IMG/VR virus record: IMGVR_UViG_3300017780_002066
Span: 1 to 38,384 of that record
Source of the DNA: a virus
Lineage: Duplodnaviria > Caudoviricetes
DNA length: 38,384 nt
Strand: one strand, 5' to 3'
The notes under the pieces were generated by a model. The model saw only the letters and a program-made list of their open reading frames with translations, was not told the DNA's origin and did no database searches. The position numbers were made by a program, and so were the translations under genes. Within the stretch, counting starts at the first letter, position 1. Each line of letters begins with the position of its first letter. Shown one piece after another: positions 1 to 38,384 of the stretch.

Positions 1-44
1 CCTGCAGAAGTCTGGAATGTTATAGAGTTACTTAAATAAAAAAA

Positions 45-236
45 ATGATTTTAATAGATTTAAAAAAATACAAATCCCTAGATCAAGCACTAAAAGTTTA
101 TAAGCAGAAAACTAATAAGATAGGGACAGTAAAAGAGTTAAGAGATCGTCAAGAGTTTGTTAAACCTTCAGTTAAGAAGAGAGCTCAAAAATTAAAAGCA
201 CAATACGTGCAGAAGAAATTCGGAAATACCCAATAG
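45..236 (+). CDS. rpsU: Phage-encoded ribosomal protein bS21 (Bacteroidota type)
   Basis: 63-aa basic protein with LDQALKVYKQK...ELRDRQEFVKPSVKKR, the S21 signature; KAQY places Tyr at position 54. Confidence 0.93.
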   Translation: MILIDLKKYKSLDQALKVYKQKTNKIGTVKELRDRQEFVKPSVKKRAQKLKAQYVQKKFGNTQ

Positions 237-257
237 GGAAATTCTTTTTATAAAGCA

Positions 258-289
258 GTGGCTTTAGAACTTTATTATTCATATCTTTA
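258..289 (+). promoter_or_regulatory. Conserved phage promoter (GTGG-N18-CATATCTTTA)
   Basis: Same two-box motif and 18-nt spacer as about 20 other intergenic sites. Confidence 0.6.
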
Positions 290-316
290 TGAACATTAAT
301 TTAAAACGGTTATAAT

Positions 317-733
317 ATGGATTTAGAAATGATTAGTTGCACCAAGTGCAATTCCCCAATGCCTAAGTTGAGAAAAGAGAAATACGGTTATTCGTATTGT
401 GTGAACTGTTCAACAGAAAAACCTCTACTTGCTCGTACTGTTACTTTCGGTACCGGAGATGATATCTGGACTGATACAGAAATCCTAACACAGGAACAAG
501 CTCAAAGAATTATAGAATTAGAAGCTAATGCTATAGGAAGAAAAGTAGTAGGAGAGTTCGAAGTAATAGATTTCGATACAGAAGAGAGCCCTATCTCCTC
601 ATCAGCTACCCCAATTGTAAAACGTTTAATAGACGGTGAAGAGATGGATGATCAATCTGCTTTTGTTTATGATGCAGATTACGACTCTGTAGAAGAAGAA
701 GAGGAAGACGATGATGATATCTCGGACGATTAA
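317..733 (+). CDS. TraR/DksA-like C4 zinc-finger protein with acidic tail
   Basis: CTKC-x17-CVNC with the PKLR motif; paralog of 32189..32422. Confidence 0.6.
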   Translation: MDLEMISCTKCNSPMPKLRKEKYGYSYCVNCSTEKPLLARTVTFGTGDDIWTDTEILTQEQAQRIIELEANAIGRKVVGEFEVIDFDTEESPISSSATPIVKRLIDGEEMDDQSAFVYDADYDSVEEEEEDDDDISDD

Positions 734-735
734 TT

Positions 736-1374
736 ATGGCAAGACCTTCTAAAATATTATCAAAAGAAGATTTACTACGTGCAATAAAAATGACTCGCTC
801 AAATCGAGCTGCGGCCAGATACCTTCATGTTTCGTATAACCATTATAAAAAGTATGCTAAACTCTACAAAGATGAAGCTACTGGGTTAACTTTACTTGAA
901 ACACATCTTAATCAGTCTGGTAAAGGTATTCCTAAATTTTTAGGCAATGGAGGTAAAGAACCGCCTCTTATGGATCTAATAGAAGGAAGGGTACCTGTAG
1001 AGCATTTTGATGCAAAGAAGATAAAGCAGAGAATTATATTTGAAGCTTTGATCGAAGAGAAATGTAGCAAATGTGATTTCAACGAAAGAAGAGTAATCGA
1101 TAATAAGATACCTTTGATACTAAGTCATAAGGACGGTAATCAGAGAAATTATCACTTAGATAATTTAGAGTTTTTATGTTACAATTGTTCTTTCTTATAT
1201 GCAGCATCTCCAATAACAGACACTCAGGCAGATGGAATGGAAGATTATATACCTGCTAAAGAAGAGTTTGGTTGGGAATTAGATGAGTACCATCTTGAGC
1301 ATTTAAGATCTTTAGGATTATACAAAGAAGAAGAAGAAAAGCCAATCGGACACGAGTATATAACACGACAGTAA
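736..1374 (+). CDS. HNH endonuclease-like protein with N-terminal HTH
   Basis: CSKC...LILSHKDGNQRNYHLDNLEFLCYNC; N-terminal SNRAAARYLHVSY is HTH-like. Confidence 0.75.
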   Translation: MARPSKILSKEDLLRAIKMTRSNRAAARYLHVSYNHYKKYAKLYKDEATGLTLLETHLNQSGKGIPKFLGNGGKEPPLMDLIEGRVPVEHFDAKKIKQRIIFEALIEEKCSKCDFNERRVIDNKIPLILSHKDGNQRNYHLDNLEFLCYNCSFLYAASPITDTQADGMEDYIPAKEEFGWELDEYHLEHLRSLGLYKEEEEKPIGHEYITRQ

Positions 1375-1385
1375 TATTTATATAC

Positions 1386-1541
1386 ATGGAAGATAACTCA
1401 AAGAAAGGAAAACCTAAGCTAAAAGGCAAAAGACCTAAGCCTCTAGAAAGAAAAGTGGCTGATGATCTAATTAAGTTGCATGAACGTAATGAGAAGTTAC
1501 GAGAGAAAAATATTAAGACGGACTTTTTCAAGCTATTCTAG
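1386..1541 (+). CDS. Small basic hypothetical protein (51 aa, not in ORF track)
   Basis: ATG 1386 to TAG 1541, MEDNSKKGKPKLKGKRPKPLERKVADDLIKLHERNEKLREKNIKTDFFKLF; fills the gap on the coding strand. Confidence 0.7.
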   Translation: MEDNSKKGKPKLKGKRPKPLERKVADDLIKLHERNEKLREKNIKTDFFKLF

Positions 1542-1572
1542 TTGGAATTCAGCAGAAAAATTCGTACATTTA
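1541..1572 (+). promoter_or_regulatory. Conserved phage promoter
   Basis: GTTG-N18-CGTACATTTA. Confidence 0.7.
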
Positions 1573-1591
1573 TTAACTAAAAGACATAATT

Positions 1592-2146
1592 ATGATATAC
1601 AAGTTCAATAAAAATTCTTTAAATTTTGAAAAGACAAGTAGGTTCAAATTATTAGCAAGACCTATAATTATTACAGCACTTATAACGAGCATTTTCGGGT
1701 ATACTGCAAAACAAGAAGTAGGCATTCCAGAAGAGCAGAAGTTAATTGTGTTAAGAGAAGTAAATAAGTTTTCAGAAGAGAGGTTAGTTGACGAAATCGC
1801 AGGATTAAATTTTAGATTTCCTCATATAGTATTAGCACAAGCAAAATTAGAATCAAACAATTTCCGTTCTTATCTATTTAAAGAGAATAATAATATGTTT
1901 GGTATGAAGCTAGCAAGCTCTAGATTAACAATTGCTAATGGAGAAGAACACGGATATGCTTCTTATGAAAGTTGGTCAGAATCTTTAATGGATTACGCTT
2001 TATATTATTCAAGCTACTTAAGAAATGTGAAGACAGAAAAAGAGTATTACCAGTTTCTATCTAAATTCTATGCAGAAGATGTTGCGTATGTAACAAAAAT
2101 ACAGAACTTAATTAAAAATGAACAACTTAAATCTAAATTCAATTAA
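1592..2146 (+). CDS. Glucosaminidase (GH73/FlgJ-like) peptidoglycan hydrolase with N-terminal membrane anchor
   Basis: LAQAKLES...ENNNMFGMK...YASYESWSESLMDY...YAED motifs. Confidence 0.8.
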   Translation: MIYKFNKNSLNFEKTSRFKLLARPIIITALITSIFGYTAKQEVGIPEEQKLIVLREVNKFSEERLVDEIAGLNFRFPHIVLAQAKLESNNFRSYLFKENNNMFGMKLASSRLTIANGEEHGYASYESWSESLMDYALYYSSYLRNVKTEKEYYQFLSKFYAEDVAYVTKIQNLIKNEQLKSKFN

Positions 2147-2161
2147 ACAAAAATTAAGGTT

Positions 2162-2533
2162 ATGATAAACATTTTACAAAAAATCGAAAGTTTCTTTAAA
2201 AGAAAAACAAAGTACAACGATAAAGAAGCTAAACTTCTGGAAGTTGTAACTAAAATGGTAACTAGCCCAGATGTTGATCTGGTTTGTAATCCAATGAATG
2301 GTGTATACTATATCTCAAATGAGAAGATACATTATTATATGAAAGTTACTGAGTTTGAAATTAGTATCACTAATACAAAGTTTGCTTATAATCATGTCTA
2401 TACTAGCGGCTTTGGTTCAGAATTACTAAACGTAGTAAGAGAAGCTATTGATCAGCAAGTTGAAGAGTTTGATAGAAAGGTTTTTATTAATGAAGTAAAC
2501 CTATTAACAAATATAGAAAAAGCTATTCGATAA
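2162..2533 (+). CDS. Hypothetical protein
   Basis: ORF with AAGGTTATG start. Confidence 0.75.
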   Translation: MINILQKIESFFKRKTKYNDKEAKLLEVVTKMVTSPDVDLVCNPMNGVYYISNEKIHYYMKVTEFEISITNTKFAYNHVYTSGFGSELLNVVREAIDQQVEEFDRKVFINEVNLLTNIEKAIR

Positions 2534-2534
2534 T

Positions 2535-2867
2535 ATGCTAGAGATAAACGTAAAAGACTACAGCGAATTAGATGAAATATTTAGCCCAGGCAACGAAGTC
2601 TTAATTGAACAGATGTACAAAGCAGTTAGTAAAGCCTATAAAGAAGGAAGTACGTATGCCGATGTCTTTAAGATTACAGTTGGAGAAGCTGATTACAGTT
2701 ACGAGGTAGGCGTCCCTAGAGAAGAATGGCAAAACGTATTAGATACTGTCCTTTCTTATTTCCATAAAGAGCAAAGAACCGATGACTGTATTGATGTATG
2801 GCAGTTACAAGAGGGAATTAAAGCAGGAAAAGTTATTAAGAAAAAAGTTGCAAATAAGAATAAATAA
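2535..2867 (+). CDS. Hypothetical protein
   Basis: Tightly packed ORF. Confidence 0.75.
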   Translation: MLEINVKDYSELDEIFSPGNEVLIEQMYKAVSKAYKEGSTYADVFKITVGEADYSYEVGVPREEWQNVLDTVLSYFHKEQRTDDCIDVWQLQEGIKAGKVIKKKVANKNK

Positions 2868-2878
2868 TCGTACATTAT
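2847..2878 (+). promoter_or_regulatory. Conserved phage promoter
   Basis: GTTG-N18-CGTACATTAT. Confidence 0.65.
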
Positions 2879-2905
2879 ATATATAAACAATTAAACAGTT
2901 ATAAG

Positions 2906-3157
2906 ATGAACTACACACAAAAGATCTCAAAGATCGCCAGCAAACGCCGTAACGGTGACGTACCACGTATCAGTGACGTATTAGAGAATGACTTTAGTAC
3001 TTCTCACATTACCAATGTATTAAACGGAGCTCGTTTCAACGATCGTATCGTTAATGCAGCTTATCGCTTGTTGTATCGCAGAGAAAGCAATGCTACAAAG
3101 ATTAGCAAGTTGACAACAAAATTGACAGAAACTAAGTCAATGGTTGCTGCTAAATAA
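2906..3157 (+). CDS. Small basic protein, possibly HTH DNA-binding
   Basis: FSTSHITNVLNG resembles a recognition helix; has its own promoter and terminator. Confidence 0.6.
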   Translation: MNYTQKISKIASKRRNGDVPRISDVLENDFSTSHITNVLNGARFNDRIVNAAYRLLYRRESNATKISKLTTKLTETKSMVAAK

Positions 3158-3174
3158 GCAATGTAGAATTTAGA

Positions 3175-3204
3175 AAGAGGCCTCCTTTTAGGGGGTCTTT
3201 TTTT
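3175..3204 (+). terminator. Intrinsic terminator
   Basis: AGAGGCCTCCT-TTT-AGGGGGTCTTT stem (with G-U pairs) followed by a T run. Confidence 0.8.
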
Positions 3205-3209
3205 GTTCT

Positions 3210-3282
3210 TTCCGGAAAAAAAAGTGAAAAAAAGATTGTGAGTTAGTGGCTTTTCTGCCTGATAGTTCGTATCTTAAGGTAT
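3210..3282 (+). repeat. ~70-bp promoter cassette, copy 1 (direct repeat with 3867..3939)
   Basis: TTCCGGAAAAAAAAGTGAAAAAAAGATTGTGAGTTAGTGGC...GTTCGTATCTTAAGGTAT; promoter boxes at 3246 and 3268. Confidence 0.85.
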
Positions 3283-3326
3283 GTTAGAGAGATAGATACT
3301 TTAACAGTCACTTAAAAATAAAGGTT

Positions 3327-3557
3327 ATGATGAATAAATTAAGTAGTAAAAAAGTAGTAGAGCTCGAAGCAGAGTTTGGTGAGTTTGAAATCGGTCAAGT
3401 AATGGGCGGAAGTAATAGTGTTTATCTACGCTTCGGATACTGGAGACGAGTTAACGTCGGTAAGCTTCAGGAAATGTTAGGGTTTGGTTTTAATGTTGTT
3501 GAAGACGACATCGACGATGATGATTGCGGTACTTTATATTCTTACAAATTAAAATAA
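3327..3557 (+). CDS. Hypothetical protein
   Basis: First ORF after the promoter, AAGGTTATG start. Confidence 0.75.
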   Translation: MMNKLSSKKVVELEAEFGEFEIGQVMGGSNSVYLRFGYWRRVNVGKLQEMLGFGFNVVEDDIDDDDCGTLYSYKLK

Positions 3558-3561
3558 GACT

Positions 3562-3903
3562 ATGTCAGAGAAGAGAGGTCATACAGTCAAGATTGAATAC
3601 CCATTCAATACAGCAGGAGTTATGGAGTGTTACTACCCAGATTCAGACACATGGTATAGAACTACATGTTCAGAATTTAGAGCATTTGATGGTAGAAGAC
3701 GTATAACAGAACCGGAATTTGTATCTAGACTTAATAAAGATATTCCAATGATTACAGAAGAATACTACGGACCAGTCTACCATCTAGGTACTAATACAAT
3801 AGTTGAAAGCAAAGGACTCAATATGATTGTGGGTGGTACGAAATGGCATTCAATATACGATGATCCTTCCGGAAAAAAAAGTAAAAAAAAGATTGTAAGT
3901 TAG
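3562..3903 (+). CDS. Hypothetical protein
   Basis: ORF whose C-terminus and TAG are supplied by the repeated promoter cassette. Confidence 0.7.
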   Translation: MSEKRGHTVKIEYPFNTAGVMECYYPDSDTWYRTTCSEFRAFDGRRRITEPEFVSRLNKDIPMITEEYYGPVYHLGTNTIVESKGLNMIVGGTKWHSIYDDPSGKKSKKKIVS

Positions 3904-3939
3904 TTGCTTTTCAGTGACTAAGTTCGTATCTTTAAGTAT
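3867..3939 (+). repeat. ~70-bp promoter cassette, copy 2
   Basis: TTCCGGAAAAAAAAGTAAAAAAAAGATTGTAAGTTAGTTGC...GTTCGTATCTTTAAGTAT; boxes at 3903 and 3925. Confidence 0.85.
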
Positions 3940-3977
3940 AATAAGAAATCAATTAAACAATTTAAAAAACAAAGGTT

Positions 3978-4814
3978 ATGATGCAATCATTTAACAAATC
4001 CCTCGACACATTTATGACGAAAGAAGACATCAACAAGGTATGTCCATTAGCTTTCGCTTCAGCTCCTACTAATCCAAAGGTTAGTGAGAAGTATTTACAC
4101 GTCAATACTGAGACTATTATTGACGACTTAGCTAAGTTGAACTGGTTTCCAGTTACAGCTTCTCAGAGAAAAGCTCGTAAAAAAGGAGCAGATTCTATCT
4201 TCTCTAAGCATATGATCTCTTTTCAGAATCCTGATATTATGATCAAAGGTGCTGACGGAGACGATGCTTTCCCTCGTATTATCATGACTAACTCTCATGA
4301 TGGTTTTAATTCATTCCAGTTTGCAGTCGGTATCTTCCGACTAGTATGTTCTAATGGATTAGTTATTGCTGATGAGCAATTTGCTGACTTCCGTATCCGT
4401 CACGCAGGATATACTTTCGAAGAACTTCGCGGAGTAGTATCTAAAGCAGTTAACGACTTGCCTAATAAGGTAGAGGTTCTTAACAAGATGAAGCAACGCA
4501 TCTTGACTGACGAAGAGAAGATGAAATTAGCATTAGATGCTATGACGCTTCGTTCTGGTAAGCTTGCAGAAGGTGCAGTAATCGGTTACGATGACGAGAC
4601 TCTTCGTGATATGTTAACTCCTAAGCGTACTGCTGATCAAGGAGACGATCTTTGGAAAGTGTTTAACGTAATCCAAGAGAAAGTAACTCAAGGAGGCTTC
4701 AGCGCAGCTCTTCGTGGAGCTAAAGTTCGTAAGGTTCGTAAGATCAAATCTTTCGAGAAGGACTTGAAAGTAAATAAAGAGTTGTTCAAACTAGCAACAG
4801 CATTGCTTAACTAG
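3978..4814 (+). CDS. DUF932/DUF945 family phage/plasmid protein
   Basis: IIMTNSHDG...GIFRLVCSNGLV...IRH...LWKVFNVIQE motifs. Confidence 0.85.
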   Translation: MMQSFNKSLDTFMTKEDINKVCPLAFASAPTNPKVSEKYLHVNTETIIDDLAKLNWFPVTASQRKARKKGADSIFSKHMISFQNPDIMIKGADGDDAFPRIIMTNSHDGFNSFQFAVGIFRLVCSNGLVIADEQFADFRIRHAGYTFEELRGVVSKAVNDLPNKVEVLNKMKQRILTDEEKMKLALDAMTLRSGKLAEGAVIGYDDETLRDMLTPKRTADQGDDLWKVFNVIQEKVTQGGFSAALRGAKVRKVRKIKSFEKDLKVNKELFKLATALLN

Positions 4815-4829
4815 TTAGTAAATATAAAG

Positions 4830-4857
4830 GAGCCGGACTCACCTCCGGCTCTCTTTT
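4830..4857 (+). terminator. Intrinsic terminator
   Basis: GAGCCGGA-CTCACC-TCCGGCTC perfect 8-bp stem followed by TCTTTT. Confidence 0.8.
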
Positions 4858-4868
4858 AACTTGTCTTT

Positions 4869-5036
4869 ATGCACGAAGTTTTACATATATTAGGACTATG
4901 CGGTGAAAAGCATTTAAGCTTCATCGCCTTATTTACAGACCCAACATTAACAATTGAATTATGGAAAATGAGATACTATTTTGGAAGGATGGCGACTACA
5001 CTGCAAGGGGTGGCTTCTTCGTTAGGAATAACTTAA
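4869..5036 (+). CDS. Possible small hypothetical protein (55 aa, not in ORF track)
   Basis: MHEVLHILGLCGEKHLSF...; overlaps the next ORF by 76 nt. Confidence 0.35.
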   Translation: MHEVLHILGLCGEKHLSFIALFTDPTLTIELWKMRYYFGRMATTLQGVASSLGIT

Positions 5037-5152
5037 AAGAATTTTTACAGACGTTAATCGACGCAGGTCATGAACCTGTAGGTATTAAGATCGATATGGA
5101 TAGCTTAAATTTAGAAGTAATAGTAAAAGCTACCGAGGATGAAGATAATTAG
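4961..5152 (+). CDS. Hypothetical protein
   Basis: ORF overlapping the next start. Confidence 0.65.
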   Translation: MENEILFWKDGDYTARGGFFVRNNLKEFLQTLIDAGHEPVGIKIDMDSLNLEVIVKATEDEDN

Positions 5153-5903
5153 AACCCTTTGGGGTGCTAGATATACAGAGGAAATAGAAAGAGCTACTCA
5201 GATTAGTCGAGAGTTTGGACTACTACCGGAAGATCAATTAGTATATTGCTGGGATCAAGACAACCTGGACTTTGTTCAGAAATTAGGATACCAGACTCAG
5301 TATATGGGGGACAATACAATAGGCTGGGAGGGTTGGTTTATTAATAAACTGATTGCCTTCCGCCTATCCTCTTTAACAGGGCCTTTTCTTTACTTGGACT
5401 GGGACTGTATTCAACAAAGACCTCTTGATAGTAATTTTTGGAGAAGTTTAGAAAAAGGAGAAGCTATACAAATGCCTTTGTATTACTTCCCGCAAAAAGC
5501 TATTCAAAAGTTCCAAACTATAACTCCGTTTATAGAAGAAGAAGGTTTAGAAAAGACTCATTACTTCAACCTAATGATGTATCAGATACTAAGGTACGGT
5601 AAATGGGAATATGATGGTGGATTAGCTATACCAAATGCCGGTTTTGTATACAGTAGGCAACCTTCTTTTCCTCATGATCTCTTTAAGATATTCAAAGAGA
5701 GGACTATTACAACAAACATAGAAGAGCTTTGTGCTATGCTGTATTTTAACAGGTATATACACAGTGTAGATGAGTATATAGACAAAGTTGAACCTAAGGT
5801 GTGTATAGGTAAGAGCGACGGGGATATGTGGGCGTCTCAGTATCTACTAAATAACTATATTAATTCAAAAGCTAGTAAAGATATCTACTTTATTCATGAG
5901 TGA
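5139..5903 (+). CDS. GT-A-like (DxD) nucleotide-sugar transferase-like protein, DUF6734-like
   Basis: NKL...PFLYLDWDC DxD motif; PNAGFVY; IEE. Confidence 0.55.
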   Translation: MKIIRTLWGARYTEEIERATQISREFGLLPEDQLVYCWDQDNLDFVQKLGYQTQYMGDNTIGWEGWFINKLIAFRLSSLTGPFLYLDWDCIQQRPLDSNFWRSLEKGEAIQMPLYYFPQKAIQKFQTITPFIEEEGLEKTHYFNLMMYQILRYGKWEYDGGLAIPNAGFVYSRQPSFPHDLFKIFKERTITTNIEELCAMLYFNRYIHSVDEYIDKVEPKVCIGKSDGDMWASQYLLNNYINSKASKDIYFIHE

Positions 5904-6858
5904 TTTTAAAATAATATACGTCAATTGGACTCAACCTTACTTTAATAAGAAGAAGTTTACAGGTATAAAAAGCTATCTAAAAGATACGCCGGAAGAAGCC
6001 CTTGAATATAAACTGGAAGAGTATGAAAAGCTTATGCAGATTTATAGCTTTACATCAGCTAAAAGGTATACTAATGCTTTAATAAAAATGTATACAGATA
6101 CAGCCGGGTACGAGTATTACCGTAAAGAAAATATGCTACAGTACTTTGATGAGATTGATGTAGACTTTCTTAATTCTGTTAATAAAGACACTCGTATAGA
6201 TGCAGCTCAATTTTGGACTAGCGGTAAGATACTTTCTATATGCAACGAGAAACCTCCATTTTTATTTATGGATACAGACTTCTTCTTACAGGAAGAAATA
6301 CCAGAATGGGTTTTTAAAAAAGATGTAGTACACGCCCACTGGGAACTATTACGAGCATGGTTACACGTACCGGTTAGTAAAGCTAAAGATCAATTCGGAT
6401 TAGATATTCCAGAATTTGCAGATGCAATGTTAATTCCTAACACTTGCTTCCTATTTATGAATGATAACGAAAAGGTAAGAAGTATTATAGAAAGGTATAG
6501 GGAATTACATTTAGAGATTGTAACTAAGAAATACGATTATGTACCAGACGAGTTATGGTTAATGACAGACCAGAACATACTAGGCTACATACTAAGAGAT
6601 AAGGATGCTGATGTCGGTCATGCAATTAATAAGATATATATTCAATTTGCAGACTCGGTTGGGTCTACCGCTGTCGGTAATACACCTAGATGGACACATT
6701 TTGATAATATAAAAAGGAAGTACCCAGAAGTTAAATACCATCACGTATGGTTTGAAAAGATAGGAATGCACTCTGATCCGGAATATAAAAAGACTGTAAT
6801 CGGTAACTGGACAAAAGGAATAGAAGAGAATATTAAAGTTATAAAAAGTAAATTATGA
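5896..6858 (+). CDS. DUF6734-like / GT-A-like protein
   Basis: MYTD, FWTSGKI, PFLFMDTDFF, HAHWE, PNTCFLF, TDQ, YHH motifs. Confidence 0.6.
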   Translation: MSDFKIIYVNWTQPYFNKKKFTGIKSYLKDTPEEALEYKLEEYEKLMQIYSFTSAKRYTNALIKMYTDTAGYEYYRKENMLQYFDEIDVDFLNSVNKDTRIDAAQFWTSGKILSICNEKPPFLFMDTDFFLQEEIPEWVFKKDVVHAHWELLRAWLHVPVSKAKDQFGLDIPEFADAMLIPNTCFLFMNDNEKVRSIIERYRELHLEIVTKKYDYVPDELWLMTDQNILGYILRDKDADVGHAINKIYIQFADSVGSTAVGNTPRWTHFDNIKRKYPEVKYHHVWFEKIGMHSDPEYKKTVIGNWTKGIEENIKVIKSKL

Positions 6859-7298
6859 TATATTGGTTCACAGGACAGCCTGGAGCTGGAAAGACAACTC
6901 TAGCCGATTGGTTAGCTACACATTACCATACTAAAGCTATAAAAATAGATGGTGATGATATTAGAGAGATTTTTGATAATAAAGACTACTCAGAAGCTGG
7001 AAGGAGAAAGAATATAGAGCTTGCTCAGAATATGGCTCACTTCCTCCACCATAAGGACTACAACGTTTTCGTATCGCTTGTATCACCTTATAAAGATCAA
7101 AGAGAAAGCTTTAAAGAGAAGCTAGGAAACGGTATAGTAGAACTCTACATACATGCCTTTGAAGATAGAGGACGTAATCAATTCCACGTAAGCAATTACC
7201 AACCACCTACAGAGAATTTTATAGATGTGGATACAACAAATGATAGTCCTTTTGAATCTTACCAGAAAATTAGAGAGAAGTTGGATTCTAATAATTAA
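6855..7298 (+). CDS. cysC: Adenylyl-sulfate (APS) kinase
   Basis: WFTGQPGAGKTT P-loop, IDGDDIR, YSEAGRRKNI, VSPY, YQPP. Confidence 0.88.
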   Translation: MIYWFTGQPGAGKTTLADWLATHYHTKAIKIDGDDIREIFDNKDYSEAGRRKNIELAQNMAHFLHHKDYNVFVSLVSPYKDQRESFKEKLGNGIVELYIHAFEDRGRNQFHVSNYQPPTENFIDVDTTNDSPFESYQKIREKLDSNN

Positions 7299-7311
7299 AA
7301 TCGTATCTTAA
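7280..7311 (+). promoter_or_regulatory. Conserved phage promoter
   Basis: GTTG-N18-CGTATCTTAA; sits almost directly before the ATG at 7315. Confidence 0.6.
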
Positions 7312-7314
7312 AGT

Positions 7315-7716
7315 ATGAGCAATAAATACTTAGCTACTGCAGCATTTCAATCTTCCTCAAATGTAGTGAAGTATTCTATGTTTATAGGTAGGTGGCAACC
7401 TTGGCATGCTGGGCATCGCTGGTTGATAGATCAGAGATTAAATGAGGGTAAGAAGGTTTTACTAGCAATAAGAGATGTAGAACCTGATGAGAGAAACCCC
7501 TGGAGTGCATTCCAAGTAGCAATGAATCTTGAAGAAGAGCTATCAGATCTAATGGCAGAAGGTAAGGTTAGATTTATTATTATTCCGGATATTGAATCTG
7601 TTAATATTGGAAGAGGAGTTGGCTATGATGTAATCGAGCATATACCACCAGAAGAAGTTAGAGAGATATCTGCTACTGCTGTCCGTAATAAGATGAAAGA
7701 GGAGGGTAAGTTGTGA
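7315..7716 (+). CDS. HIGH-superfamily (cytidylyltransferase-like) nucleotidyltransferase
   Basis: FIGRWQPWHAGH (HxGH), NPW, ISATAVR. Confidence 0.8.
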   Translation: MSNKYLATAAFQSSSNVVKYSMFIGRWQPWHAGHRWLIDQRLNEGKKVLLAIRDVEPDERNPWSAFQVAMNLEEELSDLMAEGKVRFIIIPDIESVNIGRGVGYDVIEHIPPEEVREISATAVRNKMKEEGKL

Positions 7717-7922
7717 TAGTAGAGAGAAAAAGACATATCGCTAAAACTATAAGCTACAGAGTAATAAGTACCGTAATTGGATTCCTACTCATGTGGCTTA
7801 TTAGCGGTTCAGTTAAAGTAGGAGCAGCTTTCGGAGTAGCAGAGTTAATTTATAAACCTATTCAATACTATATACATGAACGTATTTGGTATAAATGGAT
7901 TAAATACGGATTAAAAAAATAA
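7713..7922 (+). CDS. DUF2061 family small membrane protein
   Basis: RHIAKTISYR...YYIHERIW; GTG start overlaps the previous stop. Confidence 0.8.
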   Translation: MIVERKRHIAKTISYRVISTVIGFLLMWLISGSVKVGAAFGVAELIYKPIQYYIHERIWYKWIKYGLKK

Positions 7923-7925
7923 ATT

Positions 7926-8261
7926 ATGATATACACAATAGTTTTCTTATTATCAATTGTAATTCTGTACTCTATAATAGGGTGGAAAAAGATCTTCGAC
8001 AAGTACTTGATGTACCTTGATAAGAGCTATTGGACAGATTATAATACAATTGAAGCAGCTGCATGGCTAGCAAAAGCTATCATTATCATTCCAGGATTAG
8101 TATTTGGAATAGAGATATGGTGGTTACATTTTCTTACATTAGCTACATCTAGTTTACTGATATGGGCTAGTATGAGAAAGAGTTTACCTACTTTAGTATT
8201 ATTTAATACAATTTGGATCTGTATATCGTTGACGATTATAATCAGACATCTAACGGCTTAG
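7926..8261 (+). CDS. Multi-pass membrane protein
   Basis: About four hydrophobic segments. Confidence 0.75.
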   Translation: MIYTIVFLLSIVILYSIIGWKKIFDKYLMYLDKSYWTDYNTIEAAAWLAKAIIIIPGLVFGIEIWWLHFLTLATSSLLIWASMRKSLPTLVLFNTIWICISLTIIIRHLTA

Positions 8262-8263
8262 GT

Positions 8264-8551
8264 ATGGATATGAAAGAGATTATTACTGCCTGGATAATTA
8301 AAGCTAAGCCAAACGATAGTCAAAAGAAACTAGCAGAGGAAAGATATCAAATATGTGAACAATGTCCTGAAAGAAAAAATTTACTTAGTAACCGTAAATG
8401 GTCTGAGCACTGCGGAGAATGTGGTTGCTTATTAGAAGGAAAAGTCTTTACTCGTTCATACGATGCTTGCCCATTGCATAAATGGCTACCAGTAGAAGCT
8501 AAATATTTAAGCGAAATCTCTATAGTAAAAAAAAATAAAACAATTATATGA
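8264..8551 (+). CDS. Small Cys-rich (DUF6171-like) metal-binding protein with basic-TII tail
   Basis: RYQICEQCP...CGECGC...CPLHKW; start reassigned to 8264 (or 8270) by alignment with paralog 19087..19320. Confidence 0.7.
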   Translation: MDMKEIITAWIIKAKPNDSQKKLAEERYQICEQCPERKNLLSNRKWSEHCGECGCLLEGKVFTRSYDACPLHKWLPVEAKYLSEISIVKKNKTII

Positions 8552-9084
8552 TCCCCGGCTTAATTCAAATAGAGGACTTTTTAAAAAACGTAGATGAGAT
8601 TAGAGATCAAGCTTTGAATTTAAAGTACACCCCAGCATTCGAAGAACAAGGATGGAAAGGTTATAGATGTCTAGAACGTAATGAACTAACTACAAAGGTA
8701 ACTGAGTTAGTTAAAGCAGAGTTATCTAAACGAGATGATAAGTTTACTACTGCGGACTACGATTGCTACTTTCATTACACATTACAAAATACTGTAAAAG
8801 AAAAAGGATATTATAAAAACCGTATACATAAAGACCGTCTTAAAGATTACGCAGGAGTTATCTACTTAGCTACAAATCCTATTTCTAATTCTGGAACAGC
8901 TTTTTACGATGAAAACTATATTCAGGTAGCTGAAAGTAAAAATAAATACAATACACTAGTATGTTACCCGGCTAATGTTAACCATGGAATACAAGAACCG
9001 TTTGGGGACTCAAAAGAAAATGGTAGATTGACTTTCACAATTTTTATTGGATTTAAACAGAAGCAATCTAAAACGTTAATATGA
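8548..9084 (+). CDS. 2OG-Fe(II) oxygenase (DUF6445-like)
   Basis: IHKD...YAGVIYL...GTAFY...YNTLVCY...HG...RLT: HxD...H triad plus Arg. Confidence 0.8.
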   Translation: MIPGLIQIEDFLKNVDEIRDQALNLKYTPAFEEQGWKGYRCLERNELTTKVTELVKAELSKRDDKFTTADYDCYFHYTLQNTVKEKGYYKNRIHKDRLKDYAGVIYLATNPISNSGTAFYDENYIQVAESKNKYNTLVCYPANVNHGIQEPFGDSKENGRLTFTIFIGFKQKQSKTLI

Positions 9085-9692
9085 TAACAATCCAGCAATA
9101 TAAAATATCAGATACACTTTCTGTTTATAAGGCTAAGTACGACTGGGAGTATGGACGAGACGAGATCGCATATAGAGTAAAGCAAAACAAATGGCTCTTA
9201 GGTACAACAGACTTTAATACAACTGAAATAAAAGTTAGAAGCGCTGAAATTGACTCTGTAATAGATTACGGAGTACGTATTGCAATGAAGCTATCAGGAA
9301 TAGATACCCTACATGATCGAGCTTGGACAGGAAAGACTTGGAGCTATATTCAAGATAAAAACTCGCAAGATCCTGAAAAAGGATTTCATGTTCATACATC
9401 TACTATTAACTTTCCAGATACTAGAGTAAATGCACCAATACTAACAGATTGGACCTATTGCTTTTATCTACAAGTACCTGATGACTTAAAAGAAAACGAA
9501 GGAAGTTTACTTCTAAAAGATAAGAGTAGTAAGGTTTATGCTATAAAGCCAGAAGAAGGAGATTTTATCTTCTTTAAAGGAGATGTAGAACATAGGCCAA
9601 AACTAGCTCCTAATTCAAAAGGAGTTAGAATAGCCATCTGCTCTAATATTAGCTTTAATATAACAGAAATTAAAAGTGGTAATATACGATAA
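9081..9692 (+). CDS. Putative 2OG-Fe(II) oxygenase
   Basis: FHVH...CFYLQVP...PEEGDFIFF...EHRP...RIAICSNI. Confidence 0.75.
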   Translation: MITIQQYKISDTLSVYKAKYDWEYGRDEIAYRVKQNKWLLGTTDFNTTEIKVRSAEIDSVIDYGVRIAMKLSGIDTLHDRAWTGKTWSYIQDKNSQDPEKGFHVHTSTINFPDTRVNAPILTDWTYCFYLQVPDDLKENEGSLLLKDKSSKVYAIKPEEGDFIFFKGDVEHRPKLAPNSKGVRIAICSNISFNITEIKSGNIR

Positions 9693-10128
9693 TTTATTTC
9701 CGGAAGACTTTTTCGAAGCTATTAAAGTAGAAGGTAAGTATTCTATTGAAGAGGGTCAACAAGACTGTTACAGATTTCGTACCCTTCCTGGTGAATTTGC
9801 AGTAGGTGTAGAGAATTTTCTACTAGGAGTAGGAGTAGAACATCAAGGAGATAAGATGATTATTAGTAAAAGACCTACAGGCTTTATAACAAAGTATAGC
9901 CGGTTTCTAGACGAAAATTTCTCTGTCTTTGTCTATTTTATAAATGAAAATTACACAGGAGGTGAACTTATGTACGAGAAACAAGTAATTAAACCTTTAC
10001 AGAATAGAGGAATATACTTTGACAATATAGATAAATTTGAACTGACAACAGTAACAGAAGGTACCCAGTACATACTAATATCTTATTTTAGAAAAAATAC
10101 AATAAAACAGAAAAAGACACTAATATAA
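9676..10128 (+). CDS. Degenerate prolyl-hydroxylase-like 2OG-Fe(II) oxygenase fold
   Basis: VYFINENYTGGELMY...IKP...VTEGTQY; metal-binding His residues absent. Confidence 0.6.
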   Translation: MVIYDNLFPEDFFEAIKVEGKYSIEEGQQDCYRFRTLPGEFAVGVENFLLGVGVEHQGDKMIISKRPTGFITKYSRFLDENFSVFVYFINENYTGGELMYEKQVIKPLQNRGIYFDNIDKFELTTVTEGTQYILISYFRKNTIKQKKTLI

Positions 10129-10188
10129 AATATATAAAGTGCTTCAGGCTGATATTTATACATAAACGAATTAATTTAAACTCATAAT

Positions 10189-12117
10189 ATGAAAGCTGTT
10201 TTAATAGGAAGTGATTTCTTACTTGATAACGACGGAAATGCAAAACTGGTAGAATTTAATACCAGCGCTGGAGCCTTCCAAAGTATGGTACCTCACTTAG
10301 ATTTTACTGAATTAGAAAACCTTTTACAGGTAAACTCTATAGCAGAGCTTGTTTATATCTTCAATGACGAACAGGTAGTTACGGACCCTAGCTTTAGAGC
10401 AAATATTACAATTGGTAGCGACTTGCAGAATCTCTGCTCAAATCTTGGCATTACCTACACACCCTACCAGGTAAATACGTATTCAACCACAGTACCGTAT
10501 ATTGAGGATAGCCCTACAAAGTTTATACTAAGACAAGCGTTTGATTCAACAGCTTTAATAGATGACGAGTATTGTGCAGATAAAGCAAACTTACAGGTCC
10601 TAATTAAAGATGAATCTTATGCAATACCTACATATATTAATAATCCTGGATACGAACTGAATACGTTAACAACATATAACGAAAATACTACACCAAATAT
10701 TGTAGTTAAGTCTAGACTTCCTCAATACGATGCTAAGGTATACCCGGAAGTACACTCTATAGGTAGCCAAGCAGATTTAGATAACTTAAAGCAAAATACA
10801 ACACATCCTTATTTTATACAAGAGTTTGTTAATTCAACTAATAACGTAAAAGAGGGAAGATATTGTATTATTAGAAGTCTTGATTTAGTATACGGAGCAA
10901 ACTTAGATACTATGCATTTAGGTTCATACCACCAGTCCTCACAATACGCTTTGGATATATGGCCGGATGAACTTCAAGCGAACTCGACTGCCTTAACAAA
11001 TAAATCTAGAGTTAAATGGATTTCTAAGTTAGCAACTGACGAGCAGAAAGGTATATACCATATCGACGAAGACACTAAAATTATAACCGGCACCGGAGCT
11101 TATATAACAATCGATCAAGTAGAACAAGGTACAGTAGTTAAGTCTGCTAACTTTAGTAATTTTCCTACAGGATCTACAGTTAATGTATTTGCATATTCTT
11201 CTTCTTTCCAAGAGATGCAAGACTCCTTAGAAGTTAATACAGCAACAGTAGTAGGCTTTAAAAGTTCAAGCTTAGAAACAGTTTACATAAATGTAACTTT
11301 AGATAGCGGTATTAATTGGGATGACTCTACAAGATCAACTTTTTATACAGAAGATAGCGGAAGTTTAATTACACGTTTTAGATCCTTAGGTCAAGCTAGT
11401 TTAGGAGATAAAGTTATTCTTTTAGATGTTAGCTCAAATGAACTTGTAAAGCAAGAAATAACTGCATTAGAAGCTGTGTACGATACGAAGATAACATATG
11501 AAATGGATGTTGAGGAGCAGGATATATTCTTATCACTTTTAGATGAGGATACTAACATAGCGTTAGTTCAACATAACCCATGTTGGTGCGAAGGATGGAA
11601 TTGCGGGTATTATAGCTGTTATAACTCCTGTGCTGGATGTGGCGGCGGAGGCTGTTTTATCGGAGAAGCAATGGTTACAACACCAGACGGCCAGAAAGAA
11701 ATAAAAGATATTGAAATCGGAGATATAGTTCAATCCTATGATTTTGTTAAAAACGAACTTGTTACAAAGAGAGTAAAAGGATTATGGAAATCTGATTATA
11801 ATAATAAGTTAGTAATAATAAACGGAATAAAAACTAAAGCAACAATAGGACATCCATTTGCGATAAAAGATTTTGAAGGAAATGTAAACTGGGCAGCTGT
11901 AGATCCGAAAGCAGATAAAGAATTCCATAAAGACTATGAAGTCTATCAATTAGAGACTGGTAAATATTTTATTAACCTTATGGGTGATTGGGTAATTGTA
12001 GATTCTATCGAATTTGAAGATTTTAAAGGTATAGTTTACAATATATCAGTTGAAGATACTCATAACTACGTAGCAGAAGGTCTCTTAGTTCATAACATGG
12101 CGAAAAAATTTCAATAA
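10189..12117 (+). CDS. Circularly permuted ATP-grasp - Hint - Cys-rich peptide - Hint fusion (putative autoprocessing precursor)
   Basis: GSDFLLDNDGNAKLVEFN precedes DK, IVVKS, FIQEFV; Hint1 HIDEDTKIIT...TYEMDVE...VQHN; peptide; Hint2 CFIGEAMVTT...ATIGHPF...VYNISVEDTHNYVAEGLLVHN. Confidence 0.8.
   Translation: MKAVLIGSDFLLDNDGNAKLVEFNTSAGAFQSMVPHLDFTELENLLQVNSIAELVYIFNDEQVVTDPSFRANITIGSDLQNLCSNLGITYTPYQVNTYSTTVPYIEDSPTKFILRQAFDSTALIDDEYCADKANLQVLIKDESYAIPTYINNPGYELNTLTTYNENTTPNIVVKSRLPQYDAKVYPEVHSIGSQADLDNLKQNTTHPYFIQEFVNSTNNVKEGRYCIIRSLDLVYGANLDTMHLGSYHQSSQYALDIWPDELQANSTALTNKSRVKWISKLATDEQKGIYHIDEDTKIITGTGAYITIDQVEQGTVVKSANFSNFPTGSTVNVFAYSSSFQEMQDSLEVNTATVVGFKSSSLETVYINVTLDSGINWDDSTRSTFYTEDSGSLITRFRSLGQASLGDKVILLDVSSNELVKQEITALEAVYDTKITYEMDVEEQDIFLSLLDEDTNIALVQHNPCWCEGWNCGYYSCYNSCAGCGGGGCFIGEAMVTTPDGQKEIKDIEIGDIVQSYDFVKNELVTKRVKGLWKSDYNNKLVIINGIKTKATIGHPFAIKDFEGNVNWAAVDPKADKEFHKDYEVYQLETGKYFINLMGDWVIVDSIEFEDFKGIVYNISVEDTHNYVAEGLLVHNMAKKFQ
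11059..11577 (+). other. Hint domain 1 (residues 291-463), N-terminally inactive
   Basis: Aligns to the Hint2 N-terminus with His in place of Cys1; no TxxH; ends YEMDVEEQDIFL...VQHN. Confidence 0.65.
11578..11652 (+). other. 25-aa six-Cys core peptide PCWCEGWNCGYYSCYNSCAGCGGGG
   Basis: Lies exactly between the His-Asn of Hint1 and Cys1 of Hint2. Confidence 0.65.
11653..12096 (+). other. Hint domain 2 (residues 489-636), intein/BIL-like, no endonuclease
   Basis: Cys1, block B TIGH, block F VYNISVE, terminal HN; +1 residue is Met. Confidence 0.9.
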
Positions 12118-12118
12118 T

Positions 12119-12232
12119 ATGGCAAATATAATAAAAACGGTAGTTATTCCTACAACACCAGAAGTAGATTTAAAAGTAAAAAATGTAGTAGAATCGATAC
12201 TAGCGCTAATTAGAGCTAAGCATCTATCGTAG
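12119..12232 (+). CDS. Small hypothetical protein (37 aa, not in ORF track)
   Basis: MANIIKTVVIPTTPEVDLKVKNVVESILALIRAKHLS; starts 1 nt after the precursor stop. Confidence 0.65.
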   Translation: MANIIKTVVIPTTPEVDLKVKNVVESILALIRAKHLS

Positions 12233-12249
12233 TATCTTAAAAAAGTTAT

Positions 12250-12954
12250 ATGTTAGTTGATAATAAGTTTTTGTTTCTAAAGATACCAAGAACAGCTACA
12301 GTAGCATTTGAACGTTCCTGCTTTTTAGCAGGACTTTCTATTAAATACCCTGCCGATAATGTCTTAGCACAAAGACAGGCAGATAAAGGAATTGAACCGT
12401 ATCGACATGCTCACCATCCTGTATCTAAACTTCGAGAATATTTTGGTAACGATTACCCTATTGTAGCAATAACTAGAGATCCTTTAGAAAGGTTTTTATC
12501 TGCCTGGAAGTATACTATTAAACATATTGCAGAAACTAATCCTGAAATATCCAAAGCACTTGAAAAAGTAACTAGTAAGCAGTTTATAAATGCTTGGCAC
12601 TCTGAAATAGGGTACATCGATAATCTTAAGGATATAGAGAAAGCTTCAAATTTTTTTAGGAGACTACTTAAAGGAGGAATTCCTTATAGTAAGAATATTT
12701 TTATGATATTCACTACTGTAATAACAGGGGCTACAAGGTGGCATGAAAACGACCCAAGTATTCTTTACTTTGATATCAAAGATTTAAAAAGTTTAGAAGA
12801 ATATACTAGAGAGGTAACAGGCAAACCCTTTGAACTTATATCAACAAACGATACAGAATTAGTATATACGGATTTAAAAATTGACGAGGAGTTAAAAGAT
12901 TTTTACTTTAAGTTAATAGAACCTCTTTACAAGACTCAAAATACTTTGATATAA
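12250..12954 (+). CDS. Sulfotransferase (Sulfotransfer_2-like)
   Basis: FLKIPRTAT 5'-PAPS loop; RDPLERFLSAW 3'-phosphate motif. Confidence 0.8.
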   Translation: MLVDNKFLFLKIPRTATVAFERSCFLAGLSIKYPADNVLAQRQADKGIEPYRHAHHPVSKLREYFGNDYPIVAITRDPLERFLSAWKYTIKHIAETNPEISKALEKVTSKQFINAWHSEIGYIDNLKDIEKASNFFRRLLKGGIPYSKNIFMIFTTVITGATRWHENDPSILYFDIKDLKSLEEYTREVTGKPFELISTNDTELVYTDLKIDEELKDFYFKLIEPLYKTQNTLI

Positions 12955-12966
12955 CAGTATACTTTA

Positions 12967-12998
12967 GTTGCTTTTTTAAAAGACAATTCGTACCTTAA
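12967..12998 (+). promoter_or_regulatory. Conserved phage promoter
   Basis: GTTG-N18-CGTACCTTAA upstream of the halogenase. Confidence 0.7.
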
Positions 12999-13019
12999 TA
13001 AAAAAGAAAGAACGTTGAT

Positions 13020-14552
13020 ATGAAAAAAATAGTTATATTAGGAGGAGGAACAGCAGGCTGGTTAACAGCTCTATATGCAAAACATCTTTTTGATAAAGCA
13101 GAAGTTACATTAGTAGAAAGTTCAGAAATAGGAATATTAGGCGCTGGGGAAGGATCAGTACCCTTATTACCCCTTTTCCTACAGACTCTAGGGATACCTC
13201 TAGGAGAGTTTAAGAGAGAGGCCCACGCCACTTTCAAAACGGGTATTAGGTTTACTAACTGGAAAGGAGATGGTACAAGCTACTTACACCCTTTTACAGC
13301 ACCTCCTGGTTCTACTTTAGATTTTCAAACAATACATTCTCTAGGATTTAATCATGCAAAGAAAATACCTAATACTAATAAAGCATACTACATCCTTAAT
13401 GCACTAGCAAATAAAGAAGACTTAGAAGAAGTAATACCAACAAATGTATTAGTTAATAACCAGAAGAGCCCATTTTATACAGAAGATAATAAAACACTAA
13501 CCTCCTCAGGTTATTCCTTTCACTTTAATGCCCGTAAGGCAGCTATATACTTAGCAAAAGTTGGGGAGAGTAGAGGTATTAAGAGAGTTGATTCAAAACT
13601 TACAAAGATCTCTTCTAAAGAAGACGGAACGATTACTTCAATAGAACTTAAAAATAAACAAATTTTAGATTTAGATTTTATATTTGACTGTAGCGGCTTT
13701 AGTAGACTCCTTATAGGTAACTTCTATAAAACAGAATGGATTTCCTATAAGAAATACCTTACAACAGATTCAGCAGTACCCTTCTTTATACCCCATAAAG
13801 AAAAAATAGTACGTCCAGAAACAAACTGTATTGCTATGAAGCATGGCTGGATGTGGCAGATACCGGTAAAACATAGATGGGGGATGGGTTACTCTTTCGA
13901 TAGTAACTACATAACTCCTGAACAAGCTTATGATGAAATTGAAGAAGTATTAGGACATCCTATAGAAAGGTTAGGTAAAGTATTTCAATTTAATGCCGGA
14001 AGGTATAAAGATGTTTGGGTTAAGAATTGTATGGCAGTTGGTTTGAGCTCTGGATTTGTGGAGCCTTTAGAAGCCACCTCGTTAATGATTGCAATCATGC
14101 AACTAATTAACTTAGATACATCTATGATAGTAGAAAATAATAAAGAAGATACAGATCAATATAACAAAGCTATTGCATTGTTAAACCACGAAGTGATGTG
14201 CTTCTTATATTACCACTTTAGTACAATAAGAGAAGATACTCCGTTTTGGAAAAACTATAAAGACAAGACTAATGTACCGCCAGGATTAGATAAGATGTTA
14301 AAAATATGGGAAAGAAGAAATCCTAAAGATTTAGATTTATTTGAACTAACAGGAGGAGCAGTTTTTGGTATCTATAGCTGGTACATAGTAGGAGCAGGAA
14401 ATGGAACGCTTAATATGGAACTTATAGAAAAAGAAAATAAACTTTTAGGTTTAGATGAAAAATTAAAACCCTTTAAAGATAAATTAAAAAAATACCTAAA
14501 AGAAGTTGTTGATAACTCTATAGATAATATACAGATTCAACATGGAGATTAG
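13020..14552 (+). CDS. Flavin-dependent tryptophan halogenase family protein
   Basis: GGGTAG, GAGEG, ATFKTGIRF (catalytic Lys), WMWQIP (WxWxIP), GFVEPLEATS. Confidence 0.92.
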   Translation: MKKIVILGGGTAGWLTALYAKHLFDKAEVTLVESSEIGILGAGEGSVPLLPLFLQTLGIPLGEFKREAHATFKTGIRFTNWKGDGTSYLHPFTAPPGSTLDFQTIHSLGFNHAKKIPNTNKAYYILNALANKEDLEEVIPTNVLVNNQKSPFYTEDNKTLTSSGYSFHFNARKAAIYLAKVGESRGIKRVDSKLTKISSKEDGTITSIELKNKQILDLDFIFDCSGFSRLLIGNFYKTEWISYKKYLTTDSAVPFFIPHKEKIVRPETNCIAMKHGWMWQIPVKHRWGMGYSFDSNYITPEQAYDEIEEVLGHPIERLGKVFQFNAGRYKDVWVKNCMAVGLSSGFVEPLEATSLMIAIMQLINLDTSMIVENNKEDTDQYNKAIALLNHEVMCFLYYHFSTIREDTPFWKNYKDKTNVPPGLDKMLKIWERRNPKDLDLFELTGGAVFGIYSWYIVGAGNGTLNMELIEKENKLLGLDEKLKPFKDKLKKYLKEVVDNSIDNIQIQHGD

Positions 14553-14928
14553 TAAATTTACACTTGTAGTAATTAAAGGAAGAGGTACTGGGGTTTTCTC
14601 AAATGTTTACCTTAACGCAGAAGATTTAGTAGGTACTTATGTAGAAAATAAACCTAATAGAATAGGGAGAAAACTCACAGGCACTTTATGGGAAGCTGAC
14701 CCTTTAGGTAGATTCTGTAACCACAGTGAACGTCCTAACGCTACGTTAGTACAAACTGAAACTGGATACAATCTATACGCTAATAGACCTATTGATAAAG
14801 GCGACGAAATTACGGTTAGTTACCATGTAGTAGAATTTAAACTAGGACGACCTAAAGGTGAGTATTATAAGCCAGGCTTTACAGATAAGATTTACACTAA
14901 ATTCGGCAAGTCAGTATGCGAATATTAA
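14542..14928 (+). CDS. SET domain methyltransferase
   Basis: GRGTGVF, RFCNHSERPNA, ANRPIDKGDEITVSY. Confidence 0.88.
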   Translation: MEISKFTLVVIKGRGTGVFSNVYLNAEDLVGTYVENKPNRIGRKLTGTLWEADPLGRFCNHSERPNATLVQTETGYNLYANRPIDKGDEITVSYHVVEFKLGRPKGEYYKPGFTDKIYTKFGKSVCEY

Positions 14929-15479
14929 TCTACGCTCTACCTAGAACAGGTTCTAACAACCTTACACATTATATAGCAAATTCTCTACACTATAAAGAAA
15001 TTATAGAACCTTATAACGAAAATCGGTTTTGGGACAAAGACTTAACTGAGTTTGATATTTGGGAAAGAGATAACGTAGTAGTCAAAATGATGCTTGAACA
15101 AGGAGAAGAGAAATATAAAGACGTATCTGCTAAATTTGATAAAACAGTTATAATATATAGAGAGAATATTATTGAACAAGCAGAAAGTTTTGTTCATGCT
15201 ACCAAGTCTATTGATTGGCATGCTCCCTATGTATACGACCCATCTAAAGTAGATCAGAATGAGTATTTAGAAACTCTAGATAAATTTAATAGCCGTTTAG
15301 AAAACATTAAAAGCTACAACCACTTTACAGTAACTTACGAAAACCTATATCTTTCTGGAATAGATAGAGATAGGGTAGATGAGTATATAGGTATAACTAA
15401 TAAATCATTTCGCTTTATGCTTGATAGTCGAAATAAGTACAGAAAGAGTAGCGTAGAGGAAAAGAGAACTCTAATATAG
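14916..15479 (+). CDS. Sulfotransferase (Stf0-like P-loop)
   Basis: ALPRTGSNNL, EPYN, YRENIIEQAES, TYENL. Confidence 0.72.
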   Translation: MRILIYALPRTGSNNLTHYIANSLHYKEIIEPYNENRFWDKDLTEFDIWERDNVVVKMMLEQGEEKYKDVSAKFDKTVIIYRENIIEQAESFVHATKSIDWHAPYVYDPSKVDQNEYLETLDKFNSRLENIKSYNHFTVTYENLYLSGIDRDRVDEYIGITNKSFRFMLDSRNKYRKSSVEEKRTLI

Positions 15480-15510
15480 TTGTTTTTTATCGTATTTTTT
15501 CGTATCTTAA
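15479..15510 (+). promoter_or_regulatory. Conserved phage promoter
   Basis: GTTG-N18-CGTATCTTAA; overlaps the TAG of the previous gene. Confidence 0.75.
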
Positions 15511-15514
15511 TTAT

Positions 15515-15625
15515 ATGGAAAATCAAGGAAGAAGACCCGATCAAGTTAAGTTCTCACAAGATGCTGCTTTTTGGGCGCTAGTAGGATTAGGAATAACTTT
15601 ACTATATACAATCATAAAATCATAA
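15515..15625 (+). CDS. Small membrane protein (36 aa, not in ORF track)
   Basis: MENQGRRPDQVKFSQDAAFWALVGLGITLLYTIIKS. Confidence 0.6.
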   Translation: MENQGRRPDQVKFSQDAAFWALVGLGITLLYTIIKS

Positions 15626-15628
15626 GTT

Positions 15629-16180
15629 ATGAAAGTAGAATTTGCAGATAGTTTTTTTGATAGTTTAAAAACTCTATCAAGACACAATACCTGGTGGTAT
15701 AAGACTTATAAATTCTTACGATGGGATATAAAACATTTCATCCAAAACGTATGGACGTTCCGAAAAGAATTATGGGATCATAGATGGTGGGATTATAGGT
15801 TTACTTTAAACTTATTTGAACGCTCTCTTCAGGTACAGGAAAAAGGTATGAGGATTGGAGGGAATGAAATATCGGAGACTAGAGATCCTAAGTTAAAAGC
15901 AATGCGTAGGGTATTAGAGTTGCTTAAGAATAATAGAGAAGATAATTACGTTGATAGAGCAGAAGAAGAACTAGGGCAGTTACAAAACTTAGGAGGTTTT
16001 TTAGAAGGTATTGACGATACTCCAGCTCAAGTAAAACATAATAGAAAAGTATTTGTTAGAGCTAGACAAATAGAAAAAGAGGAGTGGAAAGAGCTTTGGA
16101 CTATCTTAGAAGGAACAAAGCGTTCAAGAAAGGTTGGAGACGAATATGATGGAAGTGATATGAGAGGTTGGTGGGATTAG
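15629..16180 (+). CDS. Hypothetical phage protein
   Basis: Trp-rich ORF ending GWWD. Confidence 0.8.
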   Translation: MKVEFADSFFDSLKTLSRHNTWWYKTYKFLRWDIKHFIQNVWTFRKELWDHRWWDYRFTLNLFERSLQVQEKGMRIGGNEISETRDPKLKAMRRVLELLKNNREDNYVDRAEEELGQLQNLGGFLEGIDDTPAQVKHNRKVFVRARQIEKEEWKELWTILEGTKRSRKVGDEYDGSDMRGWWD

Positions 16181-16189
16181 AATTAAAGT

Positions 16190-16663
16190 ATGAAACAGTT
16201 AATAATTATAGCTATTTTAGTTATGCTAGGCATGACTTCAACAGCACAGGCAAAGAGAGCAACAGGAGGTATTGAGGATGTAATGACGGTCGATACTATT
16301 TTAAATAACTTTATGTTACATTGGATAGGTAAGCCGTATAAGTTAGGAGGTTCCACTGAAAAAGGTATTGATTGCTCTCAATTTACAAAGCGGCTATACA
16401 AAGACGTTTATATAAAAGAACTAGCAAACGTTGCTTACAAACAATGGGAGCAAACAGAAAGAGTTAAAAAAGATAGTCTTCAGGTAGGTGATTTAATTTT
16501 CTTTAGAAGTAGAGTATCACCAAGCGGCTGGCATTGTGGAGCCTATATAGGTAATACGATGTTTATCCACGCAGCAAATCGCTACGAAGGAGTAAAGGTA
16601 AGTAGTTTAAATGAACCAAGGTATAAAGTATCTATTAGGGGTTACGGACGTTTAAAACAATAA
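16190..16663 (+). CDS. NlpC/P60 (C40) cysteine peptidase with signal peptide
   Basis: GKPYKLGG...GIDCSQF...GDLIFF...HCGAYIG...FIHA. Confidence 0.92.
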   Translation: MKQLIIIAILVMLGMTSTAQAKRATGGIEDVMTVDTILNNFMLHWIGKPYKLGGSTEKGIDCSQFTKRLYKDVYIKELANVAYKQWEQTERVKKDSLQVGDLIFFRSRVSPSGWHCGAYIGNTMFIHAANRYEGVKVSSLNEPRYKVSIRGYGRLKQ

Positions 16664-16667
16664 CAAT

Positions 16668-16823
16668 ATGATAATTGCAATAATCAGTATGGTAGTAGCA
16701 GTTGGTGTTATATCCTGGAGATGGGTAGTAGGCATCGACTATATGCAAAAGAATCATCCAGATTACAAAGGAGATGACCTATTCGGACCTTTTGACGAAG
16801 ATGATAAAGACCATATTCTCTAG
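16668..16823 (+). CDS. Small membrane protein (51 aa, not in ORF track)
   Basis: MIIAIISMVVAVGVISWRWVVGIDYMQKNHPDYKGDDLF... Confidence 0.7.
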   Translation: MIIAIISMVVAVGVISWRWVVGIDYMQKNHPDYKGDDLFGPFDEDDKDHIL

Positions 16824-16835
16824 GGAAACAAAAGG

Positions 16836-16867
16836 GTAGGTTTCTAACAGATAATTTCTTATCTTTA
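16836..16867 (+). promoter_or_regulatory. Variant of the conserved promoter
   Basis: GTAG-N18-CTTATCTTTA. Confidence 0.5.
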
Positions 16868-16882
16868 CTTAAATTAAAAGAT

Positions 16883-17023
16883 ATGATAGGATTAGCAATT
16901 GGTGGTTTAGTTTCGTTAATATGGATTGCTGTAGAAATATATACAGCCGATACCGTAGATAATAACGAGAAGATAATAAAGAAAGGTAGAAAATTAAAAG
17001 ACATTTTCAAACGTAAAAAATGA
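16883..17023 (+). CDS. Small membrane protein (46 aa, not in ORF track)
   Basis: MIGLAIGGLVSLIWIAVEIYTAD...; ATGA overlap with the next gene. Confidence 0.65.
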   Translation: MIGLAIGGLVSLIWIAVEIYTADTVDNNEKIIKKGRKLKDIFKRKK

Positions 17024-17271
17024 AAAATACAATAGTATTAATTATTGGAGTTATAATTTTATGCTTCTGGGCTATATCTACTAGAAATAAATCTATAGAG
17101 TATAAGCAACAGGTAGAAGCTCTAACTCAAACTAAAGATAGCTTAGTAGCAGAAAACTTTATCTTACAGACTCAGTTAGGAAGATACGAGTTGACATTAG
17201 ACCATCTACAAGGAGTAAACCCAAAAGCAGCTCTTCAGTTTGTAAATCATATGAATCATGAAACAGAGTAA
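17020..17271 (+). CDS. Membrane-anchored coiled-coil protein
   Basis: N-terminal TM segment followed by heptads. Confidence 0.7.
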   Translation: MKNTIVLIIGVIILCFWAISTRNKSIEYKQQVEALTQTKDSLVAENFILQTQLGRYELTLDHLQGVNPKAALQFVNHMNHETE

Positions 17272-17647
17272 GATGAAACCCATTCATAAGTTTAACGGGG
17301 GTAGAGGAGCTACTCTATGCCACAAATGTAATAAGATGATATCAGAAGGTATGGTAGACGAGTTATATTGTGAAGAGCATGGAGGTAAACCTACCTACAA
17401 GTATAAGCTTATTAGATCTAGCGATAATCTAATAGTTACAGGAGATAAAATACTATGGTTAGAGTGGAATGATAATGGGACATATAAAGAGAATCATAAT
17501 ACTCCGGTAGTAGGAGCTAGCTTAGTAGTAGATCCTCATTACGGAACCTATACTTGGTTAACTACTACAATGAAATCTTTTACAGAAGAAGATGGAGTTA
17601 TAAACTTTGAAACTAAAAATAGTAAATATCAACTTATTAAATATTAA
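17258..17647 (+). CDS. Hypothetical protein (N-terminal CxxC)
   Basis: HKFNGGRGATLCHKC. Confidence 0.7.
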   Translation: MKQSKMKPIHKFNGGRGATLCHKCNKMISEGMVDELYCEEHGGKPTYKYKLIRSSDNLIVTGDKILWLEWNDNGTYKENHNTPVVGASLVVDPHYGTYTWLTTTMKSFTEEDGVINFETKNSKYQLIKY

Positions 17648-17648
17648 A

Positions 17649-17903
17649 ATGTCAACACAATTAGAACTAGATTTTGGACCTGAATTTACTTCAGAACCAC
17701 TACCACAGCTCAACTCAGGACATTACTTAGAGTTAATGGATAGGCTTTATATTATGATGAATAATTTAAACGATCATGCTGTAATGCATCCACTTTCAGA
17801 TAACTATACAGAGATCAAAAGCCTGTTACTACTGGCTATGGATAAGATGTGGGAAGCTTATCAGCTTATCGGCAATATAGAGTATACAAATATAAACAAA
17901 TAA
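17649..17903 (+). CDS. Hypothetical protein
   Basis: Start reassigned to ATG 17649 (MSTQLELDF), just after the previous stop. Confidence 0.65.
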   Translation: MSTQLELDFGPEFTSEPLPQLNSGHYLELMDRLYIMMNNLNDHAVMHPLSDNYTEIKSLLLLAMDKMWEAYQLIGNIEYTNINK

Positions 17904-17909
17904 AGTAAT

Positions 17910-18227
17910 ATGAAGAAGTTATTAGTAATTCTAAGTTTTTTTTTCGTAAGCAATGTTGTAGCTCAAACTCAAAGCTTAAAAAATAGAGTTGAAGAGATAG
18001 TAGTAGGGCATGATAAGTACAAAATCGCAATAAAATATAGCCCTTCCGGAACCCGTATCTATATTCCTATGAGGAAAGTATTCAATGGCAAAGTATTACG
18101 CGAATGGATATACAGTGACTTTGTCTTTACTACCCGATATAGAGCATTAGAAGTAATTAAGGAATGGAAAGAAGAGGAGGAGATGGATAGAAAGTTAAAG
18201 CGAGTGGAATACATCTACATCAAATAG
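17910..18227 (+). CDS. Hypothetical secreted protein
   Basis: Signal-peptide-like N-terminus. Confidence 0.7.
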   Translation: MKKLLVILSFFFVSNVVAQTQSLKNRVEEIVVGHDKYKIAIKYSPSGTRIYIPMRKVFNGKVLREWIYSDFVFTTRYRALEVIKEWKEEEEMDRKLKRVEYIYIK

Positions 18228-18276
18228 TTTGTAGAGAAGCTAAGATTCCTTATATTTATAGATATAATCTTAGTTT

Positions 18277-18879
18277 ATGTTAAATAATCCAAACGTTCAG
18301 GCATTTATCAACCATGTTAAAGCAGAGTGTAAGAAGCATAAAATAAAACTACAATTAAGGCCGGTCAAGTTCCTACTACTAACAGGTAATATAAAATGCG
18401 GAGGCTATTTCGATTCAGAAGAGAGAAGGTTAGTTGTAGCAACGAATAACGAAGATGCTTGGTTAAGTTTACTAGTTCACGAATATGGACACTTAACACA
18501 ATGGGCAGAAGGATGTAAAGAATGGGAAGAAGGATGTGAAGGAATCGGTCATCTAGAAGATTGGTTAGCCGGTAAGAGAAAGAAGAATATTAAACAGCAT
18601 ATAGATAAGAGTAGAGACCTTGAATTAGACAATGAGAAACGCTCAGTTAAACTAATAAAGCAATGGAAGCTACCTATCGATATTAAAGATTATATTAAGA
18701 GAGCAAATGCATATGTTCAGTTTTATAACTGGATGTATTATTCCAGGAAGTGGAGTAAGCCAGGAAACTCTCCTTATAGAAATCAAGCAATTTATGATGC
18801 TATGCCAGATACGTTTAGAATGAACTATAAGCAAATGGCTAAGAAGTATCAAAAATTATTTGAAGAGCAGAATATTTAA
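18277..18879 (+). CDS. HEXXH zinc metallopeptidase-like protein
   Basis: LLVHEYGHLTQ...LELDNE. Confidence 0.65.
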   Translation: MLNNPNVQAFINHVKAECKKHKIKLQLRPVKFLLLTGNIKCGGYFDSEERRLVVATNNEDAWLSLLVHEYGHLTQWAEGCKEWEEGCEGIGHLEDWLAGKRKKNIKQHIDKSRDLELDNEKRSVKLIKQWKLPIDIKDYIKRANAYVQFYNWMYYSRKWSKPGNSPYRNQAIYDAMPDTFRMNYKQMAKKYQKLFEEQNI

Positions 18880-18896
18880 ACAAACCAATAAAAGTT

Positions 18897-19085
18897 ATGA
18901 AAAAAAGTTATTATGTAGCCTCAACCAGAATCTCTCCTAAGATCGCAGATATAGTAGAGTACGGTCATCATATTGTAGTAGAAGATATTACATATGAAAG
19001 ATTAAAATCGGCCCCTAGAGGAAGGTCAATTAAGAAACGTTTACAAAATCCATCGACAGAAGAACAAATTGTAATCTTTAACTAA
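18897..19085 (+). CDS. Hypothetical protein
   Basis: AAGTTATG start. Confidence 0.65.
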   Translation: MKKSYYVASTRISPKIADIVEYGHHIVVEDITYERLKSAPRGRSIKKRLQNPSTEEQIVIFN

Positions 19086-19086
19086 T

Positions 19087-19320
19087 ATGAATAAGATCTT
19101 TGAGATAGTAGAAGCCTGGTCAACAGCAATGAATCCTTCGCCTATTCGAAAAAGGTTAGCAGAGATTAGATATAAGATTTGTGATACTTGTGAAGATAGA
19201 GGAGTAAATGCCTTTGGTATGGAAGTATGTAATGCATGCGGATGTGCATTGAAAGGTAAAGTATTCACTTCAGCAAGACCTGAACAAAAGAACTGTCCAA
19301 AAGGAAAATGGCCAGCTTAA
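19087..19320 (+). CDS. Small Cys-rich (DUF6171-like) protein, paralog of 8264..8551
   Basis: RYKICDTC...CNACGCALKGKVFT...CPKGKW. Confidence 0.75.
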   Translation: MNKIFEIVEAWSTAMNPSPIRKRLAEIRYKICDTCEDRGVNAFGMEVCNACGCALKGKVFTSARPEQKNCPKGKWPA

Positions 19321-19329
19321 CTTAAAACT

Positions 19330-19515
19330 ATGGAACAATATTTAGTACTATACTACCTTTGTTTAGGAATGACATGGGGCGCTTGGTTAGAGTGGTTTAC
19401 AACTTCTAGAATGATTGGACCTCCATGGACTTTTTCAGACAGGTTTAGAAATGTAATATTTTGGCCTATAATAGTCTCGGTGTTTCTCTACTACTTTTTT
19501 AACAATGAGGACTAA
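19330..19515 (+). CDS. Small membrane protein
   Basis: Two hydrophobic segments, FWP motif. Confidence 0.7.
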   Translation: MEQYLVLYYLCLGMTWGAWLEWFTTSRMIGPPWTFSDRFRNVIFWPIIVSVFLYYFFNNED

Positions 19516-19533
19516 TACTTCCGGAAATATAGA

Positions 19534-19565
19534 GTTGCTTTAGAACTTTATAATTCGTATCTTTA
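19534..19565 (+). promoter_or_regulatory. Conserved phage promoter
   Basis: TTCCGGAAA upstream; GTTG-N18-CGTATCTTTA. Confidence 0.8.
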
Positions 19566-19590
19566 AGGTATAGATAAAAATATAATAGTT

Positions 19591-20010
19591 ATGATCAAAC
19601 AAACTTACGTTAATCGCTACCGCGATCAGATTGTCTTCGAACAGAACGAAGATACTATTTTAATGTCTGGGTACAATCCAGATTACTGCCGTTACGGCTA
19701 CCCGAATATCTATACAGAAGCTTACGAAGCTTATTGTTATGTTGTCTTTGAACAACCAGACGGAGTTCCAATGTCTTTAGATAAGTTTAAGGATGTAGTA
19801 CATGAATGGAGAGATGGTAAGAATATGATTATGAAATTATTTGGTCCGTTAGTTGTGTCCGATATGGATACAATCGATATGTTTGACCCTTCAGGCGGAC
19901 CTTATATGAGTATTGGAACAGATATGAGTCATTTCGGCGGTGGCTTAGAAGGAGTTGTTACCCATATTAAAATGTCAGAAAAATCAGTATTACTAACAGT
20001 TAAAAAATAA
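19591..20010 (+). CDS. Hypothetical phage protein
   Basis: NRY...DPSGGPY motifs. Confidence 0.75.
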   Translation: MIKQTYVNRYRDQIVFEQNEDTILMSGYNPDYCRYGYPNIYTEAYEAYCYVVFEQPDGVPMSLDKFKDVVHEWRDGKNMIMKLFGPLVVSDMDTIDMFDPSGGPYMSIGTDMSHFGGGLEGVVTHIKMSEKSVLLTVKK

Positions 20011-20015
20011 AGGTT

Positions 20016-20228
20016 ATGAATAACGAGAAAAAAACAGCTGCATTTATGAAAGTCTATAAGACTATTCAATCAGTGAATAATATACTTCAATTTGAAGCCT
20101 GTAAGAAAATGATAGAAATTTATACTAAATTTGAAGTAGGATTAGGTACAGATCCTAATATAGCACTAGAGAAACAAGCGATTTTAAGGGAATTCTACGA
20201 TAAAAAGCAAGCTGAATTCGCTGCATAA
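20016..20228 (+). CDS. Hypothetical protein
   Basis: AAGGTTATG start. Confidence 0.7.
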   Translation: MNNEKKTAAFMKVYKTIQSVNNILQFEACKKMIEIYTKFEVGLGTDPNIALEKQAILREFYDKKQAEFAA

Positions 20229-20244
20229 CTCATTGATTCTCAAT
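20226..20244 (+). repeat. 19-bp repeat TAACTCATTGATTCTCAAT (IHF-consensus-like)
   Basis: Other copies at 23172, 23197 and (degenerate) 34714. Confidence 0.7.
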
Positions 20245-20270
20245 AAAAGTAAAAAATACTTTGTGAATTA

Positions 20271-20306
20271 GTTGGAATTCTGGATAAATGTCCGTATCTT
20301 AAGGTA
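20271..20306 (+). promoter_or_regulatory. Conserved phage promoter
   Basis: GTTG-N18-CGTATCTTAAGGTA. Confidence 0.85.
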
Positions 20307-20358
20307 TGTTAGAGAGAGATACTTTAACGATACTTAAACAATAAAAAAAACAAAGGTT

Positions 20359-20742
20359 ATGAAAAACATCATCAATGCAATCGGAATTAACACAGTGGAT
20401 TTTATCCAAGGTAGAAAAGGTACTTATCAAGCAATTGTTAAGGTACAGGCAGGCTTTATGACAGCTTACGAAGTAGGAACTGAATTACCTTCATTAGACC
20501 GTTGGAAAAAAGGAGCTCTTCAGACATTACAATTTAAAGCAGACGGTGCTTCTACTTGGTTAACAGTTTTTGCTCGTAAAGGTAATAAGATTATGTTAGT
20601 AGATCAGCAAGTACTTGAAACTTTAGAAGTAGGTACAATTAACCAATTATTTTTTACTACTAATTTATATAGCCAGTTACAATATGCTGCTGTTAAAGCA
20701 AAGACTTGGGCAGATAAGGCTTTTGTAATGAATGTAGCTTAA
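20359..20742 (+). CDS. Hypothetical protein
   Basis: First ORF after the promoter, AAGGTTATG start. Confidence 0.8.
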   Translation: MKNIINAIGINTVDFIQGRKGTYQAIVKVQAGFMTAYEVGTELPSLDRWKKGALQTLQFKADGASTWLTVFARKGNKIMLVDQQVLETLEVGTINQLFFTTNLYSQLQYAAVKAKTWADKAFVMNVA

Positions 20743-20764
20743 TTAAAAACTTAAAATTTATATT

Positions 20765-20947
20765 ATGAAACGTGATCGAATCATTTATTTAACTTCCTCT
20801 TTAATTTCTTTTTTTGTAGCTGGATTAATAGTTACTGGAAATATAGGCTTAGAAATGCAACCACTTAACGAAGCAGCTTGCTTCTCGGTAGTTGGTATGA
20901 TGGGATTTTTATTCTTATTTGCCTCAGTAACTAAAGATAAAAAATAA
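20765..20947 (+). CDS. Small two-TM membrane protein
   Basis: Hydrophobic segments. Confidence 0.7.
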   Translation: MKRDRIIYLTSSLISFFVAGLIVTGNIGLEMQPLNEAACFSVVGMMGFLFLFASVTKDKK

Positions 20948-20952
20948 CTAAT

Positions 20953-21132
20953 ATGACAAATCTTCTTTCAGTACTTGTAGTAATTAGCTTAGTAATAGCT
21001 GTAATGGCTATAGAGTTAGTTCTTATACATTGGGCCGTAGGTTTATTCTACCCAATCACTTGGACTCAGGCATTTGGTCTATCGTTACTTATATCAATAC
21101 TAGGAGCTGCTTTCCGGAGTAGGAATAAATAG
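20953..21132 (+). CDS. Small membrane protein (59 aa, not in ORF track)
   Basis: MTNLLSVLVVISLVIAV...PITWTQAFGL...RNK. Confidence 0.7.
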   Translation: MTNLLSVLVVISLVIAVMAIELVLIHWAVGLFYPITWTQAFGLSLLISILGAAFRSRNK

Positions 21133-21157
21133 AGCAATAGAGCTGCTATTTATATAG

Positions 21158-21841
21158 ATGAAAGTAGAAGCATTATTCATCTCAGATGTACACTTAGGGT
21201 CTAAAGGATCTAACGCAACAAAAGCTCTAGAAGTTTTAAAACAGTACGAACCAAAGTACTTGTTTCTCGTCGGAGATATCATCGATGGCTGGCTACTAAA
21301 ACGAAAGTTTAGATGGCCACAATCCCATACTAACTTTATTAGAAAGATAATGTCTTATACTAAGAATGGGACTAAGGTTATCTACATACCAGGTAATCAT
21401 GATGAGTTTATGAGAAGCTACCTGGACTTACAGTTTGATAATATAGAAATACATAACGAGTATATCTGGAACAATACTTACATAACTCATGGGGATTTAT
21501 ACGATGGGGTTGTTAAGTTAAAATGGCTTGGCATTCTAGGAAGTATAGGATACGATTTAGCTATATCTGTAGATAGGACGTTAAAGTCTTGGGGGTATAA
21601 AAGAAGCTTATCTAAGTACCTAAAAGGTAAAGTAAAGGAAGCTGTTAAGTTTATGACTTCTTTTGAAGAAGAGATAGTCAGACAAGGTCTTAAACACAAC
21701 TGTAATACAGTAATGTGCGGACATATTCACCATCCAGATGATAAAATTATAAATGGCAGCAGGTACCTAAACTGTGGCGATTGGATAGAAAACAACTCAT
21801 ATATTATATACGATGGAGAATACAAAGTCATTAAAGGATAG
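21158..21841 (+). CDS. LpxH-like (UDP-2,3-diacylglucosamine hydrolase family) metallophosphoesterase
   Basis: ISDVHLG, GDIIDGW, GNHD, HGDLYD, CGHIH, NCGDWIE. Confidence 0.85.
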   Translation: MKVEALFISDVHLGSKGSNATKALEVLKQYEPKYLFLVGDIIDGWLLKRKFRWPQSHTNFIRKIMSYTKNGTKVIYIPGNHDEFMRSYLDLQFDNIEIHNEYIWNNTYITHGDLYDGVVKLKWLGILGSIGYDLAISVDRTLKSWGYKRSLSKYLKGKVKEAVKFMTSFEEEIVRQGLKHNCNTVMCGHIHHPDDKIINGSRYLNCGDWIENNSYIIYDGEYKVIKG

Positions 21842-22535
21842 GTTAACAATAGTTATTCCTTCCAAAAATGAAGGTAAGACTTTATACGAATGCGTAGACT
21901 ATCTTTCAAAACAAAAAGGCATACTAGAAGCTAGAGTTATTATTGCTGATGTCTCCGATGAAAAAGAATCCTTAGAGTGGATTAAAAAGATAAAATCAAA
22001 CTTCAAATCTATTCCATTAGAAATAGAAGTAATTGAAGGAGGTTACCCATCTCAAGGAAGACTTGCCGGAAGCATCTTAGTTAAGACTCCTTATATGTTA
22101 TTTCTAGACGCAGATATATTTCTGACAAATAGGAATACATTAGTTCAATGTATGAGATATAAAAAAGGGTTAGTTACGGTCCCATTTTTTACAGACGTTC
22201 CTTATAAGTGGGTATTTAGATTATTTGATCTACTACAGCTTATATCTGTAAAACTTAAAGCACCATTTGCAATAGGGGGATTCCAGTTATGGAGAACAGA
22301 AACATACTGGAGGGTAGGAGGTTATAATCCGGAAGAGTTATTCGCAGAAGACTATTCAATATCTCAAAAGATAGAACCAGAAGAGTTTAGAGTGCATAAG
22401 ATAACCGGAACGTATACATCCCCTCGTAGGTTTAAGTCAAAAGGAATTTTATGGATGTTTTATATAATGATTAAAAGCTATATTAATAGAAAGAATCCTG
22501 AGTTTTTCAAAGAATCTCACGGATACTGGAACTAG
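21813..22535 (+). CDS. Glycosyltransferase family 2
   Basis: IVIPSKNE, FLDAD, GGY...AED, SPRRF. Confidence 0.88.
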   Translation: MENTKSLKDRLTIVIPSKNEGKTLYECVDYLSKQKGILEARVIIADVSDEKESLEWIKKIKSNFKSIPLEIEVIEGGYPSQGRLAGSILVKTPYMLFLDADIFLTNRNTLVQCMRYKKGLVTVPFFTDVPYKWVFRLFDLLQLISVKLKAPFAIGGFQLWRTETYWRVGGYNPEELFAEDYSISQKIEPEEFRVHKITGTYTSPRRFKSKGILWMFYIMIKSYINRKNPEFFKESHGYWN

Positions 22536-22543
22536 ATAAGAGA

Positions 22544-23167
22544 ATGATAAAGGTAGTAGAAAAAAATATAATTAAAGCTTCTTTACAAGAAGATGACAAA
22601 GCTAACTATCAAGAATACTTTAAAGAAGTATTACCGTTAGTAGACGGACTAGAGGGTAGTTTAGTTGAATGTGGCTTTGGTAAAGGTAAGACAGCTAACA
22701 TATTTGCTGACTTTATGCTGGATGGAATAATTCAGAAACGAAACATTTACCTATATGATTCATTTGAAGGCTTTCCAGCACCTAGTAGAGAGGATGAATC
22801 TAAACGTAATCCTAGGAAAGGAGAATGGGCAATACCTATTGAAGAAGCTAATAAAGTAAAAGAAAAAGCTAATGTACCGGTGGGGGTTGTAAAAGGTTAC
22901 TTTCAAGATACTACAAAAGATTATAACGGGGGACCTATTGCGGTTTTACATATTGATTGCGATTTATACCAATCTTATAAGACGGTACTAGAGACCCTAT
23001 ATGGTAAAGTAGTAACCGGGGGCCTAATAATGTTTGACGAATACGGAGAAGGTGAGAAATGGCCTGGAGGAGTTCAAGCTGTTAATGAATTCTTTGAAGA
23101 TAAGAACGTAGAGTTTTTTAGATACCAATTTCCGGAGTTTGGTAAATTCTGTATGATAAAACCATAG
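22544..23167 (+). CDS. TylF/MycF/NovP-family O-methyltransferase
   Basis: VECG, YDSFEGFP, KGYFQDT, LHIDCDLYQS, GGLIMFDEY, WPG. Confidence 0.9.
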   Translation: MIKVVEKNIIKASLQEDDKANYQEYFKEVLPLVDGLEGSLVECGFGKGKTANIFADFMLDGIIQKRNIYLYDSFEGFPAPSREDESKRNPRKGEWAIPIEEANKVKEKANVPVGVVKGYFQDTTKDYNGGPIAVLHIDCDLYQSYKTVLETLYGKVVTGGLIMFDEYGEGEKWPGGVQAVNEFFEDKNVEFFRYQFPEFGKFCMIKP

Positions 23168-23171
23168 TTCC

Positions 23172-23215
23172 TAACTCATTGATTCTTAATACGATATAAC
23201 TCATTGATTCTCAAT
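23172..23215 (+). repeat. Two tandem copies of the 19-bp IHF-like repeat
   Basis: TAACTCATTGATTCTTAAT (23172) and TAACTCATTGATTCTCAAT (23197). Confidence 0.75.
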
Positions 23216-23224
23216 CAAAAATCT

Positions 23225-23392
23225 GTTAGTTTTCCGTGACTTTTTACGTATAATAGTTGGAATCCTGCATAGATGTCCGTATCTTAAGGTATGGATAAAG
23301 AGATAGATACTAAGGTGATTACGGAGATAAATAATCCGGAAATAAACACTAAAAAAGTTGCTCGTCTGCGTATTAGTTCGTATCTTAAGGTA
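23225..23392 (+). promoter_or_regulatory. Three tandem promoters (23225 variant, 23256, 23357)
   Basis: GTTA/GTTG/GTTG-N18-CGTAT boxes with no convincing gene between them. Confidence 0.75.
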
Positions 23393-23421
23393 TATTAGAA
23401 AAACATATAAAAACAAAGGTT

Positions 23422-24219
23422 ATGAAAAAGTTAGAAATCATCAATTCAGCAATTGCTTCTTTAGAAGCAGAGTTAGTAACAGTAGAAAATGCAATCTCAG
23501 CATTGAATGAGGAGTACAGAACTCAGATAGTGGAAATGTGGAAATCTAAGCTAGCAGGTTTGCTAGACGAAGGAGATTTGCTTGTAAATGACTATAGTAC
23601 TGGAGTTAGAGTTAATCGTATTCAAGTTAGAACTAAGAGAGACGGAGAGCAGTATAATTACGCTCAAGAAATCTTATCTATCTCTAGAAGTGAATATGGT
23701 GACGAAATGACAGGCTTTAACATGAATACTTATTCAACTACTGTCGATAATAACTTCGAATTTGATCGTCTTATTACAGTAGGAAAAGTAGCTGCTTTCA
23801 TCAAAGAAAATAGAGAGTCTTTAAGAACTGAGTTTCCAAAGAATACTGTATATGATTCAGAAGTTAATCAAGAGAGATATAGAATCCAGAACGAAATTCG
23901 TACTCTACAGAATGAGAAATGGAGTACAGAAAGAAATTTAGCTTTAGATAAGTTAGAAGACGGAGGAGTAGAATTTACTGCCGAAAGAGATTACGACTTG
24001 CCAAGCTTAGAAGTTCGCTTTAACTGGACTATCTCTAGAATCTCTAAAATTAAGATTACTAAGAAGACAGCTTCTGGTAAGTCAGCAGACTTAGAAATTA
24101 CTACTCGTTATAAGAACTACGAAGGAGAGGTTACTGAGAATGTTACTACAGTAGATAAGGTTAGAATGGATAAGATTCAAGATGCCGTTCTTTACAGTAA
24201 AGATAAGATAGTTGCTTAA
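23422..24219 (+). CDS. Hypothetical coiled-coil protein
   Basis: AAGGTTATG start, heptad-rich. Confidence 0.8.
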   Translation: MKKLEIINSAIASLEAELVTVENAISALNEEYRTQIVEMWKSKLAGLLDEGDLLVNDYSTGVRVNRIQVRTKRDGEQYNYAQEILSISRSEYGDEMTGFNMNTYSTTVDNNFEFDRLITVGKVAAFIKENRESLRTEFPKNTVYDSEVNQERYRIQNEIRTLQNEKWSTERNLALDKLEDGGVEFTAERDYDLPSLEVRFNWTISRISKIKITKKTASGKSADLEITTRYKNYEGEVTENVTTVDKVRMDKIQDAVLYSKDKIVA

Positions 24220-24246
24220 TTAAATTAAAAAATAAAAATAAAGGTT

Positions 24247-24465
24247 ATGAACAGTTACGTTAAATTTAAAATCGAAAAAGAAGTAAAATGGGATGCTCAT
24301 ACTACGAGTATGGTAACCAAATACTTCGTATGGGCCGGAAGTCAGTGTCTTGCATTAAAGAATACTGAAGAAGAAGCCTTAGAAGCTTATGAAGCTATTA
24401 AAGCTAGTTTTAAAACAGGTGGTACTACCATCATTAAAGAAGAGGAGGTAAACTATGAGTCATAG
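24247..24465 (+). CDS. Hypothetical protein
   Basis: AAGGTTATG start. Confidence 0.75.
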   Translation: MNSYVKFKIEKEVKWDAHTTSMVTKYFVWAGSQCLALKNTEEEALEAYEAIKASFKTGGTTIIKEEEVNYES

Positions 24466-24577
24466 TGCTAACCAAGTATTCTTAGAACATTATTACGAAG
24501 TCGGCCTGGCAATGGGCCTATCAGAAGAAGAGGCAATTGAATATGCAAAAGAAAAATTCGATGAATGTAGTTTCTAA
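24455..24577 (+). CDS. Small hypothetical protein (40 aa, not in ORF track)
   Basis: MSHSANQVFLEHYYEVGLAMGLSEEEAIEYAKEKFDECSF. Confidence 0.6.
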   Translation: MSHSANQVFLEHYYEVGLAMGLSEEEAIEYAKEKFDECSF

Positions 24578-24827
24578 TCCTAGAAAGTTCCAACATGAGT
24601 ATAAAGACTCAGATGGATCGGTATCAATCTGGAAGTACGACTTAGATAAGTTTTCAAGAGGTCCTGTAGAGGTGGAGATTGTCTACCCTAAGGATTTCTT
24701 GACTCCAGATCAACAGCTAAAGAAAGCTAATAAGAAGCTTCCTAAATCACAGCAGCAGTTCTTAAACCCTGCTAACGGCCGAATGGTCGGTTACTATAGA
24801 GCAAAGACTCTAGGACTTGTAAAATAA
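24561..24827 (+). CDS. Hypothetical protein
   Basis: Start probably ATG 24561 (MNVVSNPRKF). Confidence 0.65.
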   Translation: MNVVSNPRKFQHEYKDSDGSVSIWKYDLDKFSRGPVEVEIVYPKDFLTPDQQLKKANKKLPKSQQQFLNPANGRMVGYYRAKTLGLVK

Positions 24828-24832
24828 ATTAT

Positions 24833-25432
24833 ATGAAGTATTTTTTTAAGAGTTTATATTGGTTAAGAATTCTTAATAGTCCATTCAAACCTTTTAGTGT
24901 TGGCTTCTATGCCGGTAAGACGCGAATAGGTACTCCTTATTTCTTTCCTAGAAGGACAGTTAAAGCTACTCCTAAACTAGCAGCCGAAGCAGCTGCAAAA
25001 GAGATTAGAGAGGCCGAAAGATGGAACGAACAAAATACTGATTATCTCCGGACTATAAGATCATTTGAAGATATCTATAAAGAGAAGATGAGATATAGTT
25101 TCTTTGTTCCAATGAAAGTAGGATTCAGTTATTGCGGATTAGGTTATAAGACGAAATGGACTAATACCGATTACAGACATGAATGGAACCCGGTATTCTC
25201 ATTTGTATTCTTCGGCTACCAATTAGCAATAACTATTTATAGCAAAGAAATGTCTCACTACTGGGAGCCTTGGCTGTATTACTATTACAGTACAGATAAG
25301 ACTAAAACAAGACGAGAGCGAATAGAAGAATGTAGAAAGGAGTTTCCACAGACTTGGACTTCACATAAGCATGGGGAAGAACCTGTAACGACAGATTACT
25401 ATACTAAGATAATTAAACCAAAGTATCTATGA
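24833..25432 (+). CDS. Hypothetical phage protein
   Basis: Aromatic-rich ORF. Confidence 0.8.
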   Translation: MKYFFKSLYWLRILNSPFKPFSVGFYAGKTRIGTPYFFPRRTVKATPKLAAEAAAKEIREAERWNEQNTDYLRTIRSFEDIYKEKMRYSFFVPMKVGFSYCGLGYKTKWTNTDYRHEWNPVFSFVFFGYQLAITIYSKEMSHYWEPWLYYYYSTDKTKTRRERIEECRKEFPQTWTSHKHGEEPVTTDYYTKIIKPKYL

Positions 25433-25716
25433 CTCGAGTAGAACAAAAACAAAGCAAAGAGAGGTTATTACTTAAAGACCTCATCGATAAAATGTTTGAG
25501 ATTGCCGGACATGATCTTAAGTTTGAAGATGTAGAAGGCCGGAAAGATAATTGGTATCAGCAATATACGATGACCGAAGATGAGAATAAAGAGTGGGTGA
25601 AATGGGGTACGGAGTATATTAAAAAGAAGAGAAGACTCTATAAGAAACTAGCAGAGAGAGAAATGTTGTATCTAAATTTATATTGCGGACTGAAAACAAG
25701 AGAAAATGAGAACTGA
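25429..25716 (+). CDS. Hypothetical protein
   Basis: ATGA overlap with the previous gene. Confidence 0.75.
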   Translation: MTRVEQKQSKERLLLKDLIDKMFEIAGHDLKFEDVEGRKDNWYQQYTMTEDENKEWVKWGTEYIKKKRRLYKKLAEREMLYLNLYCGLKTRENEN

Positions 25717-26218
25717 ACTACATGTTAGTATTAACAGAGAGTTAGAATGTATCAAATCGATTGCTGAAGCTTTAAAGAGAGATGGTTATAACGCTAGTAA
25801 TAGTATTATAGTTACTGTATCAACAGACTACTCCTCTATTGCCGGACAGATTATCAGACATGAGCTCACTCATGAAGGTGAAATCGCAGATGGCTTTGGA
25901 GTAGATGTTCCATATCCAGACCAGCAATGGGATACTAGATTTGTAAATGAGGCTTGTTCGATGTTCTTATTACATAGAGAAGCGATAGGAGTTAAGACTG
26001 TTATCTTAGTAGAAGCAGGAGTAATTAGAGGATCAAACTACAACTCCTTAATAAATTTGATGAGACAGTCTCTGGAAATGGATAACCCCATCTTAACAAC
26101 TACTCTATTCCAGAATAGAGCTTCAGCAATTGAATGCGACTATATAGCAGAGTACTATGACGATAAGTTTAACGACTTAACTTTCTGGTGGGAGAAGGAA
26201 AACAACCACTGGAAGTAG
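25706..26218 (+). CDS. Possible divergent type I phosphoribosyltransferase-fold protein
   Basis: VILVEAGVIRGSN resembles the PRPP loop; C-terminal FWWE. Confidence 0.45.
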   Translation: MRTELHVSINRELECIKSIAEALKRDGYNASNSIIVTVSTDYSSIAGQIIRHELTHEGEIADGFGVDVPYPDQQWDTRFVNEACSMFLLHREAIGVKTVILVEAGVIRGSNYNSLINLMRQSLEMDNPILTTTLFQNRASAIECDYIAEYYDDKFNDLTFWWEKENNHWK

Positions 26219-26249
26219 TAGAATATTAGCGTACTTTTTCGTATATTTA
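26218..26249 (+). promoter_or_regulatory. Variant of the conserved promoter
   Basis: GTAG-N18-CGTATATTTA. Confidence 0.6.
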
Positions 26250-26272
26250 ATAAATAAAAACAAATAAAGGTT

Positions 26273-26560
26273 ATGAAGACATTTAACGATTTAGAATTTA
26301 CTCAACACCCGGGAGATAGCCGAGGTATAATGAGCCGTATTATGTTTGATAACGGATGGGGAGCATCTGTAGTACGCCATGATCATTCTTATGGCGGTAA
26401 AGACGGTAAGTATGAATTAGCAGTCTTAGACTCTAATGGAGATTTGCATTACGATAATGAAGTAGCCGGAGGAGATGTACAAGGGTACTTAGACGAAGAA
26501 GAAGTAACTTACCTACTAAAAGCAATTCAGGAATATGAGCGATTCGATCAAGAAGTATAA
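26273..26560 (+). CDS. Conserved hypothetical phage protein
   Basis: FDNGWGASVV...SYGG...YELAVL. Confidence 0.8.
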   Translation: MKTFNDLEFTQHPGDSRGIMSRIMFDNGWGASVVRHDHSYGGKDGKYELAVLDSNGDLHYDNEVAGGDVQGYLDEEEVTYLLKAIQEYERFDQEV

Positions 26561-26738
26561 GGAGATGGTAGAAGATGGTCTGATAGTAGATGAAATTTTA
26601 AAACCTTCATTTGCATCTAAAGACTATAAGGAATGGTGGGAAGAGAATCAAGAGCGAATCTTAGCTAATGATCAACTTAACCATGAGCTGAATTATAAAT
26701 TAGCATTAGCAAAACATATAAAAAATAATAAGTTATGA
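26535..26738 (+). CDS. Hypothetical protein
   Basis: Packed ORF. Confidence 0.65.
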   Translation: MSDSIKKYKEMVEDGLIVDEILKPSFASKDYKEWWEENQERILANDQLNHELNYKLALAKHIKNNKL

Positions 26739-26992
26739 ATAGAGACATGCAACACGAGAAGTGTTTAAAAGCAGCAGCAGAATTTTTAAAAGGTTGGAAT
26801 GTAGAAGATGAGACAGCCACCAGAATGGTAGCTAGTATTATGATGCATAGAGATGGCAACTGGCGAGCTGGTAGCTTTGTAGAGGCTGTTTGTGAGAATG
26901 ATTTATATGCTGCAATTACTAGAGCAGATGATACATCTCTTAAGTACTTAAAGTTATATACATTAGCTTCTAAAAACTGCTATACTCGGTAA
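26735..26992 (+). CDS. Hypothetical protein
   Basis: GSFVEAVCENDLYAAITRAD. Confidence 0.75.
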   Translation: MNRDMQHEKCLKAAAEFLKGWNVEDETATRMVASIMMHRDGNWRAGSFVEAVCENDLYAAITRADDTSLKYLKLYTLASKNCYTR

Positions 26993-26995
26993 TAT

Positions 26996-28174
26996 ATGAA
27001 GATAGTCCATAGTTACATTCCTACTGCCTTTGGCGATAAACCAGCCCCAGATCTTATTTGGAAGGAGTTAATGTATGGTCAGATGTTAAGCGTATTACTA
27101 GCTCAAAGGGAGTTTGGTAATATTAGCTTATATACAAACGAACATATAGCTCGTCAGATAAAAGATATAGGCATACCTTATACAGATATTAATACATCAG
27201 TACTAGAAGGAGTAAGTAGTAAAAGCTACACTTACCCTAAGATGAGAGTATTTAGAGAGATAGGAGAACCTTATCTTCATATCGATACAGATACTTTTGT
27301 CTTTAAGAAGCTAGACTTTAGTAAAAGTAAAAGCCCAGTAGTATATGCTCACTCAGATCAAGCTGTAGAATTTAAAGAGAAGGTTGATTCAGATGTACTA
27401 AGCCGGTATATTAATAATATTTCAAAATGCTATACTAGTCTATTCTTTTTGCATGATGATGAGTTAAAGTCATTTAACCCTCCTAATGTTAACTTAATGA
27501 AGATACCTAACGGTAATCTAACCTATGTTAGAGACCCTAAACTCTTTATTGAAGCAACTAATAAAGCATTAACGTACTACTACAAGCATAAGGATATTAT
27601 CGATAGAAATACTTACGGAGGAGTTTATGTAGAGCAGATGATTATACATTTGTACCTAATGGAGCTAAGTCCGGAGTATAAAGAAGCAGTAGATGAAAAT
27701 AAACATTTGGTGTGTGATAATATCTTTATGCATATAGATTATGGCTGTAAAGATAATACTACAGACTATCTTAATTACAACTTTCCTTTCAAGTTTAAAT
27801 TACATACCCTAAAGGACGGTTATATCTCAGAACTAGAAGAGGCTAAAAAAGTAGCTAGCAACTTAGGGTTTAAATTAGAGAAAGATGTTTATAAAGAGTA
27901 TACAATAGAGAACAAAGAAGACTTAGTTAAATACTTTAGTCACGATTTCTTAGGAGTATTACACCCAAGCTTTAATAAATGGGCTCCTATTTTTGAATGT
28001 TTAGCTATTGGAGCAATAGTAGAGCAATTTGGTCCGGAGTATGTTAGAAATGTACACAACTTTTATACACATTCATGGGATAGGTATCAACTAAATTTAG
28101 AACCTTATTCTAGAGGAGAGAAATTATATGCTGACATTACAGGATTTAAGTTTAAAGAATCAGGAATCATATAG
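26996..28174 (+). CDS. DUF6734-like / GT-A-like protein
   Basis: LYTN, YPKM, PYLHIDTDTF, YAHSD, PN, VEQ; same motif order as 5896..6858. Confidence 0.65.
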   Translation: MKIVHSYIPTAFGDKPAPDLIWKELMYGQMLSVLLAQREFGNISLYTNEHIARQIKDIGIPYTDINTSVLEGVSSKSYTYPKMRVFREIGEPYLHIDTDTFVFKKLDFSKSKSPVVYAHSDQAVEFKEKVDSDVLSRYINNISKCYTSLFFLHDDELKSFNPPNVNLMKIPNGNLTYVRDPKLFIEATNKALTYYYKHKDIIDRNTYGGVYVEQMIIHLYLMELSPEYKEAVDENKHLVCDNIFMHIDYGCKDNTTDYLNYNFPFKFKLHTLKDGYISELEEAKKVASNLGFKLEKDVYKEYTIENKEDLVKYFSHDFLGVLHPSFNKWAPIFECLAIGAIVEQFGPEYVRNVHNFYTHSWDRYQLNLEPYSRGEKLYADITGFKFKESGII

Positions 28175-28816
28175 ATGAAAGACAACGTAGTTATATCTTT
28201 AGTAGGAGTTAATAGTTACCATGTAAGTAACTGTGTAAGCACCTATAGGTTTTTACAAGAAGAAGGCTATACAGTAAAGGTATTAACTAACCGTCAAGAC
28301 TTATTTGACCCGGTAGATGTTTACGTATATAAGAGAAAGATCTTTACATACTTAGATAAACTTTTATACTGTTTAGATTTAGTCGAAGAATATAAATGTA
28401 GTGTCTTATACTTAGATTCTGATAAGTACTATCCCTACCATCAGATAAAAAGCTTTATAGAAAGATCACAACAACATCAGATAACCTATCAAGGTAGCTG
28501 GCCAGGAGGTAATTTTGATGCTTATAGAGATGTTAACCCATGCTTTAAATACCTAAAAGAGTATTGTGAGTATAAAGGAATAGAATATAAGAATTGGGAA
28601 ACAATGTGGGAATATGTAATGTTTTTTAGAGATGATATAGACTATGAAGCAATAAGATATGAGTTAGAAACAATAGCCCCAGTCTTTACTTATATGTCTT
28701 TAATGAACAACGACACTTATAATAAGACGCCCTTTGCATTAGGAGGAGCAGAAGGATTAGCATTGAGTATAGTATTAGATAAATTAGGAATTGAATCACA
28801 CGAAATTTTAATATAA
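28175..28816 (+). CDS. GT-A-like (DxD) protein
   Basis: VLTN, FTYLDKL, LYLDSD, AEG. Confidence 0.55.
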   Translation: MKDNVVISLVGVNSYHVSNCVSTYRFLQEEGYTVKVLTNRQDLFDPVDVYVYKRKIFTYLDKLLYCLDLVEEYKCSVLYLDSDKYYPYHQIKSFIERSQQHQITYQGSWPGGNFDAYRDVNPCFKYLKEYCEYKGIEYKNWETMWEYVMFFRDDIDYEAIRYELETIAPVFTYMSLMNNDTYNKTPFALGGAEGLALSIVLDKLGIESHEILI

Positions 28817-28998
28817 TGGCAAGTCTTAAACTACAGATACGATTGAAGAAGGCAGAAGAAGCCTTAAAGGAATGGGAAGACCGAGTACCTGTAAACAATA
28901 TGGGTAAATGGGCTAAGTCTGTTGCTATAAGAAGTAGACAGAAGACTGTAGATAAGTTAAAACGAGATATAGAGAAGGCTAAAAGAGAAAGACCTTAA
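28816..28998 (+). CDS. Small basic coiled-coil protein
   Basis: Packed ORF. Confidence 0.7.
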   Translation: MASLKLQIRLKKAEEALKEWEDRVPVNNMGKWAKSVAIRSRQKTVDKLKRDIEKAKRERP

Positions 28999-28999
28999 C

Positions 29000-29167
29000 A
29001 TGGATAATACAATCAAATGTGAATGCTGTCAGAGTGTAATAGACTTAGACGATACCGATTGGTGCGATAAATGCGATAGAAGTATCTTTGATGAGAGCCC
29101 TTGTAAGGTATCAGAGAAGACAAGTGATTATATGTACAACTGGATTAGAGAGAAGTCCGGAAAGTAG
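29000..29167 (+). CDS. Small zinc-ribbon-like protein (55 aa, not in ORF track)
   Basis: MDNTIKCECCQSVIDLDDTDWCDKCDRS... Confidence 0.65.
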   Translation: MDNTIKCECCQSVIDLDDTDWCDKCDRSIFDESPCKVSEKTSDYMYNWIREKSGK

Positions 29168-29174
29168 GCGAAGT

Positions 29175-29216
29175 GGGGGCGCCTTATCCTCTCCGACGAA
29201 GTCGACCCGCGCAAAT
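29175..29216 (+). repeat. C-GAA-G hairpin + CGCGCA element, copy A
   Basis: GGGGGCGCCTTATCCTCTC-CGAC-GAA-GTCG-ACC-CGCGCA. Confidence 0.7.
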
Positions 29217-29228
29217 TTAACAAGTGTT

Positions 29229-29804
29229 ATGAGCAAACTACATTTCTACCCAAATCTAACCCCAAGAGAGGTTATAAAGAGAGGAGCCTTTGGAGGCTGC
29301 TACTTCGGCTTTCCTATAGAAGAAGATACTAACTTCGAATATCAGGAGCTATTTGATTATCATTTTAAAGACTTAGATACAAATCTATACTTAGGAGAGA
29401 CCTATAAGCCTAAATTGAATAAGTTTACGGTTAGATCAGGTATGGATTATGAGTATTGGAAGGCTATGAATTGGATGCATGAGAGAGATCCTTATGGATG
29501 GTTTGAGTGGTGGTGTAAATACGAGATGGGTATAAGAGGCGAAGATGATGATAGGCAGATTAGTAGATGGCAGGACTTTACGGGTATGACCGGAAGATGG
29601 CGCCATAGAATCTATAGCATGATATATACAACAAAGGATTGGGATTCATCTCCACGTATACAGCAATCGTTATTACATTGGGGTTATGAGGTTAATAGAG
29701 AGGACTATAGACAATGGTGTTCCAGTAACTATAAGACATTAGAAGACGATGAATGGTGTCATTATGGAGGATTACCATCACCTAAGGCCTATATGACGTA
29801 TTAG
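29229..29804 (+). CDS. Conserved hypothetical protein (DPYGWFxW family)
   Basis: PNLTP...GAFGG...DPYGWFEWWC...DDDRQISRW; start reassigned to GTTATG at 29229. Confidence 0.75.
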   Translation: MSKLHFYPNLTPREVIKRGAFGGCYFGFPIEEDTNFEYQELFDYHFKDLDTNLYLGETYKPKLNKFTVRSGMDYEYWKAMNWMHERDPYGWFEWWCKYEMGIRGEDDDRQISRWQDFTGMTGRWRHRIYSMIYTTKDWDSSPRIQQSLLHWGYEVNREDYRQWCSSNYKTLEDDEWCHYGGLPSPKAYMTY

Positions 29805-29838
29805 TAGAATAGATATAGAGAGAGGGTCGGAGGGGGGA

Positions 29839-29880
29839 GGGGGCCTTTATCCCTCTCACCGAAGGTGTCCCGCGCATATT
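29839..29880 (+). repeat. C-GAA-G hairpin + CGCGCA element, copy B
   Basis: GGGGGCCTTTATCCCTCT-CACC-GAA-GGTG-TCC-CGCGCA. Confidence 0.7.
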
Positions 29881-30339
29881 GTCCGACCTTTCCTACCATA
29901 AGGAATATAGGACGGCCTTATAAGAGTTCTTTGACATATTGGAGAGTATAATACGCAATCTAAGGAGATAACTGGATATAGATATAAACGGGTTCTGAGA
30001 GTGTATGACTTGGGTGACTACTTGGTATAAGGTTACAAGAGATAATCGGAGATAACCAATCTATCTAAGTGAGAACCATAAGCAATCCACCTTCATTACC
30101 ATAACGTCTATTAAGAAAGATATATGTATATACCTATAGGTTTATATGATTATATGTTTATATGGATATATAAGAGGTTGTGTAGAATAAACAGAGTATA
30201 GCGTAGTAAGGGTAGAATAGGAAGTAAATGCCCCTTTTTGCCCAGGGGACCAACTTTTCCTATAGAAATCTTTCCAGAGTACGGGCAACTATTTCCACGA
30301 CTTTATTTCCATATATAGTGAAATAAATACCCCAAAAGG

Positions 30340-30375
30340 GTGGCTTTTCTGCGTATAAGTCCGTATCTTAAGGTA
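30340..30375 (+). promoter_or_regulatory. Conserved phage promoter
   Basis: GTGG-N18-CGTATCTTAAGGTA. Confidence 0.85.
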
Positions 30376-30394
30376 TATTAAAACAATAAGGGTT

Positions 30395-30685
30395 ATGACA
30401 TCATCAGAAATCAGAAAATCAATCAAGAGAGAGTTCTTTACAGCCGTATGTGAGGCTTATCCAGGTACAGTAGTAGATCATTCAGAAGGCGGTAGATATG
30501 CCATAGATATACCTAATGAGGGTATGTATGAGATGTCTGGGGGTTCTTACTGGAGTATATGTACTTATGATATTCCTTGGGCTAGTCCTTCTTTGGCTCA
30601 GGATGCCTACCATAAGAGGTGTCTAGCTACAGAGGCTAAGTTACAGGCCATCCTTGATAATATTGTAGAAGTATTGGGGAAATAA
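30395..30685 (+). CDS. Hypothetical protein
   Basis: Own promoter, AGGGTTATG start. Confidence 0.75.
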   Translation: MTSSEIRKSIKREFFTAVCEAYPGTVVDHSEGGRYAIDIPNEGMYEMSGGSYWSICTYDIPWASPSLAQDAYHKRCLATEAKLQAILDNIVEVLGK

Positions 30686-30696
30686 CCAGTGACTTA

Positions 30697-30732
30697 GTTG
30701 GTCGTCTGCGTTAAAGTTCGTACATTAAGGTA
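30697..30732 (+). promoter_or_regulatory. Conserved phage promoter
   Basis: GTTG-N18-CGTACATTAAGGTA. Confidence 0.8.
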
Positions 30733-30747
30733 TAAAGAGAGATAGAT

Positions 30748-31020
30748 ATGTCACACATCAGATTTAATCGCCATGAGATCTTCGGAGTAGAGGATCATAA
30801 GTTCCACAGCCAGACCATCAGAGAGGTGGAGGATTGCTATCTAAGCCAGGATAAGAATCCATGGTCTTTTAACGGAGTTGCTAACTCTCTATACGGTATC
30901 TGGGATGGTTATCTATATGATAATATCATAGAGGAAGCTATAGCAGAAGGCCTTCCGGAATCACTTGTAGATCGCATTAAAACTACAGTGACTTTTATTA
31001 AAAAAGAGTTGGGGAAATAG
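30748..31020 (+). CDS. Hypothetical protein
   Basis: Own promoter; its TAG lies in the next promoter. Confidence 0.75.
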   Translation: MSHIRFNRHEIFGVEDHKFHSQTIREVEDCYLSQDKNPWSFNGVANSLYGIWDGYLYDNIIEEAIAEGLPESLVDRIKTTVTFIKKELGK

Positions 31021-31055
31021 TTGGAATTCTGAGTAGAAGTTCGTATCTTAAGGTA
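31020..31055 (+). promoter_or_regulatory. Conserved phage promoter
   Basis: GTTG-N18-CGTATCTTAAGGTA. Confidence 0.85.
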
Positions 31056-31074
31056 TATTAAAACAACAAGGGTT

Positions 31075-31377
31075 ATGCTAGAAACATTAGTTAGAATCGA
31101 GAGCCAGTATTATGAGAATTATGGCTCAGCCGAGGCACCACATTGGAAGCCTAAAGGTGGCCAGGAGTTCACCGTCCGTATTGATTCGGATATCCTCTTC
31201 TATAACAAGGAAGGTGCCGAGTCCGTTGTCGCCCATATGTTGGACGATCGTTCTAACGAGTATGTTCGCTATGAACTAATCTCTATGGAGCCTGTCTTCT
31301 GTGAGCCTATAGCATTGGATGTAGATATCTTCAATGCCTTATATGATGCTCAGGTAGAGATGGCTAGCCAGGAGTAA
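31075..31377 (+). CDS. Conserved hypothetical phage protein
   Basis: QYYENYG...HWKPKGG. Confidence 0.8.
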   Translation: MLETLVRIESQYYENYGSAEAPHWKPKGGQEFTVRIDSDILFYNKEGAESVVAHMLDDRSNEYVRYELISMEPVFCEPIALDVDIFNALYDAQVEMASQE

Positions 31378-31383
31378 AATAAA

Positions 31384-31415
31384 GTTGCTAGTATGCGATT
31401 AAGTTCGTATCTTTA
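31384..31415 (+). promoter_or_regulatory. Conserved phage promoter
   Basis: GTTG-N18-CGTATCTTTA. Confidence 0.8.
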
Positions 31416-31448
31416 GTTATATTCAATCATTAAAAAAAAATAAAGGTT

Positions 31449-31961
31449 ATGAAATTCAATTATTCAAAAGACGTTATCGCCGGTATCAAGACATCTAAAG
31501 TAGCTAACAAAGAGACTAACGATTGTGTAGTCAAAGCAGTAGCAGCCTCTATAGGCGTTACTTATGATGTAGCTCATTCATTCGTTAAAGAGACCTTCAA
31601 GAGAGAAGATCGTAAAGGGGTCCTTAATAAAGAGATTATAGAGAATATGTCTAAGCTATCTGAGGTAGGTGTGACTAAGGTTGGTACTAAAGAGGTATCA
31701 TTCGAGGTAATGCCTAAGCAAGCTATCACTAACATGTATAAGTTATATGGAGAGTTAATCTATAGACAAAAGACTGTTAAGAGCTTCTTACAAGACCATA
31801 AGGTAGGATCGTATATCGTTACAGTAGCTAAGCATGCCTTTGCTGTAGTAGATGGTGTACTAATAGATAATGAAGGTACTGAGTATAAGCCTACTCGTAA
31901 GGTACAATCAGCCTATAAGGTAATAGATAAGACAGCCGATATACAATTAAGCCTAATATAA
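31449..31961 (+). CDS. Hypothetical protein, possible papain-like Cys/His peptidase fold
   Basis: NDCVVKA...KHAFAVVDG. Confidence 0.55.
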   Translation: MKFNYSKDVIAGIKTSKVANKETNDCVVKAVAASIGVTYDVAHSFVKETFKREDRKGVLNKEIIENMSKLSEVGVTKVGTKEVSFEVMPKQAITNMYKLYGELIYRQKTVKSFLQDHKVGSYIVTVAKHAFAVVDGVLIDNEGTEYKPTRKVQSAYKVIDKTADIQLSLI

Positions 31962-31965
31962 AGAT

Positions 31966-32125
31966 CGTAACCCGACCGAGCCTATTGTGATGAGTAGGCC
32001 GGTCACCCTTCGGGGTTGTCGAGGTCAAGAGACGGTCATGGGTAGGTCAAGGTGAAGGCAAGGTGACATAACAGTGCCGGTATTGTTCCCTAAGACGGCG
32101 TGAGAGCCGCGGGGAGGGCCCTGCC
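31966..32125. ncRNA. Candidate structured ncRNA or cis element
   Basis: GC-rich intergenic block; GACCG-A-GCCTATT/AGTAGGC-CGGTC stem, ACCC-TTCG-GGGT, CGGC-GTGAGA-GCCG. Confidence 0.45.
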
Positions 32126-32188
32126 TGCTAACATATTTCTGATAAATTTTGAGGTATAGTAATATATAAATATATAAATATATAAAGT

Positions 32189-32422
32189 ATGAAATGTAAA
32201 GATTGTAATAACGAAATCAATCCACTCCGTTTAAAAGCCATACCAACTACTCGTGTATGTGTTAATTGTTCTTCTCAGGATAAATGGCATGTAAGAACGG
32301 TTATATCAGGTAAGACAGAGTATTGCGAGATAGAAGTAATAAAGAATCCAGAGACTGCCGCCTATCTAGTTGGTTTAGAGAGAAAGGGTTGGGGGTCTAA
32401 TCTAGTTAAAGTTTCACGATAA
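32189..32422 (+). CDS. TraR/DksA-like C4 zinc-finger protein
   Basis: CKDCNNEINPLRLKAIPTTRVCVNC. Confidence 0.8.
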   Translation: MKCKDCNNEINPLRLKAIPTTRVCVNCSSQDKWHVRTVISGKTEYCEIEVIKNPETAAYLVGLERKGWGSNLVKVSR

Positions 32423-32433
32423 AAAATAATAAT

Positions 32434-32688
32434 ATGTATCATTTAAGAATTAACGACACAAGTTTATTTTTCGAGTATTGGATGGACTTAGTAGACTTCT
32501 TTACTAATGCCGGACTTACTCCAGAGACCGAATACTTACATACAGACGAAGGTTATGACTTTTATCTCTTTCAGATAGTAGGTATGGGTGATTTAAAATT
32601 AACAAATGAATGCCTTATAGAGATGGGCGATGATTATGTCTCTATTGAATTAGAAAAGATTCAGTTTTATAATAATTTAACTAAATAA
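32434..32688 (+). CDS. Hypothetical acidic protein
   Basis: Packed ORF. Confidence 0.7.
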   Translation: MYHLRINDTSLFFEYWMDLVDFFTNAGLTPETEYLHTDEGYDFYLFQIVGMGDLKLTNECLIEMGDDYVSIELEKIQFYNNLTK

Positions 32689-32692
32689 CAAC

Positions 32693-32899
32693 ATGTCAAA
32701 GAAACTTATAGCAGCCTTTTTAACGGCCTTCGTCATTACAGTATTTATCCTTTCTTTTTATTTGGAACCACTACATGCTATTGTAGAAGCTGTTCTTATT
32801 GTCTCACTCCTATCTATGGTATCTTATATGTTATATAGTCTTATATACGGCATATTAACCGTAGGAGAACCCAAGGACAAGAAAGACTATTACCTATAG
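32693..32899 (+). CDS. Small two-TM membrane protein
   Basis: Hydrophobic segments. Confidence 0.7.
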   Translation: MSKKLIAAFLTAFVITVFILSFYLEPLHAIVEAVLIVSLLSMVSYMLYSLIYGILTVGEPKDKKDYYL

Positions 32900-32939
32900 T
32901 CGGTTTTCAAAATAACCTTTTTGGTATATTTTCAGAAAG

Positions 32940-32968
32940 TCTCCGGAATTTTTTTCGGAGAATTTTTT
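32940..32968 (+). terminator. Hairpin/terminator between convergent genes
   Basis: TCTCCGGAA-TTTT-TTTCGGAGA then ATTTTTT. Confidence 0.5.
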
Positions 32969-33021
32969 GTGTATAGGGGGTATATTATTTCAATACCTCC
33001 CATGCACATTGATAACAAAAG

Positions 33022-33273
33022 TTATCCTCTTTTATTGGCCTTAGACACATTTGACATAGCATCGGCTCTTTCAAGGGTCTTATCGACGTCTGTTCTATTG
33101 GTTCTAAATTCTTTTCGTTTTTCGTTTCTTTGCTTATTGAATTCAATTCGTCTTTCATTGTCTTTCTTTATCGCTGATATATCTATCTGGATATTCTTTA
33201 TCTGGTTATACATCTTTATACTGCCTATGATAGCGACAATGGCTACGACAGTTACTAATACTAGTGTGAACAT
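33022..33273 (-). CDS. Membrane-anchored hypothetical protein
   Basis: N-terminal TM, A-rich leader on the minus strand. Confidence 0.75.
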   Translation of the reverse strand: MFTLVLVTVVAIVAIIGSIKMYNQIKNIQIDISAIKKDNERRIEFNKQRNEKRKEFRTNRTDVDKTLERADAMSNVSKANKRG

Positions 33274-33295
33274 TTGATTTTGTTTTTTATTTAAT

Positions 33296-33748
33296 TTAAT
33301 CAGCGGCCTTAATCTTGACTACCACTTTCTTCACTAATGAAGGGCCTTTTCTATGCGGTAGACCGGGTGAATGTACTTCTCCTGCCGGAAGATAACAGAA
33401 TTTTCGATTATAAAGAGGAAGAATAACAGTAGGCATTGCTTCTTTGTAGTAGAGAGTAACGTCTTTTTCTTCATCATAGTTAAACTTTACCTTGTTTAAC
33501 TTAGGGTTGTAGTACTCTACCGCTTCTTGACCTTCTAAGACCATGTGGAGATCGTCATAGATTTCGTGAGACTCACACAGAGAGGAGTGACCCGTCACAT
33601 AAGAAGAGATAATAACCGTACAATAGCCGAGGTCCCGAGTACCGTCTTCAGAATCGCTTGATAGACTAGAGAGATAGTCTTGTATCGAAGAGAAATTAGA
33701 CCTTCCTTTAAAGTAGTAATGAAAGTTAGAGAGATCATCGTAGATCAT
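33296..33748 (-). CDS. YhcH/YjgK/YiaL (DUF386, NanQ/EbgC-like) protein
   Basis: ESHEIYDDLHMVLEGQE...YDEEKDV...PAGEVHSPG...VKKVVVKI. Confidence 0.82.
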   Translation of the reverse strand: MIYDDLSNFHYYFKGRSNFSSIQDYLSSLSSDSEDGTRDLGYCTVIISSYVTGHSSLCESHEIYDDLHMVLEGQEAVEYYNPKLNKVKFNYDEEKDVTLYYKEAMPTVILPLYNRKFCYLPAGEVHSPGLPHRKGPSLVKKVVVKIKAAD

Positions 33749-33788
33749 ATAACATAGATTTGAAGAGCGGTGACCCGGGAGTTATCGA

Positions 33789-34055
33789 CTAATCTTTTAA
33801 TATATCTTTAATTTTCTTATCACGTACCTCACAATCATGAGCATGTAAGTGTTGCCACATGTCTGCCTTTAGAGTATGAACCTGAGAGGTTAGAGAATCG
33901 AATACACTTCTTTCTACCTCTCTTAGACTATCACATAGACTTAGGTAATCTGATTCTAGAGCCTTAACCCTCTTTTCCAGATCTTTCTTCTGCTCATGTT
34001 GTAGATAAACAAAAGCTAGAGTAGCTCCTAGTAATAAAAATAACACTTCTACCAT
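33789..34055 (-). CDS. Membrane-anchored coiled-coil protein
   Basis: N-terminal TM; downstream of a minus-strand promoter. Confidence 0.75.
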   Translation of the reverse strand: MVEVLFLLLGATLAFVYLQHEQKKDLEKRVKALESDYLSLCDSLREVERSVFDSLTSQVHTLKADMWQHLHAHDCEVRDKKIKDILKD

Positions 34056-34069
34056 AATACTTTAATTTA

Positions 34070-34101
34070 GTTGCCTTTCAGCATATTAATACTTATACTT
34101 C
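34070..34101 (+). promoter_or_regulatory. Variant promoter (rightward)
   Basis: GTTG-N18-CTTATACTTC. Confidence 0.45.
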
Positions 34102-34104
34102 TAT

Positions 34105-34136
34105 ATAATATACGATATATTTATCAAAGAAGCAAC
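34105..34136 (-). promoter_or_regulatory. Conserved promoter on the minus strand (leftward)
   Basis: Reverse complement reads TAGTTG-N18-CGTATATTAT. Confidence 0.7.
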
Positions 34137-34152
34137 TATTATATGCGAGTAA

Positions 34153-34632
34153 ATGAACAAATTAGACCCGAATAAACTTTTTAACATCTTCAATGCCTCT
34201 GATGAGACTATATATGAAGAGCATAACATACAACATTTGTTCGAAAACCCGTATGTATTAATGGGTATGGTGGTGAGAGGGTTAGAGAATTACTCTATCA
34301 TCGATGGAATGTATATGATGAGATATAAGGAGCAGTATGAATCTGTAAGAGAGACTGTTAAGGAACAATTTTATAACCGCCTCTACACCTATCTCCTTAG
34401 GATCAACCTTAAAAAGTTTGAAAACATCTATGTTATTACCGAAGAATATGATAAGATGGGAGTATTCCACGCCCTCGACCACCTACTCTACTATTATCAA
34501 GAGAAAGAATACTATGAAAGGTGTGCTGTTATAAAATCTTTTGATGATTTATTGAGGAATACAATGACTCCTCCTATCTACGACTACAATGTCGATAGTT
34601 TATTGCAAGAATTAAAGCTAAGAGTCGATTAA
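34153..34632 (+). CDS. Hypothetical protein
   Basis: C-terminal EYYERCAVIK resembles a UvrB/C-type motif. Confidence 0.75.
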   Translation: MNKLDPNKLFNIFNASDETIYEEHNIQHLFENPYVLMGMVVRGLENYSIIDGMYMMRYKEQYESVRETVKEQFYNRLYTYLLRINLKKFENIYVITEEYDKMGVFHALDHLLYYYQEKEYYERCAVIKSFDDLLRNTMTPPIYDYNVDSLLQELKLRVD

Positions 34633-34664
34633 AATATAAAATTTTCGGGTCAAAATGCGCGCGA

Positions 34665-34695
34665 TGCGCGTGGGGCCTTCGGCCTTCTTAGGGTA
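34665..34695 (-). repeat. C-GAA-G hairpin + CGCGCA element, copy C (inverted)
   Basis: Minus strand reads TACCCTAAGAA-GGCC-GAA-GGCC-CCA-CGCGCA. Confidence 0.6.
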
Positions 34696-34760
34696 TTTCG
34701 CAAGCATTCTCCCTAACTCCTTCATTCTCAATAAAAATCTTTGTTATTCACTAACTTAAA

Positions 34761-34796
34761 GTTGTTTTTCTGCGGAATAGTCCGTATCTTAAGGTA
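34761..34796 (+). promoter_or_regulatory. Conserved phage promoter
   Basis: GTTG-N18-CGTATCTTAAGGTA. Confidence 0.85.
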
Positions 34797-34813
34797 TAAA
34801 CTAATTTAAAAAC

Positions 34814-35185
34814 ATGTATATGAATTTAACTATTCGAGAATTAAATGAAATCATCTATGCTTTAGGTGTAGCTGAGTATAAGGGACTGTTTGTAGATAAA
34901 GAAACAAACTTTTCTGCTGGAGATAAAGTGAGAAATGAGCTTGATAGGGTAATTAAGGAGGATGAAAGTCTAAGAAAGGCTACTCAAATCACTTCTACCG
35001 AAAAAGAACAAGAAAAAACCACTTCTACTAAAGTGATTACCCCTATTACCGATACAGGTTCCGGGGTTGCCGACTTTTTAATTGCTGTTACTGCTCAACT
35101 TCCAGAACCGACAGAAGAAAAACCGGTAAAAAAAGCTAGTTTTCCAGGTGCAAAGAAAAGTAATTTAATGAATCCGGAAAAATAA
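34814..35185 (+). CDS. Hypothetical protein
   Basis: ORF after the promoter; low-complexity T/K/E C-terminal half. Confidence 0.7.
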   Translation: MYMNLTIRELNEIIYALGVAEYKGLFVDKETNFSAGDKVRNELDRVIKEDESLRKATQITSTEKEQEKTTSTKVITPITDTGSGVADFLIAVTAQLPEPTEEKPVKKASFPGAKKSNLMNPEK

Positions 35186-35196
35186 TTTATAAAAGA

Positions 35197-35228
35197 GTGG
35201 CTATTCTGCGTTTTTTTATATATCTTCA
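35197..35228 (+). promoter_or_regulatory. Variant of the conserved promoter
   Basis: TCCGGAAA upstream; GTGG-N18-TATATCTTCA. Confidence 0.5.
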
Positions 35229-35230
35229 AT

Positions 35231-35290
35231 AATATATAAGATATTAGATAGAATATAAAGATATTAAATAAATATATAAGATATTAAATA
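35231..35290 (+). repeat. Three tandem 20-bp AT-rich repeats
   Basis: AATATATAAGATATTAGATA / GAATATAAAGATATTAAATA / AATATATAAGATATTAAATA. Confidence 0.8.
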
Positions 35291-35338
35291 TATAGATATA
35301 AATATAAAACAGGGTAATCCTATAAAAAAAATCAAGTT

Positions 35339-36073
35339 ATGTTAAGTGCCGAACAAATCCAATCAAATTGGGATAAACATATTAAGATTATTAACCATTA
35401 TATTGGTGATGATCGTAAAAATAGCGTATTAGCTCTAGTAGAAACGTTAGCCGAACATATGGTAATGGCGCCTGCTAGTAGTAAATCATGGTACCATAAT
35501 GCTTTTCCGGGTGGTTATATTGATCACGTTAACAGGGTTGTACAATGTGCTGTAAAACAAAAAGAATTATGGCAGTCTATGGGAGCTTCTATTGACTTTA
35601 CCGACGAAGAGTTGGTAATGGCAGCTATCTTCCATGATCTAGGTAAAATTGGTGATGGAGATAAAGATTGTTATATTCCTCAAACAGATAAATGGAGACA
35701 AGATAAGTTACATGAAATGTATACTCCTAATCCTGAAATCTCGTTTATGTTAATCCCTGACCGTTCTCTTTATATCTTACAGAGATTCGGTATTAAATTA
35801 TCTCATAATGAGTATTTAGGTATTAGACTACACGATGGTGTGTTTGATAAAGCTAACGAAGCTTATTTCTTTAGCCACAACCCAGACTCTCGAATGAAAA
35901 CTAACATTGTAAATATTTTACACTCAGCAGACTTTATGGCTTCTAAGGTAGAATATGATTTATGGAAGAATAAAGGAGGAGTTACAGAGCCTAAAGTACA
36001 AAAAGCTAAAGCCTCTACAGGTCGCCCTGTTAATTCATCAGAAGGTTTATCAAACTTAATTAAAAATTTATAA
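35339..36073 (+). CDS. HD-domain phosphohydrolase (YhaM-like HD region)
   Basis: APAS...HNAFPGGYIDHV...FHDLGKIG...HDG...ILHSAD. Confidence 0.85.
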   Translation: MLSAEQIQSNWDKHIKIINHYIGDDRKNSVLALVETLAEHMVMAPASSKSWYHNAFPGGYIDHVNRVVQCAVKQKELWQSMGASIDFTDEELVMAAIFHDLGKIGDGDKDCYIPQTDKWRQDKLHEMYTPNPEISFMLIPDRSLYILQRFGIKLSHNEYLGIRLHDGVFDKANEAYFFSHNPDSRMKTNIVNILHSADFMASKVEYDLWKNKGGVTEPKVQKAKASTGRPVNSSEGLSNLIKNL

Positions 36074-36074
36074 T

Positions 36075-36374
36075 ATGATTTGGATTATATCAATTTTAGG
36101 GCTACTTCTAATTGTATCAGTGTTTGCAATATACAACCTGCTTACTAAAGTAGAGAAATATGAAGATGTTATACAAGATCAAGTTAAATACTTAAACAAT
36201 ATTTCAGCATCTATTGCTGAAGCAAAAATGCACCTACAGAAGTTAGACGGAGAAGGAACTTTTCAGTCGGATGATGAGGTCGGTTATTTCTTTAAACAAC
36301 TACAAAACGTACAAGAAGAGCTAAACCGATACATGCTCCCGACTAATTATGGCCAGAACCAAAGCGAAAAGTAA
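36075..36374 (+). CDS. Membrane-anchored coiled-coil protein
   Basis: N-terminal TM; FQSDDEVGYFF. Confidence 0.75.
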   Translation: MIWIISILGLLLIVSVFAIYNLLTKVEKYEDVIQDQVKYLNNISASIAEAKMHLQKLDGEGTFQSDDEVGYFFKQLQNVQEELNRYMLPTNYGQNQSEK

Positions 36375-37053
36375 CTACTTTACAAAAGAAACAGAAGACT
36401 ACATAGTCCTCTATAATACTTCCTCAGATCACGTTTATAGAGCTAAAATATTCACAGATCATATCTATATGCCGTTTTATAAACTGGCAGAGAATATAAT
36501 ACATACCTTTAAATTTTACTATACCGACGTAGAACATATTGAAGATCTCAAACATGAGATCGTTTCTGTTTTATTAGAAGAGAAGATTATGAAGTTTGAT
36601 GCTACTAATGGAGCAAAAGCTTACTCATATTTCGGTACAATTGTAAAGAGGTGGTTAATAAACTACAACAATAAGAACTATAAAAAATTAAAGCAGATAG
36701 GATCCTTCTCAGATGTAGAAGAGTGTTATGAACCAGATTTAGAAGTTGATGGACAATTTAAAATGTCTTTATCAGCATTTCTAGATATGTGGATAACAGA
36801 AATGTACGAAAGGGTGGATGAATTCTTTCCAAAAGAACAAGAAGCTAAGATAGCAGATGCAGTATTAACTATCTTTAAGACTAGACATGATTTAGAGATC
36901 TTTAAGAAAAAAGCGCTCTATATTTATATTAGAGAGATGACTGACTGCGAAACACCTCACCTAACTAGAGTAATATCCAAACTAAAATCAGAATTCTATA
37001 ATAAGTATTTCGAGTATAGTGAAAACGGGTTAGTAGTCAATATTCTCGACTAA
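36349..37053 (+). CDS. Putative phage sigma factor (T4 gp55-like, late transcription)
   Basis: KLAENII...KFDATNGAKAYSYFGTIVKRWLI resembles sigma region 2 of gp55-type factors. Confidence 0.6.
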   Translation: MARTKAKSNYFTKETEDYIVLYNTSSDHVYRAKIFTDHIYMPFYKLAENIIHTFKFYYTDVEHIEDLKHEIVSVLLEEKIMKFDATNGAKAYSYFGTIVKRWLINYNNKNYKKLKQIGSFSDVEECYEPDLEVDGQFKMSLSAFLDMWITEMYERVDEFFPKEQEAKIADAVLTIFKTRHDLEIFKKKALYIYIREMTDCETPHLTRVISKLKSEFYNKYFEYSENGLVVNILD

Positions 37054-37074
37054 CCTATTTATTATTAAAAAAGT

Positions 37075-37425
37075 ATGAGTTTAGATAAGAAAATTTTTGG
37101 AGAAACCTCTCTTGCTGATTTATTTCAAGAGATACATACTAATTCTAAATCTACCCGTTCACAAGTTACTGCTTTGATTGCAGAATTAAAACCCTTGATT
37201 GAAAGCATAGGAGATGCTACATTAGTAGTACCTATGATAAAAGAATATATGGAGATTGGTGTTAAGAATGATGAAGCTTTAATTAAACTAGCTACTATCA
37301 TTCAGCGAATCGAAACAGGACAATCAAAAGGAGAAGAATTCGACTTATCAGAATTAGCTGAATTATTACAAGAGGCTGAAACGATTAACAAAGAAGTAAA
37401 AGAAACGGATAATGGCGAGCAGTAG
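37075..37425 (+). CDS. Conserved hypothetical helical protein
   Basis: PMIKEYMEIGVKNDEALIKLATIIQR. Confidence 0.75.
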   Translation: MSLDKKIFGETSLADLFQEIHTNSKSTRSQVTALIAELKPLIESIGDATLVVPMIKEYMEIGVKNDEALIKLATIIQRIETGQSKGEEFDLSELAELLQEAETINKEVKETDNGEQ

Positions 37426-38384
37426 ATCAGGCACAGGAGCAGGGGCTAGTAGCGGCGGTAAAGGATCCTCAAGTAATTCGGGTACTTTTTACGGCCGTGT
37501 AGTAGATATAATACTAGATAATAGACATCCTAAATATAAACAAATGGGAAGTGCACTTGCCATTAACGGATGCTTTTACGTAACTGTTAGTAGTGCCGGA
37601 GATATTGACCCAGATGAAGCAGCAGATCCACCTTTTGCTTTTCAAGGAAACGCTAGATATAAAGACATTCCTCTATTAGGAGAGATTATAGCTATCGAAT
37701 CAAGCCCTTCTGCCACAAGTGAATCAGGTAAAGGAAATAGAAAAGCATGGATTCGAATAGTTAACGTATGGAATGCTCCTGAGCATAATGCTTCCCCTAA
37801 TACATTAAACCCTAACTTTCAAAAACTTCTATTAGGTAAAGGATTTAAAGAGAGTGGAAGAATAAATCCTTTAATATGTTATCCTGGAGATACTGTACTA
37901 CAAGGACGTCAAGGACAGTCTATTAGATTTACAGGATCACAGCATATAAATAACCCACTCGTTACCGCAAAGACTTTAGGACAACCTTTAATATTAATTG
38001 CTAACGGACAGATTACCGCAGCAAACGGTTTTGATGGTATAATAGAAGACGTAAATAAAAACTTTGGCTCTTTATATTTCTCTGCTTTCCATCAAATTCC
38101 TCTAATACAAGCCAATACTAGAAGACTTTCTTACAATAAAATACCAGATACATCTAATGCTTATAATAAACCTCAAGTAATTTTAAACAGTGGACGTTTA
38201 TTTTTAAATGCAAAAGAAGAGTCTATACTACTTTCAGCAGCAATATCAGTAGGAATAAACAGCAAATCTGTTAACATAGATGCAGATGAGTATGTTTGTA
38301 TCGATTCTAAGAAAATATTCTTAGGAGAAAAAGCAAGAACGGCAATAGACTATAGTGCACAACCTGTATTATTAGGTAAAAACA
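37412..38384 (+). CDS. Partial gene (runs off the window), baseplate spike/gp5-like structural protein
   Basis: Open frame from ATG 37412: GRVVDIILD...PLLGEII (OB-fold-like)...GDTVLQGRQGQSIRF...QVILNSGRLFLNAK beta-repeats. Confidence 0.6.
   Translation, partial: MASSRSGTGAGASSGGKGSSSNSGTFYGRVVDIILDNRHPKYKQMGSALAINGCFYVTVSSAGDIDPDEAADPPFAFQGNARYKDIPLLGEIIAIESSPSATSESGKGNRKAWIRIVNVWNAPEHNASPNTLNPNFQKLLLGKGFKESGRINPLICYPGDTVLQGRQGQSIRFTGSQHINNPLVTAKTLGQPLILIANGQITAANGFDGIIEDVNKNFGSLYFSAFHQIPLIQANTRRLSYNKIPDTSNAYNKPQVILNSGRLFLNAKEESILLSAAISVGINSKSVNIDADEYVCIDSKKIFLGEKARTAIDYSAQPVLLGKN

Follow-up and report, generated by a model that had tools for sequence, protein, structure and literature searches.

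Why do several unrelated proteins encoded in one gene cluster of a tailed phage end in the same few residues, and what might read this ending? We addressed this question in a window of 38,384 nucleotides (positions 1 to 38,384 of the IMG/VR virus record IMGVR_UViG_3300017780_002066, Caudoviricetes) and in related phage loci.

A common C-terminal tail in one gene cluster

The initial annotation of this window listed five similar protein ends, and when we re-read the DNA, their coordinates, residues and codons were all as given. The tagged genes stop, in order of coordinates, with TGA, TGA, TAA, TAA and TAG, and the last codon is ATA in all five. The tail motif, K-x-x-K/N-[T/S]-[L/I]-[I/L]-COOH, is present on five of the eight enzyme or accessory genes around the gene at 10189-12117, which we refer to as the hub. 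The genes relevant to this analysis are:

6855..7922, + strand: sulfate-activation genes (APS kinase, nucleotidyltransferase, DUF2061), untagged, internal control
8264..8551, + strand: six-Cys small protein (phrog_13558); tag KKNKTII and stop at 8528..8551
8548..9084, + strand: DUF6445 oxygenase-like protein, end KQKQSKTLI; tag KQSKTLI and stop at 9061..9084
9081..9692, + strand: 2OG-Fe(II) oxygenase with intact metal ligands, untagged; 17-nt overlap with the next gene
9676..10128, + strand: oxygenase-fold protein without both metal-binding His; tag KQKKTLI and stop at 10105..10128
10189..12117, + strand: hub (ATP-grasp/Hint), untagged, candidate tag reader
12119..12232, + strand: conserved small protein of 37 aa directly behind the hub, untagged, end K-H-L-S; candidate hub partner
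12250..12954, + strand: sulfotransferase, end YKTQNTLI; tag KTQNTLI and stop at 12931..12954; tail in 103/104 of its family
13020..14552, + strand: flavin-dependent (tryptophan) halogenase, untagged
14542..14928, + strand: SET-domain protein, untagged
14916..15479, + strand: sulfotransferase-like protein; tag EEKRTLI and stop at 15456..15479; tail in 86/89 of its family
19087..19320, + strand: six-Cys paralogue outside the cluster, untagged, ending directly after the shared domain
26996..28174, + strand: DUF6734 protein, end KESGII (KFKESGII); possibly a weak or relic tag

The tag is thus a property of the cluster with exceptions, since three of its enzymes (9081-9692, 13020-14552 and 14542-14928) lack it. 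The label of a second sulfotransferase for 14916-15479 is weakly supported: the protein has no Pfam match, and its profile match to the first sulfotransferase is weak (probability 4%, E 0.01). Two weaker ends, at 28174 and 28816, read as previously reported, but the latter is probably due to chance; two Leu/Ile residues end 3/5 members of the 28174 family and 1/9 members of the 28816 family. Outside the cluster, one gene, 31449-31961, ends in QLSLI. Three homologues of this gene end in QLSLDFS, QLSLDFS and QLELF, and its ending is therefore a different motif from the tag.

From the residue frequencies of the window, 0.05 ends of the T-[LI]-I type are expected by chance among 75 called genes, giving a probability of 2e-9 for five or more, a value computed for a motif that was picked post hoc. 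In hundreds of related phage loci, more than a dozen unrelated enzyme families encoded beside the ligase-like, self-cutting hub carry the tail, and at least ten of the tagged families have profiles that do not cross-match. Among 875 members of the tagged families, counted as related sequences and not as independent events, the best-kept feature is a pair of large hydrophobic residues at the very end (823/875). The second-last residue is strictly Leu or Ile, the third-last is variable (T, S, K, N, E), position -4 is K, R or N in 616/875 and position -7 is K in 436/875; 539/875 members (62%) end in S/T-x-hydrophobic, and Ala is nearly absent (1 at -2 and 4 at -1). Placement at the exact C-terminus is pronounced: K-[TS]-[LI]-[LI] is terminal in 327/875 members against 0.38 expected, and a single case has 1-5 residues after the motif. 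The six-Cys family ends in two Leu/Ile in 68/86 members, and homologues of the DUF6445 protein carry the tail in 21/21 cases at 43% identity or more and in 0/3 distant ones. In an AlphaFold2 model of the sulfotransferase, the tail lies in coil behind helix 213-223, with a confidence of 80 that then falls to 65.

The tail is also retained on proteins that appear to have lost catalysis, as oxygenases without both catalytic His keep it in 18/18 cases. In the 9081 family, 12/13 untagged oxygenases have such a dead tagged protein encoded directly after them, compared with 0/79 tagged ones. Compensation by the dead oxygenase is one event, because the cases form one clade (support 83/85), and capture of the tail through an insertion would equally explain the pairing. 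No similar arrangement was observed for untagged halogenases, 0/19 of which have a dead tagged neighbour; the halogenase-SET pair of the window has none either.

Selection on the protein rather than on the DNA

The suggestion that the tail is selected at the protein level was corroborated by two observations, the use of all synonymous codons and the lack of any dependence on gene overlap. Orthologues of the tagged genes end in ATA, ATT, ATC, CTA or TTA; the Thr and Leu codons of the tail follow background usage, and Ser is encoded by both TCN and AGY. Where the gap to the next gene exceeds 40 nt, ATT (58) is more frequent than ATA (47) as the last codon among the matches listed. In the tagged families the tail is retained whatever the distance to the next gene: in 264/290 cases with an ATGA junction, in 173/194 with a 1-nt overlap and in 125/140 with a gap of more than 40 nt. 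A coupling between ATA and the stop codon, which the initial annotation had named as a possible refutation, is contradicted by this codon use and independence of spacing; the preference for ATA arises secondarily, from overlapping genes. An origin of the tail as a by-product of DNA constraints (the A-rich start of the next gene, ATGA/TAATG overlaps) or of chance in AT-rich sequence does have some basis, in that A is common in start regions (0.59 at -3, 947 genes) and other families end in two Leu/Ile in 9/40 genes with a 1-nt overlap, 9/95 with ATGA and 4/310 with gaps above 40 nt. As the main cause, however, it is refuted by the spacing-independent retention and the codon usage, and we consider its probability negligible.

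Genetic linkage of the tail to the hub

The tag is not a genome-wide feature, as the counts near and far from the hub in five large related phage records demonstrate: the strict tail occurs on 32/134 genes up to 10 kb away from the hub and on 8/1515 at greater distance (Fisher p 1e-29). For members of the tagged families in the same records, the corresponding values are 28/45 and 0/39. A looser ending of two Leu/Ile is found far from the hub in 12/39 tagged-family members and in 65/1515 genes. When loci were collected by the motif first, 4/120 (on 3 contigs) had at least three tagged genes, and all four contained the hub. The motif-first matches L161, L180, L206, L257, L259 and L167 proved to be unrelated proteins, with the hub absent from the three records checked among them. 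Four other matches (L203, L177, L274 and L217) sit on fragments too short to judge. Evidence against hub linkage comes from L194, which has a tagged oxygenase on a hub-less fragment of 64 kb that is 33% complete.

Beside hubs of clades I-V, the tail is kept in 111/111, 197/216, 111/117, 15/16 and 203/228 cases, respectively. Co-variation with the hub was sought as a different tag in distant hub clades and none was found; the TKV/SKV ends seen in clade IV come from a repeat family of L611 that is unrelated. Not every gene of the block is tagged. The strict tag is found in 0/106 hubs, 0/61 nucleotidyltransferases, 0/50 DUF2061 proteins, 0/18 carbamoyltransferases and 2/44 APS kinases, all of which belong to the same gene block as the tagged enzymes. 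Hub-less oxygenase/halogenase arrays of five cultured phages have the strict tail in 0/39 genes, a comparison in which the hosts also differ, so that hub and host effects are not separable. Metatranscriptome contigs, which cannot show transcription, cover 25-30 of 30 cluster bins in four runs.

The hub and its small neighbour

The following parts were recognised in the hub:

aa 1-282: ATP-grasp domain, glutathione-synthetase-like
aa 287-463: Hint 1
11578-11652: Cys-rich peptide of 25 aa
11653-12096: Hint 2, followed by a 6-aa Lys tail

Fold searches of the whole hub returned Hint and ATP-grasp folds only. The first domain resembles carboxylate-amine ligases of the glutathione-synthetase type (YgiC, Z 9.8, rmsd 3.9, 200 aligned), and D9, E22, N24, R115, K132, K174 and R229 are kept in 24/24 aligned hubs. 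In single-Hint cargos, a Lys stands behind the Hint domain in 77/77 and 34/34 cases; in double-Hint hubs, Lys is absent from 21/22 cores and present in 22/22 final tails. Clade V hubs consist, behind the Hint part, of 0-12 core residues and the final Lys, and their neighbours are still tagged (203/228), which rules out recognition of the Cys-rich peptide as a requirement for the tail. Some hubs bear domains that are BACON or S74-chaperone-like, the S74 matches being below the curated cut-off; both domain types are typical of virion fibres.

The small protein behind the hub has a conserved C-terminus of its own (K-H-L/S or A-N-S), and its adjacency to the hub is one-to-one in 152/155, 26/26, 4/4 and 58/60 loci. 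The 37-aa protein of the window has no Pfam match and no Atlas match above 0.77; at 0.9 or more, the Atlas gave no match for either the small protein or the ATP-grasp part of the hub. Across clades, the hub diverges down to 23-30% identity while the tail barely changes, and the small protein changes type. A role of the 37-aa protein as sole reader is weakened by clade II, where the tag is unchanged and the small protein is another one. A scan with a single pattern found no hub in bacterial or archaeal genomes, and in cultured phages only the Hint part was matched, in eight Vibrio phages.

What may read the tail

The initial annotation proposed either a docking signal or a degron. Selection on the protein, the absence of a genome-wide distribution and the association with a precursor-like hub gene would fit docking better than degradation. 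We favour, with a probability of roughly one half, a non-covalent docking peptide that would bring each tailoring enzyme in turn to the hub complex. The tail, predicted to be free behind the enzyme fold, could fit its two terminal hydrophobic residues and carboxylate into a pocket in the hub's constant portion, with its lysines contributing charge attraction. Such a pocket might lie on the ATP-grasp or first Hint domain and perhaps be completed by the 37-aa protein. The enzymes would take turns at this one site, modifying the variable cargo or whatever is ligated to it. Points against this reading are the three untagged enzymes among the eight of the cluster, the halogenase-SET pair without a dead tagged neighbour and the looser two-Leu/Ile ends far from the hub.

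The strict C-terminal position and the ligase-like first domain, with its residues conserved in 24/24 hubs and a Lys always behind the Hint domain, also suggest a covalent use of the tail, as a substrate motif by which the ATP-grasp domain would activate the carboxylate at the enzyme's C-terminus and join it to an amine such as the single cargo Lys. This seems unlikely: the third position from the end is not constant (T, S, K, N, E), a single Lys per hub would accept one enzyme per hub, and the small protein would be a more natural carboxylate donor because of its own conserved C-terminus and one-to-one hub adjacency. A broader and rather doubtful version is that the phages run a self-contained conjugation pathway, in which the ATP-grasp domain of the hub reads the tail and either ligates the tagged enzymes or docks them and ligates the small helical protein. 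Ligation to the invariant lysine of the Hint-released cargo would then yield an enzyme-loaded scaffold that decorates a hypervariable peptide of the virion surface, and the tail would be a portable tag of four to seven residues that serves C-terminal ligation or recruitment driven by ATP and has no relation to the ubiquitin, Pup or sortase systems.

The hub need not be the reader at all, as a constant tail beside diverged hubs and a changed small protein fits a conserved host reader equally well. One candidate is a host protease (ClpXP through a C-motif-2 type signal, Lon, FtsH or Prc) that keeps the enzymes short-lived. The basic run and nonpolar end do recall MuA RRKKAI (PMC8138137, PMC12723719), and the position at the exact C-terminus would suit such a reader. 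We nevertheless regard a degron as improbable, given the near absence of the Ala typical of ssrA/MuA ends, the 18/18 dead oxygenases that are still tagged, and the lack of a tag on the co-clustered sulfate-activation enzymes, on same-family paralogues elsewhere and on the phage's many glycosyltransferases, its epimerases and one PhyH dioxygenase. We give similarly little credence to a reader of another kind: a host PDZ or TPR protein or chaperone, a membrane site, or a procapsid or fibre-assembly site of the phage where the hub also works. The S/T-x-hydrophobic ends (539/875) fit class I PDZ binding, and the S74-like or BACON domains of some hubs would agree with fibre assembly. Yet no PDZ, TPR, Clp, encapsulin or microcompartment domain was detected (120 of 144 conserved proteins of the relative G004 scanned), the tag is tightly linked to the hub, and an untagged hub would be odd if everything must reach one compartment. 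Secretion was set aside by inference, as the tagged enzyme families need cytoplasmic cofactors.

Under the preferred docking reading, a phage could recruit many unrelated enzymes to a single pathway by appending a few residues, and the enzymes, not the substrate, would carry the recognition peptide. Pathway membership can also be read from the tag, which makes DUF6445, DUF6734 and several Pfam-less families assignable from their C-termini. If this is confirmed, a tail of seven residues and its reader domain could together serve as a compact means of co-localising or ligating enzymes. Large T4-like aquatic phages, whose hosts are probably Bacteroidetes, carry the pathway widely. Our literature search returned no description of the hub or the tag; subscription papers and supplements were outside its scope, and the gene tables of PMC2938197, PMC7824862 and PMC9723584 could list the genes.

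Comparison with known systems

Several known systems rely on short terminal peptides. The class I PDZ-ligand pattern is S/T-x-hydrophobic-COOH, and in these ligands, as in the peroxisomal PTS1 signal (S-K-L), the free carboxylate and the last three residues matter. The phage tail shares this C-terminal importance, with S/T third-last in 62% of members and the PDZ-ligand pattern in 5/5 window tails; it differs in its strictly Leu/Ile second-last residue, in the Lys at -4 and -7 and in that no PDZ or TPR reader occurs among the phage proteins scanned. The earlier class I PDZ framing is not sustained, as the terminal hydrophobic pair (823/875) is better kept than S/T-x-hydrophobic (539/875) and neither 30 window proteins nor 120 conserved G004 proteins yielded a PDZ domain. 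Encapsulin cargo-loading and microcompartment encapsulation peptides place one short terminal peptide on unrelated enzymes of one gene cluster. The phage tail is likewise common to unrelated cluster enzymes and differs in sequence and in being phage-encoded; no shell protein family was matched in the cluster, the neighbour-family representatives or the scanned G004 proteins. Sliding-clamp-binding motifs of the QL[SD]LF type have Gln-Leu before a terminal hydrophobic pair, and such a motif fits 31449-31961 and its homologues. For the tail it was rejected, since positions -5 and -4 are mostly K/N and Gln-Leu is missing.

In NRPSs and PKS-NRPS hybrids, docking uses a disordered C-terminal motif of fewer than 15 residues, the last five of which bind; this SLiM combines charge with a hydrophobic face, is promiscuous, also occurs on oxidases and sits mostly on carrier proteins, with a beta-hairpin domain on the enzyme as reader, according to PMC9113145. 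The phage tail is similarly short, C-terminal and predicted as coil behind the last helix (<15 residues), and the tail-less six-Cys paralogue stops at the domain boundary. In contrast to that account, the motif here is on many free enzymes without an assembly line, and the hub's fold matches are to Hint and ATP-grasp; neither 30 window proteins nor 30 representatives of neighbour families contained an NRPS/PKS domain.

The ClpX C-motif 2 degron of phage MuA, RRKKAI, resembles the tail in its basic residues and nonpolar C-terminus ending in Ile, and MuA is a phage protein read by a host machine (PMC8138137, PMC12723719). Compared with this degron, the tail lacks Ala, ends in two large hydrophobic residues, prefers T/S and occurs on an entire set of enzymes linked to a single gene. 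Cyanophage and pelagiphage arrays such as Syn9 gp41-54 contain tandem 2OG-Fe(II) oxygenases, tryptophan halogenases and other tailoring enzymes of related kinds in T4-like phages, and the sections consulted in the reports mention neither hub nor tail (PMC2938197, PMC7824862). These arrays are without the hub gene and without a common tail (0/39).

A different arrangement would apply to RiPP pathways. Their leader peptides and RRE domains let a constant region recruit many tailoring enzymes to a variable core, and in borosins the enzyme is fused to its cargo. In our phages, the short peptide is on the enzymes and not on the precursor, release from the hub is predicted to depend on Hint, and clade V hubs are almost core-less. 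Docking of the tail to the hub would thus invert the RiPP logic, in that the enzymes would bear the recognition peptide and the substrate carrier would contain the reader.

The C-terminal tail in the window

The five C-terminal ends reported in the initial annotation, together with their codons and stops, are all present in the window sequence, and they do lie, as claimed, on unlike proteins: a small six-Cys protein (8551), a DUF6445 protein (9084), an oxygenase-fold protein (10128), a Sulfotransfer_2 protein (12954) and a sulfotransferase-like protein that matched no family (15479). By chance, 0.05 T-[LI]-I ends are expected among the 75 called window genes. In the block around an ATP-grasp/Hint gene, here called the hub, five of the eight enzyme or accessory proteins are tagged; three other enzymes have no tail.

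10189-12117 (+): hub, 642 aa; ATP-grasp domain (glutathione-synthetase type), Hint domain ending in His-Asn, 25-residue Cys-rich peptide, second Hint domain, six-residue tail
12119-12232: 37-aa gene directly behind the hub

The six-Cys protein has an untagged paralogue at 19087-19320 that finishes with the domain itself; the cluster copy goes on with a 20-residue linker and the tail. The last 11 residues of the sulfotransferase are predicted by AlphaFold2 as coil of falling confidence. Elsewhere in the window, QLSLI at the C-terminus of 31449-31961 (QLSLDFS and QLELF in homologues) and QLELDF at the N-terminus of 17649-17903 resemble sliding-clamp-binding motifs.

Breadth across loci and families

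We gathered 159 loci around hub homologues, leaving out the window's own record. The commonest ends among their 2202 unique called proteins were TLI (190), SLI (121), KLI (65), SII (62), TII (47), TLL (41) and SLL (38), and the tail consensus is K-x-x-K/N-[T/S/K]-[L/I]-[I/L]-COOH. The profiles of the tagged families do not match one another, apart from the oxygenase families mutually and one stray match.

Two-Leu/Ile ends by family (counts are of related sequences, not independent events)
2OG oxygenase families: 181/190, 66/92, 19/21, 7/7
Sulfotransferase: 103/104; sulfotransferase-like: 86/89
Six-Cys protein: 68/86; halogenase: 57/82; SGNH-like: 64/75
DUF6445: 20/21; radical SAM: 17/19; DUF6734: 18/18; FkbM methyltransferase: 5/5
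Unnamed families: 20/21, 10/17, 10/11

Pooled, the tagged families reach 766/875, versus 38/941 in other families and 37/386 in small families; the 20 tagged families were chosen for showing the tail, and these figures describe the motif rather than provide an unbiased test. A protein of 117-119 aa without a family assignment, which can sit 12-13 kb away from the hub, is often tag-ended (KKTLI, SKKLI, VRKLI, IKSFI; large phage records G001, 38608, and G002, 166507; loci L469:1668-2027 and L548:7614). Locus L611 (16-5190) holds an eleven-paralogue array of 98-145 aa proteins with repeated units, nearly all ending in KL[ST]KV.

Selection at the protein level

The varied codons had been read as a sign of selection on the protein, and this reading holds: tail Thr and Leu follow background usage, and Ser is drawn from both codon families. 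The alternative raised at the same time, a DNA-level ATA-stop constraint, does not account for the tail, as the ATA excess stems from gene overlaps and ATT is at least as common at long gaps. The tail is equally common at any spacing (264/290 at ATGA overlaps, 173/194 at one-base overlaps, 125/140 at gaps >40 nt). In other families, overlap does make Leu/Ile ends commoner (9/40 at one-base and 9/95 at ATGA overlaps versus 4/310 at gaps >40 nt), though at rates well under those of the tagged families. In 327 of the 875 proteins K-[TS]-[LI]-[LI] stands at the very end, against 0.38 expected, and 1-5 further residues come after it only once, so a free C-terminus matters.

Restriction to the hub neighbourhood

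The tag noted on the window cluster is likewise enriched near hubs in relatives, and not genome-wide: a simple ORF rule called 1649 genes in the large phage records G001, G002, G004, G005 and G008, of which 134 lie within 10 kb of a hub; 32 of these carry the strict tail, as against 8 of the 1515 farther away. Among tagged-family members only, it occurs on 28/45 near and 0/39 far, with the looser two-Leu/Ile end still on 12 of the 39 far members. The six-Cys pair of the window follows this pattern in miniature. K-K-T-L-I-stop, sought as coding DNA in viral contigs, turned up at 120 loci (80 of them long-flanked), and at 17 the match ends a called gene; all loci with at least three tagged genes (4/4, on 3 contigs) contain a hub, and one of the hub classes among them is new. 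Two more tagged oxygenases were found in hub-containing records, and one in a 64 kb fragment without a hub. The strict tail was absent from array genes (0/39, chosen from 124 annotated features) of five hub-less cultured cyano- and pelagiphages, a comparison in which hosts differ and hub and host are not separated.

Within hub blocks, the strict tail is absent from the hub itself (0/106) and from carbamoyltransferases (0/18), and nearly absent from sulfate-activation enzymes (0/61, 0/50, 2/44). G004 also has, in other places, conserved glycosyltransferases, epimerases and a PhyH dioxygenase, all of them without the strict tail. Both catalytic His residues are lost in 18 of 190 oxygenases, all 18 of which keep the tail. 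Among 9081-family oxygenases, 12 of 13 untagged members have such a dead tagged protein as their immediate downstream neighbour, the arrangement also seen in the window, versus 0/79 tagged members; because all 12 form one clade (support 83/85), the pairing represents a single event, and it could alternatively reflect an insertion that captured the tail. No dead tagged partner stands beside untagged halogenases (0/19). At window 9081-10128, an untagged active oxygenase overlaps a dead tagged oxygenase-fold protein, a possible adaptor pair.

Hub diversity and constant features

A profile search yielded 534 hub-like representatives; a tree of 129 was built with a quick method and four further clades were sampled, clade VI being one locus. 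Tailoring families beside clades I-V end in two hydrophobic residues in 111/111, 197/216, 111/117, 15/16 and 203/228 cases, respectively, with Lys at -4 throughout. Clade V hubs have 0-12 residues instead of the Cys-rich peptide, add Hint domains and in most cases end in Lys, and their neighbours are tagged, so this peptide is not the tail reader. Common to all hub clades sampled are an ATP-grasp domain with catalytic-type residues, a first Hint domain followed by Lys and, encoded just after the hub gene, a small helical protein. This small protein, of 37-50 aa and ending in K-H-L/S, lies directly behind the hub in 152/155 loci (one not a homologue by eye), is replaced in clade II by a 24-29 aa protein ending in A/T/V-N-S, and had no family match and no Atlas match.

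Every cargo, as the peptide behind the first Hint domain is called here, contains Lys: a single one in 75/77 clade I and 28/34 clade II cargos. In cargos split by a second Hint domain (window region 11578-12114 and homologues), 21/22 cores lack Lys and 22/22 final tails contain it, a sequence pattern which suggests that Hint 2 may splice core to tail and that the ATP-grasp domain may use the constant Lys as its amine acceptor.

Some hub variants (among representatives P0073, P0164, P0187, P0242 and loci L469, L503) carry S74-chaperone-like tails, below the curated cut-off, or BACON domains (1667-aa form), which hints, as a lead only, at a product that is a virion-surface part; other forms in this set have several Hint domains and almost no cargo. 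Other proteins whose Hint domain is related to that of the hub, with Ig-like or LamG domains, adjoin the tail sheath gene in G001 (162853; L338:10853-12112) and G004 (117851; L352:3851-5512). In record G006 there are two hub genes, separated by 38 kb.

Possible roles of the tail

The tail is present and absent in the way expected of a recruitment signal: it is carried by enzymes that would act at the hub and by dead enzymes, is missing from those that only make diffusible cofactors and is lost in moved paralogues. We assign a probability of roughly 0.5 to the tail being a non-covalent docking signal for the hub complex, and we infer each step from label to hub binding. Covalent ligation of the tail by the hub ATP-grasp domain is unlikely yet a live alternative, because the hub, with its constant Lys, is probably a carboxylate-amine ligase and a free carboxylate is required in the tail; the small protein behind the hub is, however, a better donor candidate.

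A host protease or another conserved reader is conceivable too, because the tail is similar to RRKKAI, the ClpX degron of MuA, and stays nearly constant across diverging hubs. Reading by a protease is nevertheless quite improbable, as the tail lacks Ala and is selectively distributed, and we rate a different conserved reader equally low.

Phage context and comparison with known systems

The window, which spans its whole record, is a 38 kb virus fragment with a G+C content of about 34% and encodes ribosomal protein bS21 at 45-236 (Pfam E 1e-11); G001, a complete relative, has T4-like genes for capsid, portal, terminase and sheath. Passages of PMC9723584 describe large bS21-encoding freshwater myoviruses, with Bacteroidetes as predicted hosts and a phage bS21 gene as in the window, and the window phage probably belongs with them. 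The tail is a real, strongly selected pathway tag, apparently undescribed: neither the tag nor the hub came up in any paper returned by our literature search.

Encapsulin cargo peptides, PTS1 and PDZ ligands are known C-terminal docking or targeting peptides. NRPS SLiM/beta-hairpin pairs, as described in PMC9113145, are known C-terminal docking peptides; by the tests run, none of these systems matches in both motif and reader. Phage oxygenase/halogenase arrays resemble the window block in their enzymes, but the relevant passages of PMC2938197 and PMC7824862 mention neither a shared tail nor a hub. Peptides that dock or target through the C-terminus are thus already known, and the tag would be categorically new if it were ligated by the hub.

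Follow-up and report, generated by a model that had tools for sequence, protein, structure and literature searches.

The 642-residue product of a gene from a lake-water phage contains a short, Cys-rich peptide situated between two Hint domains, and raises the question of what becomes of that peptide: is it cut out, retained, or modified and passed on? A preliminary description, whose coordinates omitted residues 1-290, a central part of the same protein, had proposed that the 2 Hints act as a matched, TWIN-like pair that excises or cyclises the peptide by way of an activated GGGG end. We analyzed this gene (the query) within a window of 38,384 nucleotides, which is the whole stretch of DNA considered here (IMG/VR record IMGVR_UViG_3300017780_002066), and compared it with its relatives. 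The four-part anatomy of the protein, its conservation patterns and its gene neighbourhood (Table 1) are established here by observation, and the folds of the ligase domain and of Hint1 are established as models.

Table 1. Features of the query gene and of its neighbours, with positions in the window
Feature	Positions	Strand	Basis or occurrence
APS kinase	6855-7298	+	in 26/80 loci
Nucleotidyltransferase-like gene	7315-7716	+	in 34/80 loci
Small six-Cys protein with C-terminal tag	8270..8551	+	phrog_13558, E 3e-9; 73/80 loci
DUF6445 (2OG-Fe(II) oxygenase-like) with tag	8548..9084	+	Pfam
2OG-Fe(II) oxygenase, this copy without tag	9081..9692	+	Pfam, PHROG
2OG-Fe(II) oxygenase with tag	9676..10128	+	Pfam
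Whole gene, 642 aa: ligase - Hint1 - Cys peptide - Hint2 - Lys tail	10189..12117	+	ORF
Predicted ATP-grasp ligase domain, residues 1-290	10189..11058	+	structure model, conservation
Hint1, residues 291-463	11059..11577	+	model, Foldseek, profile comparison, conservation
Six-Cys cargo, residues 464-488, 25 aa	11578..11652	+	sequence
Hint2, residues 489-636	11653..12096	+	Pfam, PDB sequence matches, NCBIfam search, alignment
Six-residue Lys tail, residues 637-642 plus stop	12097..12117	+	tail counts across relatives
Unannotated 37-aa ORF ending in His-Leu motif	12119..12232	+	synteny, complex prediction
Sulfotransferase with tag	12250..12954	+	Pfam Sulfotransfer_2
Flavin-dependent tryptophan halogenase	13020..14552	+	Pfam E 2e-106
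SET-domain protein, probable lysine methyltransferase	14542..14928	+	Pfam SET E 3e-10
Second sulfotransferase-like protein with tag	14916..15479	+	family in 60/80 loci

The whole protein has 158 homologues at E<=0.001, while residues 1-463 are represented by 264 clusters at 50% identity, and the family is common in aquatic phages. It is restricted to viruses: its Atlas clusters are 96-100% viral, and 185,579 prokaryote genomes contained a single match, on a 5-kb MAG contig. Its parts are known separately; the combination of a ligase, a predicted C-cleaving Hint, a hypervariable cargo and Hints placed before a Lys matched no Pfam, PHROGs or NCBIfam family, and literature searches found no paper on it. 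The stretch is present in freshwater metatranscriptome contigs, with at least half of its words in 8 of the 24 runs listed. The 4 runs examined cover 25-30 of 30 bins across the whole 16 kb, and DNA carry-over is therefore possible, making the RNA evidence weak.

The ligase domain and Hint1

The model of residues 1-290 (pLDDT 94.2) predicts a circularly permuted ATP-grasp ligase fold of the YgiC/YjfC, glutathionylspermidine synthetase and glutathione synthetase kind. VIA matched it to YgiC (7UKA; Z 9.8, rmsd 4.1, 201 aligned) and GspS (2IO7; Z 8.8), and Foldseek to 1M0W (E 3e-6). The ten best VIA rows all belonged to the permuted GspS/YgiC/GS group, and unpermuted ATP-grasps aligned only from about residue 50. 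The permuted fold is common to residues 1-290, E. coli YgiC/YjfC, glutathionylspermidine synthetase, eukaryotic glutathione synthetase and fungal Cp1B, as is, putatively, an Asp...Glu-x-Asn metal motif at the N-terminus, although identity to these ligases is only 12-16%, and residues 1-463 had no sequence match in Pfam, PHROG, NCBIfam or PDB. Residues D9, E22, N24, R115, D125, K174 and R229 are kept in the domain. Five of them (D9, E22, N24, K174 and R229), which we take to be counterparts of the GspS metal/ATP residues (Asp, Glu-x-Asn, Lys, Arg), are present in 121-123 of the 124 relatives compared, whose identity is 24-46%; the GspS Arg found two residues before the first Asp is presumably replaced by Gly, Ser or Ala in the present family. 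Unlike YgiC-type ligases, the domain is fused to a Hint and a cargo. Both this fused domain and the conserved Lys tail discussed below had been overlooked in the preliminary description.

The model aligns from YgiC residue 94, and the ~90 N-terminal residues of that enzyme are missing here. Directly after the gene, a 37-residue ORF is found in 78 of 79 loci, and one of 35-60 residues follows in 78 of 80 loci of a distant clade; searches of sequence libraries with the 37-residue protein gave no match. The predicted complex of the ligase with this protein scored 0.84, compared to 0.01 for the best control (116 of 157 solved complexes attain the mark used for this score, as against 2 of 215 mismatched pairs), with at least 94% of contacts shared between runs and a partner pLDDT of at least 87. 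The 37-residue protein is thus predicted by these models to be a small subunit that binds the ligase, and it may replace part of the N-terminal residues missing relative to YgiC.

ATP-grasp ligases of the graspetide and pheganomycin types act on ribosomal peptides via Lys or the N-terminal amine; these enzymes are unpermuted and stand-alone, and graspetide cores supply their own Asp/Glu. The graspetide enzymes 7MGV and 7M4S gave VIA Z scores of only 4.5 and 3.8 against residues 1-290. A graspetide assignment was rejected, as acidic donors are scarce (Asp 1.6% and Glu 0.3% of core residues; neither in 64 of 172 cargos) and the precursor is fused rather than separate and leader-bearing. Enzyme and core share one chain in borosin RiPPs as well, where a methyltransferase and core peptide form a single polypeptide (omphalotin OphMA) and a separate protease releases the core; here an ATP-grasp domain and a putatively self-cutting Hint are found instead.

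Residues 291-463 (Hint1) belong to the Hint superfamily by fold, because an AlphaFold2 model of residues 1-488, built without Hint2 (mean pLDDT 88.6), was matched best in Foldseek by inteins, BIL2 and the hedgehog Hint (3IFJ: E 6e-8, TM-score 0.80 over the target, rmsd 2.8); sequence comparison was only modest. TM-scores for the Hint1 matches were 0.7-0.82 over the target, a viral library gave the same outcome, and the fold was assigned by Foldseek alone. Pfam, PHROG and NCBIfam returned no match for Hint1. The end-to-end alignment of Hint1 with Hint2 that had been described was not reproduced by sequence; instead, profile-profile comparison gave a local match with a probability of 72% over 42 columns (residues 393-434 against Hint2 positions 10-52), compared to 0.2% when the N-terminal region served as control.

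Hint1 starts with His291 and terminates with His462-Asn463. Position 1 is His in 117 of 121 close members, and among 124 distant rows, whose alignment is uncertain at this point, it is Cys in 0, Ser in 10 and Thr in 5; TxxH occurs in only 2 of the 124. The terminal His-Asn, by contrast, is found in 121/121 close members and, in distant relatives, ranks among the best-kept positions of the whole protein (His 115/124, Asn 120/124) while position 1 drifts freely. Judged from these residues, Hint1 is predicted to cut solely at its own C-terminus. It was rejected as a class 1 intein, having neither Cys/Ser at position 1 nor a block-B TxxH, as a class 2/3 intein, with Pro at +1 here and Cys in 0, Ser in 37 and Thr in 6 of 172 members, and as a class 3 intein, with no Cys at position 438 (block F position 4) in 124 rows. 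Pro after Asn463 and an Asp where the block-F His is expected both count against cleavage by Hint1. The Pro is shared by 65 of the 77 Hint2-bearing Cys-cargo members and by 81 of 172 close members. Pro at +1 blocks engineered inteins, a point on which our literature search found no paper.

Several elements of the preliminary description were thus upheld. The 2 Hints do flank exactly a 25-residue, six-Cys peptide, as confirmed by coordinates, by Pfam for Hint2 and by AlphaFold2 and Foldseek for Hint1; the Hint fold looked for in residues 291-463 was found; and Hint1, with His in place of Cys1, no TxxH and a kept His-Asn, agrees in the query sequence with what was read from it, as does Hint2, with Cys1, TIGH and His-Asn before Met.

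The cargo, Hint2 and the Lys tail

The cargo has Cys at positions 465, 467, 472, 477, 481 and 484, is rich in Trp, Tyr, Gly and Ser, begins with Pro, and has no ordered fold predicted in the 1-488 model (pLDDT under 50 for residues 466-488). Its Cys residues are 99-100% identical in close relatives, compared to 36-54% for other positions, and 157 distinct cargos occur across 172 proteins. The proposal that the peptide varies while its Cys are kept therefore held for close relatives in the query's clade. Among all 172 close members, 22 patterns of Cys number and spacing are found; distant members have cargos of 20 to over 100 residues, and others are without a Cys peptide. Trp is absent from all 54 Cys-less cargos. 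Hint1 would free a Pro, Ser or Gly, and in the 172 close members the residue at this place is never Cys; the last residue of the cargo is variable (16 different residues).

Hint2 extends from Cys489 through TIGH (552-555) to His635-Asn636 and is followed by Met637. It passes Pfam cut-offs (Intein_splicing E 3e-10, PT-HINT 5e-7), and in PDB its sequence is closest to Tetrahymena BIL2 (6TMM/6Y75, E 7e-13) and a C. thermocellum BIL (2LWY, E 2e-9). Cys1, Thr552, His555, His635 and Asn636 are kept in 71/71, TxxH is present in 377 of 378 extra Hints family-wide, and the +1 residue is V, M, F, I, A, K, N or P in 77/77, without any Cys, Ser or Thr. By its sequence, Hint2 is an intact A-type BIL-like Hint, with no +1 nucleophile and no endonuclease, and it resembles the A-type BIL of 2LWY in all of these residues. 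Unlike A-type BILs, it is found in a phage, lies within the tail of a 25-residue cargo, always precedes a Lys and occurs in nearly one family only (117/118 and 54/54 of close copies in searches). The hypervariable region typical of the A-type setting was found, whereas the protein is viral rather than bacterial. BIL2 of the Tetrahymena BUBL polyubiquitin-like locus is similar in that several Hints occur per chain; in contrast to BUBL, ubiquitin-like domains are lacking here, what lies upstream is either a Cys-rich peptide or a stretch of 0-7 residues, and an ATP-grasp domain and a putative C-cleavage-only Hint are fused in front. A BUBL assignment was rejected, since Hint2 is flanked by a 25-residue peptide and a 6-residue tail with no ubiquitin Pfam match. 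Weaker Hint matches (L117-L160) resemble ordinary inteins in other genes, as judged by their N-termini and C-flanks. Four large related phage records contained no copy of the query Hint2, a search that had no positive control and carries little weight.

Within the query's clade, Hint2 co-diverges with the core (r 0.92, 71 sequences). The His-Asn at the Hint boundaries is kept as had been anticipated, but 181 of the 417 relatives that were parsed have no second Hint (the count leaves out six mis-parsed members that carry further Hints). Among the 236 with at least one extra Hint, the spacer is Cys-rich in 80 and 0-2 residues long in 138, and extra Hints occur as arrays of up to three with spacers of 0-7 residues. 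A 40-row tree implies no fewer than 7-9 gains or losses of Hint2; one of its rows (P0200) was scored as Hint-less and by Pfam has a Hint without His-Asn. One member within the query's clade (P0121; support 98-99) is without Hint2 and retains the Lys tail. In 13 members an S74-like chaperone replaces Hint2, and in 10 of these the putative cut comes immediately after a Lys; of 5 proteins checked against Pfam, 1 scores above the cut-off for S74 and one more below it, and we assign the remaining labels on the assumption that a Ser-Asp-x-x-x-Lys motif is diagnostic. Hint2 is thus likely an optional, self-removing insert in the cargo tail and not half of a matched release pair.

The tail after Hint2 holds Lys639-Lys640. 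Among Hint2-less close members, Lys follows the last Cys in 89/89 (32% expected from composition and length), while among the 77 Hint2-bearing members Lys is found before Hint2 in 0 and after it in 77/77 (28% expected). When Hint2 was deleted on paper, the distance from the last Cys to the Lys peaked at 6-7 residues (54/76), compared to 64/89 for Hint2-less forms; lengths on either side of Hint2 showed no compensation (rho -0.09, p 0.42), and the restored spacing may therefore reflect inheritance and not selection. In the family as a whole, 229 of 230 last extra Hints have a Lys no more than five residues beyond them, and the +1 residue is Lys or Arg in 261 of 378 extra Hints; Lys is missing from the last six residues in 27 of 168 cargos without an extra Hint. 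For the 201 Cys-cargo members, at least 2 tail Lys are present in 77/77 with Hint2 vs 1/124 without, and 6 of 6 phylogenetically independent pairs agree (sign test p 0.031), although this rule fails in the Cys-less clade, where two extra Hints accompany a single Lys in 72 members. The extra Lys may be just a basic residue travelling with or aiding the Hint module. Six short cargos without an extra Hint included no unsplit cargo starting Ala/Asn/Ser-Pro-Arg, a form that would have revealed the splice product of the poly-Hint members. The conserved Lys tail points to re-joining rather than release at the Hint2 junction, and it is the one observation that suggests cleavage or splicing activity for Hint2.

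In the engineered TWIN arrangement, a C-cleaving Hint, the target and a thioester-forming Hint follow one another in the same order as here, with the Asn of the second intein disabled and an N-terminal Cys used. In contrast, the query has an intact Asn636, a Lys tail beyond it and Pro as the residue to be freed. A TWIN-like reading, in which Hint1 would free the N-terminus, Hint2 would activate the Gly-rich end, the 25-mer would be hydrolysed, cyclised or transferred and the tail would be discarded, accommodates the invariant Cys1 and TxxH of Hint2, its stable inheritance in the query's clade and Gly as the commonest residue at -1 (32 of 77). Published work lends it further weight, describing cleavage as dominant in A-type BILs (PMC4031507) and BIL2 as able to move an upstream domain onto a Lys of another protein (PMC8616854). 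However, a waste tail needs neither the kept His-Asn nor two Lys, the second Hint is too often absent or preceded by a spacer of almost no length, the GGGG end is not conserved, and the fused ligase is left unexplained. The freed N-terminus is never Cys, so TWIN ligation chemistry is unavailable. Neither an obligate pair nor a second Hint disabled for C-terminal cutting was apparent, and we consider the TWIN-like pair improbable.

A second reading would leave the Cys stretch on the ligase as a metal-binding tail, with Hint1 a structural non-cutter and the extra Hints tolerated as self-removing passengers. The near-invariant six Cys of the query's clade, the frequent Pro at +1, the missing block-F His and the comings and goings of the extra Hints are all compatible with such a tail. 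It is hard to reconcile with a Hint1 that keeps its His-Asn while position 1 drifts, with a Cys number and spacing that vary and are absent in some distant members, or with a peptide for which no ordered fold is predicted, and we regard it as equally improbable. A fixed Zn-binding linker was rejected as well, as the cargo is terminal or missing in most relatives.

The proposed route and the neighbouring enzymes

We propose instead that the protein is a self-processing enzyme-precursor fusion, in which Hint2 would splice out, the cargo would be tailored, Hint1 would release it and the ligase would couple it, a proposal whose chances we hold to be evenly balanced. Very probably, Cys489 would form a thioester with Gly488. 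Asn636 would then, with reasonable probability, cyclise and the tail capture the thioester, cargo and tail being joined either way. Tentatively, the freed alpha-amine of Met637 might attack to yield an ordinary 31-residue chain, the outcome of A-type BIL splicing; a side-chain route, in which the amine of Lys639 or Lys640 would give an isopeptide as with BIL2, seems rather doubtful. Published work bears on both routes: A-type BILs cleave both ends and can ligate their flanks, splicing by aminolysis without a +1 nucleophile (PMC4031507), and BIL2 transfers the upstream piece to a Lys side chain, forming an isopeptide (PMC8616854). Counting against joining, cleavage products dominate for A-type BILs (PMC4031507), and another review states that they are unable to ligate their flanks (PMC7765530).

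The gene has a real RiPP-like setting, in line with what had been suggested, with a halogenase, sulfotransferases and oxygenases nearby; as in RiPPs, the core peptide is encoded in the gene, varies and belongs to a conserved cluster that includes enzymes for tailoring. The halogenase is present in 27 of 34 Cys-cargo loci vs 0 of 44 Cys-less loci whose flanks were of equal extent, a contrast based on one clade split plus one further locus, and the Sulfotransfer_2 family is present in 33 of 34 vs 0 of 44. That further locus (L006) belongs to the query's clade and has lost the Cys peptide; the halogenase and that sulfotransferase are gone from between conserved flanking genes. Seven of the 34 Trp-bearing loci were without a halogenase in the DNA examined. 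Several neighbouring enzymes share a tag, consisting of Ser/Thr-hydrophobic-hydrophobic at the very C-terminus (54/54, 49/51, 47/53 and 87/117 in four families, compared to 14/471 in other genes); the small six-Cys protein carries it in 49 of 51 distinct sequences. On balance, we slightly favour a third step in which Trp and Tyr of the tethered cargo would be halogenated and sulfated by the enzymes sharing this tag. The oxygenases (41/44) and the tagged genes persist beside cargos of few residues, and therefore may have other substrates.

In the remaining steps of the proposed fusion, Asn463 would likely cyclise to free the cargo, perhaps slowly since Pro follows, and the ligase, predicted to act with the adjacently encoded 37-residue protein, could make an acyl phosphate and join a carboxylate to the remaining free Lys or the new N-terminus. 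We place this last step, drawn by analogy with YgiC/YjfC, which link peptides to the alkylamine of spermidine, midway between probable and improbable; candidate acyl partners are a virion or host protein, a tagged protein or a small acid.

The ligase might, alternatively, serve a conjugation system in which it activates the tag of neighbouring enzymes or other phage proteins and couples it to the cargo Lys, the cargo being a ubiquitin-like handle rather than a substrate for tailoring. The position of the tag at the very C-terminus is that required of an acyl donor, tags persist beside minimal cargos, and YgiC/YjfC join peptides to a polyamine (PMC12568646). Moreover, the end of the cargo is variable and more than a third of cargos have no Asp/Glu, and the carboxylate must therefore come from outside. 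Against this conjugation system, the halogenase and one sulfotransferase family track the Trp/Tyr-rich cargo, which fits the cargo as their substrate, and the tag might just as well serve for docking or mark proteins for degradation; we judge this system unlikely.

If the self-processing fusion is right, viruses make or attach modified peptides without a protease and by an undescribed route, the cargo gives phage flavin-dependent halogenases, sulfotransferases and 2OG oxygenases a natural substrate that can be tested, and the family offers natural tools, namely a Hint perhaps cutting before Pro and Hints perhaps splicing without Cys, Ser or Thr. A broader version, which we advance with considerable doubt, is a Hint assembly line in large phages, in which the cargo would be stitched from two to four separately encoded pieces, the thioester of each intact Hint being captured by a Lys or alpha-amine of the next piece (branched at Lys in the query's clade), halogenated and sulfated while tethered, cut loose by a dedicated C-cleaving Hint and finally attached by the fused ATP-grasp ligase to a protein of the virion or the host. 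If true, this would be the first viral class of RiPP-like or ubiquitin-like modifiers with natural Lys-based splicing, and would name natural substrates of phage halogenases and sulfotransferases.

Two further observations concern sulfation. The product of the second sulfotransferase-like gene had no significant Pfam or PHROG match, and we take it to be sulfotransferase-like by its N-terminal motif. Upstream, the APS kinase and the nucleotidyltransferase-like gene likely supply the sulfate donor PAPS.

Domain anatomy and a small predicted downstream partner

The two-Hint layout put forward in the preliminary description is real, and all of the residues that it named are present in the 642-residue ORF. 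Hint2 is recognized by Pfam and NCBIfam, and its closest solved relatives by sequence search were BIL2, a bacterial intein-like (BIL) domain of Tetrahymena, followed by a Clostridium BIL. Hint1 matched nothing in any sequence library tried, and comparison of the two Hint profiles gave a local match only (72%, 42 columns). Structure prediction nevertheless retrieved the Hint fold proposed for this region: the best structural matches of a model of residues 1-488 (i.e., without Hint2; pLDDT 88.6) were inteins, BIL2 and the hedgehog Hint. The cargo, a 25-residue peptide with six Cys located between the two Hints, was disordered in this model.

Features of the window
Feature	Coordinates	Strand	Remarks
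Whole gene	10189-12117	+	642-residue ORF, 38-kb viral contig
Hint1	residues 291-463		Hint fold by structural match of model
Hint2	residues 489-636		passes Pfam and NCBIfam intein models
Predicted partner ORF	12119-12232		unannotated; 37 aa, below usual length cut-offs; starts two bases past ligase-gene stop
Tagged genes, differing folds	gene ends 8551, 9084, 10128, 12954, 15479		all end Thr-hydrophobic-Ile
Two glycosyltransferase-like gene pairs	5139-6858; 26996-28816		one DUF6734 match; outside tagged set
238-aa ORF	29088-29804		GC 41% across 29001-30000 vs about 34%

Most close (query-like) members (117 of 121) have His at the first position of Hint1, and His291, Asp293 and Asp445 are nearly invariant among them. 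Among 124 distant rows (the query plus 123 representatives of at least 430 residues, of 150 listed), position 1 drifts and is Cys in none, and the terminal His and Asn are kept in 115 and 120, respectively. Since His-Asn is kept while position 1 drifts without becoming Cys, the alignment shows what one would expect of a domain under selection solely for cleavage at its C-terminus. Relatives P0151, P0156, P0179, P0187 and P0209 have Tyr, Ser or Asn instead of His as the penultimate residue of Hint1, and cleavage is possibly lost or changed in them. The Cys1 of a following Hint directly adjoins the Hint1 His-Asn in 40 of 236 members, so that the +1 residue of Hint1 is Cys, as seen in proteins P0215, P0245, P0246, P0270 and P0279 and loci L095 and L097.

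The preliminary description left out residues 1-290, which model with high confidence (pLDDT 94.2) as a ligase of the circularly permuted ATP-grasp type. The best match was YgiC (Z 9.8, rmsd 4.1, 201 aligned), with glutathionylspermidine synthetase (Z 8.8), glutathione synthetases and Cp1B ranking next, and Foldseek agreed on the fold. Because the model aligns only from YgiC residue 94 onward, the N-terminal block is missing. Residues D9, E22, N24, R115, D125, K174 and R229, which we take from known motifs to have metal- or ATP-binding roles, are conserved in 121-123 of the 124 distant rows.

A small ORF lies directly behind the ligase gene in 78 of 79 loci, the sequence of the remaining one stopping 124 bases further along, and likewise in 78 of 80 from a distant clade (156 of 159 loci checked in total). 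The predicted complex of the ligase with its 37-residue partner scored 0.84, compared to 0.01 for the best of three controls; of 157 solved complexes, 116 scored this high, as did 2 of 215 mismatched pairs. Runs shared at least 94% of contacts, with a partner pLDDT of at least 87. The prediction therefore supports binding of the partner to the ligase. Its contacts map to alternate residues of the main sheet, away from D9, E22, N24, K174 and R229, which suggests that the partner is a small subunit with a structural role or an activator.

Family range and the function of Hint2

A search with the full protein found 158 relatives, and one with residues 1-463 found 264 clusters at 50% identity; viral scans confirmed 212 and 105 stretches. 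A scan of 185,579 prokaryotic genomes gave a single match (L241), which lies in an archaeal MAG on a contig of 5 kb and is probably a misbinned viral fragment; the Atlas look-alikes were unnamed viral clusters. From 462 distinct sequences gathered, a ligase-and-length filter retained 432, of which 417 were parsed. Extra Hints, meaning any beyond Hint1, numbered none in 181, one in 110, two in 110 and three in 16, a distribution biased by the queries used. The invariant unit consists of ligase, Hint1, His-Asn and cargo. Cargos range from six- or eight-Cys peptides, through Cys-rich stretches of >100 residues, to lysine peptides of four or five residues; those of 172 close members (157 distinct) have six Cys in 156 and eight in 14. 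Distant relatives P0141, P0144-P0148, P0155-P0157 and P0166 carry Cys-rich cargos of 60 to >150 residues, several ending in an S74-like chaperone. At loci L082, L091, L092, L093 and L104, short Cys-less cargos bear Arg-Gly-Gly or Arg-Gly just ahead of the Hint Cys1, which we liken to the ubiquitin C-terminus.

The two Hints had been read as a TWIN-like pair that releases or cyclizes the peptide between them. A Hint2 acting as half of such a pair should accompany the Cys peptide. It does not: among 236 members with extra Hints, only 80 have a Cys-rich spacer, while in 138 the spacer is 0-2 residues, and runs of three or four Hints set apart by tiny spacers occur often. We consider this reading quite improbable. 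Four Hints occur in tandem at L087 (694-3408), L107 (220-2961), L108 and L115 and in P0268, P0272 and P0362; spacers in four-Hint relatives measure one or two residues, typically in the order x-Pro, Arg-x, Lys-x, Lys. On a 40-row tree, Hint2 changed state nine times, at least 7 of these forced by strong branches. Within the query's clade, Hint2 is found in 75 of 76 members of the clade tree, keeps all catalytic residues in 71 of 71, and co-diverges with the core (r 0.92), so that its presence there is, on this comparison, no accident. The exception to co-divergence is P0070 (L006, 3178-5094), whose Hint2, from a different lineage, is closer to that of L079 (56%) than to the query's (32%).

We favor a Hint2 that rejoins its flanks. 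Close members lacking Hint2 all carry a Lys past their last Cys (89 of 89); in those bearing Hint2, the Lys lies ahead of Hint2 in none and behind it in 77 of 77. Deleting Hint2 on paper gives a last-Cys-to-Lys distance peaking at 6-7 in both groups. Family-wide, a Lys falls within 5 residues past the last extra Hint in 229 of 230 (six mis-parsed rows excluded), and where an S74-like chaperone replaces Hint2 (13 members), Lys lies just ahead of the putative cut in 10. Given this constancy, all three architectures would yield the same product, a cargo with lysine close to its end, on condition that Hint2 rejoins its flanks. The lysine is lacking in 27 of 168 plain cargos without an extra Hint, all distant. 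The two sides of Hint2 showed no length compensation (rho -0.09), which argues against selection on joined length.

Tail lysines numbered at least 2 in 77 of 77 Cys-cargo members with Hint2 vs 1 of 124 without, in a sample of 201 Cys-cargo members of the 417 (cargo at most 45 residues, S74 forms left out), and 6 of 6 independent pairs agreed (p 0.031). The Hint2 reaction may use up one tail lysine, given that BIL2 forms Lys isopeptides (PMC8616854). Alternatively, the Hint module may just bring along a basic residue, since position +1 of extra Hints is Lys or Arg in 261 of 378 and the rule does not hold for the Cys-less clade. For A-type BILs, one review allows splicing via a freed alpha-amine, with cleavage dominating (PMC4031507), while another denies ligation (PMC7765530).

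Gene island and proposed mechanism

The gene lies in a conserved island, surveyed at 80 loci: 79 encode 2OG-Fe(II) oxygenases, 73 a small six-Cys protein and 59 a tryptophan halogenase, while a sulfotransferase occurs at 72, a further sulfotransferase-like family at 60 and APS kinase at 26. A C-terminal tag, Ser/Thr plus two hydrophobic residues, ends 54/54, 49/51, 47/53 and 87/117 distinct sequences of four families, compared to 14/471 other genes. Five of the 16 window genes listed bear the tag, in a form resembling a class I PDZ-binding motif. Since oxygenases and tags persist beside minimal cargos, not every enzyme need act on the cargo. That the system conjugates the tagged proteins is, in our estimate, unlikely.

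From 159 loci (112 distinct), we compared 34 Cys-cargo and 44 Cys-less loci whose flanks reached 9 kb or more (13.8 kb on average in each group). The halogenase was present in 27 of 34 vs 0 of 44, one sulfotransferase family in 33 vs 0 and the small Cys protein in 32 vs 5, HMMs agreeing on all three; oxygenases were present in 34 vs 41 (34 vs 38 by HMMs). Of 172 close cargos, 166 contain Trp as well as Tyr, and Trp is found in 0 of 54 Cys-less ones. L006, in the query's clade, has lost the Cys peptide, and the halogenase and sulfotransferases are absent between conserved flanks. Seven Trp-bearing loci had no halogenase within the DNA examined. The enzyme-cargo linkage comes from two contrasts, not many.

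The observed basis is anatomy, folds as models, conservation and gene linkage. We propose that Cys489 would form a thioester, that peptide and tail would be re-joined, and that the cargo would be tailored while still tethered, released at Asn463 and joined through one of its amines in an ATP-dependent amide. This scheme, taken whole, has in our view a roughly even chance of being correct. As 64 of 172 cargos lack Asp or Glu and the last cargo residue is not conserved, many members must obtain the carboxylate from an outside source. YgiC/YjfC-type enzymes couple peptides to an alkylamine (PMC12568646). The cargo lysine side chain resembles this acceptor.

Pro464 is the weakest link of the mechanism, because in 65 of 77 members of the query's type the residue after Hint1 is Pro, and Pro at +1 is reported to block engineered inteins. 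Either the altered Hint1 site (His291, Asp293, Asp445) tolerates this Pro, or cutting is slow and works as a timer, or else the cargo is never detached. The last would fit a tethered metal-binding tail that remains on the protein, a reading that we regard as quite improbable.

Borosins, the pheganomycin ligase and TWIN serve as comparison systems. A search of the open-access literature found no description of a Hint and ATP-grasp system in phage, a tandem Hint with a peptide ligase, phage-encoded RiPPs with ATP-grasp, a phage RiPP with halogenase and intein, or a phage 2OG-halogenase-sulfotransferase-intein system. The product and purpose of the ligase-Hint-cargo system are putative; the evidence added here comprises the rules on tail lysines, the co-occurrence of enzymes with cargo types and the model of the partner. 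In 5-6 loci, the first glycosyltransferase-like gene pair of the window is again found upstream of the island.
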